In this document: one piece after another, positions 1 through 64,000 of the stretch | How the letters are laid out: the number at the start of each line of letters is the position of its first letter | Position numbering within the stretch: the first letter of the stretch is position 1 | Source of the DNA: an uncultured virus (IMG/VR IMGVR_UViG_3300035506_000159) | Lineage: Duplodnaviria; Heunggongvirae; Uroviricota; Caudoviricetes | DNA: 64,000 bases | Virus record (IMG/VR): IMGVR_UViG_3300035506_000159 | Reading direction: 5' to 3' (one strand) | Notes under the pieces: model-generated | The model's input: the letters and a program-made list of their open reading frames with translations, nothing else | Told to the model about the DNA's origin: nothing | Database searches by the model: none | Position numbers and translations under genes: made by a program

Positions 1-390
1 TATATAATCATTAGTTAAAGTATCCCATTTATAAATAGCATCATCCGCAACGTATAATGTATTCGTATCTCCCTGTGCGGGGAAAGTATCAACTCCTCCC
101 ATATAAACGGGATTTAAATTGTCAGGTGAGATTTGAGTCCAACCCTCTTTATATCGCCAAAGGATTGCAGTATTTTCTACAAAATAAAATCCTTCAACAG
201 GAGCAAGGACTGCTTTTCTATCTTCATCTGTTGGGAAGACTTGCACACAATTGTATGCAAGTCTTAACCCATTATAGTCTAGAAAGAGTTGTTTAGTATC
301 GGTAGTAAAGATTAATTGCCCATCTTTTACTTCCAAGGCGGATAGTCGGCTATTTACAGTTGCATACATTTTTACAATTGCATTAGCCAT
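1..390 (-). CDS. Partial hypothetical tail-associated protein (runs off window edge)
   Basis: Not in ORF track. ATG at 390 after GAGG; open for 130 codons (MANAIVKMYATVNSRLSALEVKDGQLIFTTDTKQLFLDY...) to position 1; co-oriented with neighbours. Confidence 0.75.
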   Translation of the reverse strand, partial: MANAIVKMYATVNSRLSALEVKDGQLIFTTDTKQLFLDYNGLRLAYNCVQVFPTDEDRKAVLAPVEGFYFVENTAILWRYKEGWTQISPDNLNPVYMGGVDTFPAQGDTNTLYVADDAIYKWDTLTNDYI

Positions 391-411
391 TAGCAAACCT
401 CTTTACTTTAA

Positions 412-1935
412 TTAAAATTCATTCATAACTAGAGCTGCATTAGCTACTGCTGTATCAGTATAGGAATTAGCTGTAGAAATAGCATTGGTTACATAACTTG
501 TAACAGTAACATCTGCATTTTCATCACCGCTAAAATCGCTACCAAGTCGGCTATCAATATACTGTACAGCGGCATTGTAATTGGTATCTCCACTAGTTTG
601 TATATCTTTAATCTTAGTGTTGACATATCCTACAACAGTAGAAGCGTCTTCAAGATTACCAATTCTATCACTTATAGCAGATGTAACATCAGAAGAAGTA
701 GCATAGTCTCCTAGTGCTTCTGTAATAGCTGCGGAAACTTCATCTGCATCTTGAAAACGATCATCTGCATCAGATTTAGTATAATAACTTTCAAGAGCAG
801 TCTCAATTGCAGTATTAACTTCAGTAGAAGTAACTTTAGTATTAAGATTTTCAGTAATTGGTTTTAGAAGTTCATCAACAGCAGCAGAGGTATAATAATT
901 TTCAAGAGCATTGGTATCTGCTTCAATCTTAGTTTCTAGAACTTTGTCAATTTTTGTACGCTCTTCAGTAATCTTATCATCGACAGCAGAGAGAAGTTCA
1001 TCTTGAGTAAGCTTATAAGTATCAAGTTGCTTTTTATTCTCATGAGTATGTGCTTTATCAATTGTATCTTGAAGAGACTCAAGAGAAACTGTAGAGTCCT
1101 TAATCTTTTTACCAGTTAATCCGTCAAAGACTGCGATATTTGCATCGATAGCAGATTCTGGCCCAATAACAAATTCTGAACCATCAATATTAACATTGAC
1201 TACAATAAAGTCAGAGTCTTGTGCGTTTTCAGAATCAGCAACGACAATGATCAAATCGCCAACTTCGCAAACCTGTCCTGCATAAGTGCCAGCTTCAGTA
1301 ACACGGAAAGTTTGACCAATTTTAACTTCAGATGGAAGTTGAGTTTCAGAATTAACAACACCAACAGTGAAAGAATTGATACCATTAACTAGAGCATCAA
1401 CATAATGCTTAGTTGCAGCTTCAAGGTCTTGAGTTGGGTCTGCGGCAAGCTTAACGGAGCCAGTAAATTCCGCGCCAGATAAAGCTGCATAGTTTTCAAA
1501 TTCAGCTTTTAGATTAGCAAGTTGTTCAGAAAGAGAGCCATCTTCTTCAGAAGTAACATCTTCAAAAACAACTACGAAATCAGAGCCATTATAGATATAA
1601 CCTTTACTTTCGCCAGTAACAATATAAACGACGCCTTGTTCAGGAGATGTTATAGAAGCAAGATTAGTAACAACTTGAACAAATTGCTTCATTTGAGATT
1701 GGTCAACACCAACCTTTTCTAGTGAATAATTACCAGCTTCTCCTTGGAGTACATAAGTTTCATATACACCATTTTGTAGAACCTTGATAGTTTGACCAGC
1801 ATAGGCATTTGCAGCCTTAGCATAGACTAGCGCTTCCTCATAGGAATCCCAAACTTCAGAAGCATCCAAAGGCAAGGCATTACCACGAGAATAGGCTTTA
1901 ACAGCAACTAGAAGATTCTTAGATTCAATAGCCAT
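412..1935 (-). CDS. Putative tail fibre/spike-associated structural protein
   Basis: 507 aa, GGAGG RBS; fibre-like segments (GAEFTGSVKLAADPTQDLEAATKHYVD), helical C-terminus. Confidence 0.55.
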   Translation of the reverse strand: MAIESKNLLVAVKAYSRGNALPLDASEVWDSYEEALVYAKAANAYAGQTIKVLQNGVYETYVLQGEAGNYSLEKVGVDQSQMKQFVQVVTNLASITSPEQGVVYIVTGESKGYIYNGSDFVVVFEDVTSEEDGSLSEQLANLKAEFENYAALSGAEFTGSVKLAADPTQDLEAATKHYVDALVNGINSFTVGVVNSETQLPSEVKIGQTFRVTEAGTYAGQVCEVGDLIIVVADSENAQDSDFIVVNVNIDGSEFVIGPESAIDANIAVFDGLTGKKIKDSTVSLESLQDTIDKAHTHENKKQLDTYKLTQDELLSAVDDKITEERTKIDKVLETKIEADTNALENYYTSAAVDELLKPITENLNTKVTSTEVNTAIETALESYYTKSDADDRFQDADEVSAAITEALGDYATSSDVTSAISDRIGNLEDASTVVGYVNTKIKDIQTSGDTNYNAAVQYIDSRLGSDFSGDENADVTVTSYVTNAISTANSYTDTAVANAALVMNEF

Positions 1936-1961
1936 GTTCTTTTTCCTCCTTTACCTTTGAA

Positions 1962-2963
1962 TTAAATAGTAACCTTGAAAGTCATGCCAGCTGCAGCGGG
2001 AGTAGCCATACCATAGGTATAAACCTTATAGCTAACTGCATCCGCACCATTAGCACCTTCAACATCGATAGTACTTTGGGTAAAACTACTAGCCATACCA
2101 GTGTCATTAGTCTCAACATACATTACTTGACTAACGTCACGAAGTCTGGCTGGATATGCAAAAACAACGTATTGTTGACCAACAGCAATGTTAATACTGA
2201 AGGAAGTATTATTATTAGGATTAAGAGCAGAGCCACTAAGTGCGCGGATAGCCGCAGAATCTAGTTCAGGAACAGAGCCAACGCCAGCACCGTAAAAATA
2301 TTTACGTTGACCAGTAAAAATTAATGACTTTGAAATTGAACCTGCTTCAATATGTCCATCTGGAGAAGCATCTCCGAGGTTATCGTTTTCAATTGGACCT
2401 TCTTCATATGTGGCGGTTACGGTGAACTTAAGTTCACCTTCAGATAGAGTAAATGTTTCATCTTCAGCAGAAACAGTATTCGTATTACTAGATGCAATTA
2501 ATGTATCTCCCTTTTTCAATGAAAGAGTTACAATATCGCCTGCCTCATTTTGATTATATTTACCAGTGATAGTTGATGTAATACTTTCTCCAACTTCATA
2601 AGCCATAGCTTTTTTAGTAGAAGAAATTTCAACAGTAGGAGCGGTATATTCATGAGGAATACGTTTAGTAAGCATTTGTTTTAAAAGAGCAGTTAAATCA
2701 GTTCCTGCAGTAATAGTAGTTTCATCAGTAAGATTGCCAACAGTAGTTCCTTTAACGGTAATATCTTCTTTTACCTTAGCACTACCAAGAGTACGAGGAA
2801 CGAGCTTAGTAGAATCATCAGTAGTTTCTTCGGCAACATAAACTAAATCATCGTCAGTTGTGACAACGAAGTCAGAAGCGGTAATATTGCCAGAATCAAT
2901 GTTATCTTGAATCTTGGATTCATCACCGTGGAAAAAGTGAATTACTTGTTGATTATCACTCAT
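1962..2963 (-). CDS. Beta-rich putative structural protein
   Basis: Start re-assigned to ATG 2963 (AAAGGAGA RBS), 333 aa, Thr/Ser/Gly-rich. Confidence 0.55.
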   Translation of the reverse strand: MSDNQQVIHFFHGDESKIQDNIDSGNITASDFVVTTDDDLVYVAEETTDDSTKLVPRTLGSAKVKEDITVKGTTVGNLTDETTITAGTDLTALLKQMLTKRIPHEYTAPTVEISSTKKAMAYEVGESITSTITGKYNQNEAGDIVTLSLKKGDTLIASSNTNTVSAEDETFTLSEGELKFTVTATYEEGPIENDNLGDASPDGHIEAGSISKSLIFTGQRKYFYGAGVGSVPELDSAAIRALSGSALNPNNNTSFSINIAVGQQYVVFAYPARLRDVSQVMYVETNDTGMASSFTQSTIDVEGANGADAVSYKVYTYGMATPAAAGMTFKVTI

Positions 2964-2981
2964 CCGTTTATCTCCTTTCAA

Positions 2982-3674
2982 TTATTCCATTTCAGATATA
3001 TAAATGCCAACCGCATTTTCGGTATTGACAACTTTATCTTGTAGTTCTAAAACTTTTTCATAAGCAAAATTAGCTTTTTCATTTGCTTCTTCTGTTTTAT
3101 CATATAAATCATTAATATTATCTAATTTTTCTAATTTATCTGCGACATCTACAAGTTTTTCTTGAATTTCTGCAAAAGAAACTTGCATTTGTTCAAATTC
3201 TTCTTTTTGTGCGGCAATCTGGTCACGTGCTTCTTTGGCTGCACTAGATAAATCAATAATTGCATTTTGAAAAACAGTATAATCATCACTTACTACAAAG
3301 TTTGAACCATCATCAGGGTCTTTAATAACATGAATTAAAAAGTCTACACTTTGAACGATGCTGATAGAATCTACTAGTTTTATACAAGCTAGAACATTCC
3401 CTTCCCACAGCATACTTTGTGGATAACTAATTTGCCAAACTGGAGGTGTATCTGAAATTTGTTGAAATATATTTAATCCACTAATATCTTTTTCTTCGTG
3501 ATGCCAACTAAGATATACCTTTGTTTCTGGAGTGAATTGAGCAGCAGCTTCTTGAGAAAATATAATTCTTAAAGTGCGGCCATTGGCATCTCCCGCGCCT
3601 GCTGTAATAGGGTCAGGAATATTTTGGTCCATTGACTTCATATTAATAGTTAATGCCCTTAATTCTTGTGCCAT
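2982..3674 (-). CDS. BppU-like upper baseplate domain protein with coiled coil
   Basis: 230 aa; N-terminal GDANGRTLRI motif typical of BppU_N-like domains; heptad C-terminus; TAATG coupling to upstream gene. Confidence 0.5.
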   Translation of the reverse strand: MAQELRALTINMKSMDQNIPDPITAGAGDANGRTLRIIFSQEAAAQFTPETKVYLSWHHEEKDISGLNIFQQISDTPPVWQISYPQSMLWEGNVLACIKLVDSISIVQSVDFLIHVIKDPDDGSNFVVSDDYTVFQNAIIDLSSAAKEARDQIAAQKEEFEQMQVSFAEIQEKLVDVADKLEKLDNINDLYDKTEEANEKANFAYEKVLELQDKVVNTENAVGIYISEME

Positions 3675-4243
3675 TATTGTTCACCCCAATCCTCTTCTTT
3701 GCGTTTTTTAGTTTGGAAATCAAATCCGCTTATTGTTTTAAATTTTTCCAATCCTTGCGTAGTATTTAATGAAAGCTTTGGCAATTCACGAATTTCCGCA
3801 ACTAGATTGTCAATATACGTATCTCCTCCAGCATTTTTATAGTACAAAAATTGTCTTTCAATACTTTGAAGGTTAATGTCATCAATTGCACCAATTTCAT
3901 AACAAAAGTGATGGTGTTTATCAATAATATAAGACCTTGCTTGCTCTTGGAGCCTTTCGGTAGTGAGGGCAGATTCTTTTTCAAGCTTACGAACAACTTC
4001 GTTTAAATTATCTAACTTGGCATCGATAGACTTAATATTTTCACCAACAGTCTCTAAAGTATCGATTAACTCCACGTTTTTGTCCTTTTGTGCTTGCTGT
4101 CCATTAAAGTAATTTTGGAGCTTGGCGTAAAACCAACCCAGAAGCTCCGCAATATATTTTATCGCAACTCCTATCATTATAATGAAAATTATAATGGTTT
4201 CAACGGAGTATTGCGATAGTAAATTTTCTAGAGTACTCAACAA
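3674..4243 (-). CDS. Putative holin-like membrane protein
   Basis: TTG start with AAGGAG; N-terminal hydrophobic helix (IIIFIIMIGVAI), coiled coil, C-terminal Y..AGGD.YI motif; directly downstream of endolysin. Confidence 0.6.
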   Translation of the reverse strand: MLSTLENLLSQYSVETIIIFIIMIGVAIKYIAELLGWFYAKLQNYFNGQQAQKDKNVELIDTLETVGENIKSIDAKLDNLNEVVRKLEKESALTTERLQEQARSYIIDKHHHFCYEIGAIDDINLQSIERQFLYYKNAGGDTYIDNLVAEIRELPKLSLNTTQGLEKFKTISGFDFQTKKRKEEDWGEQ

Positions 4244-4265
4244 TACTCCTTTCTTACTTTGTCAA

Positions 4266-4314
4266 CCTATTTAATTTCAAAATAAACATATATCTTTTCA
4301 TCAGTTTTGCCCAA
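4266..4314 (-). promoter_or_regulatory. Putative phage late-promoter motif copy
   Basis: TTGGGCAAAA-N22-TTTTGAAAT..TAGG; same arrangement at three other intergenic sites. Confidence 0.55.
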
Positions 4315-4350
4315 TAAAAAAAGGGTAGATTGTTTATCAATCTACCCTTT
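4315..4350 (-). terminator. Intrinsic terminator after endolysin
   Basis: AAAGGGTAGATTG-ATAAA-CAATCTACCCTTT followed by T run. Confidence 0.85.
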
Positions 4351-4361
4351 CTATTTATAAA

Positions 4362-5285
4362 TTACTTAAAAGTACCAGCATTAAGCTTCTTTTGCATTGC
4401 CATAACACAAGAGCTACCCTTACTAAGAATACCATCTTGAGTAGTTCCCATCTTCTTTTGAAGAGCCTTTACAGTGGTGGGGCCAAGAATACCATCTGCA
4501 TCACTAATTCCAAGCCACTTCTGCATTGCAATGATTAGTTGTGAACCCTTTGGATTGCTAGACCATTCAAATCCACTAGTGCAAGCTAGCAGGCAACGAG
4601 TACGTTGATATTCAGATTGGCTAGAAACAATACCATCCTGAGTAGTACCAAATACTTTTTGAAGAGCCTTGGTAGTAGCAGGTCCCCAATAGCCATCTAC
4701 AGTTAGAGAAGAGCTGCTAGAACTTGAACTAGTGGTTGTAGAGGTGCTACTTGAATTGCTAGAAGTGCTAGTAGAAGTAGTAGTAGTGGTACTAGAAGTT
4801 GTACCATTTAGGATTTGAGACTTTAGAGTTGCCCACTTAGAGCTACTAACATATGGAGCAGGGCAAGACTTGCGGCTAGCGTCATAGTGACGTACAACAT
4901 GATCAGAATCTACGCTATAGGTAGACATTAATTGCCGCACTAGTTGACCTAGATAATCAATTTCCTTAGCAGAAAACTCTTCACCATTGGAAACAACTTC
5001 AATACTTATGCTATTGGCATTAGTAATACCATACTTACCCTTGCCGTCTCCCACGGCCCAAGAGTACTTATTTGCAGGATCGGCATTATACTGCCAAACA
5101 CCAGTGTCATCAATGAAGTAGTCAGCACTAGCGTTACGATTACCGCCAGAGAAATAAATACAATTATTCTTAGCAGAACCAGTTCCACCAGTATAGTGAA
5201 CTACAATATACTTAATTGCACTCTTTCCACCTGAACGAGTGGAGAGGTTATATGAACCGTTATATTGATTAATAGTTAATGCCAT
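4362..5285 (-). CDS. Endolysin: N-acetylmuramoyl-L-alanine amidase (Amidase_2 type) with peptidoglycan-binding repeats
   Basis: IVVHYT, SISIE, VVRHYDASRKSCP zinc-amidase motifs; Ser/Thr linker; repeated DG..GP.T.KALQ binding motifs. Confidence 0.9.
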   Translation of the reverse strand: MALTINQYNGSYNLSTRSGGKSAIKYIVVHYTGGTGSAKNNCIYFSGGNRNASADYFIDDTGVWQYNADPANKYSWAVGDGKGKYGITNANSISIEVVSNGEEFSAKEIDYLGQLVRQLMSTYSVDSDHVVRHYDASRKSCPAPYVSSSKWATLKSQILNGTTSSTTTTTSTSTSSNSSSTSTTTSSSSSSSSLTVDGYWGPATTKALQKVFGTTQDGIVSSQSEYQRTRCLLACTSGFEWSSNPKGSQLIIAMQKWLGISDADGILGPTTVKALQKKMGTTQDGILSKGSSCVMAMQKKLNAGTFK

Positions 5286-5306
5286 TTTTCCTCCTCGGTA
5301 TTTATA

Positions 5307-6269
5307 TTATGGTTGAATCCAGATAAGTATATTTGATTTATCTTTTTCAGAGTTAAAATTTTCTTCTGTCGCAATAACTATATTGCTTAAACTAGTATCT
5401 AATCTTTTACTGCACGCTTTTGGAATACCTTCGTTAAAATAAACTGGTTGAGTTTCACTTCCCGCGCTATCAGTACTTAATCTATCAGCGGTATTAGCTG
5501 ACAATGCAGTTCCAGCATAATACGGCGTATAAGAACTTTCTGTTATATCTTCACCATCTTTTGGCTCAGATATAACTACATACATACTACCTGCTGTACC
5601 GTCTTCTTTATTTATAAGTTGAATTGTATCACCAGTTTGAAAAGGCTTTTCTCCTTTTGCAGCTGAATTATATACAGATGAAGCTTCATCTAAGTTTTCA
5701 TATCTAACAATTCTTTCAAGTGCTCCTTGTGGAATAGAAGCCAGTGGAATAACAAAAGGTTCAGTACTAGCATTTTCCTCGCTACTAGTTGGTTTATCCC
5801 ATAGAATATTGTCAGCATATATCTTTGACAATGGTATAGTAATTGAGCCGTCACATAAATTTGAAGCAACAATATTAGATGTTACTATTTTTTCTTTTTC
5901 ATCTCTAAGAACTACTGAATCTGATGTTTGAAAAGATACTGTATTAGATAGCTTCTCTGCATACTCAGCAGTTCCTATTAAATTTCCTACAATACCTCCA
6001 CTGAATGTAACTTCACCAGCAACAGTTTGAGAACCTGTATCTGTCATGCTCAATTTTGTATCTACATTAGCTTGAACAGTCTTTACTGCCTTTGGAGTAG
6101 CTGCAACACTGTTACTTACATCAGAATCACTTGAAGTAGAATCAGAAAGCTTAACATCACCAAGGATATTATCAGTTGCTTCAGGAGCAACATATACTGG
6201 AACATAATAGCCTAGATTTTCATCATAGACTTTCATTGTAAAATTAATTTTTTTATTTGTATCAGCCAT
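5307..6269 (-). CDS. Tail fibre protein
   Basis: Phage tail-fibre repeat motif G.VKLSDSTSS....AATPKAVK. Confidence 0.65.
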   Translation of the reverse strand: MADTNKKINFTMKVYDENLGYYVPVYVAPEATDNILGDVKLSDSTSSDSDVSNSVAATPKAVKTVQANVDTKLSMTDTGSQTVAGEVTFSGGIVGNLIGTAEYAEKLSNTVSFQTSDSVVLRDEKEKIVTSNIVASNLCDGSITIPLSKIYADNILWDKPTSSEENASTEPFVIPLASIPQGALERIVRYENLDEASSVYNSAAKGEKPFQTGDTIQLINKEDGTAGSMYVVISEPKDGEDITESSYTPYYAGTALSANTADRLSTDSAGSETQPVYFNEGIPKACSKRLDTSLSNIVIATEENFNSEKDKSNILIWIQP

Positions 6270-6284
6270 ATAATATCACTCCTT

Positions 6285-6632
6285 TTATTCATCTTCTTTT
6301 GGCTCGTAGCCAATATCAATTAATGCATTACTTCCTAAATTTCTTTGAATATAGATAGTACATTTTTCCAAAGATAAATCATCAAACTCTAACAAGCCAG
6401 TTTGATTAACTCTATAGCTATTAGTACTTCTATTGATATAGAAATCAGGAGATAAGTCAAAAGTAATAGTAGAACCTTCAGGAGCTATAAAAAATGGCTG
6501 CTTTCTATTTGGAATTTGAACACCGATATGCCTTATTAAAAATCTTACATCTTCATCATATCCAGTTATCGGAGGATTAACTTCAATACTTTGCCCATTA
6601 GTAAATGGGCCTTTGAATTGTAAATATCTCAT
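6285..6632 (-). CDS. Hypothetical tail module protein
   Basis: 115 aa, AAGGAGG RBS, TAATG coupling. Confidence 0.65.
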   Translation of the reverse strand: MRYLQFKGPFTNGQSIEVNPPITGYDEDVRFLIRHIGVQIPNRKQPFFIAPEGSTITFDLSPDFYINRSTNSYRVNQTGLLEFDDLSLEKCTIYIQRNLGSNALIDIGYEPKEDE

Positions 6633-9403
6633 TAATATCCTCCTTGTGATTTATTGTCTTGTGGTATTAATATCCAAGGAGTTGGAAGAGGGTCTTGGTC
6701 TTTAGGTATATTAGGAGTATTAAATTGAACTAAACCAATGCCATTTTTATTCAACATACCATCTTCTGACGTATTTGGAATAGATATATCCATATTTAAG
6801 AATGGTAAATTATTAGATACTGTACCATGATTTTGATATAAAATAATATCTCTCATTGATGAATCAGCAAGACTGCCTATTTTAAACCAGCCCTTGTATG
6901 CCTTATCTTTTACAGTACTGTCAAATCCATAAAATATTCTTAAAACATCACCATTATCAGATGCTATAGGTGGAGTATATATAGCAACTTTTCCATCATC
7001 GTAGCTTTGAGGATATTTATAATTTAAATATTCAATTATAAGATTATCATCGATTTTACTAGTATAATCAGCATTTTTAAATATATCTTTTTCTTGTGCA
7101 TCTTTATCACTCTGTATTATATCATTAGTTATTTCTAAGCCAACTAAAATTCCAGAAGTGTCTCTAACGCTACCAAAGTTTCTATAATAAACATTTTGAT
7201 ACCCATCTTTAGGATATTTTATGTTATTTCTATATGTTGCATACTCATTAGGATTTACTAAGTAAGCTGCTGTCCATATATATCCTTTATTATCAGTATC
7301 TTCATCAGGATAAGTGGTGCTGGCAAGACTTCCATCGTCATCATAGGTTTTCTTGCCTGTGTAGCGTTTACTTTTGTCTGAATATAAAATATAAAGATTT
7401 TTAAGACTCGAAGAACTATTTCCTGATACGGGGTCAGTAATAATTCTAACATCTTCAATACCATTAATAGCAGAATCATCAATCGTTTCAGGACCAGTAT
7501 TATATTTTACTTGAAGATTTTTATCGTCATTAATACCTGTACCTATAAGGCCAATACTTTTAATATATTTCAGTTGGAAATTATTGTTCGTTACTGAACC
7601 ATTTTGTGCTATTTCTTTTAATGAAAAAGATTTCTGTTCCCCTTGGTCATCCTTACCATTAGTATAAAAAGAAATTATACCGTTATCAGCTATTCCAGCT
7701 TTTTCAATTTTTTCCAACGCATTTTCAAATGTTGTTTCAGTTTGATTGCTAAAAACAAAAGTTAAATCTGCATCTTCATTCTTTACCTTATATGGGAAAA
7801 GCAATTGACAAGAATCTGCTAAATATTCATCTATATAATTACCTTGGTCATTTTTCTTTTTTAAATTATATGTAAAGGTAATAGTACCACCTTTTGTATT
7901 TAGTACTTGTACAATTTCTTGTTTAGCATCATCATATTCATATACTTCAGTCTCAGGATTATTATAATCAATACCTCTTAAATACTGAATTGGATTATTA
8001 TCATTCAAAATAATTTTTTCATCATTAGGTTCTTTATTTTCATTTACTCCATTTGTATAAGTATATGAAACTAAGCCTGTAGAATCATCGTATTCTACTT
8101 TTTTGGGTAGATGCAATGTTTCGCTATAAATAGTTTCTCCACCAAGACTATTATTATTTAGTTCAATAGTAAATATACCAGTTTTCGTATCTAGAGATAT
8201 GCCTGTTATCGTTGTAATTGCTTCTTCAAAAATATCGCTATTATCATACGTATAATCAAAATGTATAGTACCATTATCTTCGATATTAACATTTGCTATA
8301 CTGTTATAATCACCAAGATATATATAATATTTTTGTACTGGTTCATCATCATATATATCAGTAGTATAAATTATAATCTGTCTTGATTTATTATCTTTTT
8401 CTTCTACAGAATTTTCTTTTTCAAAAAGATAGTTTAATTCATCTGCTGAAAGACAATCATCTGGATTCACTGAAGTAGTATATGTTGTATCTTTTTGATT
8501 TTCATCATTAATATATTTACCAGTAAAAGCAGTCGGTCTATAAATGCGCACATCACCAAGAGCAAATTCACCCTCTGAATTTTTAATAATCACTTTTTCA
8601 ATTGTGCTTGCTGTTTCATTATTTACTGGAACTAAGTTATAATTACTGCCCTCTATCTTTGCTTTATAAATAACAATATTATTTAAGCTATCGCCTTTAA
8701 CTCCTTTTGGAATTTTTAAGTCCCATTGCTGATGGAAAGGTTGCCTTTTGCTATCTTTTCCAAGCATTGTTTCAACTGGTTCAGTATTTTCTTCATATGG
8801 ACTAACTATTGTAGAAGTGAAATCAATCACGTTATATGGCATTGTAAAACCAACATACATAAAAGAATCATTTTCAGAATTTAAGCTTCTGAAGTTAACC
8901 CATTGCCATTGGATTTGATCGCCACCATCTTCGTCACCAGCAATTAGATTATGGCTATCCACAGTAAATTTTTCTGTATATAAATCATTAATGGTATCTG
9001 CGGCACTAGTAAGAGTTTTATTAACTAATTTCTTTTCTGCATTTCTATAATATACATTCGGAGAATAATTAGTAAAATCATCATATTTTGCAATCTTATT
9101 ATTTACTGCTGTTTTTACACCAAAAACATCATCATCAGTTGGAGTGGCTACTTCGATTAATGGAGTACCACTCGCGGGACCAACAATTTGTCCAATATAT
9201 TCTCCACCAGTAGTACCTCTTCTATAAATTTGACCATTCTCACTGTCATTTTTATTTGGGGTATCAATAATGCAATATTCTCCATACCAAACAGTAGTAT
9301 AATTTGAATCTTGTTCAAAAGCTTCTTCCATCGCTGAAGTAGATTCAAAGGAGGTTTTAATTACAAACGGGGTTCCTGGCTGGCCTCCATAAAAACTATC
9401 CAT
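6632..9403 (-). CDS. Large tail/baseplate-associated protein
   Basis: 923 aa, AAGGAGG RBS, position in tail module. Confidence 0.55.
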   Translation of the reverse strand: MDSFYGGQPGTPFVIKTSFESTSAMEEAFEQDSNYTTVWYGEYCIIDTPNKNDSENGQIYRRGTTGGEYIGQIVGPASGTPLIEVATPTDDDVFGVKTAVNNKIAKYDDFTNYSPNVYYRNAEKKLVNKTLTSAADTINDLYTEKFTVDSHNLIAGDEDGGDQIQWQWVNFRSLNSENDSFMYVGFTMPYNVIDFTSTIVSPYEENTEPVETMLGKDSKRQPFHQQWDLKIPKGVKGDSLNNIVIYKAKIEGSNYNLVPVNNETASTIEKVIIKNSEGEFALGDVRIYRPTAFTGKYINDENQKDTTYTTSVNPDDCLSADELNYLFEKENSVEEKDNKSRQIIIYTTDIYDDEPVQKYYIYLGDYNSIANVNIEDNGTIHFDYTYDNSDIFEEAITTITGISLDTKTGIFTIELNNNSLGGETIYSETLHLPKKVEYDDSTGLVSYTYTNGVNENKEPNDEKIILNDNNPIQYLRGIDYNNPETEVYEYDDAKQEIVQVLNTKGGTITFTYNLKKKNDQGNYIDEYLADSCQLLFPYKVKNEDADLTFVFSNQTETTFENALEKIEKAGIADNGIISFYTNGKDDQGEQKSFSLKEIAQNGSVTNNNFQLKYIKSIGLIGTGINDDKNLQVKYNTGPETIDDSAINGIEDVRIITDPVSGNSSSSLKNLYILYSDKSKRYTGKKTYDDDGSLASTTYPDEDTDNKGYIWTAAYLVNPNEYATYRNNIKYPKDGYQNVYYRNFGSVRDTSGILVGLEITNDIIQSDKDAQEKDIFKNADYTSKIDDNLIIEYLNYKYPQSYDDGKVAIYTPPIASDNGDVLRIFYGFDSTVKDKAYKGWFKIGSLADSSMRDIILYQNHGTVSNNLPFLNMDISIPNTSEDGMLNKNGIGLVQFNTPNIPKDQDPLPTPWILIPQDNKSQGGY

Positions 9404-9420
9404 ATATTTTTACCTCCTTA

Positions 9421-10566
9421 TTAACTATTTGTAGATGTATTTTTAATATATTCATAATCAATTACAAATGAATTATTAATTTGTTCAGATGATAAATTAG
9501 TTGTTTGAGTGCTTCCTGCATTGAAACAGTAGCCAGAATAAGAACCAGATGCAATGCCGATAGATGTAATTGGGATTGCATCAAAACTAAATTGACCGCT
9601 TGGTCCAATTCTCATTTCTTCTCCATTAATAATCATCATCAAGCCAGGATTTCCATTAATTGTCATCTTGGATAAAGAAGAAAATGAAGAAGAATTTTCA
9701 AAATTTGGAATAATATTATTTACTAAATACAATGCATAACCAACGTTATCTGGATTAACATATCGTCCCGCAACTTGTTCATTGTTAATACTATTAACAA
9801 TATTATTATCTGCGGAGTCTCTTGTAATTTCAAACCACACACAATCTAAATCAGTTGCTTCGATTCCAACTTTAAACATTAAATCAATAGTAACATAAGC
9901 ATTACTAGACTCAGATTCAAATACAGAATTTAATGTAGCATAGCTTAGTTGCTTAATTTGTTTTAATCCTGCTACTTTGTTACCAGTACTATTCTCATAT
10001 TCTACCCCAATATAAAAAACACTAGCATTTGCATATGTAACATCACTATGATTTAAAATATATATCTGGTCAACTGTAATTTCACCTTTTTGCGGGTCAT
10101 AAAATACTGGGGTATAGTATCCATTCTTATCAGATTCTGTAACGTTAGCTACGGTATCTTTATCTACAATACAAGTAGTTCCTTTTCCTTCTGAATTAAT
10201 ATAATAAGCTACTCCTACCACTGTATTAATAGCAGTTTCTGGAGAAATAGTAATTTCTCCTAAATATTGATAATTATATCCAACTGACCCTGTTGCAATA
10301 GAATCATAATTTACTAATTTCATTGTTAGCTCTAATGTATAATTTTTATCTTTTGGAATTTGAACTCTTAAATAATATTCAGAATTTGGAATAAAATTTG
10401 TAATTTCATCTCCTGTATTGTCAGTGGTATTAGGTAATTGTAAACCAAAATCTCTATATATATTTTGAATTTCAACAGCTGTCAAACTAGAACTTTTATT
10501 TACAAGACATGTATTTCCAGTAGCTCCTGTATATCTATATTGTCCCATTCCATGAGATGTTGCCAT
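9421..10566 (-). CDS. Hypothetical tail module protein
   Basis: 381 aa, AAAGGAG RBS. Confidence 0.6.
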   Translation of the reverse strand: MATSHGMGQYRYTGATGNTCLVNKSSSLTAVEIQNIYRDFGLQLPNTTDNTGDEITNFIPNSEYYLRVQIPKDKNYTLELTMKLVNYDSIATGSVGYNYQYLGEITISPETAINTVVGVAYYINSEGKGTTCIVDKDTVANVTESDKNGYYTPVFYDPQKGEITVDQIYILNHSDVTYANASVFYIGVEYENSTGNKVAGLKQIKQLSYATLNSVFESESSNAYVTIDLMFKVGIEATDLDCVWFEITRDSADNNIVNSINNEQVAGRYVNPDNVGYALYLVNNIIPNFENSSSFSSLSKMTINGNPGLMMIINGEEMRIGPSGQFSFDAIPITSIGIASGSYSGYCFNAGSTQTTNLSSEQINNSFVIDYEYIKNTSTNS

Positions 10567-10584
10567 TATAATCTCCTTTTATTT

Positions 10585-13500
10585 CTATGGTTTTTCTGTG
10601 CAGGCAGAAGCAGATACTGACATCATTGAACCCGCACCAAGAGGAATAGATAAATTGCTTACAGTAAAATCTCCATATGTATTTGTAGTCTTATCATTAA
10701 CTGTAATTCTACTATTAACATCAAGGTAAAATACTGGCAAAGTCGTCATTGAAATTGTTTTCTTGAAAGTTGTATATTCCATTAAATTAGTTTTAATTTC
10801 TTCATACGCGGCATTATGACTACCGCCTGTAACTAAATTAGAATATGTATTGGCATCAAGCTGACAATATGCAATATTTTGGTCTATACATTCGTCTACA
10901 TCTGCCTGAACTTCATCTTTTGTTCTACCTGAAGCTCCTCCCGCAGCAAGAATATAGCATACCTCTGGAATTTCTGGTTCAAATAAACAATTTACATCTT
11001 TACTAGAAACAACTTTACTTCTGCGGCCAATGTTAGAAATACAATATTCAGCTATTTGATTAGCATTTGAATCTGTTGGGTCAATAAAATCTAAATAATA
11101 ACAACCACCAGTCTCTACCCCACTATAGAATCCACCATTTTTTAAATCATAAACTTGCGGCCAGAAGGCTTCAAGTTCAGGAAAATAATAATCAATATCT
11201 ACTACCTGTTGGCTCATATTTAATCCTAGTGATGAAATCCATTCATATTCTTCATCACTAGCATTTAATGTACCATTGTTATACTTATCTAGTTGAGAAG
11301 CAATAGAAAAATATTGTGTATTATCATCCGTTAAGATATAATTAGCACTAGTCCCAGAATTTTTATTAATCATTCCTTGTAAATACATTTCGGTTCTCCA
11401 GTCAGTTGGAGTATAACCTGTTTCTATATAATTATAAGTAGACGATAAGGATAATGCCCATTTAGCAAAGCTATAAGCGGTGGGATACCTTGTGCCTTCC
11501 CCATAAAAAGATTTCATAATTGTACCTTCATCTGTATCTTTATTTTCATCTTGTGGAAAAGTTGTGGGAAGATAATAAGTTATAATTTTTTCATCATCAT
11601 CTTCATCATCTAAAAATTCTCCATAGAATAAATTATCATCATCCCAATAATAAAAGTGAAAATCATATATCGATGGATTTTGTTTAACAGCATAATATTC
11701 TGTTAATGTTAATTCTTTTCTAGCATATGCAACAATATCTTCAGAATTTACTTGTTCATCTGTAATCTGGTTAAAAACTTTATTATTATTATCATCGATA
11801 GTTAAAGTATAACAAGAGTTATTTTTAGAATCAGTTTTTATATAATAATAAACTTTTGTGTTTAATTGATAATATTGGTTAAAGCTATTAGAAGATAGTG
11901 TTGTTTTCATTTTAGTGTAATCACTTGATTCTTTTTTGATAGTTTCTATGTAGTTGTCATAAACATTATCATTACTATCAATAGTAGCCGCGGTAATGTT
12001 CTCATAAGAAGTTTTAACTTCTTTATAATCCCAGTCAACAGATTCAGAAACTTCTGAAGAACTAATTATTTTATCAGAATCGGATAAATAATTTGTCGCT
12101 AAATAATTAAATTCTTTTTTATCTGCACTAATGTTAGAGATAGTCGCAGATTCAACTGTCGATATATTTACGTCAAAAGAAGGATTTAGTTTCTCAAGTT
12201 GTTCTTCTATATTCTCAATAGATTTATTTAAATTCTCAATATTTACTTGAATAATACTATTTTCTATCTCAATATTATTCATTCTAGTATTTAAAGTTAC
12301 TTCTTCTAAAATCTTTTTTGCTTGATTCTCATCTGAAATATCTTCTAAATTAAGAGTTTCAATATCAGACACTAAATCTTCTTTAATTTTTATGAAATCT
12401 TCTTTATCCTCTTCTGATAACTTTGATAAATAACTTAGATTTGATAATAAATTTTCAAGTTTTGCTTTTGCTTTATCTTTCGCGTCTTCTTCCTTTTCAT
12501 CTAATAAACCCAGTAGCTCTATAAGTCTATTTGAATCTAGCTCTTGATTTTGCAACATACTATCCAAAATAGATTTAAAAGAATCAGATAAATTTGATTT
12601 TCCAAAGTTAGCGGCAATATAATAAATAGCTACATTATATAATGTTTGCTTTGCATCATTTAGTGATTTTTGTTTATTCAAATCATCAATTTGCAACTGA
12701 ATTTCTTCTTCTTGTGATTGTAAAGAGTTTCTCTCTTCTTCATTCGTATCATAAGCTTCTAGTGAAACAATATTAAATTCAGTGTCTTTTCTAAATTGAG
12801 CATAAATAAGATTATTATCTCCAATTTCAGGTAAATCGTTTCCCATTCCTATAATTGTTGGAAAACCAATTTTAACTAATCCAGTACTTGGTTCTTTATA
12901 AATCAATAGACCATAATAAGTATTTAAATTTATAGGCTTCTTATCGATTGCTAAATGATATATTACAGAATATGTAGCATTTGTCGAAGCACTGGTACCA
13001 GTTCCTGTAACAACAAAATCATTTTTGATATTTTCATATTGCGGATTTTGTGTCATAGATGCAATATTACAATTATCAGAAAAAGAATATGTACTTTTGC
13101 CTACAGTAGTATCTACTAAATAATCATTTTCAGACATATCAGTTAACGCAATACTGCCCAAAGTCGTATTTAAGTAATTTTTCTTTTCTCTAAAATGAAA
13201 AATACCATATTCATCAAAGAAGTATTCATAGTTACCTAGATAAGAAACAAGTTTATCTAAAACACTTGTAACCGACTCTCCAGCATTTGCAGTTAATTCT
13301 TTAGTATAAACAAAATCTTCCCACACATAACCAATTTCATCTCCATAACTATATTTTAAAACAGCAGGTTTTGTTGAATCGGAGATATAATCTTGATAGT
13401 CTGAAGCCGTAGAAATATTATATGTAATATCCCCATCATTGTTTACTGGACTTAAATATAAAGGAGTATCGCCATTCCATTTAACAACTCTTTTGATTCT

Positions 13501-14142
13501 TTGCGGCACATCTTCAATAATAATATTGTCTAACTCTTCATTACCAAAGTGATTAACTAATTCTTGTATTATACTATAAATATTAACTTTAGTACTAGTA
13601 TATGCGCCAGATGCACTTTGTGTTTCAGCTTCATCAATAATTGTTGCTATTGGAAAAGTTCCACCAGTAATACCATTTAATCCGCACATCTTATCTTTTA
13701 AACTCAAACTTATATTAACAACACTACTTGTAGAAGAGGTAATACTAGCAGATGATATATAAAATACTCCTTGCGGGAACCAAAAAATAGGATACTTCTT
13801 ATATTTATCAGTTCTATTTTCTACTCCAATTTCAACAAATACTTTTTTATTAATTGAAAAATCTAAATTTAAATCTTCAACATCATAACTACCAGCATCA
13901 ACAGTGGCAGCAAGATTGCAAGTACGACGAATGGATGAAGAGCCATCCTTGGTAATACTACCAGAGGATAGCTCTCCTTGAATTTCCTTAATTGGAAGTT
14001 CACTCCAAGATAATAAAGTTATTCTTATATATTGCTTTTGGTTAACATAATCATCCAGTTTAGAGAGAAAGTCTTGCTTTTGTTGAGTAGTATTTAAATC
14101 TTGATAATATGGGTCAAGAAGATATGGATACTGTCTTTTCAT
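10585..14142 (-). CDS. Putative baseplate hub / tail tip protein
   Basis: 1185 aa; hub-like N-terminus (SSSIRRTCNL, LKDKMCGLNG, YEYFFDEYGIFHF) and C-terminus (PVFYLDVNSRI); internal coiled coil. Confidence 0.55.
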   Translation of the reverse strand: MKRQYPYLLDPYYQDLNTTQQKQDFLSKLDDYVNQKQYIRITLLSWSELPIKEIQGELSSGSITKDGSSSIRRTCNLAATVDAGSYDVEDLNLDFSINKKVFVEIGVENRTDKYKKYPIFWFPQGVFYISSASITSSTSSVVNISLSLKDKMCGLNGITGGTFPIATIIDEAETQSASGAYTSTKVNIYSIIQELVNHFGNEELDNIIIEDVPQRIKRVVKWNGDTPLYLSPVNNDGDITYNISTASDYQDYISDSTKPAVLKYSYGDEIGYVWEDFVYTKELTANAGESVTSVLDKLVSYLGNYEYFFDEYGIFHFREKKNYLNTTLGSIALTDMSENDYLVDTTVGKSTYSFSDNCNIASMTQNPQYENIKNDFVVTGTGTSASTNATYSVIYHLAIDKKPINLNTYYGLLIYKEPSTGLVKIGFPTIIGMGNDLPEIGDNNLIYAQFRKDTEFNIVSLEAYDTNEEERNSLQSQEEEIQLQIDDLNKQKSLNDAKQTLYNVAIYYIAANFGKSNLSDSFKSILDSMLQNQELDSNRLIELLGLLDEKEEDAKDKAKAKLENLLSNLSYLSKLSEEDKEDFIKIKEDLVSDIETLNLEDISDENQAKKILEEVTLNTRMNNIEIENSIIQVNIENLNKSIENIEEQLEKLNPSFDVNISTVESATISNISADKKEFNYLATNYLSDSDKIISSSEVSESVDWDYKEVKTSYENITAATIDSNDNVYDNYIETIKKESSDYTKMKTTLSSNSFNQYYQLNTKVYYYIKTDSKNNSCYTLTIDDNNNKVFNQITDEQVNSEDIVAYARKELTLTEYYAVKQNPSIYDFHFYYWDDDNLFYGEFLDDEDDDEKIITYYLPTTFPQDENKDTDEGTIMKSFYGEGTRYPTAYSFAKWALSLSSTYNYIETGYTPTDWRTEMYLQGMINKNSGTSANYILTDDNTQYFSIASQLDKYNNGTLNASDEEYEWISSLGLNMSQQVVDIDYYFPELEAFWPQVYDLKNGGFYSGVETGGCYYLDFIDPTDSNANQIAEYCISNIGRRSKVVSSKDVNCLFEPEIPEVCYILAAGGASGRTKDEVQADVDECIDQNIAYCQLDANTYSNLVTGGSHNAAYEEIKTNLMEYTTFKKTISMTTLPVFYLDVNSRITVNDKTTNTYGDFTVSNLSIPLGAGSMMSVSASACTEKP

Positions 14143-14145
14143 ATT

Positions 14146-17100
14146 TTACTCCTTACTCTCCACTTTATTATTCTGGTCTTGACCTACATTTTCTTCAGAA
14201 TTGGATTCAATCTCTTCAGGACTCTCTGTATTTTCTCCACTATTATCTGTATTTCCTTCACCATTATCATAATCTGATTCAGTTTCTAAAACATAACCAG
14301 TATAACTTATTGTTCCTTCACCAGGAACTGCGACAATTCCTGTTTTTTCATCTTTATTATACGTAAAAGAATACCAACTATTATTAAAATAAATATAATA
14401 TTGATTTTTAACAGTGTAAACGGTATTACGAGTAGGGGATATGATAGAATTAACAGTATTATAATTTGTATTGTCATTACTCATAATAAATTGTTTATTA
14501 TTAATAAATTTCAAATTTGAAGAACTAGTTTCAAAAACCAATCTTCCTCTATAAATAATTTCTTGAATATTATATTCTTTACTTAAATTTAATATTCCAG
14601 TTTCTCCAATGATAGCTCTTGAACCAGTATAAAAATCTAATTCTCCAGTATGTCTAATGTCAAAAACTGAGTAGGGATTTACATCAAAAATCAAGCCGCC
14701 CCAGTTTCTAATTGCTCTAGTATATAAAATATGATTGGAAATATATGCATAAGCATATTTCTTTTTAATTAGAGTTGAAATATTTTGATCATTAGGTTCA
14801 AAAATACCAGAATATTGTCCAGCTATATAGTCAGTAGAAGTTGCAAAAGCATCGCCTATACCTTCTTGATAACCAGTCCTTAAATAATTAAATGTACCTT
14901 CAATAGTTACAATATCTCCTGGGTCTATCCACATTTGATATATCGGTATATCTGTTGGAAGTTGATAATATCCTCTATGATTTATAAAAATTTCTTGATT
15001 TTTATCAGACGTAGAATTATTAAGTGAATTAACATTAATTGTGCTTCTATATCCGAACAAATATTCATAAGTATTAAAATACATATTTTTTGGTGCAACT
15101 GCATTTTCTTTATCTTCATAATTATATGTTTGTTTAACTAAATCATTGAGATTATTTATCTTATAATAATTAGGTTTACTAGTAAAATATAGTTTTACAT
15201 CTTTAATATAATATGCACTACTTTCATCTATAGAATTATTTCTTCTAACTCCAACACCTCGTCTTTTAATATCTTTCATAATTTCACTAACTATATCAAT
15301 TTGAGTATTAGTACTAGATGAGATATTATATAGCTGAAATGGAATAGATACATTATTATCTTCATATGCAGACGATGAATCATCATCAGAATTATCCTTA
15401 TCTTCATCACCATTATCAGTAGAAGAATTTAATGTAACTAAACTAGCAGAAGGAATATTAACAATTCCAAGGGTACTTAAATCTGATAAAGATGTAGCAT
15501 CTGCTACTTCATAAACTGTTGCAGATAAATCCCAAATTCTGCGGCCAATAGTAGCATTAGGAGTAATACTAATATCAGTAAGTATTACTGCCATTAATCC
15601 TTCAGATGGTGAGCGATAAAGTTTTACTTCACCATCATTAAGCCAATCAATTACTTCATCCCTGAAAATTCTTTCCCAGAAGGTATCATTATGTACATAT
15701 GTATTTTTATTAACATATATATCATATGAACTATCGCTACTACCAGTAATCATCTTATAACCAAAAGAAGAGCTATCGCTTTCATTGCTCTTCAAGTATT
15801 CAGCATAATATTCTTCAGTTCCATCAATACTCTTGAAATATTTTTCTCTATCGTAGAATGTTCCATCTAAATCAAGCATACCAGTGATAGTTGCGGAAAT
15901 AGAAAATTGCTTGTAATTCATAGCAGCATTTTCCGCAAATTTAGGATATTTTCCGCCTAACGTATCAATTTTAGCCCTATTAACAACACTCTTAAAACTT
16001 GAAATTTTATAATTATATTTAAGATTAAGTTGTCTATTTTGTCGATAGAATAAACAATCTTCATAGATAGGATATAAAACTTGAGAATTTTTAGGTTTAG
16101 AAATAGAGCCACTTTGACTTTCAAAATAAACAGAATATTTATACCAAACATGACTTTCTATTGCATAATCGTATATTGTTTTTTTGAAATCAGAAGTAGA
16201 AATATAATCTCCAATAGATTCCCATTCTTTAAAAGATGATTTGCTAGAGGCGCGGCGAACATGAATAATACCTCCTGAAGGGATAGGAACCGCACTATAG
16301 TCAACATATATGGAAATCATTGCCGCTTCAGAATCATATTCAGTTGATAATACTACCCCTGAAACCCAGTCATAGTTATCAGTATCCACATAATCATTGA
16401 TAATAATATCTCTAGTTTCTGTTCCAGAATATTGATTCTTGGTAGTATAATCTACTACCAACGTATAATTTCCAACTAAAGATGGAGAAGTTAAATCAAT
16501 GCTAGTATTGATAGCATTTGGATTGACATTTCCAGAAGTATAAATTGTATTAGTGGTAATTAATTCTTCCCCAGTATTTGGGTCTAGTAAATATATTCTA
16601 TATGATTCAATTGTTTCTGTTTCAGTAGAAGAACCAGTACTATTATCACCAAAATAGAAAGTACCAACTATAGGTTGAACTACCTTTGATAAAATATTAG
16701 CATTATGAAGGGCCTCATTATCAATTCTAGTAAAAACTATATGCGGTTTTGCTATTGGACGAATTAAACAAACAGAAGACCATTCAGAGAAATATTTAGT
16801 ATTACTAAGAAAATAATTATCATTTTTAGCTATATTAATTAAATCAGGAGCATTATCAGATTCATTATTGCAATCAAATCTAATTTGGACTTGATAATAT
16901 TCGTTATTATTAAAAGATAAATCAGTTTCTGTACCACCATTAGTAGTACCTGTAGTATTATTAGTATCTTCTGTAGATTCATTTGAAGAATTATTTTTAT
17001 TATTAAGATTTTCTGCAAAAACTACATTTGGGTCAATAACAAGTTTATACATCCCAGTTTCAGGGTCATATGCTGCACTTTTGTCAAATTCTTCTATCCA

Positions 17101-17292
17101 AATTCCGCTAGCAACATTTAAACAATTCAAATTAGTTTTTTGACTTCTTAAAGTGTAATGAATATATTTAATGCTGCTAGCAGAATTAAAATTAGATATA
17201 CTGTAATATATTACAGCAGGAGTATCTTTAACAAAGGCTGGCATAAAAGTAGATACAATAGGAGGATACAAAGTATTACTTGTATTAGCCAT
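14146..17292 (-). CDS. Putative baseplate / distal tail protein
   Basis: 1048 aa; TLGGKYP..YKQFSIS and KLYRSPSEG motifs; downstream of tape measure. Confidence 0.5.
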   Translation of the reverse strand: MANTSNTLYPPIVSTFMPAFVKDTPAVIYYSISNFNSASSIKYIHYTLRSQKTNLNCLNVASGIWIEEFDKSAAYDPETGMYKLVIDPNVVFAENLNNKNNSSNESTEDTNNTTGTTNGGTETDLSFNNNEYYQVQIRFDCNNESDNAPDLINIAKNDNYFLSNTKYFSEWSSVCLIRPIAKPHIVFTRIDNEALHNANILSKVVQPIVGTFYFGDNSTGSSTETETIESYRIYLLDPNTGEELITTNTIYTSGNVNPNAINTSIDLTSPSLVGNYTLVVDYTTKNQYSGTETRDIIINDYVDTDNYDWVSGVVLSTEYDSEAAMISIYVDYSAVPIPSGGIIHVRRASSKSSFKEWESIGDYISTSDFKKTIYDYAIESHVWYKYSVYFESQSGSISKPKNSQVLYPIYEDCLFYRQNRQLNLKYNYKISSFKSVVNRAKIDTLGGKYPKFAENAAMNYKQFSISATITGMLDLDGTFYDREKYFKSIDGTEEYYAEYLKSNESDSSSFGYKMITGSSDSSYDIYVNKNTYVHNDTFWERIFRDEVIDWLNDGEVKLYRSPSEGLMAVILTDISITPNATIGRRIWDLSATVYEVADATSLSDLSTLGIVNIPSASLVTLNSSTDNGDEDKDNSDDDSSSAYEDNNVSIPFQLYNISSSTNTQIDIVSEIMKDIKRRGVGVRRNNSIDESSAYYIKDVKLYFTSKPNYYKINNLNDLVKQTYNYEDKENAVAPKNMYFNTYEYLFGYRSTINVNSLNNSTSDKNQEIFINHRGYYQLPTDIPIYQMWIDPGDIVTIEGTFNYLRTGYQEGIGDAFATSTDYIAGQYSGIFEPNDQNISTLIKKKYAYAYISNHILYTRAIRNWGGLIFDVNPYSVFDIRHTGELDFYTGSRAIIGETGILNLSKEYNIQEIIYRGRLVFETSSSNLKFINNKQFIMSNDNTNYNTVNSIISPTRNTVYTVKNQYYIYFNNSWYSFTYNKDEKTGIVAVPGEGTISYTGYVLETESDYDNGEGNTDNSGENTESPEEIESNSEENVGQDQNNKVESKE

Positions 17293-17323
17293 ATTTTATC
17301 CTTTCTTCTAAGATACTATTGTG

Positions 17324-17713
17324 TTAAGATGTTTGGCCCCAAGGTTGAGTATAATCTTTAAAATCATTTTGAGAAGAACCAGTATCAATCCAAACAGTAT
17401 TGATATTTCCTGCTGGTTCTGTATCGCTCCGCACAATGAAAATTCCATTATTTAGAAAATCATAGTAATTACTAACTAGAGTTTGGAGCGTTACCCATTC
17501 AGCATCTTCACTACCATCAGCTGGCTTAATCATACAGTAAATGTTTTTAGCAGGACCTCCGATAGGAATTGCATCACTGTATTTGCCATCTTCATTCTTC
17601 TGTCGAATATATGAAATAATAGGAGTACTGGAACTAGATACTGTGGTACTATCAGTTATGCTTGTTGATTCTCCAGATGTTACTTCTATATTATCAGTGT
17701 TTTCATCTGCCAT
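17324..17713 (-). CDS. Hypothetical protein
   Basis: 129 aa, GAGGAGG RBS, co-oriented. Confidence 0.7.
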   Translation of the reverse strand: MADENTDNIEVTSGESTSITDSTTVSSSSTPIISYIRQKNEDGKYSDAIPIGGPAKNIYCMIKPADGSEDAEWVTLQTLVSNYYDFLNNGIFIVRSDTEPAGNINTVWIDTGSSQNDFKDYTQPWGQTS

Positions 17714-17715
17714 GC

Positions 17716-17940
17716 TTATTCTTCCTCCTCACCAGTTTCCTCTTCAGGTAGTTCTTCAGTATCGTCAGATTCTAGTTCAATTAACATTTCTTGCATTTGT
17801 CTTTCTTTTAATGAAACTAGAACTTTATATAAAGCATCTTCCATTAAAGATGCGGAAATATTGTTTGCGTTCATAAGCTGTAAAATATAATTTTCTACAG
17901 TATTCTGAACTTCTAATTTAAATTTATAATCATTAATCAT
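17716..17940 (-). CDS. Hypothetical small acidic protein
   Basis: 74 aa, AAGGAG RBS. Confidence 0.7.
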   Translation of the reverse strand: MINDYKFKLEVQNTVENYILQLMNANNISASLMEDALYKVLVSLKERQMQEMLIELESDDTEELPEEETGEEEE

Positions 17941-17994
17941 TTTATCTCCTTATTTTATTTTATTATACAATTGGGTGATTATCGGTCATTATCG

Positions 17995-20900
17995 CTATAT
18001 TGGTGTTGAACTTTTTCCACTAATACTAACTCCATTAATTATAACATAAGCTATCGAAGTATTATATTTTATTGCAACATTATTGTATTGTGCAAGACTG
18101 GTGCGCTGTATAGTAGGATTCGCACTATCGTTCTCTACATAATAACCAATTATTAAATCGCTTCCGTAATAATCTGCTACTGAACCTGTATACATGTTAC
18201 TACTACTGACTGTTTTCCCCGTAAGATTAAAAGAATGGGAATGATTACTATATATACTATTAGAAACCTTAGAATTTATTTTACCATTTAGATAAGTATT
18301 CAAGTTATCTATATTTTCAGATGTATAGTCAAGAGCTTTATTTATTGCATATAAATGGTTTGAAATACATCTTTTATTTTTTGGGTCTGTAGATGAAGTA
18401 CTAATATCACCAGAAGTTGAATTACATGTAAAATATTTATAATAAGAATTTATTGAACCATCCATTGATAAGTCAGAATTAAATATAAATTCACTACCAC
18501 CAACTTCTGCAATAGATTTTATTTGGTTTATTGAATAAAGTCCGTAGTTACAATTATCATTTACCTTAACTGTACCAGTAATAAAGACTCCCTGATGAGC
18601 ATATAATGATTGATTAGCAGCTATTATTCCATTAACCTGAAGATGTTGCCCAATATTAACATATCCAGATAACTCATACCGTTGATTATTACTAATTGGA
18701 TGATATTCTTTCGTTCCAAGCGAATATGTAGCTGTGCTTGACTTTAAAAAAATACCATTCTTACCATCCATTAATTCAAATCCTGTAGCACTGCTGTTTT
18801 GAGTATTTAATAATAAATAACTCAAACCACTAGAGCTGTCGATATTTGTATTATTTGTATCTGTTCTTGTCGCTACTCTTTGATACAATAAAGTTTTACC
18901 TAAATTTCCATCAATAATAAGACCAGCATCATTAATGCCTGTTTCAGATGCAGGTACATATTGATAATTAGAACTTGTATTGAAAGCAATAATATTAGAT
19001 TGTATATCAAGCTCTGAGTCTGACGAAGAAGAATTATCAAGTTTGATATATGCTTCTTTTTCAGTTTTTGTGTCTACTTCAGAAGTATAATTAAAATTAC
19101 TACATCCAACCCCTAAATTAGAGTTATAGTTAGTATTATCAGAAGTAGTCTTAAGTGCAATATTATATTTACTACTAGTGTTTTTGCTATAAATAGTATT
19201 TGTAATGCTACTACTGTTTTTATTAGGAGAATTTTCTGTGCCAATGGAGAATAAACAATCTCCTTCTTGCAATTTGGTAGTAACTCCATTTGAATTTGCG
19301 GCCATATTTAAAATACTTCCATCATTTGTAGTATCATTATTTGTATACCCGCCAAGCTTTAAAGAAAAAGAGTTAGCACATTCCATAGAAAGTGTATCAT
19401 TACTATGAATTTTTACTGTTTTCTTTAAATTTGACGATGATGATGTGCTATCTATTTGAAAATAATTAGAATAATCTGTATATTTAATATTTTCTGGATC
19501 GGTATTATTTACTTCTACATAACTATGACCAAAGAAAGCATTTGAATTAGATAGTGTTAATTTATAATCAGATGATTGTAAAGCACTTTCTTTCTTAGGG
19601 CTGGCATATAAATTTAAAGATTTCCCATATATATTAACAGTTCTAGGATATTCATCTATTGTAGTATTACCAGTAGAGATATATAACGGACTATTTTTTT
19701 CTCCAGTCACTTTATCTGTTGTTTTTTCTTTTTCAGCGTCAATAAATAACTTAACTATATTTTTCTCATCATAAGCAAATGCTGCACCAACATATTTAGT
19801 TATATTTGGATTAGCTTGTTTACCGAAAGCTCCAATATTAGAAATTGTCATAGTTGATTTATTATCTTGAACTGCGTTTGAATAAAATTGACCCCAAGCA
19901 TTGATACCAACTAAACTTTTTCTTTTCCACACAGGTGAAACATTTTTCCCATCTTCATTGAGTTCACTTGTTAAATAACGACGGTATATTGTGAAAATAG
20001 AAGTCGAATCTGGATTAATAGTTAACTCAAGGCTATCTCCACTATTTAGCGTACAATTAGCATCTGCTCCATTAAAGTCATTATTTTTATCGGACTCCCC
20101 ATAATAGTATAATGGCCTACCTTTAACATTAATATATGTAGGATTAGAACTAAGTGTAATTCCACTTTCTTTGTTTCCACAATAAATAGTATTACTAATA
20201 GTATCAGATGAATCAATATCAGTGTATATATCACTAGATAAATGTATATCTTTAGCATCATTAGGATTTATTTGAACGTCCTTTGCTTCAGATAACGATG
20301 ATATTCCTGATATATAATATTTTTCTCTTTCATCTTTCGCATATACCTCGTTGCCACTACTATCAATACATTTAATAAATGTACCTGTTGGGTCTTCCTG
20401 ATAATTCTCATCATTATCTATACTATACTTTTGGTCTGTATCTGCTATATAATTATTTGTAGACTCATACTCTATTATTCCATCGCTATTTGTTGTTTTT
20501 TTAAATACTGGAACATATAATTGACATCCTGATACTTTATCACTATTATCTGGAGTCACTTGAGTAAAAATTGGTTCTGACGGTGTTTTAAAATTATATA
20601 AATAAGACTTGCCAAATTTCCAAGAACCAATTTTACTAACTCCACCAGGAATTAATTCAATTTGACCATCAGTACTTACATTATTGTCTGAAGGTAATCC
20701 AAAAGTAGCAGAACCAGTTTTAGCATCTAGGAAAATAGATCTTTGTCCTTTATTGTAACCAAATAATCCAACCTTATCTTCATAACCATATGAAGATAAT
20801 TTATTAATAGATAATTGTTTTCCTTCTTCATCCGTCTCTAACTTAGCAGTAGTTTCAATTCCCATTACTATGCCAGTAAAAGTATTATCACTATCTTTCT

Positions 20901-23900
20901 CGCCTGCTCCAACTTGAGGAGCTAGGATTGCCGCATTATCATCAGATAAAGAAATACTAGTACCATCCCATCCATTGAGAGATGACAGGCTATAAGTATT
21001 TAAATGCATATATACTGGAGAATAAATAGTAGCAATTTCTATATCGTCTTCTGTTTTAATATGGCAAACAACCATATTATTAGTATATTGTCCGTTATAA
21101 AAATCATTTGGAGTTATTGAAATGAAATAAGAACGACTTGTCATCTTTTCTTGAATTTCATTTTCTTCGCTATCATTCTCATTAAATATTTGTTCTTGAA
21201 TAGTATTATTCTCAATATCATATTTTCCGCTATTTTTGTCAGTATCAAAAGAGACAGTTAAATCACTATATTGCGGGCAATTGCTCCAGTATTTATCTTC
21301 TTCTCCTTCAATAGAAGGTTCTCCGCCACAAGCTTCATAAGTAATATGTAAATTATATGTTATTTCTTTTGGAATATTAATTTCAAGACCAAGAGAATCA
21401 TCATAACTAGGACAATACCCAGAAGAATTATAAGTAACTTCTCTTAATAAATTAGATTTTGTAATTGTAATATTTTTAATATCATCTTGATATTCAATAA
21501 TTGGGATTGGATAAAATGCATATGAAGTATAATTAGAAATTACTTCTGATTTTTCAAAAGTAGTGCTAGTTGAACCATTACCATCATCTTTTATAACAGC
21601 ATTATTACAAGTGCGGCCAGAAGATACATTTGCAGAAGCAGAAATAATTTGATTTCTATAGCGCAAATAAGATGTTTTCTGAACTTCTTCATCTGTCCTA
21701 ATACTACTAATAGTTGTAGATTTTCTTTCACTTATATCAGTTTTATCACTTCTAGTATCTATTTCAAATGCTTTGGAGTAATTTTTACCAAGAATATCAT
21801 TTATACCCCATGATATATTAGTAGCACTACTTGTTTCATCAACATTATTATTAAATACTTGTAAATTAAATTTCATTTTATCTAATGATACAGCATTATT
21901 ATTATTCCAGCAACTAGTTCGATAAGATGTAGTTGATTCAGAATTGTCATTAAACTCAGTACTATCATCACTGGTTATTTTTTGATTATATATACATAGT
22001 GTAGGAGGTTCATTATCTAAAATACTATCTTTTAAATAACTAGAAGATGGAGTAATTCTAGCATAAATGCTAGTACCATTTGTCCCATTATCTCCTGTTT
22101 TCATAAAAGAAAAATTGGTTTGTTTTGTATAAACACTATCTTCTAACTCAATAACAACTTCAATTTGATTCTGAGTACAGCTATAATCATATAAATCAGC
22201 AATAGAAAAAGTTAAATCACTACATACACCGTCTGAAATTGTTACTTTATAATACTCTGCTTTTCCAGTTTTTTCATTTACTGTCATGTTACTAGGGGTA
22301 TTAATAAGTGTTTTTTCAAGAGGGAATTTCCAATATGCCTTTAGACCATTCTTAGAAAGATTAACTTTCTGTCCACTAGTGTCATAGAAAGTAAATGACA
22401 ACGGATAAATCACTTGCGGAGACTCATATCTTGATGAACATGGAGAAATACCAGCTTCATTATATTGAAATGTTTGATTGGCATTTTTAATTTCAATAGT
22501 ATATCCAGAAGGAGTAGCAGAATTAGTATTTGTTAAAACTATACTTGCAGTAGCAATCTGAGTTGCAGATGCATCTGATAAATTTATATATCGATTAGAT
22601 TCATTACTTCTATATACTGTACAAGAAATTGTGCAACTCTTGTCTACTTGTTCCATCGGGTAAGAAAAAGTATTCTTTCCAAGTTGAGTAGAAAATGTTG
22701 CTATTTTAGCATTTACTAATTTTGTTTTTAAAGAATTATATTGACTGAGTTTTTCTTGAGAATTTTCTTGAGAATTTTCTTGGCTGCGAAGAGTATTTGC
22801 AATACTATCTGTAGCTGTCTGATAATCTTTATTTGCTTTTGAATTTTGGTTTTCTATAACTTTTTGCAGTCTTTGATATAATGAAGAAACTAGATTATCA
22901 GAATTATAATCAGTACCAAACCATTTATCAAGTTGAGACTGTGGGTCATCATTAAAAAAGTTAGTTTTTAGATAGGCGGCTTTCATATTATTAAATTTAT
23001 CTTCGTTAGAAGTAGTTGAATCCGCATAGTAATCATCAATAGTTTTTTCAAAGTTTGATATATTTGTTAATACATTTGCCGCTTCTTGCTGCTTATTTAA
23101 TAACTCTTCATTTGCCGCATCTGTGCCAGAATAAAGCAAATTTTTCATTTCTGTTTCAATTTCAGAAGCAGTCTTATCAAAAACAGTAGTAGTACCATCA
23201 TTTTCAACAGACCAACAGAAATAACAATTATCAACAATTAAATTATTATCTGGGTCATAAATACTACAAGTTAAAACTGGTTTACCTCTGTCAAAAGCAA
23301 AACTAGTACCAACATCTGAAGTTATGGTAGCGGTATAATTATATTTATTATTCCAAATAATAAATTCTTTACTTAAAACAGTTTCTTCATTATTATAAGT
23401 TGCAACACATTTATAATAATTTTCATAAGCAGTACAATCCTTATTTTTTACATTAAAATAAGAATTATTTTCATCATCAAAAATTTTATAACCAATTCCA
23501 CCTTTTGGGCTATAGCCGCTAGATAAGAGAGAAGATACTCTTGCATCTTTCTTAAACCAATAGTACTTAGCTCTGTCAGTCATATCTTCGGTTAAAACTG
23601 TTAATTTAGCTTGAGCTGTTAAGTAATCTGGAGAGCCGTCTTTTGCAAAAATTGCACCTTCAGGAGTACTAATAGATAATACACTATCCGCGTTTGTATC
23701 TGATACGGTTTGTAAGCAATAAATTTCCAAAGCTTTAATAAGTATATTATTTGGATTTGAGTCAGCTGAATCGCTTTCTGTCTGGTCGACAAAACCACTT
23801 GAAAAAGCAATAATTGATTCAATATGGTCAAAATTTTCATTATCTATCGGAAGAATAATATTTTGATTTTGCCATGTTGTATAATTTAATGGACTACCAG

Positions 23901-24573
23901 TCATACTAGAGCTATCCAATAGATACTCTTTGGTATACAATTCACCAGTGTCCTGATTTCTAAAAGCTAATCTAAAATTAATTCCATATTGTCCTGTAGC
24001 CTTGCGGCGATGCCCAACTGGTAATGAAGTTTTAAAAGAGCCTTCAATTAATATTGCTTCAGCTGCGTTCATATATGTTTTAAACGCATCTTGATTAATT
24101 TGAAGCATATCTTTCGCGGTATCGGCACCGCTGTTAACAGTATTGTAATCATATAACGTAATATAGCATTGACTATAATATGAAGATAATCCAATCTTTC
24201 CTTCATACATTATATTATTGGCATCTTCAACTACATTATTGCCAATAAGACTATAATCACTCATAAGAGAAGAAATAGTAGAAATATTGCTATCTATTGT
24301 TCCACTATCTGCTAATCCAATAATTACTTTTGTTTGTGACATATCATTTTGTGGAATTAAGATATATACTTCATCGCCTTGCTTATAATATTTATCTTCT
24401 TGCGCATAGGCCCAAATATATCCACCATTATAAAGAATTTTATATTTTCTTCTAAGTGGTTCTTCACATCGTTCAACAGTAGCAGTTATTGTTTTGTCTG
24501 CTTGAATAGATTCAACTCTATTACTAACAATAGTATCAATTGCAGATAACAAACTCTCTTGAATATTAGACAA
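17995..24573 (-). CDS. Very large tail protein (spike/central fibre candidate)
   Basis: 2192 aa, TTG start with AGGAGG; first gene after tape measure; OB-fold-like N-terminus, Asn/Ser-rich C-terminus. Confidence 0.55.
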   Translation of the reverse strand: MSNIQESLLSAIDTIVSNRVESIQADKTITATVERCEEPLRRKYKILYNGGYIWAYAQEDKYYKQGDEVYILIPQNDMSQTKVIIGLADSGTIDSNISTISSLMSDYSLIGNNVVEDANNIMYEGKIGLSSYYSQCYITLYDYNTVNSGADTAKDMLQINQDAFKTYMNAAEAILIEGSFKTSLPVGHRRKATGQYGINFRLAFRNQDTGELYTKEYLLDSSSMTGSPLNYTTWQNQNIILPIDNENFDHIESIIAFSSGFVDQTESDSADSNPNNILIKALEIYCLQTVSDTNADSVLSISTPEGAIFAKDGSPDYLTAQAKLTVLTEDMTDRAKYYWFKKDARVSSLLSSGYSPKGGIGYKIFDDENNSYFNVKNKDCTAYENYYKCVATYNNEETVLSKEFIIWNNKYNYTATITSDVGTSFAFDRGKPVLTCSIYDPDNNLIVDNCYFCWSVENDGTTTVFDKTASEIETEMKNLLYSGTDAANEELLNKQQEAANVLTNISNFEKTIDDYYADSTTSNEDKFNNMKAAYLKTNFFNDDPQSQLDKWFGTDYNSDNLVSSLYQRLQKVIENQNSKANKDYQTATDSIANTLRSQENSQENSQEKLSQYNSLKTKLVNAKIATFSTQLGKNTFSYPMEQVDKSCTISCTVYRSNESNRYINLSDASATQIATASIVLTNTNSATPSGYTIEIKNANQTFQYNEAGISPCSSRYESPQVIYPLSFTFYDTSGQKVNLSKNGLKAYWKFPLEKTLINTPSNMTVNEKTGKAEYYKVTISDGVCSDLTFSIADLYDYSCTQNQIEVVIELEDSVYTKQTNFSFMKTGDNGTNGTSIYARITPSSSYLKDSILDNEPPTLCIYNQKITSDDSTEFNDNSESTTSYRTSCWNNNNAVSLDKMKFNLQVFNNNVDETSSATNISWGINDILGKNYSKAFEIDTRSDKTDISERKSTTISSIRTDEEVQKTSYLRYRNQIISASANVSSGRTCNNAVIKDDGNGSTSTTFEKSEVISNYTSYAFYPIPIIEYQDDIKNITITKSNLLREVTYNSSGYCPSYDDSLGLEINIPKEITYNLHITYEACGGEPSIEGEEDKYWSNCPQYSDLTVSFDTDKNSGKYDIENNTIQEQIFNENDSEENEIQEKMTSRSYFISITPNDFYNGQYTNNMVVCHIKTEDDIEIATIYSPVYMHLNTYSLSSLNGWDGTSISLSDDNAAILAPQVGAGEKDSDNTFTGIVMGIETTAKLETDEEGKQLSINKLSSYGYEDKVGLFGYNKGQRSIFLDAKTGSATFGLPSDNNVSTDGQIELIPGGVSKIGSWKFGKSYLYNFKTPSEPIFTQVTPDNSDKVSGCQLYVPVFKKTTNSDGIIEYESTNNYIADTDQKYSIDNDENYQEDPTGTFIKCIDSSGNEVYAKDEREKYYISGISSLSEAKDVQINPNDAKDIHLSSDIYTDIDSSDTISNTIYCGNKESGITLSSNPTYINVKGRPLYYYGESDKNNDFNGADANCTLNSGDSLELTINPDSTSIFTIYRRYLTSELNEDGKNVSPVWKRKSLVGINAWGQFYSNAVQDNKSTMTISNIGAFGKQANPNITKYVGAAFAYDEKNIVKLFIDAEKEKTTDKVTGEKNSPLYISTGNTTIDEYPRTVNIYGKSLNLYASPKKESALQSSDYKLTLSNSNAFFGHSYVEVNNTDPENIKYTDYSNYFQIDSTSSSSNLKKTVKIHSNDTLSMECANSFSLKLGGYTNNDTTNDGSILNMAANSNGVTTKLQEGDCLFSIGTENSPNKNSSSITNTIYSKNTSSKYNIALKTTSDNTNYNSNLGVGCSNFNYTSEVDTKTEKEAYIKLDNSSSSDSELDIQSNIIAFNTSSNYQYVPASETGINDAGLIIDGNLGKTLLYQRVATRTDTNNTNIDSSSGLSYLLLNTQNSSATGFELMDGKNGIFLKSSTATYSLGTKEYHPISNNQRYELSGYVNIGQHLQVNGIIAANQSLYAHQGVFITGTVKVNDNCNYGLYSINQIKSIAEVGGSEFIFNSDLSMDGSINSYYKYFTCNSTSGDISTSSTDPKNKRCISNHLYAINKALDYTSENIDNLNTYLNGKINSKVSNSIYSNHSHSFNLTGKTVSSSNMYTGSVADYYGSDLIIGYYVENDSANPTIQRTSLAQYNNVAIKYNTSIAYVIINGVSISGKSSTPI

Positions 24574-24597
24574 TTACTTCCCTCCTTTTATCTCAAA

Positions 24598-24634
24598 TAA
24601 AAAAGGGTGGGAGCATAATGCTACCCACCCTTTT
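24598..24634 (-). terminator. Intrinsic terminator after tape measure gene
   Basis: AAAAGGGTGGGTAGCATTATGCTCCCACCCTTTTTT. Confidence 0.8.
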
Positions 24635-24644
24635 ATCCTTTATG

Positions 24645-24694
24645 CTCTAATTTTATTGAAAATCAGATATAGGATTTTGCTTTATTTTGCCCAA
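24645..24694 (-). promoter_or_regulatory. Putative phage late-promoter motif copy
   Basis: TTGGGCAAAA-N22-TTTTCAATA..TAGAG. Confidence 0.55.
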
Positions 24695-24698
24695 AATC

Positions 24699-27600
24699 TT
24701 ATTTTCTATATGCATACTGTTCAGCAACAGAATTAAGAGAAAGTAAAGCTTCTTGAATATCACTAACAGAATTAGCATTTGGAAATTCTGCTTGAATTGT
24801 AATATTCTGTTCAATGGTTTCATTTTTACTAGACACTGAACTTGGCATTGTGGTTGATAGAGAAGTTAGTAAATTATTCATCATATCAGACTTAAAGTTA
24901 CTTGCCATATCCCTAACTGCGCTGACAGCAGCTAAAATATTTTCAGTATCAGTAGCATTTAGAATTAGCTCTTTCTGATGTAGTAATGCTAATCTTCCAC
25001 CCTTTGAGTCTAAACCAGAATTTTGGTCACTAGTCCATGTACCAGTATAACCACCAGTATCATATCCTTTAATTTGATTTATTGTAAGCCAGCCATAAGG
25101 TCCTCCAATGCCATCTAATGGCTGAATATGAATTGGGTATGGCCTAGAAGTAGTAGCTTTTCCGCCATTCACCATATATGTAATCTTAGCTTGTTTGCCT
25201 TCTCCTTGATGTCCTAGCGGTTTCTGCCCATCAGAGCTAGAATAATATTCTCCTCCAGTATAAGTTACAATATCTCCTATCTGAGGAGTACCATCTCCAC
25301 CAGAACTTCCGCTGCCAGAACTAGATGAAGATGATGATGAAGTATTAGCAGCAGTTGCTGCAGCTAAATCTGCAGAAAGTTGTCTATTTTTTTCTTGCTC
25401 TGACGCTAAAGTTGCTTCAACAGTTTTCAAATTTTGTGCATATGTACTATTTTCATCATTCAACTGAGCAACTTGACTTCTAAGATTATCTAAATTTGAA
25501 TTCAAGGTACTAATTTGCGTTGAACTCTTTTGAAGACTAGTAAAGAATGTATCAGTAGCTGTAGTAAGATTCTCCATAGTCGTATTGGTTTCTTGAAGAA
25601 TATCATTAGTCTTAGAAAAATCTTCTCCAACCTTATTACAAACATTTTCAACACTAGTTTCATAACTACTTAAAGCATTATCTATATCTTTTCTAAAGGT
25701 TTCACCAAAAGTATCACTAAAATTAGAAATACCTTTCATTAAAGAGTTAATAGTACTAGTAAATCTACTATCAATTTGTTCATATACATCATAATTTTCA
25801 TCAGCCATTTGCTGAATGGTTTCAACTGTAGCATCACTTAAAGTAATAAAACTAGTTGCGGCCATATCAGTCATTACCTGAGTAATATCAGATTGTGAAG
25901 TAGCATATTGCTCGCTATAGGCAGACATTAATTCACAATATTCAGCATAAAGTTCAGTTAATCTAGCTTGCTTTTCTTCTGCGGTTAGAACAGTAGAAGT
26001 CAAAATATCTATTGCATTACTCTTGAAATCGCTTGCTGCAGATAACATATCACTATAAGTAGATTTCATATTATCTTTAGCGAGATTATAAGCAGAATTA
26101 TAAGAATCCAAGAGTGCATCTTCTGCATCCGCAACAGAATCATCGTCCGCAACATATGTATAGCTATAATTACCCTGAGCATCACGTTTAAGTTTCATTT
26201 GAGACTTATTGCGTTGTGCTTCTTCAAGAGCTATTTGCTTCTGAAGAATATCAAGTTGAGCCTGAGCATATTTAACATCATATTCACTAAGATTAGTTTT
26301 ATCATTAAGATAAGCTAACTGTTGATTCATCTGCTGAGTAATCTTTTGCTGAGTAGCAAGACCATCAGTATCATTTAACAATTTAATATATTTAGATTGC
26401 AGCTTCTGAGTCTCATATGACCTATTAACACTATCAAGATACATATCCGCATTTTTAGAAGCAAGTTCCCACTGACTAGTTAAATAATCCAAATCAGAAG
26501 TACCAAAAAGACTGGAAGTATAACTATCCATAATACTATTAACAGTATTTTCATAGATTGTTTGAATATTTTCAAGTGAACTTTCAACTAAATCATTAAG
26601 TTGTGATTGAGCATCGGTAATCATTTCATAATATGACTGCCACTCATCGCTACCTTTATCAAACATTGTTTGCTGTATTTTTAATTGTTCAATGTACTCT
26701 TGGAGATAATCAATTTGTTTATCATAAACTATATTTTGTGCTTGTACAATATCATTAATCTTTGTATATGCTTGTTCGCCATAAATCAGATTAACCATAT
26801 TAAGTTGGTGTTCAAGTTGAGAAACTACATTATCATATTTACTATTGAATTTATCAAATTCTTCACCGATATTATCAATTAATTCTAAAATATCATCTTC
26901 AAGTTCTTCAATACCATCAGCTAGGTCTTGTGTATATTCAACAGCTAAATTATAGGCTTCTTCCATATCCTCAAGTAATGTAGCACTGTTATCACCATAT
27001 ACATCGCCTTTACCAGTTTGCTTCTGCTTTTCCCATTCTTCTTGATAGAATTTTAACCTATCAGTGACATCTTGCAAGTAACCAGCATATAAATCGTTGG
27101 GATTGCCAGTATAATTAGCAGCATCAGTAGCTTTCTGAGTATAGGAATCAGATAGTTCTTGCCAATAAGCAGCAACTTTATCCATACCCTTTTCAGCATA
27201 CTCCGCGGCCTTAGAATTTGCTTCAGCAGCTTTATCACCATAATAAGTCGCTGCATCTGCTGCGTTCATATAATAGCTACTTAATCTTTCGATAGTATCA
27301 AGACCATTTTGGAAGGCATCATCAGAACTAATTCCAGATAAAGCTCTCTTGACCGCAATCATTTGTTCTTTAAGGTCTTTAACACCGTCAATAAACTCAA
27401 ATTGTTTCTTTAATGCTTCAATTTGGGCATCGATAATTGCATCATAATAAGATTCTGCAGCTGCTATTGCATCTTCATAAACACCTAAGTCATCTAGATA
27501 CTGGTCGTATGTCTCTTGGAATTTATCAAAAGCATCCTGTGCATCTTCAATTTGTTCTTCTAGAGAATCTTGACCATCTTCTGTAGTAGTAGCATTATAA

Positions 27601-30600
27601 GTGCGGATTAGTGAGTTAATATTTTCCTTATATTTATTATAAATTTCAAGATAATTAGTGGAAATACCATCTTCGCCAAAAGTAACGCCCATCGCTTCAA
27701 GTTTAGCTTTACCAGATGCGGCTTCAGCTTCTGCAATCTTAGCTCTTTCTTGTTCTAATGCAATTAGTTTTTCATAAGAAGCAATTTGTTTTTGAAGATT
27801 TTCTACATAATCACTACCAGTAAGTCTATCTTGCTTCTCTTGGAGTCTATCCATCGCTGCATTGACTCGTTCAATACTAGCATCAACTTCTTTATAGGCA
27901 TCTGCTACATCTTCAATTTCATCTTTTGTTTGAGGGTCATAGGAAGAACCAGAATCACCAGAATCACCAGAGCCACCAGAGCCACCAGGGCTAGTTGAAG
28001 ATGGAGTATAATTATCAGATAAAGTTTTAGCATCACTTAGTTTTTTATAAACAACCTGGTCTACTACTTCTATATTTTCTGGAATACCGTTATCATTGAG
28101 TATTTGTACTTTTTTATAAGTAATAGATTCAATTCCTACGCCTAAATTACCCAGTATCGTATTAATATCGTCAGCAGTTGCACCAGTCTGTTTAAGCATA
28201 TTAACAAGTTCATTTAAATATTGAGTATCTTCAATTGTAGCTCCAGCTTCAATCTTTGATATTGAAGCAGATGCTAAATCAACTAAATTTTGAGCTTGCT
28301 CTGTTAAATTACCATTACCATCGGTACAAATTTTCATATCTACAAGAACTTGCTTAGCAGCACTAGCTCTTAATTTTTGAAGTGATTCATCATTTCCATT
28401 TAGTGCTTCTTCCATTAACTTAAGGTTTTCAGTATTTGTAAAGAAAGCTGTTTTAGCTTCATTACTCCAATCTGAAAAATCTGTATCTAAAATATCGCCC
28501 CATGGACCACTTATATCAGAAATAGCATCTGCAACATCTGAAGCACTAGAAGAAGTATCTGATAATACTTTTTTAGCGTCTGCAAAAGTATCAGATAATT
28601 TCTGTGCTGCTTTAGTTTGTTTAACTTGAGCAGCTTGAAGCTTTTTTAAAATAGATTGATATTGTTCTATTGTTTTGTTATTTTTTTCAATTTGTTTTTG
28701 ATTATCTTTGTACTTTTGACTATTTTTATCGAGCGTTTTATTGTCTCTAGTTAATTCTGCATTAGTTGATTCCAAGCTGTCGATGCTATTATTAATACTA
28801 TCGCATTGAGAAGCAAAAGCACTATCTGTTGCATATATAGCAGATACTAAATTATCATATTCATCTGAAGTCATGTCTAGAGATTCTTGTAAAGCAGTTA
28901 CGTCCGCATCGGTAAATTCTGCAGCGTCAACTAAATCTTCTACTCCTACGTCAGAGCTATAATTTTTTGCTCCGTCAATTAAAGCCTGTTTAAGCTGTTC
29001 ACCAGTTTCATAGCCAAATTGTGTAACATCTTCTTCTGAAATACCTAAATCACTTAACTCAAAATCACCGCTTGCTAGAGCTTCACGAGCTGAACTACTT
29101 AATTCACTAAAATCAAATGTTGTGCCTTCTCCAACTTCACCACTGTTCGCGGCACCTTCTAGGAGAAAGTCTGAGCCATTATCTCCTAGTATTCCATTAT
29201 AATTCGCAGTTTCAATACCATTTTGAAAGTCTAGTGAAGCTTGAGCAATTTCTTCAGCTGATTCTTCTTGCACTTTTGCCGCAGCCAAAAAGTCTGCTGC
29301 CGCATCAAGAGAAACAGTTTGTTCTTCACCTTCGGCGTCAGTATAGGTTAAATTATCTTTATTATAGCTTGTTACTTTTCCTTCTCCGCCAGTCATCTGA
29401 TTAACATAATCGTCAAAATCAGAATTTTCCCAGCTATCTTTCATCTCAGCACTAACAGAAGCAATTTCATCATTGAGTGCTTTGCCAGCTATTTGCGCGG
29501 CTGCGGTAGAAACATTTTCTCCATCAGTATATTGGCTCAAAAGAGCAGTACCAGATATAACATCTTGACTATTTTTTTCTGTCTCTCTTGTTTCATCACT
29601 ATTTGGAGAAGCACTACCAAAATTTCCTTCTTGTATTGCTTTTACTATTGAATCTGCTAATGTATCTAAATTAACGTTCTGGTGATCATTTTGACTAAGC
29701 ATTTGTTGGACTTCTTCAGCAGATGCTTGAGTAATATCATCAAGTCCTTCAATATAATCTGTAATACTTGAGATTTCATCACTGGTCAATGAAACATTAG
29801 TATCTGTTGTAGTCTCTGTAGTATATTTTTGAGTACTGCCATAAACACCAGGCTGATTAAGATTATATTCTCTAGTTATTGTTTTAGTAGCCGCGAAACT
29901 GTTTTCATCACTATTGGCAAAATTATATTGGTCTGCTTCAGCTTGCTTATCAATAGCTTGCTTTTTTGTGGCTGCAGCTGCAGTAGTAGCAGCAGTAACT
30001 TGTTTTTGTTTTTCAGCTACTACAGCTTCCTGTCCTTCTTCTGTAAAGCCTAAAGCCCCATTTTCATCTACAGTTAAATATTGAGCTAATTCTGGGTATT
30101 TATCAATTAAATCTTGAACTTGTTGATTAACATTATTAAGTTGTTCATACCATTCGGCACTACCTTTGGTTAATCCTTCAAGAGTTTCTTTTCCACTTTC
30201 AATGCTTTCAATTCCAGAATTAATTTCAGAAATTTCAGAAGAAATATCTGAAGCAGTTTGTTGTAGTTCTTGTGCTTCATTATTCAAATCTTCTACAGCA
30301 TTATTTGGATCTAAACTATCAAAATAGTCTGTAACCGCTGTTGCAAGAGCAGTAATACCATCAACTATTACTCCACCCAAAAGACCAGCAATAGTGGTAA
30401 GAATTGTAATGAAAAACATACCAGGGAAAGCATTAATAGCTGCATTTAATCCTTCCTGTGCAACTTTAGCTAATGTAGCAGCTCCGGCTTCTAGTCCTAA
30501 ACCAATAGTGGATAATAAACTAGCTGCATTTTGACCTGCAGAAACAATAATTCCTTCTTCTTTTTCTTCATTTAAATCTTCTTGCGCTTCTTTATCAATT

Positions 30601-33600
30601 TCCGCTCCTGCGGCTTCCATTCCACTGGCTATAACACTTCCTTCAACTGCGCCAGTCTTTTTTTCTGTAGTCTCAATATCTTCTTTTTTAATATCAACTA
30701 AATCTTGAGCGGCTTTTGTAGCTTCTTTTTCTGAATCAGAAGTAGACTTAACAGCTTCTCCTTGACCAGCCAATGCAGCACTAGTTTGAGAAGCAGCTTC
30801 AGATTCTGCGCCAAGCATGCCAATATATGCGGCACTAGATTCTGATTTTTGAATATCAATATCATTGCCTTCTGCTTTTTTAGTATTTAAATCACCATAA
30901 GCTGCCGCACTTTCTTGAGTAGCTTCTACTTCTGCTTGAATAATATTTGCATTATCAGGTGGTGTAGTAGTAGATTGTTTTTCTTTAGCTTTATTTGTTT
31001 CATCAACAGCATTTTTTAATTCTTCTTGTGCTTGAACTTCTTGCTTTACTGACTTTACATTAGATTTATCATCAGATTGAGCGGCTTCTTTAGCAGCTTT
31101 TCTTCTTTTTGCTCTTCGTTGTTTTGCGTTTCCGCCGCCTTTTTCATAATCTACTTTTCCGCTAGACTTCTTACTATTTTCTTTATTATTGGTTTTGTCT
31201 GCTTTTGTATCTTTTTTGGTAGCTTTTGTATCTTTTTTAGTAGCCTTGGTCTGTTTATCAATTTCTTTAGTATTCTTTTTTGTTTCTTTTGTATTTTCTT
31301 TAGTCGCATCTGAATTTTCATCTACATTATATGTACTTTTTTGTATTTCATCTGTATTATCATCTACTGAAGAAGTATTATCTTTTCTTTTTTCAATATT
31401 AGAATCAAGAGCACTACTATTCTTGTCAATAATTTGATTATTTTTTTCAAATGCTTGGCTATTTTTGTCAATAGATTCTGTGTTATCTACTATTGGATTA
31501 TCTTCTTGTTCTGCTACAGCATCAACATTTTCTTTTATTGCTTCTGTATTTTCTTTTATTGCTTCTGTATCTTTTTTAGTAGAATCAGAAGCCGATGTAT
31601 CATCTTTAGAAGAATTTTCTGCTGTTGCCTCAGTATTTTCTTTCACCGCTTCTGTAGTCTCTTCTACAGCATCTGTTTTGTTTTGTATGGCAGTAGAGTG
31701 CGATTCTTCAGCAGTAGTTTCTTCTTTAACTGTTTCTGTTAATTCCTTTGTAGAAGTTTTGCTTTGTTCTATTGATTCTTTTTGCTCTCTAAAAGTTTTT
31801 TGCAAATTTTGCATAACAGATTGAAATTTTTCAAATCCACCAGAAGCACTAGCTAAAGTTGGAAGTAGTACAACTAGAGTTTGTATAACGGCAGATATTT
31901 TATCACCCATTGACACATCATCACTGGATAGTGTATCTAATAGATTTTTAATATTTGTCCATGCCCCATACAGTTGAGTGACAGATGCAGTTAACTCTAC
32001 AACATCTTGCTTTTGTTGCCTTATCCCAGCAAATTTTATCTGGTCTTCGACTCCCTGTCTTGCACTATCTGCTGCTTTCTTAGCCGCACCGGAATCTACT
32101 GCTCCAGCATGCTGCATCGATTGTTTGTCTTCATTCTCTTGCTGAGTACTGGTTTTTCCGCCAGTTTTAGTTTCACTCATATCTAGCTTTTTACTAGCAA
32201 AATTACTAAGGACTGTATCAAATTCTTCAGTAGCTTTATCTAATTGTTCTTGATAAGCCTTAATATCAGTTGATTCTGCCATATAAGCATTAGCTAATTT
32301 CTTATAAGCCTTTTTAAGTTCTTCGTTACTATCTAAAATAACTCCATATTTTGTTTCAATATTTTCAAGATTTGCTTGTTTCTCTTTCTGAGATAAATCT
32401 TTATTATTTAACAAAGAACCTTGTCTAGTAGGCAATATATTATTTGATAGTTCATCATAGACGGTGCTTGAGCCAAATAATGAATTTGAGCTTAATATTT
32501 CATTATTAAAAGCTTTTTGAACTTCTTTCTTTTTTTCTTCAATTTTTTCAATAGCTTCGTCATCTAATTTTTTGCCACTTGCAGTATATAAATCAGCTAG
32601 TTCTTTTAATTTTTCTACAAAAGTACTATCTTCAGAAATAGTATCTGGATTATCTTGAATTAAATTCTCGATACTATTGTTAATTGCTTGCTTAATGCTT
32701 TGTAATTGTTCAATACTATATTGTTGAAGTTTTTCATTAGAAACTAGTTGACCAGGCTCGTCTCCAAAAACAGAAAGGTTAAAATCTCCCATTGCAACTT
32801 TAGATACTTCATTATTTAAAGCTGATAATCTAGTTATCTCTTTACTATATCCAGCTTTAAGTCTTTCTTTAGCTTTAGATTGAGGTATACTTTGTATTTC
32901 TTGAGCACTTTTCTCTTCAATAAGATATTGTAATTTTTCTCTGTTAGAACCTTTTGAATCAACATTCCCTTGAAGTTCTTCTCTTGTTGGTGCTCCTTCT
33001 TGACCCGCAGTTAATTCTAAAATTTCTGTAATTCTTGCTTCAATATCTTGGTCTACTTCCTCATTCAAAGTATCAAGTGCCTGCAATGCTTTCCCATATT
33101 CATTGATAGCATTATCCCACTCTTGTCTTTCTTGCTCAGTGAATCCAAGAGACTTAGCATAATTAGTAGCTTTAACTTTCCATTCTTTAAACTGTTCAAC
33201 AACTTCTTGATTTATTTGATCATTATTCGCCAATGATATAAATTCTTCTTGCACGTCTGGTCCAACTTCAAGATTTTCTTTATCTCGTGCTCGTATTTCT
33301 TTATTTAGCGAACTCTTTGCCATTGCGCTACTAATTGGATTTTTCATTGCTTTTAGTGCAAAACCACCAAGTCCAGCCAATGCACCATAATTAGAAGCAT
33401 CACCATAGGCTGTACCCATGATATTTTTAACTAAATCAAGTATAGCAGTTAGTCCAGTCATTATTGGTTTTAACTGGTCAGTAGAAAATATAGTATCAAA
33501 AATGCCTTGCGCGGCAGCTTGCATTTGAGCAGCTTTCGCCGCGAAGCTTTCCATATAAATATCTTGCTGCTCTTGAAGAGTACCAGTAGCATTGATTGAA

Positions 33601-34874
33601 GCTTCTAGCTGCTCATTATACATGTCTTGATTTTCCATTAAGGTCATCAAGCGGTTATACTGATATTTACCAGCTAATGAAACTGCAGCAGCTTGCTTCT
33701 CAGCAGTAGTTAAACCATTCCACTTTCCCATCAAATCTTCAATAATATCACCCATATCACGAAGATTACCAGACTCATCGAGAACAGTAACTCCAAGCTT
33801 TTCTAACTGACTTGAAACTTCACCAAGAGTAGCTCCATCATCAGCAGTCTCACCAAGTTGCAAGTCTGCTAAACGGGCATAGATAGTGCGGAGAGAGTTA
33901 CCGACAGTCTCAGCGGATTCACGGGTAACAGAAATAATTGTTGAAATTTGAGCAACTAATTGGTCTTGCGATACACCAAGAGTATACGCGGAAGATGCAA
34001 CTTTAGACTCAGCAGTAGCTAGTTCTTCGAGGTCTGCTGCACCGATTGCCGCGACTTTTGCTAATTTATCAACTGCTTCTTCTGCTGCACCTGCTTCTTC
34101 AACATTAATATGGAAACCATTGTAAAGAGCAGTTAACTGTTCTGAAACTTCAGAAGTATCTTGACCTGTTACATTTGCAGTTTTAAGTGTAATGTCCGCA
34201 AGAGTATTAGAAGTGTCAAGATCATAACCCTGCTGTGCGAAAATCAAGCTAGCTTCTGTATATGCAGTAGTAGTTTGTCCAAGTGCTTCTGCCGCCTCAT
34301 TAGCATATTTAGCAAAAGCTTTCATATCTTCTGCATTATAATCACTAACAATACGAATATCATTTAGTGTTGCATCTAATTCTTTAGCAGATTCCCATGA
34401 ACGGTAAATTGTATTTTGAATTGTCTGAAAAACACTAGCTGTCGCACCCCAACGAACAGTGTTCGCAGCAGTATTCATCATTTTATCCCAAGTACTACTT
34501 ACCTGCTTAGTACCAGAATTAAACTTTGTTAATGTAGTCAATACTTCAGTAAATGCATTTTTACCAGCAATGCCAGTTTTACCAAAAGCATCTGATAAAG
34601 CTTTACTATCTCCACTTAATCCACTTAAACCCTGAGAAACTTTAGTAAAATCTAATCCTTTGGTCAATGAATCATATGAAGAACTAAAGGTATTACTAAG
34701 TTTATTTACAGCATTTCTAGCTTCACTAAGTTTATTGCTATCAAGAATACTAGCACTACCAAGCTTAGTTAACTTATCTTGTACTTTATTTAATTCTGTC
34801 TGTAATTGAGAGATACCTGTCTTATCTAATTTTGTACTAATTAGATATTCAAGTGAATTGGAATATTTTGCCAT
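24699..34874 (-). CDS. Tail tape measure protein
   Basis: 3391 aa mostly helical; TP901-type core (ESAETVGNSLRTIYARL, LAGKYQYNRL), hydrophobic patches, C-terminal GYDTGGYTG...LHQKELILN motif. Confidence 0.92.
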   Translation of the reverse strand: MAKYSNSLEYLISTKLDKTGISQLQTELNKVQDKLTKLGSASILDSNKLSEARNAVNKLSNTFSSSYDSLTKGLDFTKVSQGLSGLSGDSKALSDAFGKTGIAGKNAFTEVLTTLTKFNSGTKQVSSTWDKMMNTAANTVRWGATASVFQTIQNTIYRSWESAKELDATLNDIRIVSDYNAEDMKAFAKYANEAAEALGQTTTAYTEASLIFAQQGYDLDTSNTLADITLKTANVTGQDTSEVSEQLTALYNGFHINVEEAGAAEEAVDKLAKVAAIGAADLEELATAESKVASSAYTLGVSQDQLVAQISTIISVTRESAETVGNSLRTIYARLADLQLGETADDGATLGEVSSQLEKLGVTVLDESGNLRDMGDIIEDLMGKWNGLTTAEKQAAAVSLAGKYQYNRLMTLMENQDMYNEQLEASINATGTLQEQQDIYMESFAAKAAQMQAAAQGIFDTIFSTDQLKPIMTGLTAILDLVKNIMGTAYGDASNYGALAGLGGFALKAMKNPISSAMAKSSLNKEIRARDKENLEVGPDVQEEFISLANNDQINQEVVEQFKEWKVKATNYAKSLGFTEQERQEWDNAINEYGKALQALDTLNEEVDQDIEARITEILELTAGQEGAPTREELQGNVDSKGSNREKLQYLIEEKSAQEIQSIPQSKAKERLKAGYSKEITRLSALNNEVSKVAMGDFNLSVFGDEPGQLVSNEKLQQYSIEQLQSIKQAINNSIENLIQDNPDTISEDSTFVEKLKELADLYTASGKKLDDEAIEKIEEKKKEVQKAFNNEILSSNSLFGSSTVYDELSNNILPTRQGSLLNNKDLSQKEKQANLENIETKYGVILDSNEELKKAYKKLANAYMAESTDIKAYQEQLDKATEEFDTVLSNFASKKLDMSETKTGGKTSTQQENEDKQSMQHAGAVDSGAAKKAADSARQGVEDQIKFAGIRQQKQDVVELTASVTQLYGAWTNIKNLLDTLSSDDVSMGDKISAVIQTLVVLLPTLASASGGFEKFQSVMQNLQKTFREQKESIEQSKTSTKELTETVKEETTAEESHSTAIQNKTDAVEETTEAVKENTEATAENSSKDDTSASDSTKKDTEAIKENTEAIKENVDAVAEQEDNPIVDNTESIDKNSQAFEKNNQIIDKNSSALDSNIEKRKDNTSSVDDNTDEIQKSTYNVDENSDATKENTKETKKNTKEIDKQTKATKKDTKATKKDTKADKTNNKENSKKSSGKVDYEKGGGNAKQRRAKRRKAAKEAAQSDDKSNVKSVKQEVQAQEELKNAVDETNKAKEKQSTTTPPDNANIIQAEVEATQESAAAYGDLNTKKAEGNDIDIQKSESSAAYIGMLGAESEAASQTSAALAGQGEAVKSTSDSEKEATKAAQDLVDIKKEDIETTEKKTGAVEGSVIASGMEAAGAEIDKEAQEDLNEEKEEGIIVSAGQNAASLLSTIGLGLEAGAATLAKVAQEGLNAAINAFPGMFFITILTTIAGLLGGVIVDGITALATAVTDYFDSLDPNNAVEDLNNEAQELQQTASDISSEISEINSGIESIESGKETLEGLTKGSAEWYEQLNNVNQQVQDLIDKYPELAQYLTVDENGALGFTEEGQEAVVAEKQKQVTAATTAAAATKKQAIDKQAEADQYNFANSDENSFAATKTITREYNLNQPGVYGSTQKYTTETTTDTNVSLTSDEISSITDYIEGLDDITQASAEEVQQMLSQNDHQNVNLDTLADSIVKAIQEGNFGSASPNSDETRETEKNSQDVISGTALLSQYTDGENVSTAAAQIAGKALNDEIASVSAEMKDSWENSDFDDYVNQMTGGEGKVTSYNKDNLTYTDAEGEEQTVSLDAAADFLAAAKVQEESAEEIAQASLDFQNGIETANYNGILGDNGSDFLLEGAANSGEVGEGTTFDFSELSSSAREALASGDFELSDLGISEEDVTQFGYETGEQLKQALIDGAKNYSSDVGVEDLVDAAEFTDADVTALQESLDMTSDEYDNLVSAIYATDSAFASQCDSINNSIDSLESTNAELTRDNKTLDKNSQKYKDNQKQIEKNNKTIEQYQSILKKLQAAQVKQTKAAQKLSDTFADAKKVLSDTSSSASDVADAISDISGPWGDILDTDFSDWSNEAKTAFFTNTENLKLMEEALNGNDESLQKLRASAAKQVLVDMKICTDGNGNLTEQAQNLVDLASASISKIEAGATIEDTQYLNELVNMLKQTGATADDINTILGNLGVGIESITYKKVQILNDNGIPENIEVVDQVVYKKLSDAKTLSDNYTPSSTSPGGSGGSGDSGDSGSSYDPQTKDEIEDVADAYKEVDASIERVNAAMDRLQEKQDRLTGSDYVENLQKQIASYEKLIALEQERAKIAEAEAASGKAKLEAMGVTFGEDGISTNYLEIYNKYKENINSLIRTYNATTTEDGQDSLEEQIEDAQDAFDKFQETYDQYLDDLGVYEDAIAAAESYYDAIIDAQIEALKKQFEFIDGVKDLKEQMIAVKRALSGISSDDAFQNGLDTIERLSSYYMNAADAATYYGDKAAEANSKAAEYAEKGMDKVAAYWQELSDSYTQKATDAANYTGNPNDLYAGYLQDVTDRLKFYQEEWEKQKQTGKGDVYGDNSATLLEDMEEAYNLAVEYTQDLADGIEELEDDILELIDNIGEEFDKFNSKYDNVVSQLEHQLNMVNLIYGEQAYTKINDIVQAQNIVYDKQIDYLQEYIEQLKIQQTMFDKGSDEWQSYYEMITDAQSQLNDLVESSLENIQTIYENTVNSIMDSYTSSLFGTSDLDYLTSQWELASKNADMYLDSVNRSYETQKLQSKYIKLLNDTDGLATQQKITQQMNQQLAYLNDKTNLSEYDVKYAQAQLDILQKQIALEEAQRNKSQMKLKRDAQGNYSYTYVADDDSVADAEDALLDSYNSAYNLAKDNMKSTYSDMLSAASDFKSNAIDILTSTVLTAEEKQARLTELYAEYCELMSAYSEQYATSQSDITQVMTDMAATSFITLSDATVETIQQMADENYDVYEQIDSRFTSTINSLMKGISNFSDTFGETFRKDIDNALSSYETSVENVCNKVGEDFSKTNDILQETNTTMENLTTATDTFFTSLQKSSTQISTLNSNLDNLRSQVAQLNDENSTYAQNLKTVEATLASEQEKNRQLSADLAAATAANTSSSSSSSSGSGSSGGDGTPQIGDIVTYTGGEYYSSSDGQKPLGHQGEGKQAKITYMVNGGKATTSRPYPIHIQPLDGIGGPYGWLTINQIKGYDTGGYTGTWTSDQNSGLDSKGGRLALLHQKELILNATDTENILAAVSAVRDMASNFKSDMMNNLLTSLSTTMPSSVSSKNETIEQNITIQAEFPNANSVSDIQEALLSLNSVAEQYAYRK

Positions 34875-34983
34875 ACAGCTACTCTCCTTTTCCTTTTATG
34901 TCCAATAGTAACAAATACTATATAGCAATTTAAATTATGTGCGGCTAATGTTGAGTCCAATGCTACACCCGCCGCATAGACAT

Positions 34984-35019
34984 AAAAAAATAGCCTACTT
35001 TATATAAAAGTAGGCTATT
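34984..35019 (-). terminator. Intrinsic terminator
   Basis: AATAGCCTACTTT-TATAT-AAAGTAGGCTATT followed by T run. Confidence 0.8.
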
Positions 35020-35042
35020 AAAAATAATTAAATTTTGACCAA
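34994..35042 (-). promoter_or_regulatory. Putative phage late-promoter motif copy overlapping terminator
   Basis: TTGGTCAAAA-N23-TTTTATATA..TAGG upstream of tape measure gene. Confidence 0.5.
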
Positions 35043-35048
35043 GGTAAA

Positions 35049-35564
35049 TTACTGTACTAACTTAGTCTTTGATTCATTTGGGGTAATATCTGGCTGAATA
35101 CCAAGCTTGGCTGCGAGCTGCAGAACTTGCTTAAGCTCCTTACTATCTGTAATTTGCTTAAGTTCACCAGTAAGATTAGATACTGAATCGCTAATAATAG
35201 TTGAAAGTGCATCAATAATTCCTCTGAAAGAATCATTGTACTTACAGAAATCTTCAAACATTTCATTTCCAACTTCAGCCACAAAATCACAATCACTTGA
35301 ATAATTTGTAAGCATATCATCGATAGTTCCATCCTTTAGAAGCATATCCCATACTTGCAAAGCTCCGTCTTCTACATGAGCACTAATTTCATCCTTACGT
35401 TCTGGATATAGAACAAGAGCTAGTGCAATATAAAGGGAACGACTAAAAACAAAACTATCAATTACATTATCACTAGCAGCCACCGCAATTGCAAATTGTA
35501 CAACATCATATGCTTCTTGACTACTAATAGTACGATTCTTTTCCATTTCAATGTTAATTGACAT
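35049..35564 (-). CDS. Putative tail assembly chaperone
   Basis: 171 aa acidic helical protein immediately upstream of tape measure; AAAGGAGG RBS. Function from synteny only. Confidence 0.5.
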   Translation of the reverse strand: MSINIEMEKNRTISSQEAYDVVQFAIAVAASDNVIDSFVFSRSLYIALALVLYPERKDEISAHVEDGALQVWDMLLKDGTIDDMLTNYSSDCDFVAEVGNEMFEDFCKYNDSFRGIIDALSTIISDSVSNLTGELKQITDSKELKQVLQLAAKLGIQPDITPNESKTKLVQ

Positions 35565-35596
35565 AGAACCTCCTTTTGTCTCTAATAATATAAATT

Positions 35597-35625
35597 ATTA
35601 TATCATAATATTTATAATAAGTCAA
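35597..35625 (-). promoter_or_regulatory. Sigma70/SigA-type promoter
   Basis: TTGACT-N17-TATAAT with extended -10 TG. Confidence 0.7.
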
Positions 35626-35630
35626 TTTAT

Positions 35631-37370
35631 TTATTTAAACATTTCTAATAAATTATTTAAAGTAACTTGTAACTTTACAGTTTTTAAAAGAGTCTCAATT
35701 CTTGTCACCGATAATTCAGAACGAGTTTCAGCTAAACTATCATCTTTCTTTCTGCTTCTTTTTGCTTCTTCAGGACTCAACCATGTATTCATTCTACAGA
35801 ACTTAGACCTAATGCTAATTGATTTTATATCACTAGAAAAAACCGTTCCTTTAATATTATTTATAGTAAGTTTACTTAATATTTCATCTACAGGATATAT
35901 TTTACCATTTACAACTAGAAAAAATGTTAATGCTCCAGCAGAATAATTATATTTTTCTTGTCTAACACCAACCAAGGCATCTAGAAAATTTGATATAGCA
36001 GTAGAAGTAACAATATTTTGCCACCTAGTATCTATTTCTGAATCATCAAAATTAAATTTCTTACCCTTTTCTGTATATCCTTTTCCACGCCAACCTGAAA
36101 TAACATTATAAAGATAATTCATAGAATTTTCACTATTTTCAACTGTTTTATTATAAGCATTTAAAAAACTAGTTCCACTAACAAGACTGATATGAGAAAT
36201 ACTATCATTACCATTAGTAATCTTGGTAGTATAATCTTTTATCGAATATCCAACTGCCAAACTTGCTCCGTCTTTGTTTATATTTAGCATTACGTCGCCT
36301 TTTGATACCCTTTTACCTTCTACTGTATCAATCTGAGAATCTCCAACAACTTTTCCTTGAATAAGAACATGACATCCATCTGATGTAATACCTGAAAATA
36401 TACCAGTCTTACTATTGTTAAAAAATTTAGCTCCACACATTTGATCCATACTTTGATAAGTCTTAACATGTCCGTTCAAAATTGCTTGTAGCCATGCAAC
36501 CTCTCCAAAATCTCCTTTAACATTTGTTAAAAATCCACCCAGTTTTTGTGCAATTTTTTGAAATAATTCAGCCCCAGAGACTCTAGAAGTTTTATTTCCT
36601 CGACTATGGGTAATAGTATAAGTTTTATTATAGTCAAGCGTTCCTATCTCAGTCTTAGATTCAATAGCCCCAAAAGATGTTAATAATAATATCGCTTGAT
36701 TATAAGCTAATCCTAAATCCTCATACGTGCCTGGCGTTACTTTTAATGCTTTAATTCCTCCACTCGTTAATACATCTTTCATTATAGAAGTGGCTATCAT
36801 ATTGTCCTTTATATTCCCACCTTTTTTTTGAAGATAACTATTAATTAAAGACTGAGCATAATCTGCTAAGGTGCCAGGGTCATTTAATAAATTTGCCAAT
36901 GAATTACTAATGTTTGTCATGGATTCGGAAAAATTCGTGTAACAGAGATCAACTACCTTTTGAGCTTTTTCCTCAATTTTTCCTTCTACTGCTTTTAGTG
37001 ATTTTATATCACCTTTAAATTGGAGATCTTCCATAGCTTCATTCAATGCGTTTCTAAATGCTACTTGCGGACTAACTGTATTACTATTGCTTTCTAATCT
37101 ATTGGCATTATCCCATGCCTTTTGCATATTTTGTCCGAGATTACTACTATCTCCATACTCTTCTATAAGAGAATTAAAATCATTTAAATTGTTTATATCA
37201 GAATCATTCATAGCTTGAATTTTACGACTTCTCCATTCCATCATTAAATTCATTTTTTTCTCTTGAAAATTTACATTATAATTCATTAATGTATCCATAG
37301 TTTTTACAGTTGCAATATCTTTAGCATAGTAATCACTAAAACGATAATGTACATAATTTGCATATATCAT
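35631..37370 (-). CDS. Hypothetical protein, possible PD-(D/E)XK-like fold
   Basis: 579 aa, AAGGAGG RBS; motif order KGDFGE ... SKGDV ... SIKDY. Confidence 0.6.
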   Translation of the reverse strand: MIYANYVHYRFSDYYAKDIATVKTMDTLMNYNVNFQEKKMNLMMEWRSRKIQAMNDSDINNLNDFNSLIEEYGDSSNLGQNMQKAWDNANRLESNSNTVSPQVAFRNALNEAMEDLQFKGDIKSLKAVEGKIEEKAQKVVDLCYTNFSESMTNISNSLANLLNDPGTLADYAQSLINSYLQKKGGNIKDNMIATSIMKDVLTSGGIKALKVTPGTYEDLGLAYNQAILLLTSFGAIESKTEIGTLDYNKTYTITHSRGNKTSRVSGAELFQKIAQKLGGFLTNVKGDFGEVAWLQAILNGHVKTYQSMDQMCGAKFFNNSKTGIFSGITSDGCHVLIQGKVVGDSQIDTVEGKRVSKGDVMLNINKDGASLAVGYSIKDYTTKITNGNDSISHISLVSGTSFLNAYNKTVENSENSMNYLYNVISGWRGKGYTEKGKKFNFDDSEIDTRWQNIVTSTAISNFLDALVGVRQEKYNYSAGALTFFLVVNGKIYPVDEILSKLTINNIKGTVFSSDIKSISIRSKFCRMNTWLSPEEAKRSRKKDDSLAETRSELSVTRIETLLKTVKLQVTLNNLLEMFK

Positions 37371-37429
37371 TTTTAACCTCCTTTTTATTATCTATTAATA
37401 ATACTATTTACCTATTACCAATAGGTAAT

Positions 37430-37460
37430 AAAAAAAGGGAGTCCCCGTAGGCACTCCCTT
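37430..37460 (-). terminator. Intrinsic terminator after major tail gene
   Basis: AAGGGAGTGCCTACGGGGACTCCCTTTTTTTT. Confidence 0.85.
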
Positions 37461-37482
37461 AAGAGTTTAATTAAGTAGATTC

Positions 37483-37665
37483 CTACTCATCATCAGAAGT
37501 AGAATCAGAATCATCTGATTCAGTATCTTCTTCTGTCTTTTCAACAGGTTCAGTTACTTCTTCTTGTTTATCAGATTCTTCTTCTTTCTTATCACTATCG
37601 TCTACTACTGGTTCAGTAGTATCTTCTTGTGATGGTTCTTCAGTAGAATTATCTACTGGTTCACT
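37483..37665 (-). CDS. In-frame acidic C-terminal extension of major tail protein (putative UGA readthrough)
   Basis: 60 open codons directly after TGA 37668-37666 in the same frame, ending TAG; no in-frame ATG/GTG/TTG; lies before the terminator. Confidence 0.6.
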   Translation of the reverse strand, partial: SEPVDNSTEEPSQEDTTEPVVDDSDKKEEESDKQEEVTEPVEKTEEDTESDDSDSTSDDE

Positions 37666-38424
37666 TCAGTCAGTCTCCTCAACTTCGCCATCTGCTGCAA
37701 TAACGGTAGGAGCGATGTTCTCCTCACCGATGATTTGGATTGCGGCAAAGACCTTGTGGGTCTTGTCAAAGTTGGTATAGTCAGGGAAGGCATCCATAGT
37801 GAAAGTGAAAGTACTGGGGTCGCCAGTGTTAGCCATGCTGAAGGTAAAGTTAGATTGAATCTTAACGTTAGGAAGAACAATCTCAGCAGGCATATCCTGA
37901 GCGGTATACTGGTCACGGAAGAGGGTAGAAGCCTCAACGTAGTAGTTACCAGCAAAGTTCTCGGCATCGATGGTCATCTCGGTTGCGCCACCAGTGTGCT
38001 GAGCATAACAATCAAGACGGACAGTCTTGCCGACATATTCAGCAAGAGTATCATTCTGAATAATTAGATCGTCATTCTCAGTAATAGTATAAACACCATC
38101 AACTGGGTTAGGACCAGAAGCAGAGGTAATTGGACCAACTGGAACAACACCCGCACCAGTATTGTCTAGAACAAAGCCATACATAGGTACGTCTTCACTA
38201 ATAACAATATTGAAGCGGTCGTCAGCGGTACTAATACCACCTTGGGCGGTTGAATGATCAATATGAACTTCGCCACCAGCAAGAATAGGTAGGTCAAAAG
38301 TGGTGTGAATATTAATCTTGTTTTGCTTGTCAGCATCGGTGAAGTTGGCAAGGCCAGCACCAGTAAGCATAGCAAAGCTGATTGGTGAAATTAGGGCATC
38401 TTCGACTGTGAAAGTGACGGTACG
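37666..38424 (-). CDS. Major tail protein, exon 3
   Basis: RTVTFTVEDALISP...KIQSNFTFSMANTGDPSTFTFTMDAFP; GC-richer high-expression codons. Confidence 0.85.
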   Translation of the reverse strand, partial: RTVTFTVEDALISPISFAMLTGAGLANFTDADKQNKINIHTTFDLPILAGGEVHIDHSTAQGGISTADDRFNIVISEDVPMYGFVLDNTGAGVVPVGPITSASGPNPVDGVYTITENDDLIIQNDTLAEYVGKTVRLDCYAQHTGGATEMTIDAENFAGNYYVEASTLFRDQYTAQDMPAEIVLPNVKIQSNFTFSMANTGDPSTFTFTMDAFPDYTNFDKTHKVFAAIQIIGEENIAPTVIAADGEVEETD

Positions 38425-39661
38425 CATAATTTTTTGTTAGGTGCCCTAAAAATTTGTTAGGTTTTCACAATATCTCTATTGTGATTAGACTATATCTTCG
38501 CCGTTATGCTATCGGCGTTCCTCACTGTCCTTATAAAAAGGCACTTAGTCGTTGAAGTTTTTGGTTACAATTTGCCAGAAATCAGAAGTAACTAAAAATT
38601 TTTCTAGTTCATTAAAAAATTGATATGGAATAACTAAAAATGGAATTCTGTTATCCTCACAAAACTTTCTTTTAATATAGTCATGCTTTTGTTGGTAAAC
38701 TAATCTATCTGGAGTATCCCAACTAGTTCCAGTAGTAGAATAATGTAAGGAACCATTCAATTCTATCAATCCAATTAGTTCATCTTCATTATTAAAAAGA
38801 GCAAAGTCAAATGGTAATGGTCTTTTATCTAAACAGCTTTCAAATCTATATTCTCTTTTAAATGGGATGTTTAATCTGGTAAGAACTTTATCCATTTCAG
38901 CATTTGCTTTAGAATCAATGCAACCGCAAGACGCTGTTGTTCCTGAAAAAATTCTCTTACCTAAGACATCAACTTCATTGCCGCAATCGCACATGCAATG
39001 ATACCAATATGCATCATTTTTTGCATAACAAGACAATAAAGTTAGTTTTCCATGCTTTTCACCAATGTGGCTCTCTGCATTTTCAGCATGTCTTTTCTTA
39101 GTGTCTATAGATTTCTTGCATCCACAACTCTTTGATGTTCCTTGCTTTAGACTTCCATCAAAAACACTTTTTATAGTTCCGCAAGAACACTTACAAATCC
39201 AATATCTTGGTCTGCTTTTATCTTGCGCGATAACTGTCCATTCTCCAAAAGTTTGTCCAATTAAACTATTTTGACAAGCTCGACTACATGCGGTAGAGAT
39301 ACCTTGAATTAGGGCAGTTCCCCTAACAGCTCTAATAGTGCCACAGACAAGACACTTGCATGTAAAATATTTGATTCGATGTTTATTAACATGACTAAAT
39401 TCTATTACTTCCCAATTTCCAAATCTCATTCCTGGCTTAATCTCACTTGGAGTCATATTTAAGTCTCCTTTTTCTAGTGCCAAGTAACCAACTTACCTGC
39501 GGATTGTCTAATACTTGACGATTTTACTATACTGAAGTAATTAACTTCACCACTAATTATATCACTATATTAGCTTAGTTGTCAAGTCTCTAAAGAGTTT
39601 CCCGCAATTCAAGGAATTTTTTTAGAAGGCAAGAGTACCAGTGTCACTTTGAGTAAATTCT
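38425..39661 (-). mobile_element. Group I intron 2 of major tail gene, endonuclease-encoding (5' boundary inferred)
   Basis: P element AATTGCGGGAAA, Q AATCCGCAG, R TTCAACGACTAA, S AAGATATAGTCT; P3 TTCCT/AGGAA; ends AUG before CGT. Confidence 0.85.
38545..39456 (-). CDS. Intron-encoded homing endonuclease (three Cys-rich repeats plus Vsr/DUF559-like nuclease domain)
   Basis: ATG 39456 with AAAGGAG, 303 aa; repeats G..FG.W.V...C.C.CG...SCGC; C-terminal LPFDF..IELNG.LHY..IPFLVIPY; stop lies in the P7 strand. Confidence 0.8.
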   Translation of the reverse strand: MTPSEIKPGMRFGNWEVIEFSHVNKHRIKYFTCKCLVCGTIRAVRGTALIQGISTACSRACQNSLIGQTFGEWTVIAQDKSRPRYWICKCSCGTIKSVFDGSLKQGTSKSCGCKKSIDTKKRHAENAESHIGEKHGKLTLLSCYAKNDAYWYHCMCDCGNEVDVLGKRIFSGTTASCGCIDSKANAEMDKVLTRLNIPFKREYRFESCLDKRPLPFDFALFNNEDELIGLIELNGSLHYSTTGTSWDTPDRLVYQQKHDYIKRKFCEDNRIPFLVIPYQFFNELEKFLVTSDFWQIVTKNFND

Positions 39662-39848
39662 TTCGCCTTCCCACGCGACAAGACGGGGGTTGCCCTTACC
39701 GCCTTGAGCATAAACAGTATTTGCAGCACCCTCAAGTGTGGAGGTCTTAGCTGTATCAATGTAAAGAACAGGCTGACCCTTCTTGAAGGTCTTGTTACCA
39801 ATTTGCATGTCTGTACGTGCCTTAAAGACAACATCACAAATTTCTCTT
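39662..39848 (-). CDS. Major tail protein, exon 2
   Basis: Correct frame not in ORF track: REICDVVFKARTDMQIGNKTFKKGQPVLYIDTAKTSTLEGAANTVYAQGGKGNPRLVAWEGE. Confidence 0.85.
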
Positions 39849-40075
39849 CATTTTATTACAAAATGGACTATCTCTTAGTATTACTCTTGGTAATACTATA
39901 CCTTTTTCGCATTACGTGCCAATAGTAATCCTACTTTATCTATTAAGATTATATAGTCTCTACATCGCTCCTATTGGAATGACACGGGATTTCCATTATA
40001 GATTCCCCGTTAGCCTATATATTATAATATAGACCCCCGCGGCAACAGGATAAGGTATATTGGCGCAAGAAGCTC
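39849..40075 (-). ncRNA. Group I intron 1 of major tail gene, ORF-less, 227 nt
   Basis: P1 UUGGCGU/GCGCCAA with U.G; P3 ATACCTT/AAGGTAT; R GTAGAGACTAT, S AAGAGATAGTCC; terminal G; splicing restores MRFGV-REIC. Confidence 0.9.
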
Positions 40076-40089
40076 ACGCCAAAACGCAT
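40076..40089 (-). CDS. Major tail protein, exon 1 (14 nt)
   Basis: TAAGGAGG RBS then ATG CGT TTT GGC GT. Confidence 0.85.
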
Positions 40090-40100
40090 ATTTTTCCTCC

Positions 40101-40745
40101 TTAGAAAAATTTCGCTTTTTTACGAACCAAATATAACTTGGGATTATCTTTATAAAGATATTCTCCTAGCTTTAATGAATCTTTCTTTCCAAATTTGAGT
40201 AGATTATTATCAAGGTCATAACTTCCACCCACAATATTAGCACTTTGCTCTAATTTTGCTTTCAAGGATTTAGCAAAATTTTCTCCGCAAATAAAAGAAG
40301 TATTAATTCTATTTCCTTTAATCTTTGCTATATTGCCTTTTCCATCAAAATATCCTCTAATAAAATCATTAAGATATTCATCTGGAATATTTGGAAAATT
40401 TGAAGATAGTGATTTTGTTTCAGAACCACCCAAAGTAATAATATCATTATACAATTCAGAACAACAAAAGTTAATACGTGCAACTTGTTTGTCTACTAAA
40501 TCATATAAAATACCATTATAATTTAATTGTCTAGCAATTTGCTTAATGATGTATTTATCTTTTTTAGATACTGTAATATCAAAAATTTTACCGCTGTAGA
40601 TACAGCCATCGGCCCACCAAAAACCAAATATATAAGCCATATTACTAGACCAGACTTTGAAAAAGTCCTTTTTAAATTCTTCAGGCGAAGTCTTATCATT
40701 GTTCTGGGACAATAAAAGTCCTTCATGTTCTTTCAACATTGTCAT
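40101..40745 (-). CDS. Free-standing two-motif LAGLIDADG-family protein
   Basis: Motifs AYIFGFWWADG and DFIRGYFDGKG; likely start ATG 40745 (214 aa). Confidence 0.8.
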   Translation of the reverse strand: MTMLKEHEGLLLSQNNDKTSPEEFKKDFFKVWSSNMAYIFGFWWADGCIYSGKIFDITVSKKDKYIIKQIARQLNYNGILYDLVDKQVARINFCCSELYNDIITLGGSETKSLSSNFPNIPDEYLNDFIRGYFDGKGNIAKIKGNRINTSFICGENFAKSLKAKLEQSANIVGGSYDLDNNLLKFGKKDSLKLGEYLYKDNPKLYLVRKKAKFF

Positions 40746-40851
40746 TAATTCTACCTTCCAAAACATCAAAACTAATATTGATATATCGTTACGCGCAACA
40801 ATATATCTATATCTATTAACAATTAGACAAGGCTTCTAACTATTAACCAAA

Positions 40852-41628
40852 TTAAGTAGCCGTTGCATATAGATTCTTAGTCCAAGGATCAGGTTCATCC
40901 ATCTTAGAAACGTCCATCAACGGCGTAGTAGCAATCTTACGATAGAAATCATCAGCCATTTTAGCAGTATATCTATTAAATGTATCATATATTTGAAATG
41001 GAGTATAATTATATAAAACATTCATGTCCATATTCATTCCTACAGATAAAATAGAAATATAGGTGCCGAACAATGAAGTAGATTCGGTAGTACTTGTTTG
41101 TCCACGCTGAGCAGCTATTTTGTCTTTGCCAGCCTGAATCTTCCTCATAATTTCTTCTGCTTTTTCATTAGCTGGATTATAATCTTCATCACTACTTTCA
41201 ACAGAAAACAATTCTCTAATTACTAATTGTAATCTTTCAAAGTTAAATGGAGTAATCTGTCCAACTCTTCTACTCTCACCATCTATATCTTGAAAAAAAT
41301 CCATAGTATTTTTTGAATACTTTACCTTGTAGGAGGGACAGACTAACTTGAAGAACTTATCCATAAGAGGTTTAATCTCCATAGGTTGTGCTTCAACCAT
41401 TAACATTAATATTTGAAAATCTGACATATCTTCTAATTGAGAATTGCCCTTTTTAATATCCTTTGCATATCGGTCTGTTTTTGTAAGTAAAGATAGAGCC
41501 ATAAAAAAACTTTGTTCTCCAAATTGACTAATATCTTTAATTCTGGGTTGCGTAATATAGATGCCACACCACGGCACAACAACTGGTCCACCAGATAAAT
41601 ATAAACCAATATCTCCTTTATAAATCAT
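40852..41628 (-). CDS. Hypothetical tail-assembly region protein
   Basis: 258 aa, GAGGAG RBS, neck/tail synteny. Confidence 0.65.
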   Translation of the reverse strand: MIYKGDIGLYLSGGPVVVPWCGIYITQPRIKDISQFGEQSFFMALSLLTKTDRYAKDIKKGNSQLEDMSDFQILMLMVEAQPMEIKPLMDKFFKLVCPSYKVKYSKNTMDFFQDIDGESRRVGQITPFNFERLQLVIRELFSVESSDEDYNPANEKAEEIMRKIQAGKDKIAAQRGQTSTTESTSLFGTYISILSVGMNMDMNVLYNYTPFQIYDTFNRYTAKMADDFYRKIATTPLMDVSKMDEPDPWTKNLYATAT

Positions 41629-41630
41629 TA

Positions 41631-42212
41631 TTACTCCTCAGTCTCAATATAATCATCAGAGCCATGAGTAGCAACATATCGTAGTAATATTCCTCCAAGC
41701 TCTTCACTTAAAATAACCTGTGAAGCTCCCATAAATTGGAGAGTACCAATACCACTTAATTTAGAATTATCTAAAATACCATCAATATATCCAGCAATTT
41801 GATGCGGCCGCAATTTATAGTTATCTAGCTTCCAATAGTCAAGATGACACATAATGGTAATACTAATAACGCAATTGCGGAATTGAGGATTCTCAGTAGG
41901 AGTAAAATCATCAAATTCTAGAAGTATATAATTCTTGACTTCTTCAAATTCTCCAAAGTCAAACTTTGGAACAACTTTAAGATAACCTTTATCAACCATA
42001 TCATTGATACTATAGCTATCAATTATTTTTTGATATTGAGCTTGAGTATCATCAAGACAATCTGAATTATTAATTAAGAGAAGTCTTTTAAGCTGGTCAC
42101 TATAAGGACGATTCTCAAAAAATAGTTTCTTCCAGATTGTCTCTTGGTCTTTTTCGCAAGATAAGAAGGTACTCTTAAAATCATTCGCTACACAAGCTGC
42201 CTTTATTCTCAT
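41631..42212 (-). CDS. Putative tail terminator/completion protein
   Basis: 193 aa; synteny; LRPHQIAGYIDGIL..SGIGTLQF motif. Confidence 0.5.
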   Translation of the reverse strand: MRIKAACVANDFKSTFLSCEKDQETIWKKLFFENRPYSDQLKRLLLINNSDCLDDTQAQYQKIIDSYSINDMVDKGYLKVVPKFDFGEFEEVKNYILLEFDDFTPTENPQFRNCVISITIMCHLDYWKLDNYKLRPHQIAGYIDGILDNSKLSGIGTLQFMGASQVILSEELGGILLRYVATHGSDDYIETEE

Positions 42213-42226
42213 TTAGTACCTCCCTT

Positions 42227-43375
42227 TTAGTAAGATTTAATTTCAATTGGTAGTTCAAGAAGTCCCCATAGCTTTTCGTCTTGCTCTACTGATTCAAGCG
42301 AAAGAATAAAGTTATTCTTTTTACCAGTCAAAATCTTAACAGTACAACTGTTTTCATCTTGTTCTTCAATCTTAGCTATCTTAGTATTATTAATAGTAAA
42401 TACTCCTCCAATAGAAGAAGTATAAGTATATGTTTCATAAGGATAAACAATTTGCGGACCAGAGATTAGATATGGTGCAACATCAATCTTAATTTCTTGT
42501 TCAATATAATCATCATTAGTTCCATATCTAATTGTAAAATTCTTTACCGCACCTGGCTCTACTTTAACTTTGCAAGTATGCCCATCAAGATAAGTACCTA
42601 TAAGTTTTACTCTAGGATTATTTAAGATAGACCAAGTAGCATCTTCAATATATTTAGAAGAATCAATTTGATAACCATACTCTCCATCTTGCCGCACTAG
42701 CGTCTTGCCAATAATATAATTGTTATTATCTTCTTTTTCACTAATGACTTTTGGAAGTTCTTCTTGAGTATTATTAAATGCTTCTTTAACTTCTAACTCT
42801 AGAATACCAGGCACTGTAATTGAATCTGCAATACTTACTTGCCAAGTATTACCATCGATATTAATCTTTTTAAAACGATGGAAATAATTTCTAGTGCGCT
42901 CATCATTTTTAATATAAATAGTACCAGACATATTTAATTCATTAAAGTTAATATTATTCTTAATTTCCCAGTCAATCTTTGTTTCTGTAGAACCTTGAAA
43001 ATAAATCCAATAATCAACACCATCTACATCAAGTTTATATCTGCATCTAATGATTTCAGACCGCAGATAAGCAGTTTCAGTTAAAGAAGGAAGATATACT
43101 AACCAATGAGTATTATCATCTAAGCACTCAAAAGTATCTCCTGCTTGTAGTTGAGAATCAAATGGAATTGAAATATATTTCTTATCAAAATCCGCCGTTA
43201 ATTTACTGGTATTAATTAAACATCTTGTAGCAGTACCGTTCGGCAATTTAATCATGCGGGAATTATAGTCATTTTTTAATGCCCACTTTAAAGAATTAAG
43301 CTTTTGCTTATTCATTCTATCAATTTGATTACCACCCATGTACTGTATTCTAGCGGCTAATGTTTGTCTTGACAT
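42227..43375 (-). CDS. Putative head closure / neck protein with C-terminal Ig-like repeats
   Basis: 382 aa; two C-terminal beta repeats (IIGKTLV..., ISGPQIV...); synteny. Confidence 0.5.
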   Translation of the reverse strand: MSRQTLAARIQYMGGNQIDRMNKQKLNSLKWALKNDYNSRMIKLPNGTATRCLINTSKLTADFDKKYISIPFDSQLQAGDTFECLDDNTHWLVYLPSLTETAYLRSEIIRCRYKLDVDGVDYWIYFQGSTETKIDWEIKNNINFNELNMSGTIYIKNDERTRNYFHRFKKINIDGNTWQVSIADSITVPGILELEVKEAFNNTQEELPKVISEKEDNNNYIIGKTLVRQDGEYGYQIDSSKYIEDATWSILNNPRVKLIGTYLDGHTCKVKVEPGAVKNFTIRYGTNDDYIEQEIKIDVAPYLISGPQIVYPYETYTYTSSIGGVFTINNTKIAKIEEQDENSCTVKILTGKKNNFILSLESVEQDEKLWGLLELPIEIKSY

Positions 43376-43677
43376 TGTTCCCTCGCTTTACTTACTAGAG
43401 AACAGCACTCAAAAATAGTGCGCCGATATAACGGAAATTCAATTTCTTCTCTAGCCGCATATAGTCCTTCTAATTTGCAAGCTAGTGTTAATAGATAAGA
43501 AAGGTCTGGAAAAAGTTCTTTCATACCTAAAACTTCAATAACTATAGTTTCAAGTGGCTTTTCCCAATCTGTTCCCTCTTCTTTCATTGGTAATAATTTA
43601 AAAATACTGTTACATAGCTTGCTTAAGTTATCATTAACCTCTTGGTTAGAAACATAAGTATCATAAACAGTTATCAT
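43357..43677 (-). CDS. Hypothetical neck-region protein
   Basis: Start re-assigned to ATG 43677 (ATGA overlap), 106 aa. Confidence 0.6.
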   Translation of the reverse strand: MITVYDTYVSNQEVNDNLSKLCNSIFKLLPMKEEGTDWEKPLETIVIEVLGMKELFPDLSYLLTLACKLEGLYAAREEIEFPLYRRTIFECCSLVSKAREQCQDKH

Positions 43678-44198
43678 TCTATTGGCTCCATTATCTTCCC
43701 GAAGGTTGAACGATAACGGCCATTCTTGTCCTTTGCTCTGCGGCAATAGACTCGTTGCAAATGGAATCCCTTAGATTCATATTCCTTCTTTAAAGAAGAA
43801 AGTTGCTTCATATGTGCGGCCTGACTTGTGAATTTGAAATCGCTACCACTATATTTTTGTCTAATTAAATCAATAGTAGCTAATTGAAAACTAATCCACT
43901 CGCTAATCATATAGCAACGAATAATTAATTTTTCTTCTGTAGTTAGAAGAGTAGTAAATTCTTTATTGACTAAATCTAAATCAAAAGGGTCTTCCCATCT
44001 TGGAAATTCAAAATTCGGCATGGCCGCAATAAGAATTTCCTCTAGCATAGCCTGGGTATCTTCCTTGGTAAGTTCCATAAACATATCATCGGTAATACCA
44101 GCTAGGAAGAAATCATACATCTCTTGAAAAGAGGTGCAGGTAGGCTGTACGGTTTCAAGATTATCAGTATCTTCTGTCTCAAGATTTTCATTATCCAT
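43674..44198 (-). CDS. Putative head-tail adaptor
   Basis: ATG 44198 with GGAGGTG, 174 aa; DFKFTSQAAH motif; two genes after capsid. Confidence 0.55.
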   Translation of the reverse strand: MDNENLETEDTDNLETVQPTCTSFQEMYDFFLAGITDDMFMELTKEDTQAMLEEILIAAMPNFEFPRWEDPFDLDLVNKEFTTLLTTEEKLIIRCYMISEWISFQLATIDLIRQKYSGSDFKFTSQAAHMKQLSSLKKEYESKGFHLQRVYCRRAKDKNGRYRSTFGKIMEPIE

Positions 44199-44222
44199 TA
44201 TCCGCACCTCCATTATCTATTT

Positions 44223-44777
44223 TTATTCTGACTTGGCGGCAGTAGAAGTTCTGCGGCCAGAGGTTGTTTTCTTTGTAGTAGTGCGGCGGCGAGTAGTAGG
44301 AGCAGCCTTCTCATCTTCCTCATTAGTCTTAGCTGCCGCAATAATATTAGTAATATTAGAACCAGTCTTTTCTTGAATTGCTTCACGCTTATGAACATCT
44401 GGAAGTTCAAGCGCGACAGCGCGAGAAACAATTAGTTCCTTTATACCAGTAGGACCGAAATCAAGAGCATCGAGTAGTTCATCAAGAGAACCAGTAAGAA
44501 GAACTTCATCAACCTTCTTTTGGTCCCAATCATATTCTACCATATCAGATGGAATATTAAACTCTTCTCGTAGTTCGTCATTGCCTACTGAAAGATAATT
44601 CTGAAGAAGCTCTAGACCGCCACTTGAATAAGAAAGTGCGCGAAGAACTCCCGCAGAAATAGTCATTGGCTGATTTGGGCTAAAAGAATATAGACGATTG
44701 CTCATTTGGTCACGAAAACCAACAATACAATCAGTCATATTCTTAACAACAATCATATCAGTATCATTAACTGCCAT
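44223..44777 (-). CDS. Hypothetical head-associated protein with basic tail
   Basis: 184 aa, AAAGGAG RBS; Arg/Thr/Lys-rich C-terminus. Confidence 0.65.
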   Translation of the reverse strand: MAVNDTDMIVVKNMTDCIVGFRDQMSNRLYSFSPNQPMTISAGVLRALSYSSGGLELLQNYLSVGNDELREEFNIPSDMVEYDWDQKKVDEVLLTGSLDELLDALDFGPTGIKELIVSRAVALELPDVHKREAIQEKTGSNITNIIAAAKTNEEDEKAAPTTRRRTTTKKTTSGRRTSTAAKSE

Positions 44778-44805
44778 TTTTAATCTCCTTTTAACTCCAT
44801 TTTAT

Positions 44806-44844
44806 AAAATAAGAGGGAAACAAAACTTAATCTGTTCCCCTCTT
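44806..44844 (-). terminator. Terminator after major capsid gene
   Basis: AAGAGGGGAACAG...TTGTTTCCCTCTT followed by ATTTT. Confidence 0.7.
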
Positions 44845-44961
44845 GGTATATAGAATAATGCAAGATAAGCATAGCTATCGGTGCATAGATGGTTTTAACC
44901 GTGCTTAAGATTTATTGCCGCGATAGCTATTCTCTACTTATCTTAACACTACAGTAACAAC

Positions 44962-46014
44962 TTAGGCGCGAGAACTACGCTTGAGGTCGGTGTTACGATA
45001 ACTGCACATCCAGTTGTTAAGGACGGTAGCAACACCAAACTTCTTATAAGTGTGAAGCTCGTGACTCCAGTCGGAGAGATTCTCCTGCTCAGCAACACAG
45101 GTTTGACCCTCAAAGACGAGCTTGACAGGCTTCTCAGTACCAGTAGGAATGATGTAGCACTGGGCAGGGTCAATGACCTTCTCAGTATTGGTTTCATCAG
45201 TCATGGACTGAGGAAGAATAACAATGGTGTGACCCTTGTAATTGTCAAGCCAACCCTTGTGCCAGAGTTCACCCTTCATATCAGAGTTAGCCCACTGAGC
45301 ATTGACAGGCTTCATCTTGGAAGCAAACTCAAAGGTGCAGTAAATAGTGGACTTGCCATAGGAATCAGCGATAGCGAGAAGCTCATCCATGACACCTTCA
45401 TCGAAACCAGCAACGACTGCCTTGTTAGGAGTAGGAAGATTCTCAACAGCAGACTCTAGAGCCTTAGCAATCTCCTGATAAATGTACTCATCCATGCCTT
45501 CGAGCATAACAGAAGTAAGGTCAGAGAATTGGATGCGGCCATCAAGGAACTCCTCAAAACCAATGCGGCAAGCAGCACCAATAGCAGAAGTCTGAACTTC
45601 AATCTCACGACCATCGAGCATGAAGGTTTCATAACGACCAGCAAGACCGACCTTGGTTACAAAGGTCTTAGCACGCTTGCGGGAAGCTTCGGTGATACGC
45701 TGACGGAAGATAGCCTTATCGCCTTGTGCGACAGTGCGGACATCCGCAAATTCCATGTACTGTTGCTCAACCTTAGCGGGAAGAACATCATCAATAGTCT
45801 CCTCGATTAGACGGAAGACAAGATTCTTATTTTCACGATAAGCAGCATAATCGCTAACGAGTTCGTTCATCTGAGCGCGAAGAGCAGCATTAACCTCTTC
45901 TGCGTTCCAAGTCTCGGTGTTGCCATTGCTCTCAAAGGAGTATGCAACAGCTGCGTTCTTATCTGCCTTGACAGCAGCCTTGGCAAGACTGCGTAGGTCA
46001 TTGTAATTTACCAT
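44962..46014 (-). CDS. Major capsid protein
   Basis: 350 aa after protease/scaffold and decoration genes; strong high-expression codon bias; AGGAGG RBS. Confidence 0.85.
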   Translation of the reverse strand: MVNYNDLRSLAKAAVKADKNAAVAYSFESNGNTETWNAEEVNAALRAQMNELVSDYAAYRENKNLVFRLIEETIDDVLPAKVEQQYMEFADVRTVAQGDKAIFRQRITEASRKRAKTFVTKVGLAGRYETFMLDGREIEVQTSAIGAACRIGFEEFLDGRIQFSDLTSVMLEGMDEYIYQEIAKALESAVENLPTPNKAVVAGFDEGVMDELLAIADSYGKSTIYCTFEFASKMKPVNAQWANSDMKGELWHKGWLDNYKGHTIVILPQSMTDETNTEKVIDPAQCYIIPTGTEKPVKLVFEGQTCVAEQENLSDWSHELHTYKKFGVATVLNNWMCSYRNTDLKRSSRA

Positions 46015-46037
46015 AACTATTGTTCCCTCCTTTTCAA

Positions 46038-46520
46038 TTAAAGAATACGCTGAAGCTTAAGACCAGGTTGACCATCAGGCATAGTATAAACCTTAGCAAC
46101 CTGCCAGACCATATCACCCTCACCAGCGGCAAGAACGCCGTCAGAACCAGGAGTGAGCTTGTCACCAACAGCATATTCAGCTTCGGCAACAGTATTGGTG
46201 GTCATAATATCGCCAACATTAGTCTTGAAGACACGAGGAACCATAACGCCGTCATAGAAGTCGGCACGCTGCATAGCATAATCCTTGTGAGACTGCTTAC
46301 GCTCATCATAAAGCTTTTCCTCGTTGAAAACTAGCATGAACTCGCCGTCACCATCAAAGTTGACCTCACCCTTAGCATAGTCATACTTGACAAACATGCC
46401 GTTCTCAAGAACGTCAATGCTCTCGGCTGCGGGGAGCTGGGCGAAAACCTGACCAGTATAAGAAGCAGATAGGTGATTTGGCTCAACGACACCAAACCCT
46501 TCACGCTTAATAGTAGCCAT
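46038..46520 (-). CDS. Putative capsid decoration protein
   Basis: 160 aa between scaffold and capsid; VEPNHLS and YTMPDGQPG motifs; same codon bias as capsid. Confidence 0.65.
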   Translation of the reverse strand: MATIKREGFGVVEPNHLSASYTGQVFAQLPAAESIDVLENGMFVKYDYAKGEVNFDGDGEFMLVFNEEKLYDERKQSHKDYAMQRADFYDGVMVPRVFKTNVGDIMTTNTVAEAEYAVGDKLTPGSDGVLAAGEGDMVWQVAKVYTMPDGQPGLKLQRIL

Positions 46521-46536
46521 TTACTTTCCTCCTTAT

Positions 46537-47970
46537 TTATTTATTCTTTTGCTGACGGAGTAATTCTACAATAGGTGGAACGAAACTCCCCGTCTCATTA
46601 TCTAGAGAGAACGCAAGTGCGGGATCTTCAATAGATTCCTCAACTTCTGCTTCAACACCATCAAGAGTATTAAAGTTGACGTTCTTCTTAACGTAAATTA
46701 GTGCAAGCTTCTCTTCAATTTGCTCATAAGAGTACTCGTTCTTATGCTCAATAACATCAGCCTTATCAGCTTCATCTAGCATATGATATTGGTTGATTAG
46801 AGCATCTTTCTTCTCATTTTCACAACGAAGCTTGAAATCACGAAGAGAATTAAGTTCATTCTCAAGAGCAATCTTTTCAGCCTTAACAGCTTCAAATTCG
46901 TCCTTTAGAGCGGCAAATGCTTCTGCAAGAGAATGATCGGGCTTAGGCTCAGGCTTGGACTTCTTATCTTCTTCGTCCTTTTCTACCTCTTCCTCAGCTT
47001 CATCTTCTTCCTTATCTTCATCCTCTTCATCGGCGTACTTCTTCTTGTCCTTATCGCCGCAAGCAAAATCGGTGTCTTCGTTATCACCGTCTTCGCTATC
47101 TTCTTCGCTCTCTTCGTCATCGGTAGCGTCATCAGCCGCATCTGCGGATTCTTCAACTTCTACTGTAGTCTCTTCGATTTCGACTTCGTGCTCATTATCA
47201 GAAGCAACTTCTTCGACCTCTTCTTCTACGACTTCAGTAGGCTCAAGTTCCTCGTCAATTGGCATACTCGACCCTCCTTTGTCCTTCAAAGCAAATTTTA
47301 ATTCATTCATCATGCTATATAGTGTGCGTGTAAATTCTTTGTCCATTGAGAATTGCGTCTCTTCGACGGAACTTCCTTCAAAACAAGGTTCCACATCATC
47401 ACCAAGAATACACAGCTTACTAAAAGTAGCATCATCTATAATAAAAAATTCTACACCTGAATTACTGTCTTCTGCCCAATGACCATGCATTGAGTTTTCA
47501 TCAAGTTCCATAGACTGCGGCTGTCCCTCATTAATAACTTTATCAATCTCAGGGAATTGCCCTTGCCATAGATAACCAGTAGTGCAAAGATAAGTACGCT
47601 CAATTGCATTATTAAATTCATCATAATCAATATATTGCTGATACCATACTTCTGCATCAGGACTTACAAAACCATATGGAACAGTCTTGCAAGAAAAAGA
47701 AACTTCACCATTCTCAATAGTCATTACATGCCCATGATCGCCATAGTCTTGCTTATTATCATACCAAGCAGCAACAATTGGCGCACCACGTAAGGTCTTA
47801 GCCATTTCATCAGCAACCTCACGAGTAATATAAGACCCGTTGCGGTTCTTACCTAAATAGAAAACCTTAATTTGGCATTGTGACATGAGAGGATTAATAT
47901 CCAAAGGCTGAAGATTAATAAATTCAGGAGAACTAATGGTAGATACTTCTGACCTATTCTTTAGTGACAT
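46537..47970 (-). CDS. Prohead protease / scaffold protein
   Basis: 477 aa; GKNRNGS, DYGDH, QSMEL, LCILG..VEPCFEGS protease-like motifs; acidic coiled-coil C-terminal half. Confidence 0.8.
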   Translation of the reverse strand: MSLKNRSEVSTISSPEFINLQPLDINPLMSQCQIKVFYLGKNRNGSYITREVADEMAKTLRGAPIVAAWYDNKQDYGDHGHVMTIENGEVSFSCKTVPYGFVSPDAEVWYQQYIDYDEFNNAIERTYLCTTGYLWQGQFPEIDKVINEGQPQSMELDENSMHGHWAEDSNSGVEFFIIDDATFSKLCILGDDVEPCFEGSSVEETQFSMDKEFTRTLYSMMNELKFALKDKGGSSMPIDEELEPTEVVEEEVEEVASDNEHEVEIEETTVEVEESADAADDATDDEESEEDSEDGDNEDTDFACGDKDKKKYADEEDEDKEEDEAEEEVEKDEEDKKSKPEPKPDHSLAEAFAALKDEFEAVKAEKIALENELNSLRDFKLRCENEKKDALINQYHMLDEADKADVIEHKNEYSYEQIEEKLALIYVKKNVNFNTLDGVEAEVEESIEDPALAFSLDNETGSFVPPIVELLRQQKNK

Positions 47971-49539
47971 TTAACCTCCTGCCTCTATGTTTTGGATTGT
48001 TTTAGTAGATTTTTCATCATCAGGTAGTTCTGGTCTTCCACCAGTATTACCATCTGAAATTTGAGTACCAGATTTTTCACTACTACTTTCTTTACCACTA
48101 GTAGTAGATGACATTTGCGGCGGAATAAATAGTTCATCGAGCCGCATAAGTTGGTTTTCAAAGTAAGCAGTTGCCATAACAGTAGATTGAGATTGTCCAA
48201 GAGCAACTTGCGGAAGTAGCTTAGAGAAACCAAGCATTGTTTGTTCCTTGTACTGCTTAGACAAATCTTTATAGTTGTAAACAGTAGTAGGAAGAATCTG
48301 TACTTTATATGCCAATCTCTTTGGATTCTTGTTATATGGAGCAAGAAGAGAATTAGCATACTCTTCAAATTGCAAAATTAAACTAAACATAGTAGCTTCG
48401 TCATTGGCAATAGATTTTTCAAGTGCAATATTACCATCAGTATTAAACTGATTTTGACTAACACCTGCGGCATTGAAGACTGAACGTTCCATCCTTTCAA
48501 GCCAGTCAGTTGAAGATTGATTGCCTTTATCAGAAAGGTCTGCTACCTCAACGTCCGCAAATGTTGTTAGAACATCAACACCAATAGCATCTCCAAGCAT
48601 AGCAACTGCATTGTTGTGGAGCTGTTGAGCTTCTTCAACGTCAAAAATTAAGTCACCATTCTTATCTATTGGCATCTTCTGAATAATAATTTTCAGAATT
48701 TGTTGTTCCATTTTCTTTTTGTCTAGTTCTTTTGCATCTTCGAGGTCAATAATCGCGGGAATAACCGATATGAATAGTGGCGCATCACTATTACTTAGAT
48801 TAAATTTTACCGCGCTATTGGCATCTAACAAGAACCAACCTCTCTCATCGCCTTGAAACAAGATTGGTAAGGTTCCATTTTGATATTCAAGATACGCCTT
48901 CTGAAATTCCTTGGGGAACATCTTTAGTACCTTTAAACGATATTGCATATCTGCAAACGCATCATTGAAATACTTAATATTAAACTCTACCGCTGGTTTA
49001 CCATTTATTTCAAACCGTGAACGGCAGTAGTCTACAGGGAGTTCTTGGAGATATGCCGCAGATTTTTGTGTAAGTTTATAGCCATAGAAACAGCCATTCT
49101 TAACTACTTTTAATGCAATTTCTCCAAACTCTTTCTTAAGATTGCAGTTCTCTAGATATGTTGATGATTTATACCATCCTTCAATAACTTTATCATCTTT
49201 GATTTTGTTATCATAAACTAATGGAGTAATAAACCAGTCATATCTATAAAGAAATGCCATGTAACGACAAAGACGAGAATAAATACCACTTTTATCAAAG
49301 AAATAATTAGAAATAGCCCGCAATTGCTGGTAGTCTTTATTTCTAATAGCATCTTCTAGTCTATCAACTTGAATATATCGATTTTGTTTCTTTGACATAT
49401 AATCTAATGATAATGTAACATCATTAGCTAATGTTTTCTTACCGACCTTAATCTTATTGAAATCTAGAGAAGCTCTTTCTTGCGAGGTGGCATTGACTAA
49501 GCGGAAATCTCGTTCGTTTTTGTCCTTAACGGTTGCCAA
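47971..49539 (-). CDS. Portal protein
   Basis: 522 aa, TTG start with AAGGAGGTG; between terminase and protease; C-terminal GGRP motif. Confidence 0.8.
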   Translation of the reverse strand: MATVKDKNERDFRLVNATSQERASLDFNKIKVGKKTLANDVTLSLDYMSKKQNRYIQVDRLEDAIRNKDYQQLRAISNYFFDKSGIYSRLCRYMAFLYRYDWFITPLVYDNKIKDDKVIEGWYKSSTYLENCNLKKEFGEIALKVVKNGCFYGYKLTQKSAAYLQELPVDYCRSRFEINGKPAVEFNIKYFNDAFADMQYRLKVLKMFPKEFQKAYLEYQNGTLPILFQGDERGWFLLDANSAVKFNLSNSDAPLFISVIPAIIDLEDAKELDKKKMEQQILKIIIQKMPIDKNGDLIFDVEEAQQLHNNAVAMLGDAIGVDVLTTFADVEVADLSDKGNQSSTDWLERMERSVFNAAGVSQNQFNTDGNIALEKSIANDEATMFSLILQFEEYANSLLAPYNKNPKRLAYKVQILPTTVYNYKDLSKQYKEQTMLGFSKLLPQVALGQSQSTVMATAYFENQLMRLDELFIPPQMSSTTSGKESSSEKSGTQISDGNTGGRPELPDDEKSTKTIQNIEAGG

Positions 49540-49551
49540 ATTCCACCTCCT

Positions 49552-49914
49552 TTAGTAACCAGCCTTCATCATTATATATTCATAATTGACTTTATTAGAA
49601 TTGAAATCAGTATATGGTATAATTACCAATGGAATATTGTTCTTTTGACAATACTTTCTTTTCTGTAGGTCATTATATTTTTGCCTTTTGACAGCTTTAG
49701 CACCACCAAATTTGCCAACAGGACTATAATGCTGCCGTCCTTGCACCTCAATTAAATAATCGAGGTCGCCAGCATCATCGAAGCAGGCAAAGTCAAAGCG
49801 CAAAGCTCTTCCACTAGAAGCAATAAGGTCTGGAAATTCATATTCTTCTTCAAATGGTACATCATTCTCAGTAAGAATATCATAGACTATGCACTCCAGT
49901 TCTGAGCTACGCAT
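49552..49914 (-). CDS. Small Vsr/DUF559-like endonuclease
   Basis: ATG 49914 with AAGGAGGTG, 120 aa; LRFDF..LIEVQGRQHY..IPLVIIPY. Confidence 0.75.
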   Translation of the reverse strand: MRSSELECIVYDILTENDVPFEEEYEFPDLIASSGRALRFDFACFDDAGDLDYLIEVQGRQHYSPVGKFGGAKAVKRQKYNDLQKRKYCQKNNIPLVIIPYTDFNSNKVNYEYIMMKAGY

Positions 49915-49978
49915 TGTCCGCACCTCCTTCTAAAACGGAAAGCCAATAGCCAAGTGAAAACAACCTGGCTATTGGTCA

Positions 49979-50029
49979 CTCTATTACATTATAAAAATAG
50001 GTCTACATTTCTAACGTATATTTGCCCTA
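49979..50029 (-). promoter_or_regulatory. Putative phage late-promoter motif copy
   Basis: TAGGGCAAAT-N22-TTTTTATAA..TAGAG upstream of head operon. Confidence 0.5.
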
Positions 50030-50562
50030 ATTTTTTGTAAAAAGCATTAATCCACTTAAATCTCTACTTTTCCTTTGATGCCTTTTATCTTCTTGAAGCT
50101 TAGTCCAAGAGAGAGCATAAATTAAAGCAGATACTTTATCCTTGGGAATCTTGCGGGCAGACTGCTTTAAGATAATATTTGCTCCTTCATTCTCTTGTAC
50201 AAGGTTTAGAAGTTGAGTTTTAAGAATTGTAGTCATTACATATGGACGAATATATGCTTCTCTTTGTCTTGGCGTCATTGTCTTATACTGCGACATGGCC
50301 GCAAGTTTATTTTTAGCTACATTTTCATCAATAAGAAATTTAAGTTTATTAGATGACATTTGAGTTTGAAGATATGCATATAAATCAGAATTTATTTGAG
50401 TATTAGCCTTCATAAGATATAAAGCATTTTTAATTGTATCTGCTGTTTCATATTGTTTATATCTTTTCTCTTCATCGTTATATACACCCATATTATATAA
50501 GTTGTCATCATTTTCTGGGTCAATTTGGTCAGTAACTAAAAAGTCAACCAGCCCGGCACCTA
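50027..50562 (-). CDS. terL: Terminase large subunit, exon 3
   Basis: Splicing yields VDANG-LGAGLVDFL; C-terminal KDKVSALIYAL nuclease motif. Confidence 0.88.
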
Positions 50563-51369
<807 letters not shown>

Positions 51370-51888
51370 ACCCATTGGCATCGACGACGCACATATTACA
51401 TTTAAATCGTTTAAAAATTCGCTTAATTTCGATTGCCTGCAAACCAAAGTGCTCTTCCTCGAAAGAATATAGATTTACTATTTGCTTAAGAGGAGGTCCA
51501 CCAGTTTTAACAGGAGTAACTTTGATTACAATTACCTCAGTGGTACACCCAAGTCTGCCGACATCAACGCCCATGATATAATAAGATTTATCAGAAATCT
51601 TTTTATTGTATTTATCTTCAGCAAGATTTAGTACTCTATTGCGGTCAAAGGCATCTGGAGAGAAAAATGCACCATCGATAGTTCCAGACCATTTTGATTC
51701 AAACTCTCTTTCAAATCCAGTAGCATCAACTGAAATATCTGATTCTTGATTTTGAATAAAGTTAGCTGGTTGCAATCCTTCGACTACTGGTATTCTCCAG
51801 TCACCACCAAGAATAAAGGCTTCTTTGGGTCTAGCTACCATGCGGCAAAGGGTATCAATTAATTTATCATAGCTGAAAGTATTCTTAA
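51370..51888 (-). CDS. terL: Terminase large subunit, exon 2
   Basis: FKNTFSYDKL...FEREFESKWSG...YIMGVDVGR RNase H-like motif. Confidence 0.88.
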
Positions 51889-52148
51889 CATTTGTATTCT
51901 ACGAGATTCGCTGATTCTCGCACGTTCTCTAATGAACTGCTGCATGTCACCATGCAGATTAGACCATATCTTTATGCGTTTTACGCATATTCTCCGTTTC
52001 CACCATCAATAGCTTATGATGTACGTGCTATGCACTGGTCGTTGAACGTTCTATTATAAAATAATAGCTTCGCTGCTGATTGTCTTTTTATCTAATAAAT
52101 AAAAGATGTCCCAGCAATTAGAAGAATTTTAGCAGAGCCTAAATATTA
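51889..52148 (-). ncRNA. Group I intron 1 of terL, ORF-less, 260 nt
   Basis: P1 GCAGGGU/GCUCUGC with U.G; P AATTGCTGGGA, Q AATCAGCAG, P7 GACCA/TGGTC; terminal G; splicing gives TSAG-FKNTF. Confidence 0.92.
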
Positions 52149-52851
52149 ACCCTGCAGATGTGACAAAGATAGCAGATTGATTTAATACTTCATTTGGGTC
52201 TGAATGACCATTAATTTGTCTACTAACTACCAATGTTGGCATAATAATTTGGTTGAATCCTTCTTGGTCAACCTTTGCAACCTCTTCCGCAAGTAGAGAT
52301 TGAAAACGCGCACCACGAGTATGTTCACTAATTGCGCAGTTAGACAGTTGACTTCCATTCTTAAAAAGATATGAAACAGTATCTTTTGTTTGAGAAGTTG
52401 TTCCAAGTTTACCTCTTGTATCCCATTCAATTTCTTGTTTTAGCGCAGGAATTAATGTACATAATTCAATTATCTTGCTTCCAAGGATCATCGCTGACTG
52501 CGATTTGCCATCAGCGACAGTGGTTACTTTTGCGCCAGGATACAGAATACATTTAATCATTAGGGCTAGAACAGAAATAAATGATTTAGAGAAACCTCGA
52601 CTAAAGACCGCAAATACTGTCTTATATCTAAGCAAAATCCGCAACAACAATCTTTGAACAAACATTAGTTTAAAAGTATTATTTGGATTTAATGAACATA
52701 GATAATCAATAAATTTATCTGGATATTTTCTCCAATAGTCAATAAGTTTTTGATAGTAAGATAGATTTTCTACAATCTTAATTTTATCAACTTCTACCTT
52801 ACCACCTTTCTTATTGCTATTGGCAGTTTTAAGTAAATTTGATAATGCCAT
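52149..52851 (-). CDS. terL: Terminase large subunit, exon 1 (ATPase)
   Basis: Walker A-like SRGFSKS, RGARF, Walker B-like LLAEE, coupling motif TSA; three exons total 1758 nt = 585 aa. Confidence 0.9.
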
Positions 52852-52853
52852 GA

Positions 52854-54062
52854 TTAAAGTCCAAACTCTTCCATGAGTCTGAAAGCTTCATCCTCATATG
52901 CTTCTGGGTCAAATTCCTCTTCCTCTTCTTCAAGATTTGCGGAATTATTAAATCCACCCTTCATAATATTTTCAACTGTTTCTTCTTTTTGTTTATCAGC
53001 CTTCTCAATGAAGGATTCAATAAGGTCGCCAAGACCAAGTTCATCCCGCACAAGATTACTTACATAATTTTGTAAGTCATTAATAACAAAGTCTATTTTA
53101 TCTTGCGGATATTCTATTGGGTCAAACTGCTGGGGAATAATATCTCCTTCATGTTCTACAAAAGATACTAGTTGACCAATAGAATCAATCTCTCTTCCTT
53201 GTTCCTCTTTATTCTGTGCTTCTGTTAGACGTGCTGATTTCCGCAACTGATCATAGACAGAAGAAAGATTGCGATATGATTGTGTATCATCAATATCTAG
53301 TGCTTGGTCCATCTTTAACGATGTGCGGCAAATCTTGCGGACAGATTCTTCACGGTCAACATTAAGCTCATATTCCTCTGCATACTTTTGGTAGAGGTCC
53401 TCTAGCCGCACCCACTCTGATGGAGTATATGATATGCCCCACTTTACTGCTAGGTATTGAATATCTTCTCCAGTGAGTTCTTTCGCAATAGTTGCTTCAT
53501 CAACCTGTGGAGTTGATACTACGTTTAGCATTTTTTTATTTTTTTCTTCTTCTAGTGCTAGTAAATCTACATCTTCCTCTGTTAAGAATTTCTCTTTCTT
53601 ATCCCTACCTTGAATCATATCTTCATACTCTTCTTCGGTAATTTTACCAGCTTTTAATTTCTTTTCTGCTATTTCTTTTAGCTTTTCTTTATTTTCTTCT
53701 GATACTTTTGGACTATTTAATGATTCTGAATCCGCAAAATGATAATCTTTAAATTGAGTCATATTCATTTGCCGCAAATAGTGACCAAATACTGAAGATG
53801 GCCCGAACTTACCTGGATTCTTTAAGAAGATTTTATTTGTCATCTGAATCCATTGATTCTCAATATATGGTAAATCAAATTTCTCCAATAGTGGCATAAA
53901 TGTTTCAGGATTGCGGTTATCAATGTCTTTAGTTAAACATCTTTTACAAACTGGGTATCTAACACCCTCTGGAAGAGTGCGAGGAGACTTGTAAAATTCT
54001 GTACAAGGTTTCTCACGTCCGCACTCTTCGCATACTATAGTTGCTTGTGCTTCTTTAGGCAT
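52854..54062 (-). CDS. Zn-finger protein upstream of terL (terminase small subunit candidate)
   Basis: CEEC..CKRC zinc ribbon; likely ATG 54062 (402 aa); synteny. Confidence 0.55.
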   Translation of the reverse strand: MPKEAQATIVCEECGREKPCTEFYKSPRTLPEGVRYPVCKRCLTKDIDNRNPETFMPLLEKFDLPYIENQWIQMTNKIFLKNPGKFGPSSVFGHYLRQMNMTQFKDYHFADSESLNSPKVSEENKEKLKEIAEKKLKAGKITEEEYEDMIQGRDKKEKFLTEEDVDLLALEEEKNKKMLNVVSTPQVDEATIAKELTGEDIQYLAVKWGISYTPSEWVRLEDLYQKYAEEYELNVDREESVRKICRTSLKMDQALDIDDTQSYRNLSSVYDQLRKSARLTEAQNKEEQGREIDSIGQLVSFVEHEGDIIPQQFDPIEYPQDKIDFVINDLQNYVSNLVRDELGLGDLIESFIEKADKQKEETVENIMKGGFNNSANLEEEEEEFDPEAYEDEAFRLMEEFGL

Positions 54063-55137
54063 TGTTCGCCTTCTTTCTACATTCTTTGCAGACACTATAA
54101 AAATGGTCTTTTGAAGAAGTATTTCGGGAGAAGAAAATTGGATGTGCTAACTTGGTTTCTCCGCATTTGCGGCAAGTCTTCCAATTGCCTTTTTCAATAT
54201 TTGTGTAATACCATAGGAGATATTCTTCCTGAGCCTTTTCCGCAATCATCTTTGGAATACGTTGTTTCCAAAGAGTTGAGATATATTGTTCAGTGTGGAT
54301 AGTTCCATAAGTATTTTCCAGATATTGCTTAATTTCTGCATTTGAATATTTATTGATTTTCCGCACCATCACATCAAAGAACATTGGATACTTAGGAAGT
54401 AGTGTTCGTTCTACTAAGCCTTCAAAATCTAGAAGAACAGAATACATATCACAATTAACTTCTTCTCCAGTTTCTTTCTTTAGGTCTGCATAATTTGTTA
54501 ATAGATAGGATACTTTATCTGCGGAAAGGAAGGATATAGGTGAATCTGAAACAGGGTATCCTTCTGAATCGAAATATATATTTTCCTCAATCTTAAGGGT
54601 AGTATAGTCTTTATGAGTTGGAGATATTTTTCCCTTACCTACTCCCCCCTTAGCTGATGCCCGCAAAATGTAAGCTTGTTTCCACATTTCAATAATTTGC
54701 TTTTTAATATTGTATTTGTTTTTTCCTGTGGCACTTAAAAGTCGATTATTTAGAGCATCGATGGTTTGTATAATTTCCCGCAAACCAGGCACTGTCCGCA
54801 TATCGTCTGCGGTGATGGGATCTTTAGGATCCATGATTTGATTTTTATCGTTGGTGATTATTGCGTGCAGAGAATCTTCACCATATTCATAGAGGTCTAC
54901 CATTTCGTCAAAAGATACTTGACGTTTATTGAGGGTAGCTTCTCTATTGCGGGTAGTGATTGGATATTCTTCTGCCTGTTCTTTTTTAGTTTGATTTTTA
55001 TCAGCCACAAAAAGAAGATAATCTGATATATATTGTAGATATTTGTCTGTTAATTGTTCTGGATTGGTATTTTCAAGTAGATTATCTACATATTGTTTTC
55101 TTTCTTCTTTTGTGGATAAAGAGTAGTCTAAATGCAA
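54055..55137 (-). CDS. Putative DNA-binding/transcription protein with C-terminal Zn ribbon
   Basis: TTG 55137 with AAAGGAG, 360 aa; HTH-like YSNAEIKQYL..QYISTLW; CRKC..CKEC. Confidence 0.6.
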   Translation of the reverse strand: MHLDYSLSTKEERKQYVDNLLENTNPEQLTDKYLQYISDYLLFVADKNQTKKEQAEEYPITTRNREATLNKRQVSFDEMVDLYEYGEDSLHAIITNDKNQIMDPKDPITADDMRTVPGLREIIQTIDALNNRLLSATGKNKYNIKKQIIEMWKQAYILRASAKGGVGKGKISPTHKDYTTLKIEENIYFDSEGYPVSDSPISFLSADKVSYLLTNYADLKKETGEEVNCDMYSVLLDFEGLVERTLLPKYPMFFDVMVRKINKYSNAEIKQYLENTYGTIHTEQYISTLWKQRIPKMIAEKAQEEYLLWYYTNIEKGNWKTCRKCGETKLAHPIFFSRNTSSKDHFYSVCKECRKKANNA

Positions 55138-55168
55138 TTTTACTCCTTTCCTATTGGTCATTGAGAAT

Positions 55169-55197
55169 ATTGTATCATAGATTATGACATTTGTCAA
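55169..55197 (-). promoter_or_regulatory. Sigma70/SigA promoter for packaging operon
   Basis: TTGACA-N17-TACAAT with extended TG. Confidence 0.8.
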
Positions 55198-55763
55198 CGA
55201 GAAATTAAAATTTTATAATATGGCGAAAAATAATTTTATTTTCCATTTTTGCTAGTAAAATAAAAGAGTTTGTTTTTGACGGTTTTGTGTGGCGTTTTCA
55301 GGTTTCTGAAAAGATTCTATAAGGATCCTCCATATACGCCCCTACCAACTAATATATTAGTCCTATAAGAATTTCTGCCGAGAGTTCTGGCAACATATCT
55401 ATACCTATCGATTCATAAAATTGAGGAGCATCGATATGTTCAGGAGGGTCGCTCGGCGGGCGAGCCGCAGGCGCGGAGCCGCGGAAGGCCGACCACGGCC
55501 AGCCGCCGCATAAAAATTTTAACTATCTATTTTTTGATGTGGAGTTCACCGCGGTTAACTTAACCTGAAAATTCCCTCAACATCAAACATCGAAGTGTAT
55601 CGATGGAAGAACCTATCAAGATTTCAACTATCATCGATGTGAACCATCTGCATAAAACAGACCTGTTTTTGAATATCCAATATTAGTACGATTCTATGCA
55701 AAATTAGTTCACCAAAGCTAACTAATCCAAATGTGTAGGAAATATGTAGAAGAAGAAATCTCG

Positions 55764-55792
55764 TTGACAACCCTGACAGAGAAGCGTATAGT
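55764..55792 (+). promoter_or_regulatory. Sigma70/SigA promoter
   Basis: TTGACA-N17-TATAGT upstream of 55847. Confidence 0.8.
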
Positions 55793-55846
55793 AATAGTCA
55801 GCAAGGGGGAACAAGAAGTACCCCTTACGGAAGGAAGGTAGTCGCT

Positions 55847-56206
55847 ATGACTAACACCACTAAGTCCCTCACCAACGCTCAGGCTCTCGCTCAGGCCATC
55901 GAGCTAGCCGACAAGGCTGGTATGACCGAGCTGGTCGCTAAGCTCACTAAGATGCATGAGACTGCTATCAAGCCCAAGAAGAAGAGCGACGGCCCGACTA
56001 AGGCACAGCTTGAGAACATCGCCCTTGCAGAGAAGGCTGTGGCCTACATGCTTGACCACGAGGGAGTAACCGCCAAAGAGCTGGCCTCCAACGTCGAAGG
56101 TATCAACACTAGTCAGAAGGCAGTAGCAGTCATGCGTCAGGCTATCACGATGGGTAAAGTAGTCAAGTGCAAGGTAGGGAGTCAGACGCTCTACAACCTG
56201 AACTAG
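55847..56206 (+). CDS. Winged-helix DNA-binding protein (paralog A)
   Basis: 119 aa; TAKELA..TSQKAVAVMRQAI..GKV.K..VGSQTLY wHTH pattern; GC-rich codons. Confidence 0.75.
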   Translation: MTNTTKSLTNAQALAQAIELADKAGMTELVAKLTKMHETAIKPKKKSDGPTKAQLENIALAEKAVAYMLDHEGVTAKELASNVEGINTSQKAVAVMRQAITMGKVVKCKVGSQTLYNLN

Positions 56207-56212
56207 CACATC

Positions 56213-56241
56213 GAGGGGAGTAGGTCGCATCTACTCCCCTC
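56213..56241. terminator. Strong hairpin after paralog A
   Basis: GAGGGGAGTAG-GTCGCAT-CTACTCCCCTC; weak U tail. Confidence 0.6.
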
Positions 56242-56254
56242 ACTTGTCCGCTAT

Positions 56255-56270
56255 TGTTCCACGTGAAACA
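56255..56270. promoter_or_regulatory. parS centromere-like site (ParB/Spo0J binding)
   Basis: TGTTCCACGTGAAACA, 16/16 match to chromosomal consensus TGTTNCACGTGAAACA; intergenic. Confidence 0.85.
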
Positions 56271-56458
56271 GTAGCACCACACACACATGTAACACTATCA
56301 CTAGATACAGTGTAGTATATTACAAGAAAGAGATCACTAGTACACACTAGCAACTACCAGTAGTATACTACACTGTAGTGTGATGGAGTGCGATCTAATG
56401 TAGCTCCAAGAGTAACATATAAAAGATTGAATAGTTAAGTATCGTATTTGGGCAGAAA

Positions 56459-56487
56459 ATTATACCAGAAGGGCTAACAAAAATCAA
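56459..56487 (-). promoter_or_regulatory. Leftward SigA promoter with no downstream ORF
   Basis: TTGATT-N17-TATAAT with extended TG. Confidence 0.6.
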
Positions 56488-56678
56488 GCCCTTCACAAAC
56501 TCTACACAAATGCCGCACACATAAATCCTTAAACTATTAGAGGTTTGAACAGTCTCTTAGTGTTTTAGCTAGATAAAGTAGTACGTGTTTTGATGTGCGG
56601 GACCATTCCTGTAGCTAAATAAATCCCAACCACTACGGACTGCATCTATTTGATGTTTCGTCTCTGGACTGTAACTAT

Positions 56679-56706
56679 ATAATACCATGACCATTGAGGA
56701 AGTCAA
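56679..56706 (-). promoter_or_regulatory. Leftward SigA promoter with no downstream ORF
   Basis: TTGACT-N16-TATTAT with extended TG. Confidence 0.5.
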
Positions 56707-57059
56707 TGGAGTTCATATCTTCTACACAAATTGAAACTTGTGAATGAAATATGATGGGATTGAATCCGATGTTAGAATCTACTATTATATTTACAGTATT
56801 AGTTATGGTAGTAGGAAGTGTTCACTATGGTTAACTATCTTCTCCGGCTCGTTTGGTTCATCCGCTTGAACCGTCGTCCACGATACACTTACATTGATTA
56901 GAATCGATGTGTTCTAGTTCAATCTTGAAATCATTCTCTAAAATGAAATTTGTGAATGAGAAATGAATTTCAAAATTGAAATTGATTTCTACTTTAGAAA
57001 TGATATTATATTAGTAATGAAATTCAAAAACGAATTTCAATTACTGGAAGGAATCTGAA

Positions 57060-57755
57060 ATGCGTTACGTTGCTATTGTTGATACTGAAACCACTTCTCT
57101 TAACCGCGCTAAAGCCTTCTCCACTTGTCTTGTCTATGATTTTGGCTATGTCATTTCCGATACTAAAGGAAACATTGTAGTTAAGCGTTCATTCATCAAT
57201 GACGATGTATTCTCTAATCCTTCTCTTATGGAAACAGCTTACTACGCTGAAAAGCTCCCGATGTACCACGAGAATAAAGGGAATGAGTGGGTTCATTCTA
57301 CTACTCTTGAAATGTGGAATATTTTCAACAATGATATTAAAGAGTATGGTATCAAGGCTGGGGATGTGTTCGCTTATAATGCGGGATTCGATATGCGAGC
57401 ACTGAATTTCACCATTAATCATTTCTCTAATGGGTTCGTTAAAGAATTTATTCCTTGCAATATGTGGCGTGATATTTGGGTTATCGCTGGTAAGGCTATC
57501 ACGGCCACTAATAAATATGTTAATTTCTGCATTGATAATGGCCTTCTCTCGGAAAAGAAGAATCCTAGCACGTCCGCTGAAACTGTTTTCAAATATCTTA
57601 CTGGTAACATTGAATTTGCGGAACGTCATACTGCTCTTAATGATAGTGAGATTGAACACTTTATCTTGATGAATTGTTTCAAGCGTCATGCGGCCATGCC
57701 TTGCACGTTGGGTCAAGGATGGGTGTATGCAGCTAGGAAAAAGAAGAATAAGTAG
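57060..57755 (+). CDS. DEDDh (DnaQ-like) 3'-5' exonuclease
   Basis: ExoI IVDTETT, ExoII AYNAGFD, ExoIII HTALND. Confidence 0.88.
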   Translation: MRYVAIVDTETTSLNRAKAFSTCLVYDFGYVISDTKGNIVVKRSFINDDVFSNPSLMETAYYAEKLPMYHENKGNEWVHSTTLEMWNIFNNDIKEYGIKAGDVFAYNAGFDMRALNFTINHFSNGFVKEFIPCNMWRDIWVIAGKAITATNKYVNFCIDNGLLSEKKNPSTSAETVFKYLTGNIEFAERHTALNDSEIEHFILMNCFKRHAAMPCTLGQGWVYAARKKKNK

Positions 57756-57769
57756 GAATTGTGGAGGGG

Positions 57770-57798
57770 TTGACATAGTTCAACCCCTCTTCTATACT
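57770..57798 (+). promoter_or_regulatory. SigA promoter embedded in a hairpin
   Basis: TTGACA-N17-TATACT overlapping GAGGGGTTGA/TCAACCCCTC inverted repeat. Confidence 0.75.
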
Positions 57799-57835
57799 AT
57801 TAGTAGTTAAAGGATACTAGTAGTTAGGAAACATC

Positions 57836-58033
57836 ATGAACGCAGCCATCGACCTTACTAACCTCACTAATTGGCTGAACTCCACCTATGAGCTAGCTAG
57901 AAGTGGCCGCACTGAATGTGTAGAAGAGTTCAATAAAATGCGGACTATGGTTGATGACCTCTTCGGACTGGATGTAATATTTATCACAACTAATCGGGGA
58001 GGTTACTGGATAGTTAAAAAAGGGGACGAGTAG
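57836..58033 (+). CDS. Hypothetical protein
   Basis: 65 aa with own promoter and downstream hairpin-T run. Confidence 0.65.
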   Translation: MNAAIDLTNLTNWLNSTYELARSGRTECVEEFNKMRTMVDDLFGLDVIFITTNRGGYWIVKKGDE

Positions 58034-58080
58034 TCCTCTTTTTTTGTGCGGAAAAAGTTATGTGTTTTTTATGAAAGGAC

Positions 58081-58109
58081 TTGACAGCCTAAATTGCATT
58101 AGTTATTAT
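58081..58109 (+). promoter_or_regulatory. SigA promoter
   Basis: TTGACA-N17-TATTAT. Confidence 0.65.
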
Positions 58110-58319
58110 TATTATTAAGATGGAAGACTATCAAATATGGCCAGACGAAATGTGGAGATTGTATGAAGAAATTTCACAAGCTATTGACAGCGGAACACAT
58201 CGATGGTCCTGAATCCCGCAACTGATATACTAGTATACTCATTGACCATTTGCTATTGGGTATGCTATGATGTAATCAACAAATAGCAATAAGGCTATTT
58301 GATATTTAAGGAGTTCGAT

Positions 58320-58511
58320 ATGTGCAAGAAATGTGAAATGTGCCGTTGGTCACGCATGATTGAAACTGAATATAATGGATTCATCTATGCTTGCACGTCT
58401 GACGATGTGTATGACTACATTGTTGCTATTGGTATACCAGTTGATATGCCAGTGCGGATTGAGGGGACTTCCAGAAAAACTTGCAAGTTTTATGAACGGA
58501 ACACCGACTAG
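58320..58511 (+). CDS. Small Cys-rich protein
   Basis: ATG 58320 with AAGGAG, 63 aa; CKKCEMC..C..C; terminator 58516-58548. Confidence 0.65.
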   Translation: MCKKCEMCRWSRMIETEYNGFIYACTSDDVYDYIVAIGIPVDMPVRIEGTSRKTCKFYERNTD

Positions 58512-58640
58512 CTTAAATACCCTCCAGTTGGAGGGTATTTTCTTTATTTAATCAATTGATATATCAGTTAATTCTCGACCTTGCAAGGTATGGAATAGTG
58601 TATATTATATCTATCATCCAATAGTAGAGAGGATAGTTCA

Positions 58641-58808
58641 ATGTTTGATAAGTACTGGTTCAACTGGAAGCTCATCGGTCTTATTGTCGGTCTTGTAATT
58701 ATGGTCGTTGCTCTTGAATGTGCGGTGTATGGTGTGTTTGCCTATCCGTCTCAATATGACCTACTTGCAATCGCTGGAATTGTTATCATCTGCCTGTCAT
58801 TTAAGTAG
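58641..58808 (+). CDS. Small two-helix membrane protein (55 aa)
   Basis: Below ORF-track cutoff; GAGG RBS; MFDKYWFNWKLIGLIVGLVIMVVALECAVYGVFAYPSQYDLLAIAGIVIICLSFK. Confidence 0.7.
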   Translation: MFDKYWFNWKLIGLIVGLVIMVVALECAVYGVFAYPSQYDLLAIAGIVIICLSFK

Positions 58809-59228
58809 TGTGGAGAATATGTGCGGGTCTTGACCTGCCCGCACATTCTTTAAGAAGTTAATACCCCTCTTAAGAGGGGTTTTTCTTTATCTCTTAAATA
58901 CTGGCCGTGAACGGCCACGATTTGTGGAGATTTTGTGAAGATAGAAATTTTAATTGACTTTAGCTAGAAACTATGCTACATCCAGTATCCTAAAACAAAC
59001 TAATATACTAATCGTAGTTTTGGGGCGCGTAGCGGCGTTTTAAGCCCTTGTACGGATAGCATACCTGTTAAAGGTAGGATAACTGCTTAAATGGCCTTAA
59101 ATGGCCTGTACGTGGCTCACACGCTAAAATAATGTGGAGACGTGTTTCAGAAACAGATGGAAACTGAAAAAAATCTTAAAGTCAAATAAATCGATTTCAT
59201 ATCGAGAAGAAATATATTTCAGGTCGCA

Positions 59229-59682
59229 CATCAAACTATTTATTATTAATACCTTGATGATCAATCTTATTACTATCTCACATCAAACTATTAATAGTTA
59301 ATACCTTGAATATGGCCACGAAATATGGAGATTTTGTGAAGATAGAAAAAAGCCCTTGACAAACACAATTTCTACACAAACCTAAAATTTCCTAAAAGAC
59401 ATATCATTTAATAGCAAAAGACATATCATTACAAACATCAAACTTGAAACTATTTCATGATCGGGATAGTTTAAATCTTTATATGTTATCTATCTCCGCA
59501 CATATAATAATTTGAACATATCAAATTTATTATCGTTTTTAGTTTGATGTTCAAACTTATTACTATCGTTCATCAAACTATTTATCATTAATACACTGAT
59601 AAAGACTCAAACTAATCAAACTTATTACCATTAATAGCTCTATCATCAAACTAATTATTATCTATCATCAAACTTATTACTA
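59229..59682 (+). repeat. Array of CATCAAACT(A/T)-type direct repeats
   Basis: About 11 exact or degenerate copies plus one inverted copy at 59541 in AT-rich non-coding DNA. Confidence 0.8.
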
Positions 59683-59721
59683 TGTACAGTTATGTTTTTT
59701 TAATGTTTTTTAAAATAGTTG

Positions 59722-59750
59722 TTGCAATTCCTCGCGCGTATGGGTATAGT
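59722..59750 (+). promoter_or_regulatory. SigA promoter
   Basis: TTGCAA-N17-TATAGT upstream of 59790. Confidence 0.7.
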
Positions 59751-59789
59751 AGTCATTGTAAGGTTAACCCCTAACAGGAGGTACACAAT

Positions 59790-60215
59790 ATGAACGGACT
59801 GGAACTGCACATTATCGCAATGTTCACCGATGCGTGCGATGAATACCCTACTCACATGGAGGTATTTAAGTCCTGCAATGACGCATGCGCATACATTAAT
59901 ACGATGTATGGCATGGATTGCACTGAAACTCATAATATCTACGATGCAATCAATTTCTTGAATAAATTTGATGGTATCAATCTCAAATATGTATACTCCG
60001 AGGTAAAACGCACATGCCCCAACTGTATGCATTGCATTGACGGATTCACGGATTATGATGACGAAGAGTGCATGTTTTGCACGCTGAATATCAATGAAAC
60101 TGAATTCGACCCTTATAAGGAATTTAACAGCTATCCTGAAACTAGCTGCAATAAATTCAAGTATCATGCACTCGAAACCTATGCTGAATGGAGGATTAAT
60201 AATATCATGGATTGA
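59790..60215 (+). CDS. Hypothetical protein with C-terminal Cys cluster
   Basis: 141 aa, AGGAGG RBS; CPNCMHC..C..C; hairpin 60225-60255. Confidence 0.7.
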   Translation: MNGLELHIIAMFTDACDEYPTHMEVFKSCNDACAYINTMYGMDCTETHNIYDAINFLNKFDGINLKYVYSEVKRTCPNCMHCIDGFTDYDDEECMFCTLNINETEFDPYKEFNSYPETSCNKFKYHALETYAEWRINNIMD

Positions 60216-60296
60216 TGAATAAATGGTAGGGGTAGATACAATTCTACCCCTACCTTCCCACTGTTTTATTCATTACTCATTGAACGGATAGTATTC

Positions 60297-60725
60297 ATGA
60301 ATACTTATATTGCATCAATTGATAAAGATAATAATGAGTTGGGTGTCGTATTTGAGGACATCAATGGTCAAACGTTCAAGACCTCCATCAACCTCGAACC
60401 CCTGAATATTTCCGAGGATTTTATTTATTTCCTCAAAAAAACTCGCACTGTTTATGCGTATGGCTATGACTGTGATAAATACGCTGCGATGTTTTTTCCT
60501 TCCATTAAATACATCAATATGTATAAAGAGCTGCGAAACATGGATACCGTCGAATATGATGACTATGCACGCTCCAACAACTTCTACACAGACAGTGGCA
60601 ACGTATCCTACCGTTTGCTTTATGTTGTGCGATGGATAAAGAAGAATAATAAATACGTCCAAACGCATAAAGCAATCGATGACGCTGAGATGGCCTTGAA
60701 TGTGATTCATAAGTTTTTCAACTAG
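60297..60725 (+). CDS. Degenerate DEDDh exonuclease-like protein
   Basis: 142 aa; retains ExoIII-like HKAIDDAE and AYG..CD but no recognisable ExoI. Confidence 0.55.
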   Translation: MNTYIASIDKDNNELGVVFEDINGQTFKTSINLEPLNISEDFIYFLKKTRTVYAYGYDCDKYAAMFFPSIKYINMYKELRNMDTVEYDDYARSNNFYTDSGNVSYRLLYVVRWIKKNNKYVQTHKAIDDAEMALNVIHKFFN

Positions 60726-60735
60726 TTTGAGGAAC

Positions 60736-60766
60736 TAGGGGATACCCGATACTAGGGTATCCCCTA
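60736..60766. terminator. Hairpin after 60725
   Basis: TAGGGGATACCC-GATACTA-GGGTATCCCCTA. Confidence 0.7.
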
Positions 60767-60775
60767 TATTGTATT

Positions 60776-60818
60776 CTATCGAACATTTGTACTATCGAAC
60801 ATTTGTACTATCGAACAT
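60776..60818. repeat. 16-bp tandem repeat of near-consensus SOS boxes
   Basis: CTATCGAACATTTGTA x2.7; each unit gives CGAAC-ATTT-GTAC. Confidence 0.75.
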
Positions 60819-60826
60819 GGCGAAAA

Positions 60827-60856
60827 ATTTTAGCATACTCCCCTACAAAAAGTCAA
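60827..60856 (-). promoter_or_regulatory. Leftward SigA promoter firing into SOS-box repeat
   Basis: TTGACT-N18-TAAAAT with extended TG. Confidence 0.55.
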
Positions 60857-61026
60857 GACCTGAATTGTGGAGATTTTATGAATTTTAGCCCATTCCCGCA
60901 ACTATGGAGATTCTATGTAATTTTAGAGAAACTGGAATTTCTCAAGAATAAACCCGCTGCTACGTGGCATAATATCCATAGCACGCGGGTAATCCCGCCC
61001 GCGTGGGAGGTACTAGGAGGTACCCT

Positions 61027-61398
61027 ATGAGCAAGTACACGAACGCTACCGCCCTGTCCGCTGCCATCACTGTCATGAACCGTCTGTATGAGGACAATAG
61101 CCCGCTCTATGATGCCGAACTCGTTCAGAAACTCGAGTCCATGCACGCGGTAGCCATCAAGCCGCGCAAAAAGTCTGATGGTCCCTCCAAAACCGCACAA
61201 GCAAACGCGGCCATTCTTGAAACCATTGTTCCTGTAATTCAGGCTAGCGGAAAACAGTGGACTGCTAAAGAAATCTGCAACACTTTTTCCGAGGTAGCTA
61301 CTAGCCAAAAATCCGTGGCATTGATGCGTCAGGCCATTGCAGACGGTACTATTATTAAAGTACACGTCGGCAGCCAAACCCTTTATCAGGCTGTTTAA
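61027..61398 (+). CDS. Winged-helix DNA-binding protein (paralog B)
   Basis: ATG 61027 with AGGAGG, 123 aa; shares AIKP.KKSDGP.K, TAKE, TSQK.VA.MRQAI, VGSQTLY with paralog A. Confidence 0.78.
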   Translation: MSKYTNATALSAAITVMNRLYEDNSPLYDAELVQKLESMHAVAIKPRKKSDGPSKTAQANAAILETIVPVIQASGKQWTAKEICNTFSEVATSQKSVALMRQAIADGTIIKVHVGSQTLYQAV

Positions 61399-61402
61399 CT
61401 AC

Positions 61403-61433
61403 TAGGGGTACCTAAAAAGGTACCCCTTTTTTC
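61403..61433 (+). terminator. Intrinsic terminator
   Basis: AGGGGTACC-TAAAAA-GGTACCCCT followed by T run. Confidence 0.85.
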
Positions 61434-61544
61434 TGTTACCGGGACTTTAGTATAATAAAGTGCCGGTACAAGAAACTCAAACCGGGTAAACCTAGGTTAA
61501 CTTTAATCACGATCGCCTTTGAATGGGATCGTAACAGTAACAAT

Positions 61545-61587
61545 TAGAACATTTGTTCTACGAACATTCAATCGAACATGTGTTCGA
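61545..61587. promoter_or_regulatory. Cluster of LexA (SOS/Cheo) boxes
   Basis: TAGAACATTTGTTCTA (61545-61560) and TCGAACATGTGTTCGA (61572-61587), both GAAC-N4-GTTC, with a half site between. Confidence 0.8.
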
Positions 61588-62491
61588 GTACGCCCAGAAA
61601 ATGTGGAGATTTTATGTAAATGGAAAAAACTATTGACAAACGCCAGAATTTGTGTTTTCGACATTTTTCCTAAAACTTTATCATGATAAAGTGAGCCATT
61701 TAGAGCCATTTTAAGCCCTTACACGCGCTTAAGTGCGTATTTTCGCTAACATGGCCTTAAATCGGCTCCTATGACCTTACAGGGGTAAAATCTTGTGGAT
61801 TGCTGCACATATTTCCGATAGTTTCAACTTTAATTATCGACAGAATAAAACCCCGATATATTTGTGGTTTTGTGTATAATTATTCATTGTGTTTTTTTGA
61901 TGTTTTTTAAAAATCAAGTACCGTTCACCGATTACACAGAATAAACACATCAATATTTGAATTAATTTCTTAATAAACAATTGAATTAAATTTTGATTAA
62001 AATATTTATTAAAATATTAGTTTAAAATTTTATATATAAATCATTTAACTATTAAACCATTTATGACCATAAGAGCTGAGCAATCGCCCTATAGGCGATT
62101 TTTCCACAACCCCTGGTCTATAGGCGATTCCCTCGGAATTCCTGAAAAAAACAATATAGGCATAAAAAATTTAATTAAAAAATTTATCGGCGGCGAAACT
62201 CTGGGAAAGGCTACCAAGAGACACAAAATCAGTCTATAGGCGAAATTCTGAGAAACGACGGAGCAAAGAAATGCCACCAAGACTATTTGCTTTCAGCAGC
62301 CCGCAGTCATAAGAATTTGAACTAATTTTTTATATAGCATCCAAGAGTAACACAAAAAGTTCTATAGGCTCCTTTTCTATAACCCTTGCGGCATTTGCTA
62401 TTGGCAGTCGCGTTACATAAAAATTTTAATTAAATTTTTGATCTATATACATATAAAAAAAGACCACTCTTGCGAGCAGTCCTTTGATAAT

Positions 62492-62836
62492 TCACTTAGT
62501 TATACGCTTGCGGGTCAGGGTAAGTTCGTAGCGAGCACCGCCCACCTCGAAGGCTACGATGCGTTCTGGATTAACAACCTCCACCGAATCAACATCCGCA
62601 TCTTCAAGGCAATTCCGCAGAAAGCCAATCAGGTTACGCTTAACAGTGTCGGGCTTGCGGGAGGACTTCTTCTTGCTCTTGGTTTCCACAACTTCCTCTT
62701 TCGTCTTGTCAATCAAACCTTCACCAGCAAGATACATTTCAATGCAACCTTTGTTGGTCAATCCATACTTCTTCTTGGCTTCGCGCAGGAAGTCATCGGG
62801 AATCTCAACAGTGTTGCCATCGATAGTGTACTTCAT
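62492..62836 (-). CDS. Hypothetical protein
   Basis: 114 aa, AAAGGAG RBS, downstream hairpin-T run near 62455-62485. Confidence 0.75.
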   Translation of the reverse strand: MKYTIDGNTVEIPDDFLREAKKKYGLTNKGCIEMYLAGEGLIDKTKEEVVETKSKKKSSRKPDTVKRNLIGFLRNCLEDADVDSVEVVNPERIVAFEVGGARYELTLTRKRITK

Positions 62837-62949
62837 GAAGTCTCCTTTGAAAAGGTGGAGAGGAGAGGATTTCGCTTAGCCCGCAAGCCATGCATACCTC
62901 TCCGTCTCCTATATCTTAACTTACCCGCGACAGTAAGAAAGAACCGCTA

Positions 62950-63318
62950 TTAATTCTCCTCCACGAAGGCGGCGAACACAGGCTTAGAAGACTTGGTTTC
63001 ACCGACGATGCGGTCAACCAGGCCCTCCTTCACCAGACGAGAAAGAGCAGCAGAAACCTTCTGCGTGGAGATAGTCTCGCCAATCTGCTCAGACAGGGAC
63101 TCAGCCCACTCAGAAGCAGACAGCTCCGCATCCTCCGCGACCATGTGATTATAGAGAAGCTCAGCGAACTCCGCAACCTTGGGGTTGGCCTTATGCGGAC
63201 GAGGCTTGGAAAGCTGGGCAATGTACTTCTCGCACATCTCAACAACCTCGGAATCATTTGCCATCGTCTCAGCGATACGAGCGAAGAGCTGGGCGCGGGT
63301 CGTCTTGGTGGTAGCCAT
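62950..63318 (-). CDS. Winged-helix DNA-binding protein (distant paralog C)
   Basis: ATG 63318 with AAAGGAG, 122 aa; SASEWA..STQKVSAALSRLVKEGLVDR. Confidence 0.75.
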   Translation of the reverse strand: MATTKTTRAQLFARIAETMANDSEVVEMCEKYIAQLSKPRPHKANPKVAEFAELLYNHMVAEDAELSASEWAESLSEQIGETISTQKVSAALSRLVKEGLVDRIVGETKSSKPVFAAFVEEN

Positions 63319-63379
63319 AGTGTGTTCTCCTTTGAACATCCTGTGATGAGGTTTCCTTTTCCCTCATCTTGTTGATTAT

Positions 63380-63409
63380 ATTATAACATGAAATAGAACC
63401 TGTTGTCAA
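63380..63409 (-). promoter_or_regulatory. SigA promoter
   Basis: TTGACA-N18-TATAAT with extended TG. Confidence 0.8.
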
Positions 63410-63503
63410 GTGCAAGTTTTTATCCATCATTCCAACACATCTTGTTTACCCTCCAAGTCTGCTTTGGTGGAAAATATTTTCTTCCTCTTGACTTTGTAAT
63501 TAT

Positions 63504-63533
63504 ATTATAACATGAAATCAATCCAAGAGTCAA
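63504..63533 (-). promoter_or_regulatory. SigA promoter, duplicate of 63380-63409
   Basis: TTGACT-N18-TATAAT; shares TTTCATGTTATAATATAAT. Confidence 0.75.
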
Positions 63534-63642
63534 TAAGTAATTTTATCACTATAAATGCTACATAATTATTCTAAATGCGGCCATTAAGTAATATATTTGT
63601 GCGGCAAAGGAGATATATTCTATAGACTTTATCTATAAAATA

Positions 63643-63780
63643 TTGAAAATGAAACATTTTTTCATCATTTTGAAAATGAATTTCTTTAAAGAATTACTTG
63701 AAAATGAAAATTTAAAAACGAAATTTTGAAAATGAATTATTTTTTACGTTGAAAATGAAATATTTTTTTCAAAATGAAAT
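63643..63780 (+). repeat. TTGAAAATGAA direct-repeat array
   Basis: Copies at 63643, 63670, 63698, 63726, 63749 and a variant at 63768. Confidence 0.8.
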
Positions 63781-64000
63781 ATTCTTTTATATTCTGGGAT
63801 ACATATGAAAATAGACTTAGAAATATATATGTGCCGCATAGGCTTTATTTCTAAGTCTTTTAACATCTAATCTATAGGGTACGCTAACTCACCAATGTAA
63901 TTTTTATTATATTTAAATATTATATATATAAAATTCTATATAATTAAAAATCAATATATCTTCGCTAGTTGTTTTACTTGCGTTCTTTGCAAGTAATAAC

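Follow-up and report, generated by a model that had tools for sequence, protein, structure and literature searches.

The question raised by this locus was whether a natural group I intron can be removed after a base other than U. The locus lies on a stretch of 64,000 nucleotides from an uncultured gut phage (hereafter the window), and the initial annotation had proposed that a group I intron there lacks the U.G pair at its 5' splice site and carries a long antisense guide to the ligated exon junction. The base at position -1 is described as 'virtually always a U (or exceptionally a C)', and the guide as binding 4-6 nt at the end of the 5' exon (PMC4227781). A 2025 intron database reports this U as 'completely conserved' and discarded candidates not following a U, by which 16,427 hits were rejected (PMC11835236). 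A literature search, in which subscription journals were thinly covered, yielded no natural A at this position, the bases reported there being C or G.

The intron in question, intron 2, interrupts the tail-tube gene of the phage, which is encoded on the minus strand, as are the introns of this gene and its LAGLIDADG neighbour, and consists of three exons. Exon 1 (40076-40089; ATG CGT TTT GGC GT) is preceded by AAGGAGG. Exon 2 (39662-39848; …REICDVVFKARTDMQIGNK…RLVAWEGE) ends in ...TGG GAA GGC GAA, with A 39662 as its final base. Exon 3 (37666-38424; RTVTFTVEDALISP…) starts at 38424 with CGT ACC GTC ACT TTC, runs through the stop codon and matched PHROG 2729, a virion structural protein (E 4.6e-32). 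The junctions were analyzed in Logan contigs, not reads, of four metatranscriptome runs (X1-X4), and RNA libraries of this kind can contain DNA. The gene layout first described was right for intron 2 but omitted a second intron of the same gene, intron 1 (39849-40075, 227 nt), which has no ORF, ends in AAAAUG and gave no Rfam match even at E<=10. Its P1 is canonical (UUGGCGU / GCGCCAA with U.G), and it was skipped exactly in all four runs (joint 39848->40076; depth 50.3, 30.5, 14.7 and 39.7), at the position predicted from this P1. The resulting exon 1+2 product, MRFGV|REICDVVF, agreed with the N-termini of homologues. A free-standing LAGLIDADG endonuclease gene (40101-40769; Pfam LAGLIDADG_3, E 4.9e-07; PHROG 4645) was located 12 nt upstream of the tail-tube start codon. 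The LAGLIDADG protein mentioned in the initial annotation is thus encoded next to exon 1, but it is not that of intron 2, whose own ORF specifies a different endonuclease.

Intron 2 appears to be excised exactly between A 39662 and C 38424, the 5' exon ending in A. Contigs joining these two positions (GAA|CGU) were observed in two of the four runs, at low depths: 4.5 in X3, with 30 nt on the shorter side, and 9.4 in X4, with 27 nt. The joint was unambiguous, since no base fitted both sides and no letters stood between them. X1 and X2, whose share of the stretch was highest, gave no such joint; despite this, the exon-3 contig was about three times deeper than the intron-ORF contig in both (56.5 versus 16.7 and 42.9 versus 14.1, respectively). 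Furthermore, all 78 intronless homologues (L006-L083) read W[ED]G[ED][RK] followed by T/V-x-T-F without any indel, and GAA|CGT, the register proposed at first (WEGERTVTF), was the sole junction that fitted them. A cut after GGC (WEG-RT) and a cut at a downstream U, after AGAAU or AUU, were both contradicted by the contig joint and by the homologues. The suspicion of an assembly error at 39660-39666 was also dispelled, as independent contigs spanned 39544-39848 without any change there. Loose ends resembling the sister phage L005 were detected at 39629 and 39669 in X1, X2 and X4, an indication that several strains were present.

The guide (39625-39650, 26 nt) reads AAAGUGAC-ACU-GGUAC-UCUU-GCCUUC. 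GCCUUC together with UU (39632-39625) provides P1, whose 5' strand (39662-39670) comprises the paired GAAGGCGA and the unpaired splice-site A 39662; GGUAC (39639-39635) provides the proximal P10, ACU is a bulge, and AAAGUGAC (39650-39643) provides the distal P10. The P10 target within exon 3 corresponds to bases 38423-38411. As had been annotated, A(-1) faces C 39633; C(+1) faces U 39634. When the pairing with GAAGGC-GAAC-GUACC-GUCACUUU was counted again, the earlier figures were obtained, with 20 Watson-Crick pairs, one G.U and two mismatches over 23 positions and a 3-nt bulge. P1 has eight pairs plus a closing G.U, and P10 has five plus eight pairs. The duplex of the guide with the ligated exons had an energy of -30.4 kcal/mol, which was reached by none of 2000 shuffled guides (mean -11.8, sd 2.8), and the guide was the best-pairing 34-nt stretch in the whole of intron 2. 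In the precursor, the first 11 nt of the intron (39651-39661, AGAAUUUACUC read from 39661) pair with the same guide bases as a P1 extension, and the minimum-energy fold of the P1 hairpin was -13.6 kcal/mol. The claim that there is no U.G pair held for the splice site but not for this extension, where two such pairs, U 39657.G 39638 and U 39656.G 39639, lie unused 5-6 nt inside the intron.

The guide of L005 was similar in strength (21 of 23 positions paired, -29.5 kcal/mol, 0 of 2000 shuffles). Between the window and L005 every pair under the guide was kept by four double and two single compensating changes, distributed as one double and one single in P1 and three double and one single in P10. 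The four exon differences involved were all synonymous, and each was matched by a change in the guide; on these comparative grounds the guide is considered to be under selection. Opposite A(-1) stands C in the window and G in L005.

Intron 2 (38425-39661) extends over 1237 nt, from AGAAUU to UUAUG, and carries a homing-endonuclease-like ORF. The 5' half of its core (39457-39624) contains J1/3 UAAAAAAA, P3 UUCCUU, P4 GCGGG, J4/5 AAA, P5/P5a (ACUUGAC…GUCAAGU), P4' CCGC, the 5' strand of P6 and the ribosome-binding site of the ORF. The 3' half (38425-38560) contains P7 GACUA/UAGUC, a P7.1-like hairpin, P3' GAGGAA, P8 CGCCG…CGGCG, P9 CACAAU…AUUGUG, a tail and the omega-G. The core and terminal G described from the start were thus recovered: P3, P4, P5/P5a, P7, P8 and P9 could be written by hand, and G 38425, the omega-G, was the last base skipped in the RNA-contig joint. 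P2 is absent. Several helices co-vary with relatives, namely P5, P5a, P3 and P9 with L089, L099 and L005, with compensating changes in P9. The search with group I covariance models that had been suggested gave a partial answer. At the gathering threshold Rfam reported only a terminase intron (51940-52172); at E<=10 the 3' half of intron 2 (38466-38626) was added as RF00028, with 35.9 bits (E 8.8e-07) against a gathering score of 50, a low value because the ORF splits the model. Judged from these elements, intron 2 is a group I intron with a P3-P9 core, omega-G, P1 guide and P10, and without the U.G at -1.

The intron ORF (38545-39456, 303 aa) lies in the P6 loop, with its stop codon within P7. 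It matched PHROG 374/559/9084, annotated as 'HNH / homing endonuclease' (E 1.1e-33), but neither Pfam nor the PDB sequences gave a match. The match to endonuclease families and the 78 intronless homologues, none of them near-identical, are what bears on mobility. Compared with L005, 230 of 231 core bases were identical (167/168 in the 5' half and 63/63 after the ORF). The ORF differed at 53 of 912 bases, with 43 synonymous and 7 non-synonymous codon differences. This pattern points to selection on the ribozyme core and to purifying selection on the ORF.

The search for relatives in IMG/VR returned 177, among which L004 was identical to the window, L005 carried the intron (98% identity in the exon 2 proteins) and the next match was only 57% identical; no near-identical intronless allele was present among them. 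Three further relatives, L089, L100 and L104, carry a homologous ribozyme and endonuclease (63% identical) in the same gene, 14 nt downstream, with the guide bound to the same exon bases. In these fully canonical introns, however, the bases bound by the guide belong to the 5' exon, the cut lies at a U.G (P1 UGACCCU/GGGGUCA), P10 has only 4 bp (CACA/UGUG) and a P2 hairpin is present. The guide of L089 and the distal guide of L005 both lie 3-4 nt past a common AUUAACAA and have identical pairing partners in the exon. Because L089 has its homologous intron 14 nt farther downstream and with an ordinary U.G, the distal half of the guide probably represents the former guide, retained as an extended P10. 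From three lineages and one common 8-mer, we infer that the intron may have relocated by 14 nt. Three insertion sites are found within 21 nt of the W-E-G-E-R-T-V-T-F codons, and in L005 two neighbouring introns are separated by an exon of 7 nt. It is also possible that the intron was once canonical in an allele with GAU (Asp), as T occurs at -1 in one of the 78 homologues and L005 keeps G opposite.

A further proposal, that the start of the intron was a decayed copy of the old exon (AGAAUUUACUCA resembling alleles with AGAACUGUUACUUUCA), was dropped because the shared need to pair with the same guide explains the likeness equally well; compared by eye, the sequences of the window and of L005 themselves matched at chance level.

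The other introns of these phages, that is, intron 1, both terminase introns and the third intron of L005, are canonical, so the odd splice site is specific to this locus. The exact core 20-mer retrieved only the twin of the window and L005 from IMG/VR, and a degenerate core pattern retrieved three IMG/VR loci and seven metagenome loci, every new one of which was canonical. L100 and L104 occupy the downstream site, and five loci with P1 GGU|C…GGCC belong to other genes. In a blastn search against isolate phages only the generic P3-P5 core matched, over 9-10% of the query.

The explanation that we regard as likely is that intron 2 belongs to the phage IA type of group I introns, is functional and mobile, has an endonuclease in its P6 loop and splices after A. 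P1 would be formed by the guide (39650-39625) and the final 8-9 bases of exon 2, leaving A(-1) as a single mismatch opposite C 39633, with pairs on either side, at the position usually occupied by the U.G wobble. Free guanosine would attack after A 39662; exon 3 would then displace the first bases of the intron from the guide and form the two-part P10 of five and eight perfect pairs, and cleavage after the omega-G would join GAA to CGU. The family would originally have occupied the site 14 nt downstream, following ...ACUUU, as L089 does, with an ordinary U.G. In the lineage of the window the intron would have come to sit 14 nt upstream, with the old guide (now AAAGUGAC) retained as the distal P10, U-A replacing U.G at its end, and a new guide, directed at the new 5' exon, taking the place of P2. 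Binding and register that were lost with the wobble pair are probably provided by the long guide. Points against this explanation are the joint missing in X1 and X2, the Rfam score under the gathering value and the strong impairment of the first step when model introns lose their U.G pair. The more far-reaching reading, to which we give an even chance of being right, is that this is a ribozyme without any U.G wobble, able to cut after a mismatched purine (A:C here, A:G in the sister phage) because the register is set by a two-part guide of 21 bp, and that this guide arose by the 14-nt move within a conserved codon block, the old guide being recycled as a second P10.

Splicing at A could instead depend on a protein, with the intron endonuclease acting as a maturase, or the LAGLIDADG protein or a host factor docking the wobble-less P1. 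This is unlikely but deserves some weight, in view of the intact ORF under purifying selection (43:7), the position of the LAGLIDADG gene so close to the start codon and the maturase activity of some LAGLIDADG proteins of organelle introns. However, we know of no maturases of phage group I introns, the LAGLIDADG gene is outside the intron, and an endonuclease of this family is also encoded in the canonical intron of L089, so such an ORF is not peculiar to the A-type site. The joined form might also be DNA of a circulating intronless allele, the intron-bearing copy splicing poorly, elsewhere or not at all. The nature of the evidence (contigs from libraries that can contain DNA), the joint missing in two of the four runs and the presence of several strains would be compatible with this. 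Nevertheless, we consider it distinctly improbable, given that no such near-identical allele appeared among the IMG/VR relatives, that compensatory change and conservation in guide and core matter only if the RNA is processed and that a tail-tube gene cannot be dispensable. Moreover, an intronless allele would set the same boundaries, and A at -1 would stand.

The use of a conventional pair, U 39657.G 39638 or U 39656.G 39639, would lengthen the protein by one or two residues. A U.G at hairpin position 14/33 is common to the window and L005, and nearly all known introns follow the U.G rule (PMC4227781). Against this, the RNA-library joint lies at 39662 and not at 39657/39656, the extra residue occurs in none of the 78 homologues, the inserted residues, RI for the window and NF for L005, would not be conserved between the two, and a cut after U 39657 would require a 3' splice site after 38423 to keep the frame; this solution is therefore very doubtful. 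A split protein made without splicing, raised earlier as an alternative, would consist of exons 1-2 ending in ...ERIYSK* and of exon 3 from ATG 38427. The signals cited for it are all in place: an in-frame TGA within the guide, which closes the reading frame (39644-39808) 18 nt past the start of the intron, and at the other end of the intron an in-frame ATG lacking a Shine-Dalgarno sequence. The missing ribosome-binding site speaks against translation from this ATG, and AUG is a common 3' end of the introns of these phages (intron 1, terminase intron B, L005 intron 2a). As the break would also fall at the invariant W-E-G motif and the joint is present in RNA libraries, two polypeptides are scarcely credible.

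Returning to intron 2 as a ribozyme that would splice after A, it shares with phage IA introns (T4 td and SPO1/Twort-type) the P3-P9 core, the omega-G, a P1 with internal guide, P10, an ORF in a peripheral loop and a location in conserved codons of an essential gene. It differs from them in presenting A opposite C instead of U opposite G, in having no P2 and in a guide that extends over 23 bases of the junction, with 8-9 bp in P1 and 5+8 bp in P10. Natural departures from U.G are also known: Hur & Waring (1995) reportedly described group I introns with C at -1, paired with G, and a preprint describes a tRNA intron type with C at -1 (Williams 2020, bioRxiv 10.1101/2020.01.27.920355). These cases resemble intron 2, but they keep a pyrimidine, whereas intron 2 has a purine that faces C in the window and G in L005, neither of which gives a standard pair. 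Group B IStrons, such as BcISt1 of Bacillus cereus ATCC 10987, are likewise natural group I ribozymes with a 5' exon not ending in U; it ends in G, as established by element-free sites and RT-PCR (Tourasse, Stabell & Kolsto 2014, PMC4227781). However, IStrons retain a U.G shifted by one base beside an internal loop, whereas the nearest U.G of intron 2 is 5 nt away and the site itself is a plain mismatch; in addition, IStrons carry an IS element and intron 2 does not. Extended guides are familiar from engineered trans-splicing group I ribozymes, in which antisense pairing beyond P1 holds the substrate (PMC3895272), but these are designed, act in trans and still need a splice-site U where intron 2 has A.

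Intron 2 would bend the U.G rule that is used to find and to engineer group I introns. If the reading with the mismatched purine is correct, group I introns could colonise sites without U, catalogues demanding U at -1 would be blind to a whole class, and the rule that 'only a U is needed' in ribozyme targeting would be softer than assumed. Trans-splicing ribozymes are designed from a U in the target outwards. With its three alleles (U.G, A:G and A:C), one ribozyme family at one target would constitute a natural experiment on the contribution of the wobble versus that of the extended guide. Additionally, the locus shows how introns may shift between neighbouring sites of a conserved motif.

Regarding the split gene itself, modelling indicates that its product is the siphophage tail-tube (major tail) protein. 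Whereas a model built from the L006 sequence alone was unusable (pLDDT 35.3), an alignment-based model of the intronless homologue L008 (pLDDT 74.2) matched solved tail-tube proteins, among them 8ygm_A (entry title only 'SPR'; E 3e-10), 8xkn_B (E 2.1e-09) and those of YSD1, Chi and JBD30. The gene order phrog_31155-6123-4051-2729 was that of Enterococcus phage VRE9_4, where it precedes the tape-measure gene. Since the product would be a tail-tube protein, the description of the gene as essential and abundant in the initial annotation was reasonable. The peptide of the spliced product across the exon 2/exon 3 joint would read …LVAWEGERTVTF….

The interrupted gene lies on the minus strand, and its pieces matched PHROG 2729 ("virion structural protein"). 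Its intronless homologues were single ORFs of ~250-460 aa from uncultured phages, VRE9/EF1-type Enterococcus phages and Brevibacillus phage Sundance. A structure model made for one of them (41-sequence alignment, pLDDT 74.2) matched solved siphophage tail-tube proteins, with 8ygm_A (E 3e-10) and 8xkn_B (E 2.1e-09) at the top and YSD1, Chi and JBD30 ranked lower, and phage VRE9_4 showed the same gene order leading up to its tape-measure gene. These structural matches and the gene order together identify the predicted product as the major tail (tube) protein.

The gene was divided into exon 1 (40089-40076; ATG CGT TTT GGC GT, preceded by AAGGAGG), intron 1 (40075-39849; 227 nt, without an ORF), exon 2 (39848-39662), intron 2 (39661-38425; 1237 nt, carrying a 303-aa ORF at 39456-38545) and exon 3 (38424-37666), all on the minus strand. 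The borders were first read by eye against the homologues' MRFGVREICDVVF… and …AWEGERTVTF… and then seen in RNA-library contigs. Intron 1 belonged to group I and had a canonical P1 (UUGGCGU/GCGCCAA), yet Rfam RF00028 gave no match for it even at E<=10. A free-standing LAGLIDADG endonuclease gene (40769-40101, minus strand; Pfam LAGLIDADG_3) ended 12 nt ahead of the tube gene's start codon and was not intronic. Across window 38411-39670 and the homologues, three distinct intron insertion sites fell within 21 nt of the W-E-G-E-R-T-V-T-F codons, a hot spot for introns where the tube protein is most conserved.

Because the ORF of intron 2 occupies the P6 loop, Rfam matched the 3' half alone, at 35.9 bits (E 8.8e-07) and thus short of its gathering score (50). 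The core was complete when its helices were written by hand: P3 UUCCUU/GAGGAA, P4 GCGGG/CCGC, J4/5 AAA, P5 UCU/AGA, P5a ACUUGAC/GUCAAGU and P7 GACUA/UAGUC, with a P7.1-like hairpin, P8 and P9. Co-variation was found in L089, an uncultured phage with a homologous intron (P5 UCC/GGA, P5a ACUUAAC/GUUAAGU), and in P9 of L005, a sister phage of 80-94% nucleotide identity with an intron at the same site. Between the window and L005, the core differed at 1/168 bases of the 5' half and at none of the first 63 bases of the 3' half; the ORF differed at 53/912 bases, giving 43 synonymous and 7 non-synonymous codons. This near-identical core and these mostly synonymous changes indicate purifying selection on both the ribozyme and its putative endonuclease. 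The ORF matched PHROGs annotated as HNH/homing endonuclease (E 1.1e-33); neither the Pfam search nor the PDB sequence search gave a match.

Contigs, not reads, of four metatranscriptome runs (X1-X4) were placed on window 37500-40300. Intron 1 was skipped in all four runs (depths 50.3, 30.5, 14.7 and 39.7) and intron 2 in two, X3 (depth 4.5) and X4 (depth 9.4), the shorter side of the joint measuring 30 and 27 nt, respectively. Both joints were unambiguous, with zero bases fitting either side and zero letters between. The intron 2 junction in X3 and X4 was GAA|CGU, the one preferred in the initial annotation, every sequence statement of which was correct; therefore, the 5' exon ends in A 39662. 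Unspliced contigs also spanned both intron-exon borders. In all four runs (window 37966-39259), the depth of the exon-3 contig (37966-38401) exceeded that of the intron-ORF contig by a factor of 2.6-3.4, with the last 120 nt of intron 2 in between.

The intron 2 joint may instead derive from an intronless DNA allele, which would give an identical joint. It was seen in low-depth contigs of RNA libraries that may hold DNA, and it was absent from the contigs of X1 and X2 despite the exon-3 contig there being 3x deeper than the intron-ORF contig. Nevertheless, no intronless allele of this phage was present among 177 IMG/VR relatives, and such an allele would define the same intron boundaries anyway. 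A conventional choice was offered by two U.G pairs higher in the P1 hairpin, U14.G33 and U15.G32 (hairpin position n = 39671-n), but these would yield WEGERI(R)TVTF and were contradicted by the RNA joint, which lies elsewhere, and by the homologues: in 78/78 intronless sequences, W[ED]G[ED][RK] was followed directly by the T-x-T-F strand, without indel. At the site after A 39662, this base faced C 39633, with A8-U39 below and A10-U37 and G11-C36 above.

The guide (39650-39625) had been described as complementary to the ligated exon junction, and the count was confirmed: the 23 positions comprise 20 Watson-Crick pairs, one G.U and two mismatches, and the duplex has a 3-nt bulge. The duplex reached -30.4 kcal/mol, against a mean of -11.8 (sd 2.8) for 2000 shuffled guides, none of which was as low, and no other 34-nt stretch of intron 2 paired better with the ligated exons. 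The 5' end of the L005 intron was very different, and its guide, AAGGUAAC-A-UGUAU-UG-UCACCUUC, had the same architecture, in which two mismatches separate 8 pairs from 5 and a bulge (1 nt vs 3 in the window) separates these 5 from a further 8 (-29.5 kcal/mol; 0/2000 shuffles as low). In both phages 21/23 positions were paired. All four exon differences under the guide were synonymous, and each had a matching guide change (window>L005: C:G>U:A, C:G>A:U, C:G>U:A, U:A>C:G); two one-sided changes preserved pairing (G.U>G-C, G-C>G.U). This co-variation argues that the guide is under selection. Neither phage paired position -1 (window A:C, L005 A:G) or +1 (C:U), which marks the predicted cut-site mismatch as a conserved feature rather than a recent accident.

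The data show the boundaries of intron 2, its pairing potential and co-variation, selection on core and ORF, and the joined form in RNA libraries. Intron 2 is a genuine group I intron whose predicted 5' splice site carries a mismatched purine. Guanosine would attack 3' of A 39662, the mismatched base of P1, which has pairs on both sides. In the minimum-energy fold, the intron's first bases paired with 39639-39634 and with some of the distal guide; exon 3 would displace them to form a 5+8-bp P10, and exon ligation would follow. Docking and register, otherwise specified by the wobble pair, are plausibly supplied by the long guide, and a protein helper may take part.

A search with the intron 2 endonuclease found L089 (63% identity), and a metagenome scan added two more uncultured phages, L100 and L104. 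All three carried a homologous intron in the tube gene 14 nt downstream of the window's site (…GAA AAA ACU CUG ACC CU|UAAUUAAC…G|C ACA CUU…). In contrast, this intron was canonical, with P1 UGACCCU/GGGGUCA ending in U.G, a P2 hairpin and an immediately adjacent P10 (CACA/UGUG). Counted from the window's junction, exon bases +7/+8 to +14 were bound both by the L089 guide and by the distal guide of the window and L005, which in L005 was preceded by the AUUAACAA motif, as the L089 guide is. The base before the cut was T in 78/78 homologues at the downstream site, and G (39), A (24), C (14) or T (1) at the window's site. We infer that the downstream site was probably the family's original home and that the intron moved 14 nt upstream in the window's lineage. 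The old guide would have been retained as a second P10 segment, with U-A in place of U.G at its end, so that no cut should occur there, and P2 would have given way to a new guide for the new 5' exon. Possibly, the intron first entered the new site in an allele with Asp (GAU), where U.G would form with the G retained in L005. Five other uncultured phages (L099, L101, L102, L103, L105) carried ribozymes of this family, with an identical P3-P5 motif, in other genes, with P1 GGU|CAAUUAGGCC and a P2 hairpin; the L099 copy was ORF-less (~300 nt).

Hur and Waring reportedly described two introns with C.G in 1995. Tourasse et al. (PMC4227781) describe the base at -1 as nearly always U, exceptionally C, and show that in group B IStrons the cut follows a G and the U.G pair is displaced by one base; Williams 2020 (bioRxiv 10.1101/2020.01.27.920355) reports a tRNA intron type with C at -1. 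A 2025 intron database requires U and rejected 16,427 hits lacking it (PMC11835236). No report of A at -1 was found in the literature searched, most subscription journals being outside its coverage. Intron 2 combines a purine mismatch with a two-part guide of 23 positions that shows compensatory evolution, and its canonical sister intron lies at a distance of 14 nt.

Additionally, the L005 tube gene had four introns. One, a canonical group I intron in exon 3 (L005 3622-3952; Rfam 88.2 bits; CCAAGU| with guide GCUUGG), had no counterpart in the window. Another group I intron (L005 1489-1767; 272 nt, Rfam 93.8 bits) lay 7 nt upstream of the A-type intron, so that the exon between them was AGGTGAA and part of the latter's P1 exists only after its removal. 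Judged by frame and 3'-end homology, it too would follow A (CGUGGGA|, opposite G of guide CUCACG); it may instead be read as W-D-G-E, which would place U at -1 but make the terminal base A.

The terminase large-subunit gene (50027-52851, minus strand) was split by two canonical group I introns, whose boundaries were inferred from P1 and reading frame only: A (~52148-51889; Rfam 96.7 bits; 5' splice site GCAGGGU|) and B (~51369-50563; 5' splice site AAUGGGU|; HNH ORF 51338-50727). Intron B (50563-51369) and the extra L005 intron (1489-1760) shared patches of 70-100% identity, a common 3' end (GGAAUAUAAUG) and similar insertion sites (AUGGGU|UAGGUG vs GUGGGA|AGGUGA), which suggests ectopic insertion of the L005 intron into a look-alike site with A replacing U. 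Beside the terminase gene, a free-standing 123-aa ORF (49552-49923, minus strand) matched PHROGs 559, 9084 and 7140, which the intron 2 endonuclease also matched in its C-terminal half; the ORF resembles a stand-alone copy of that protein's nuclease domain.
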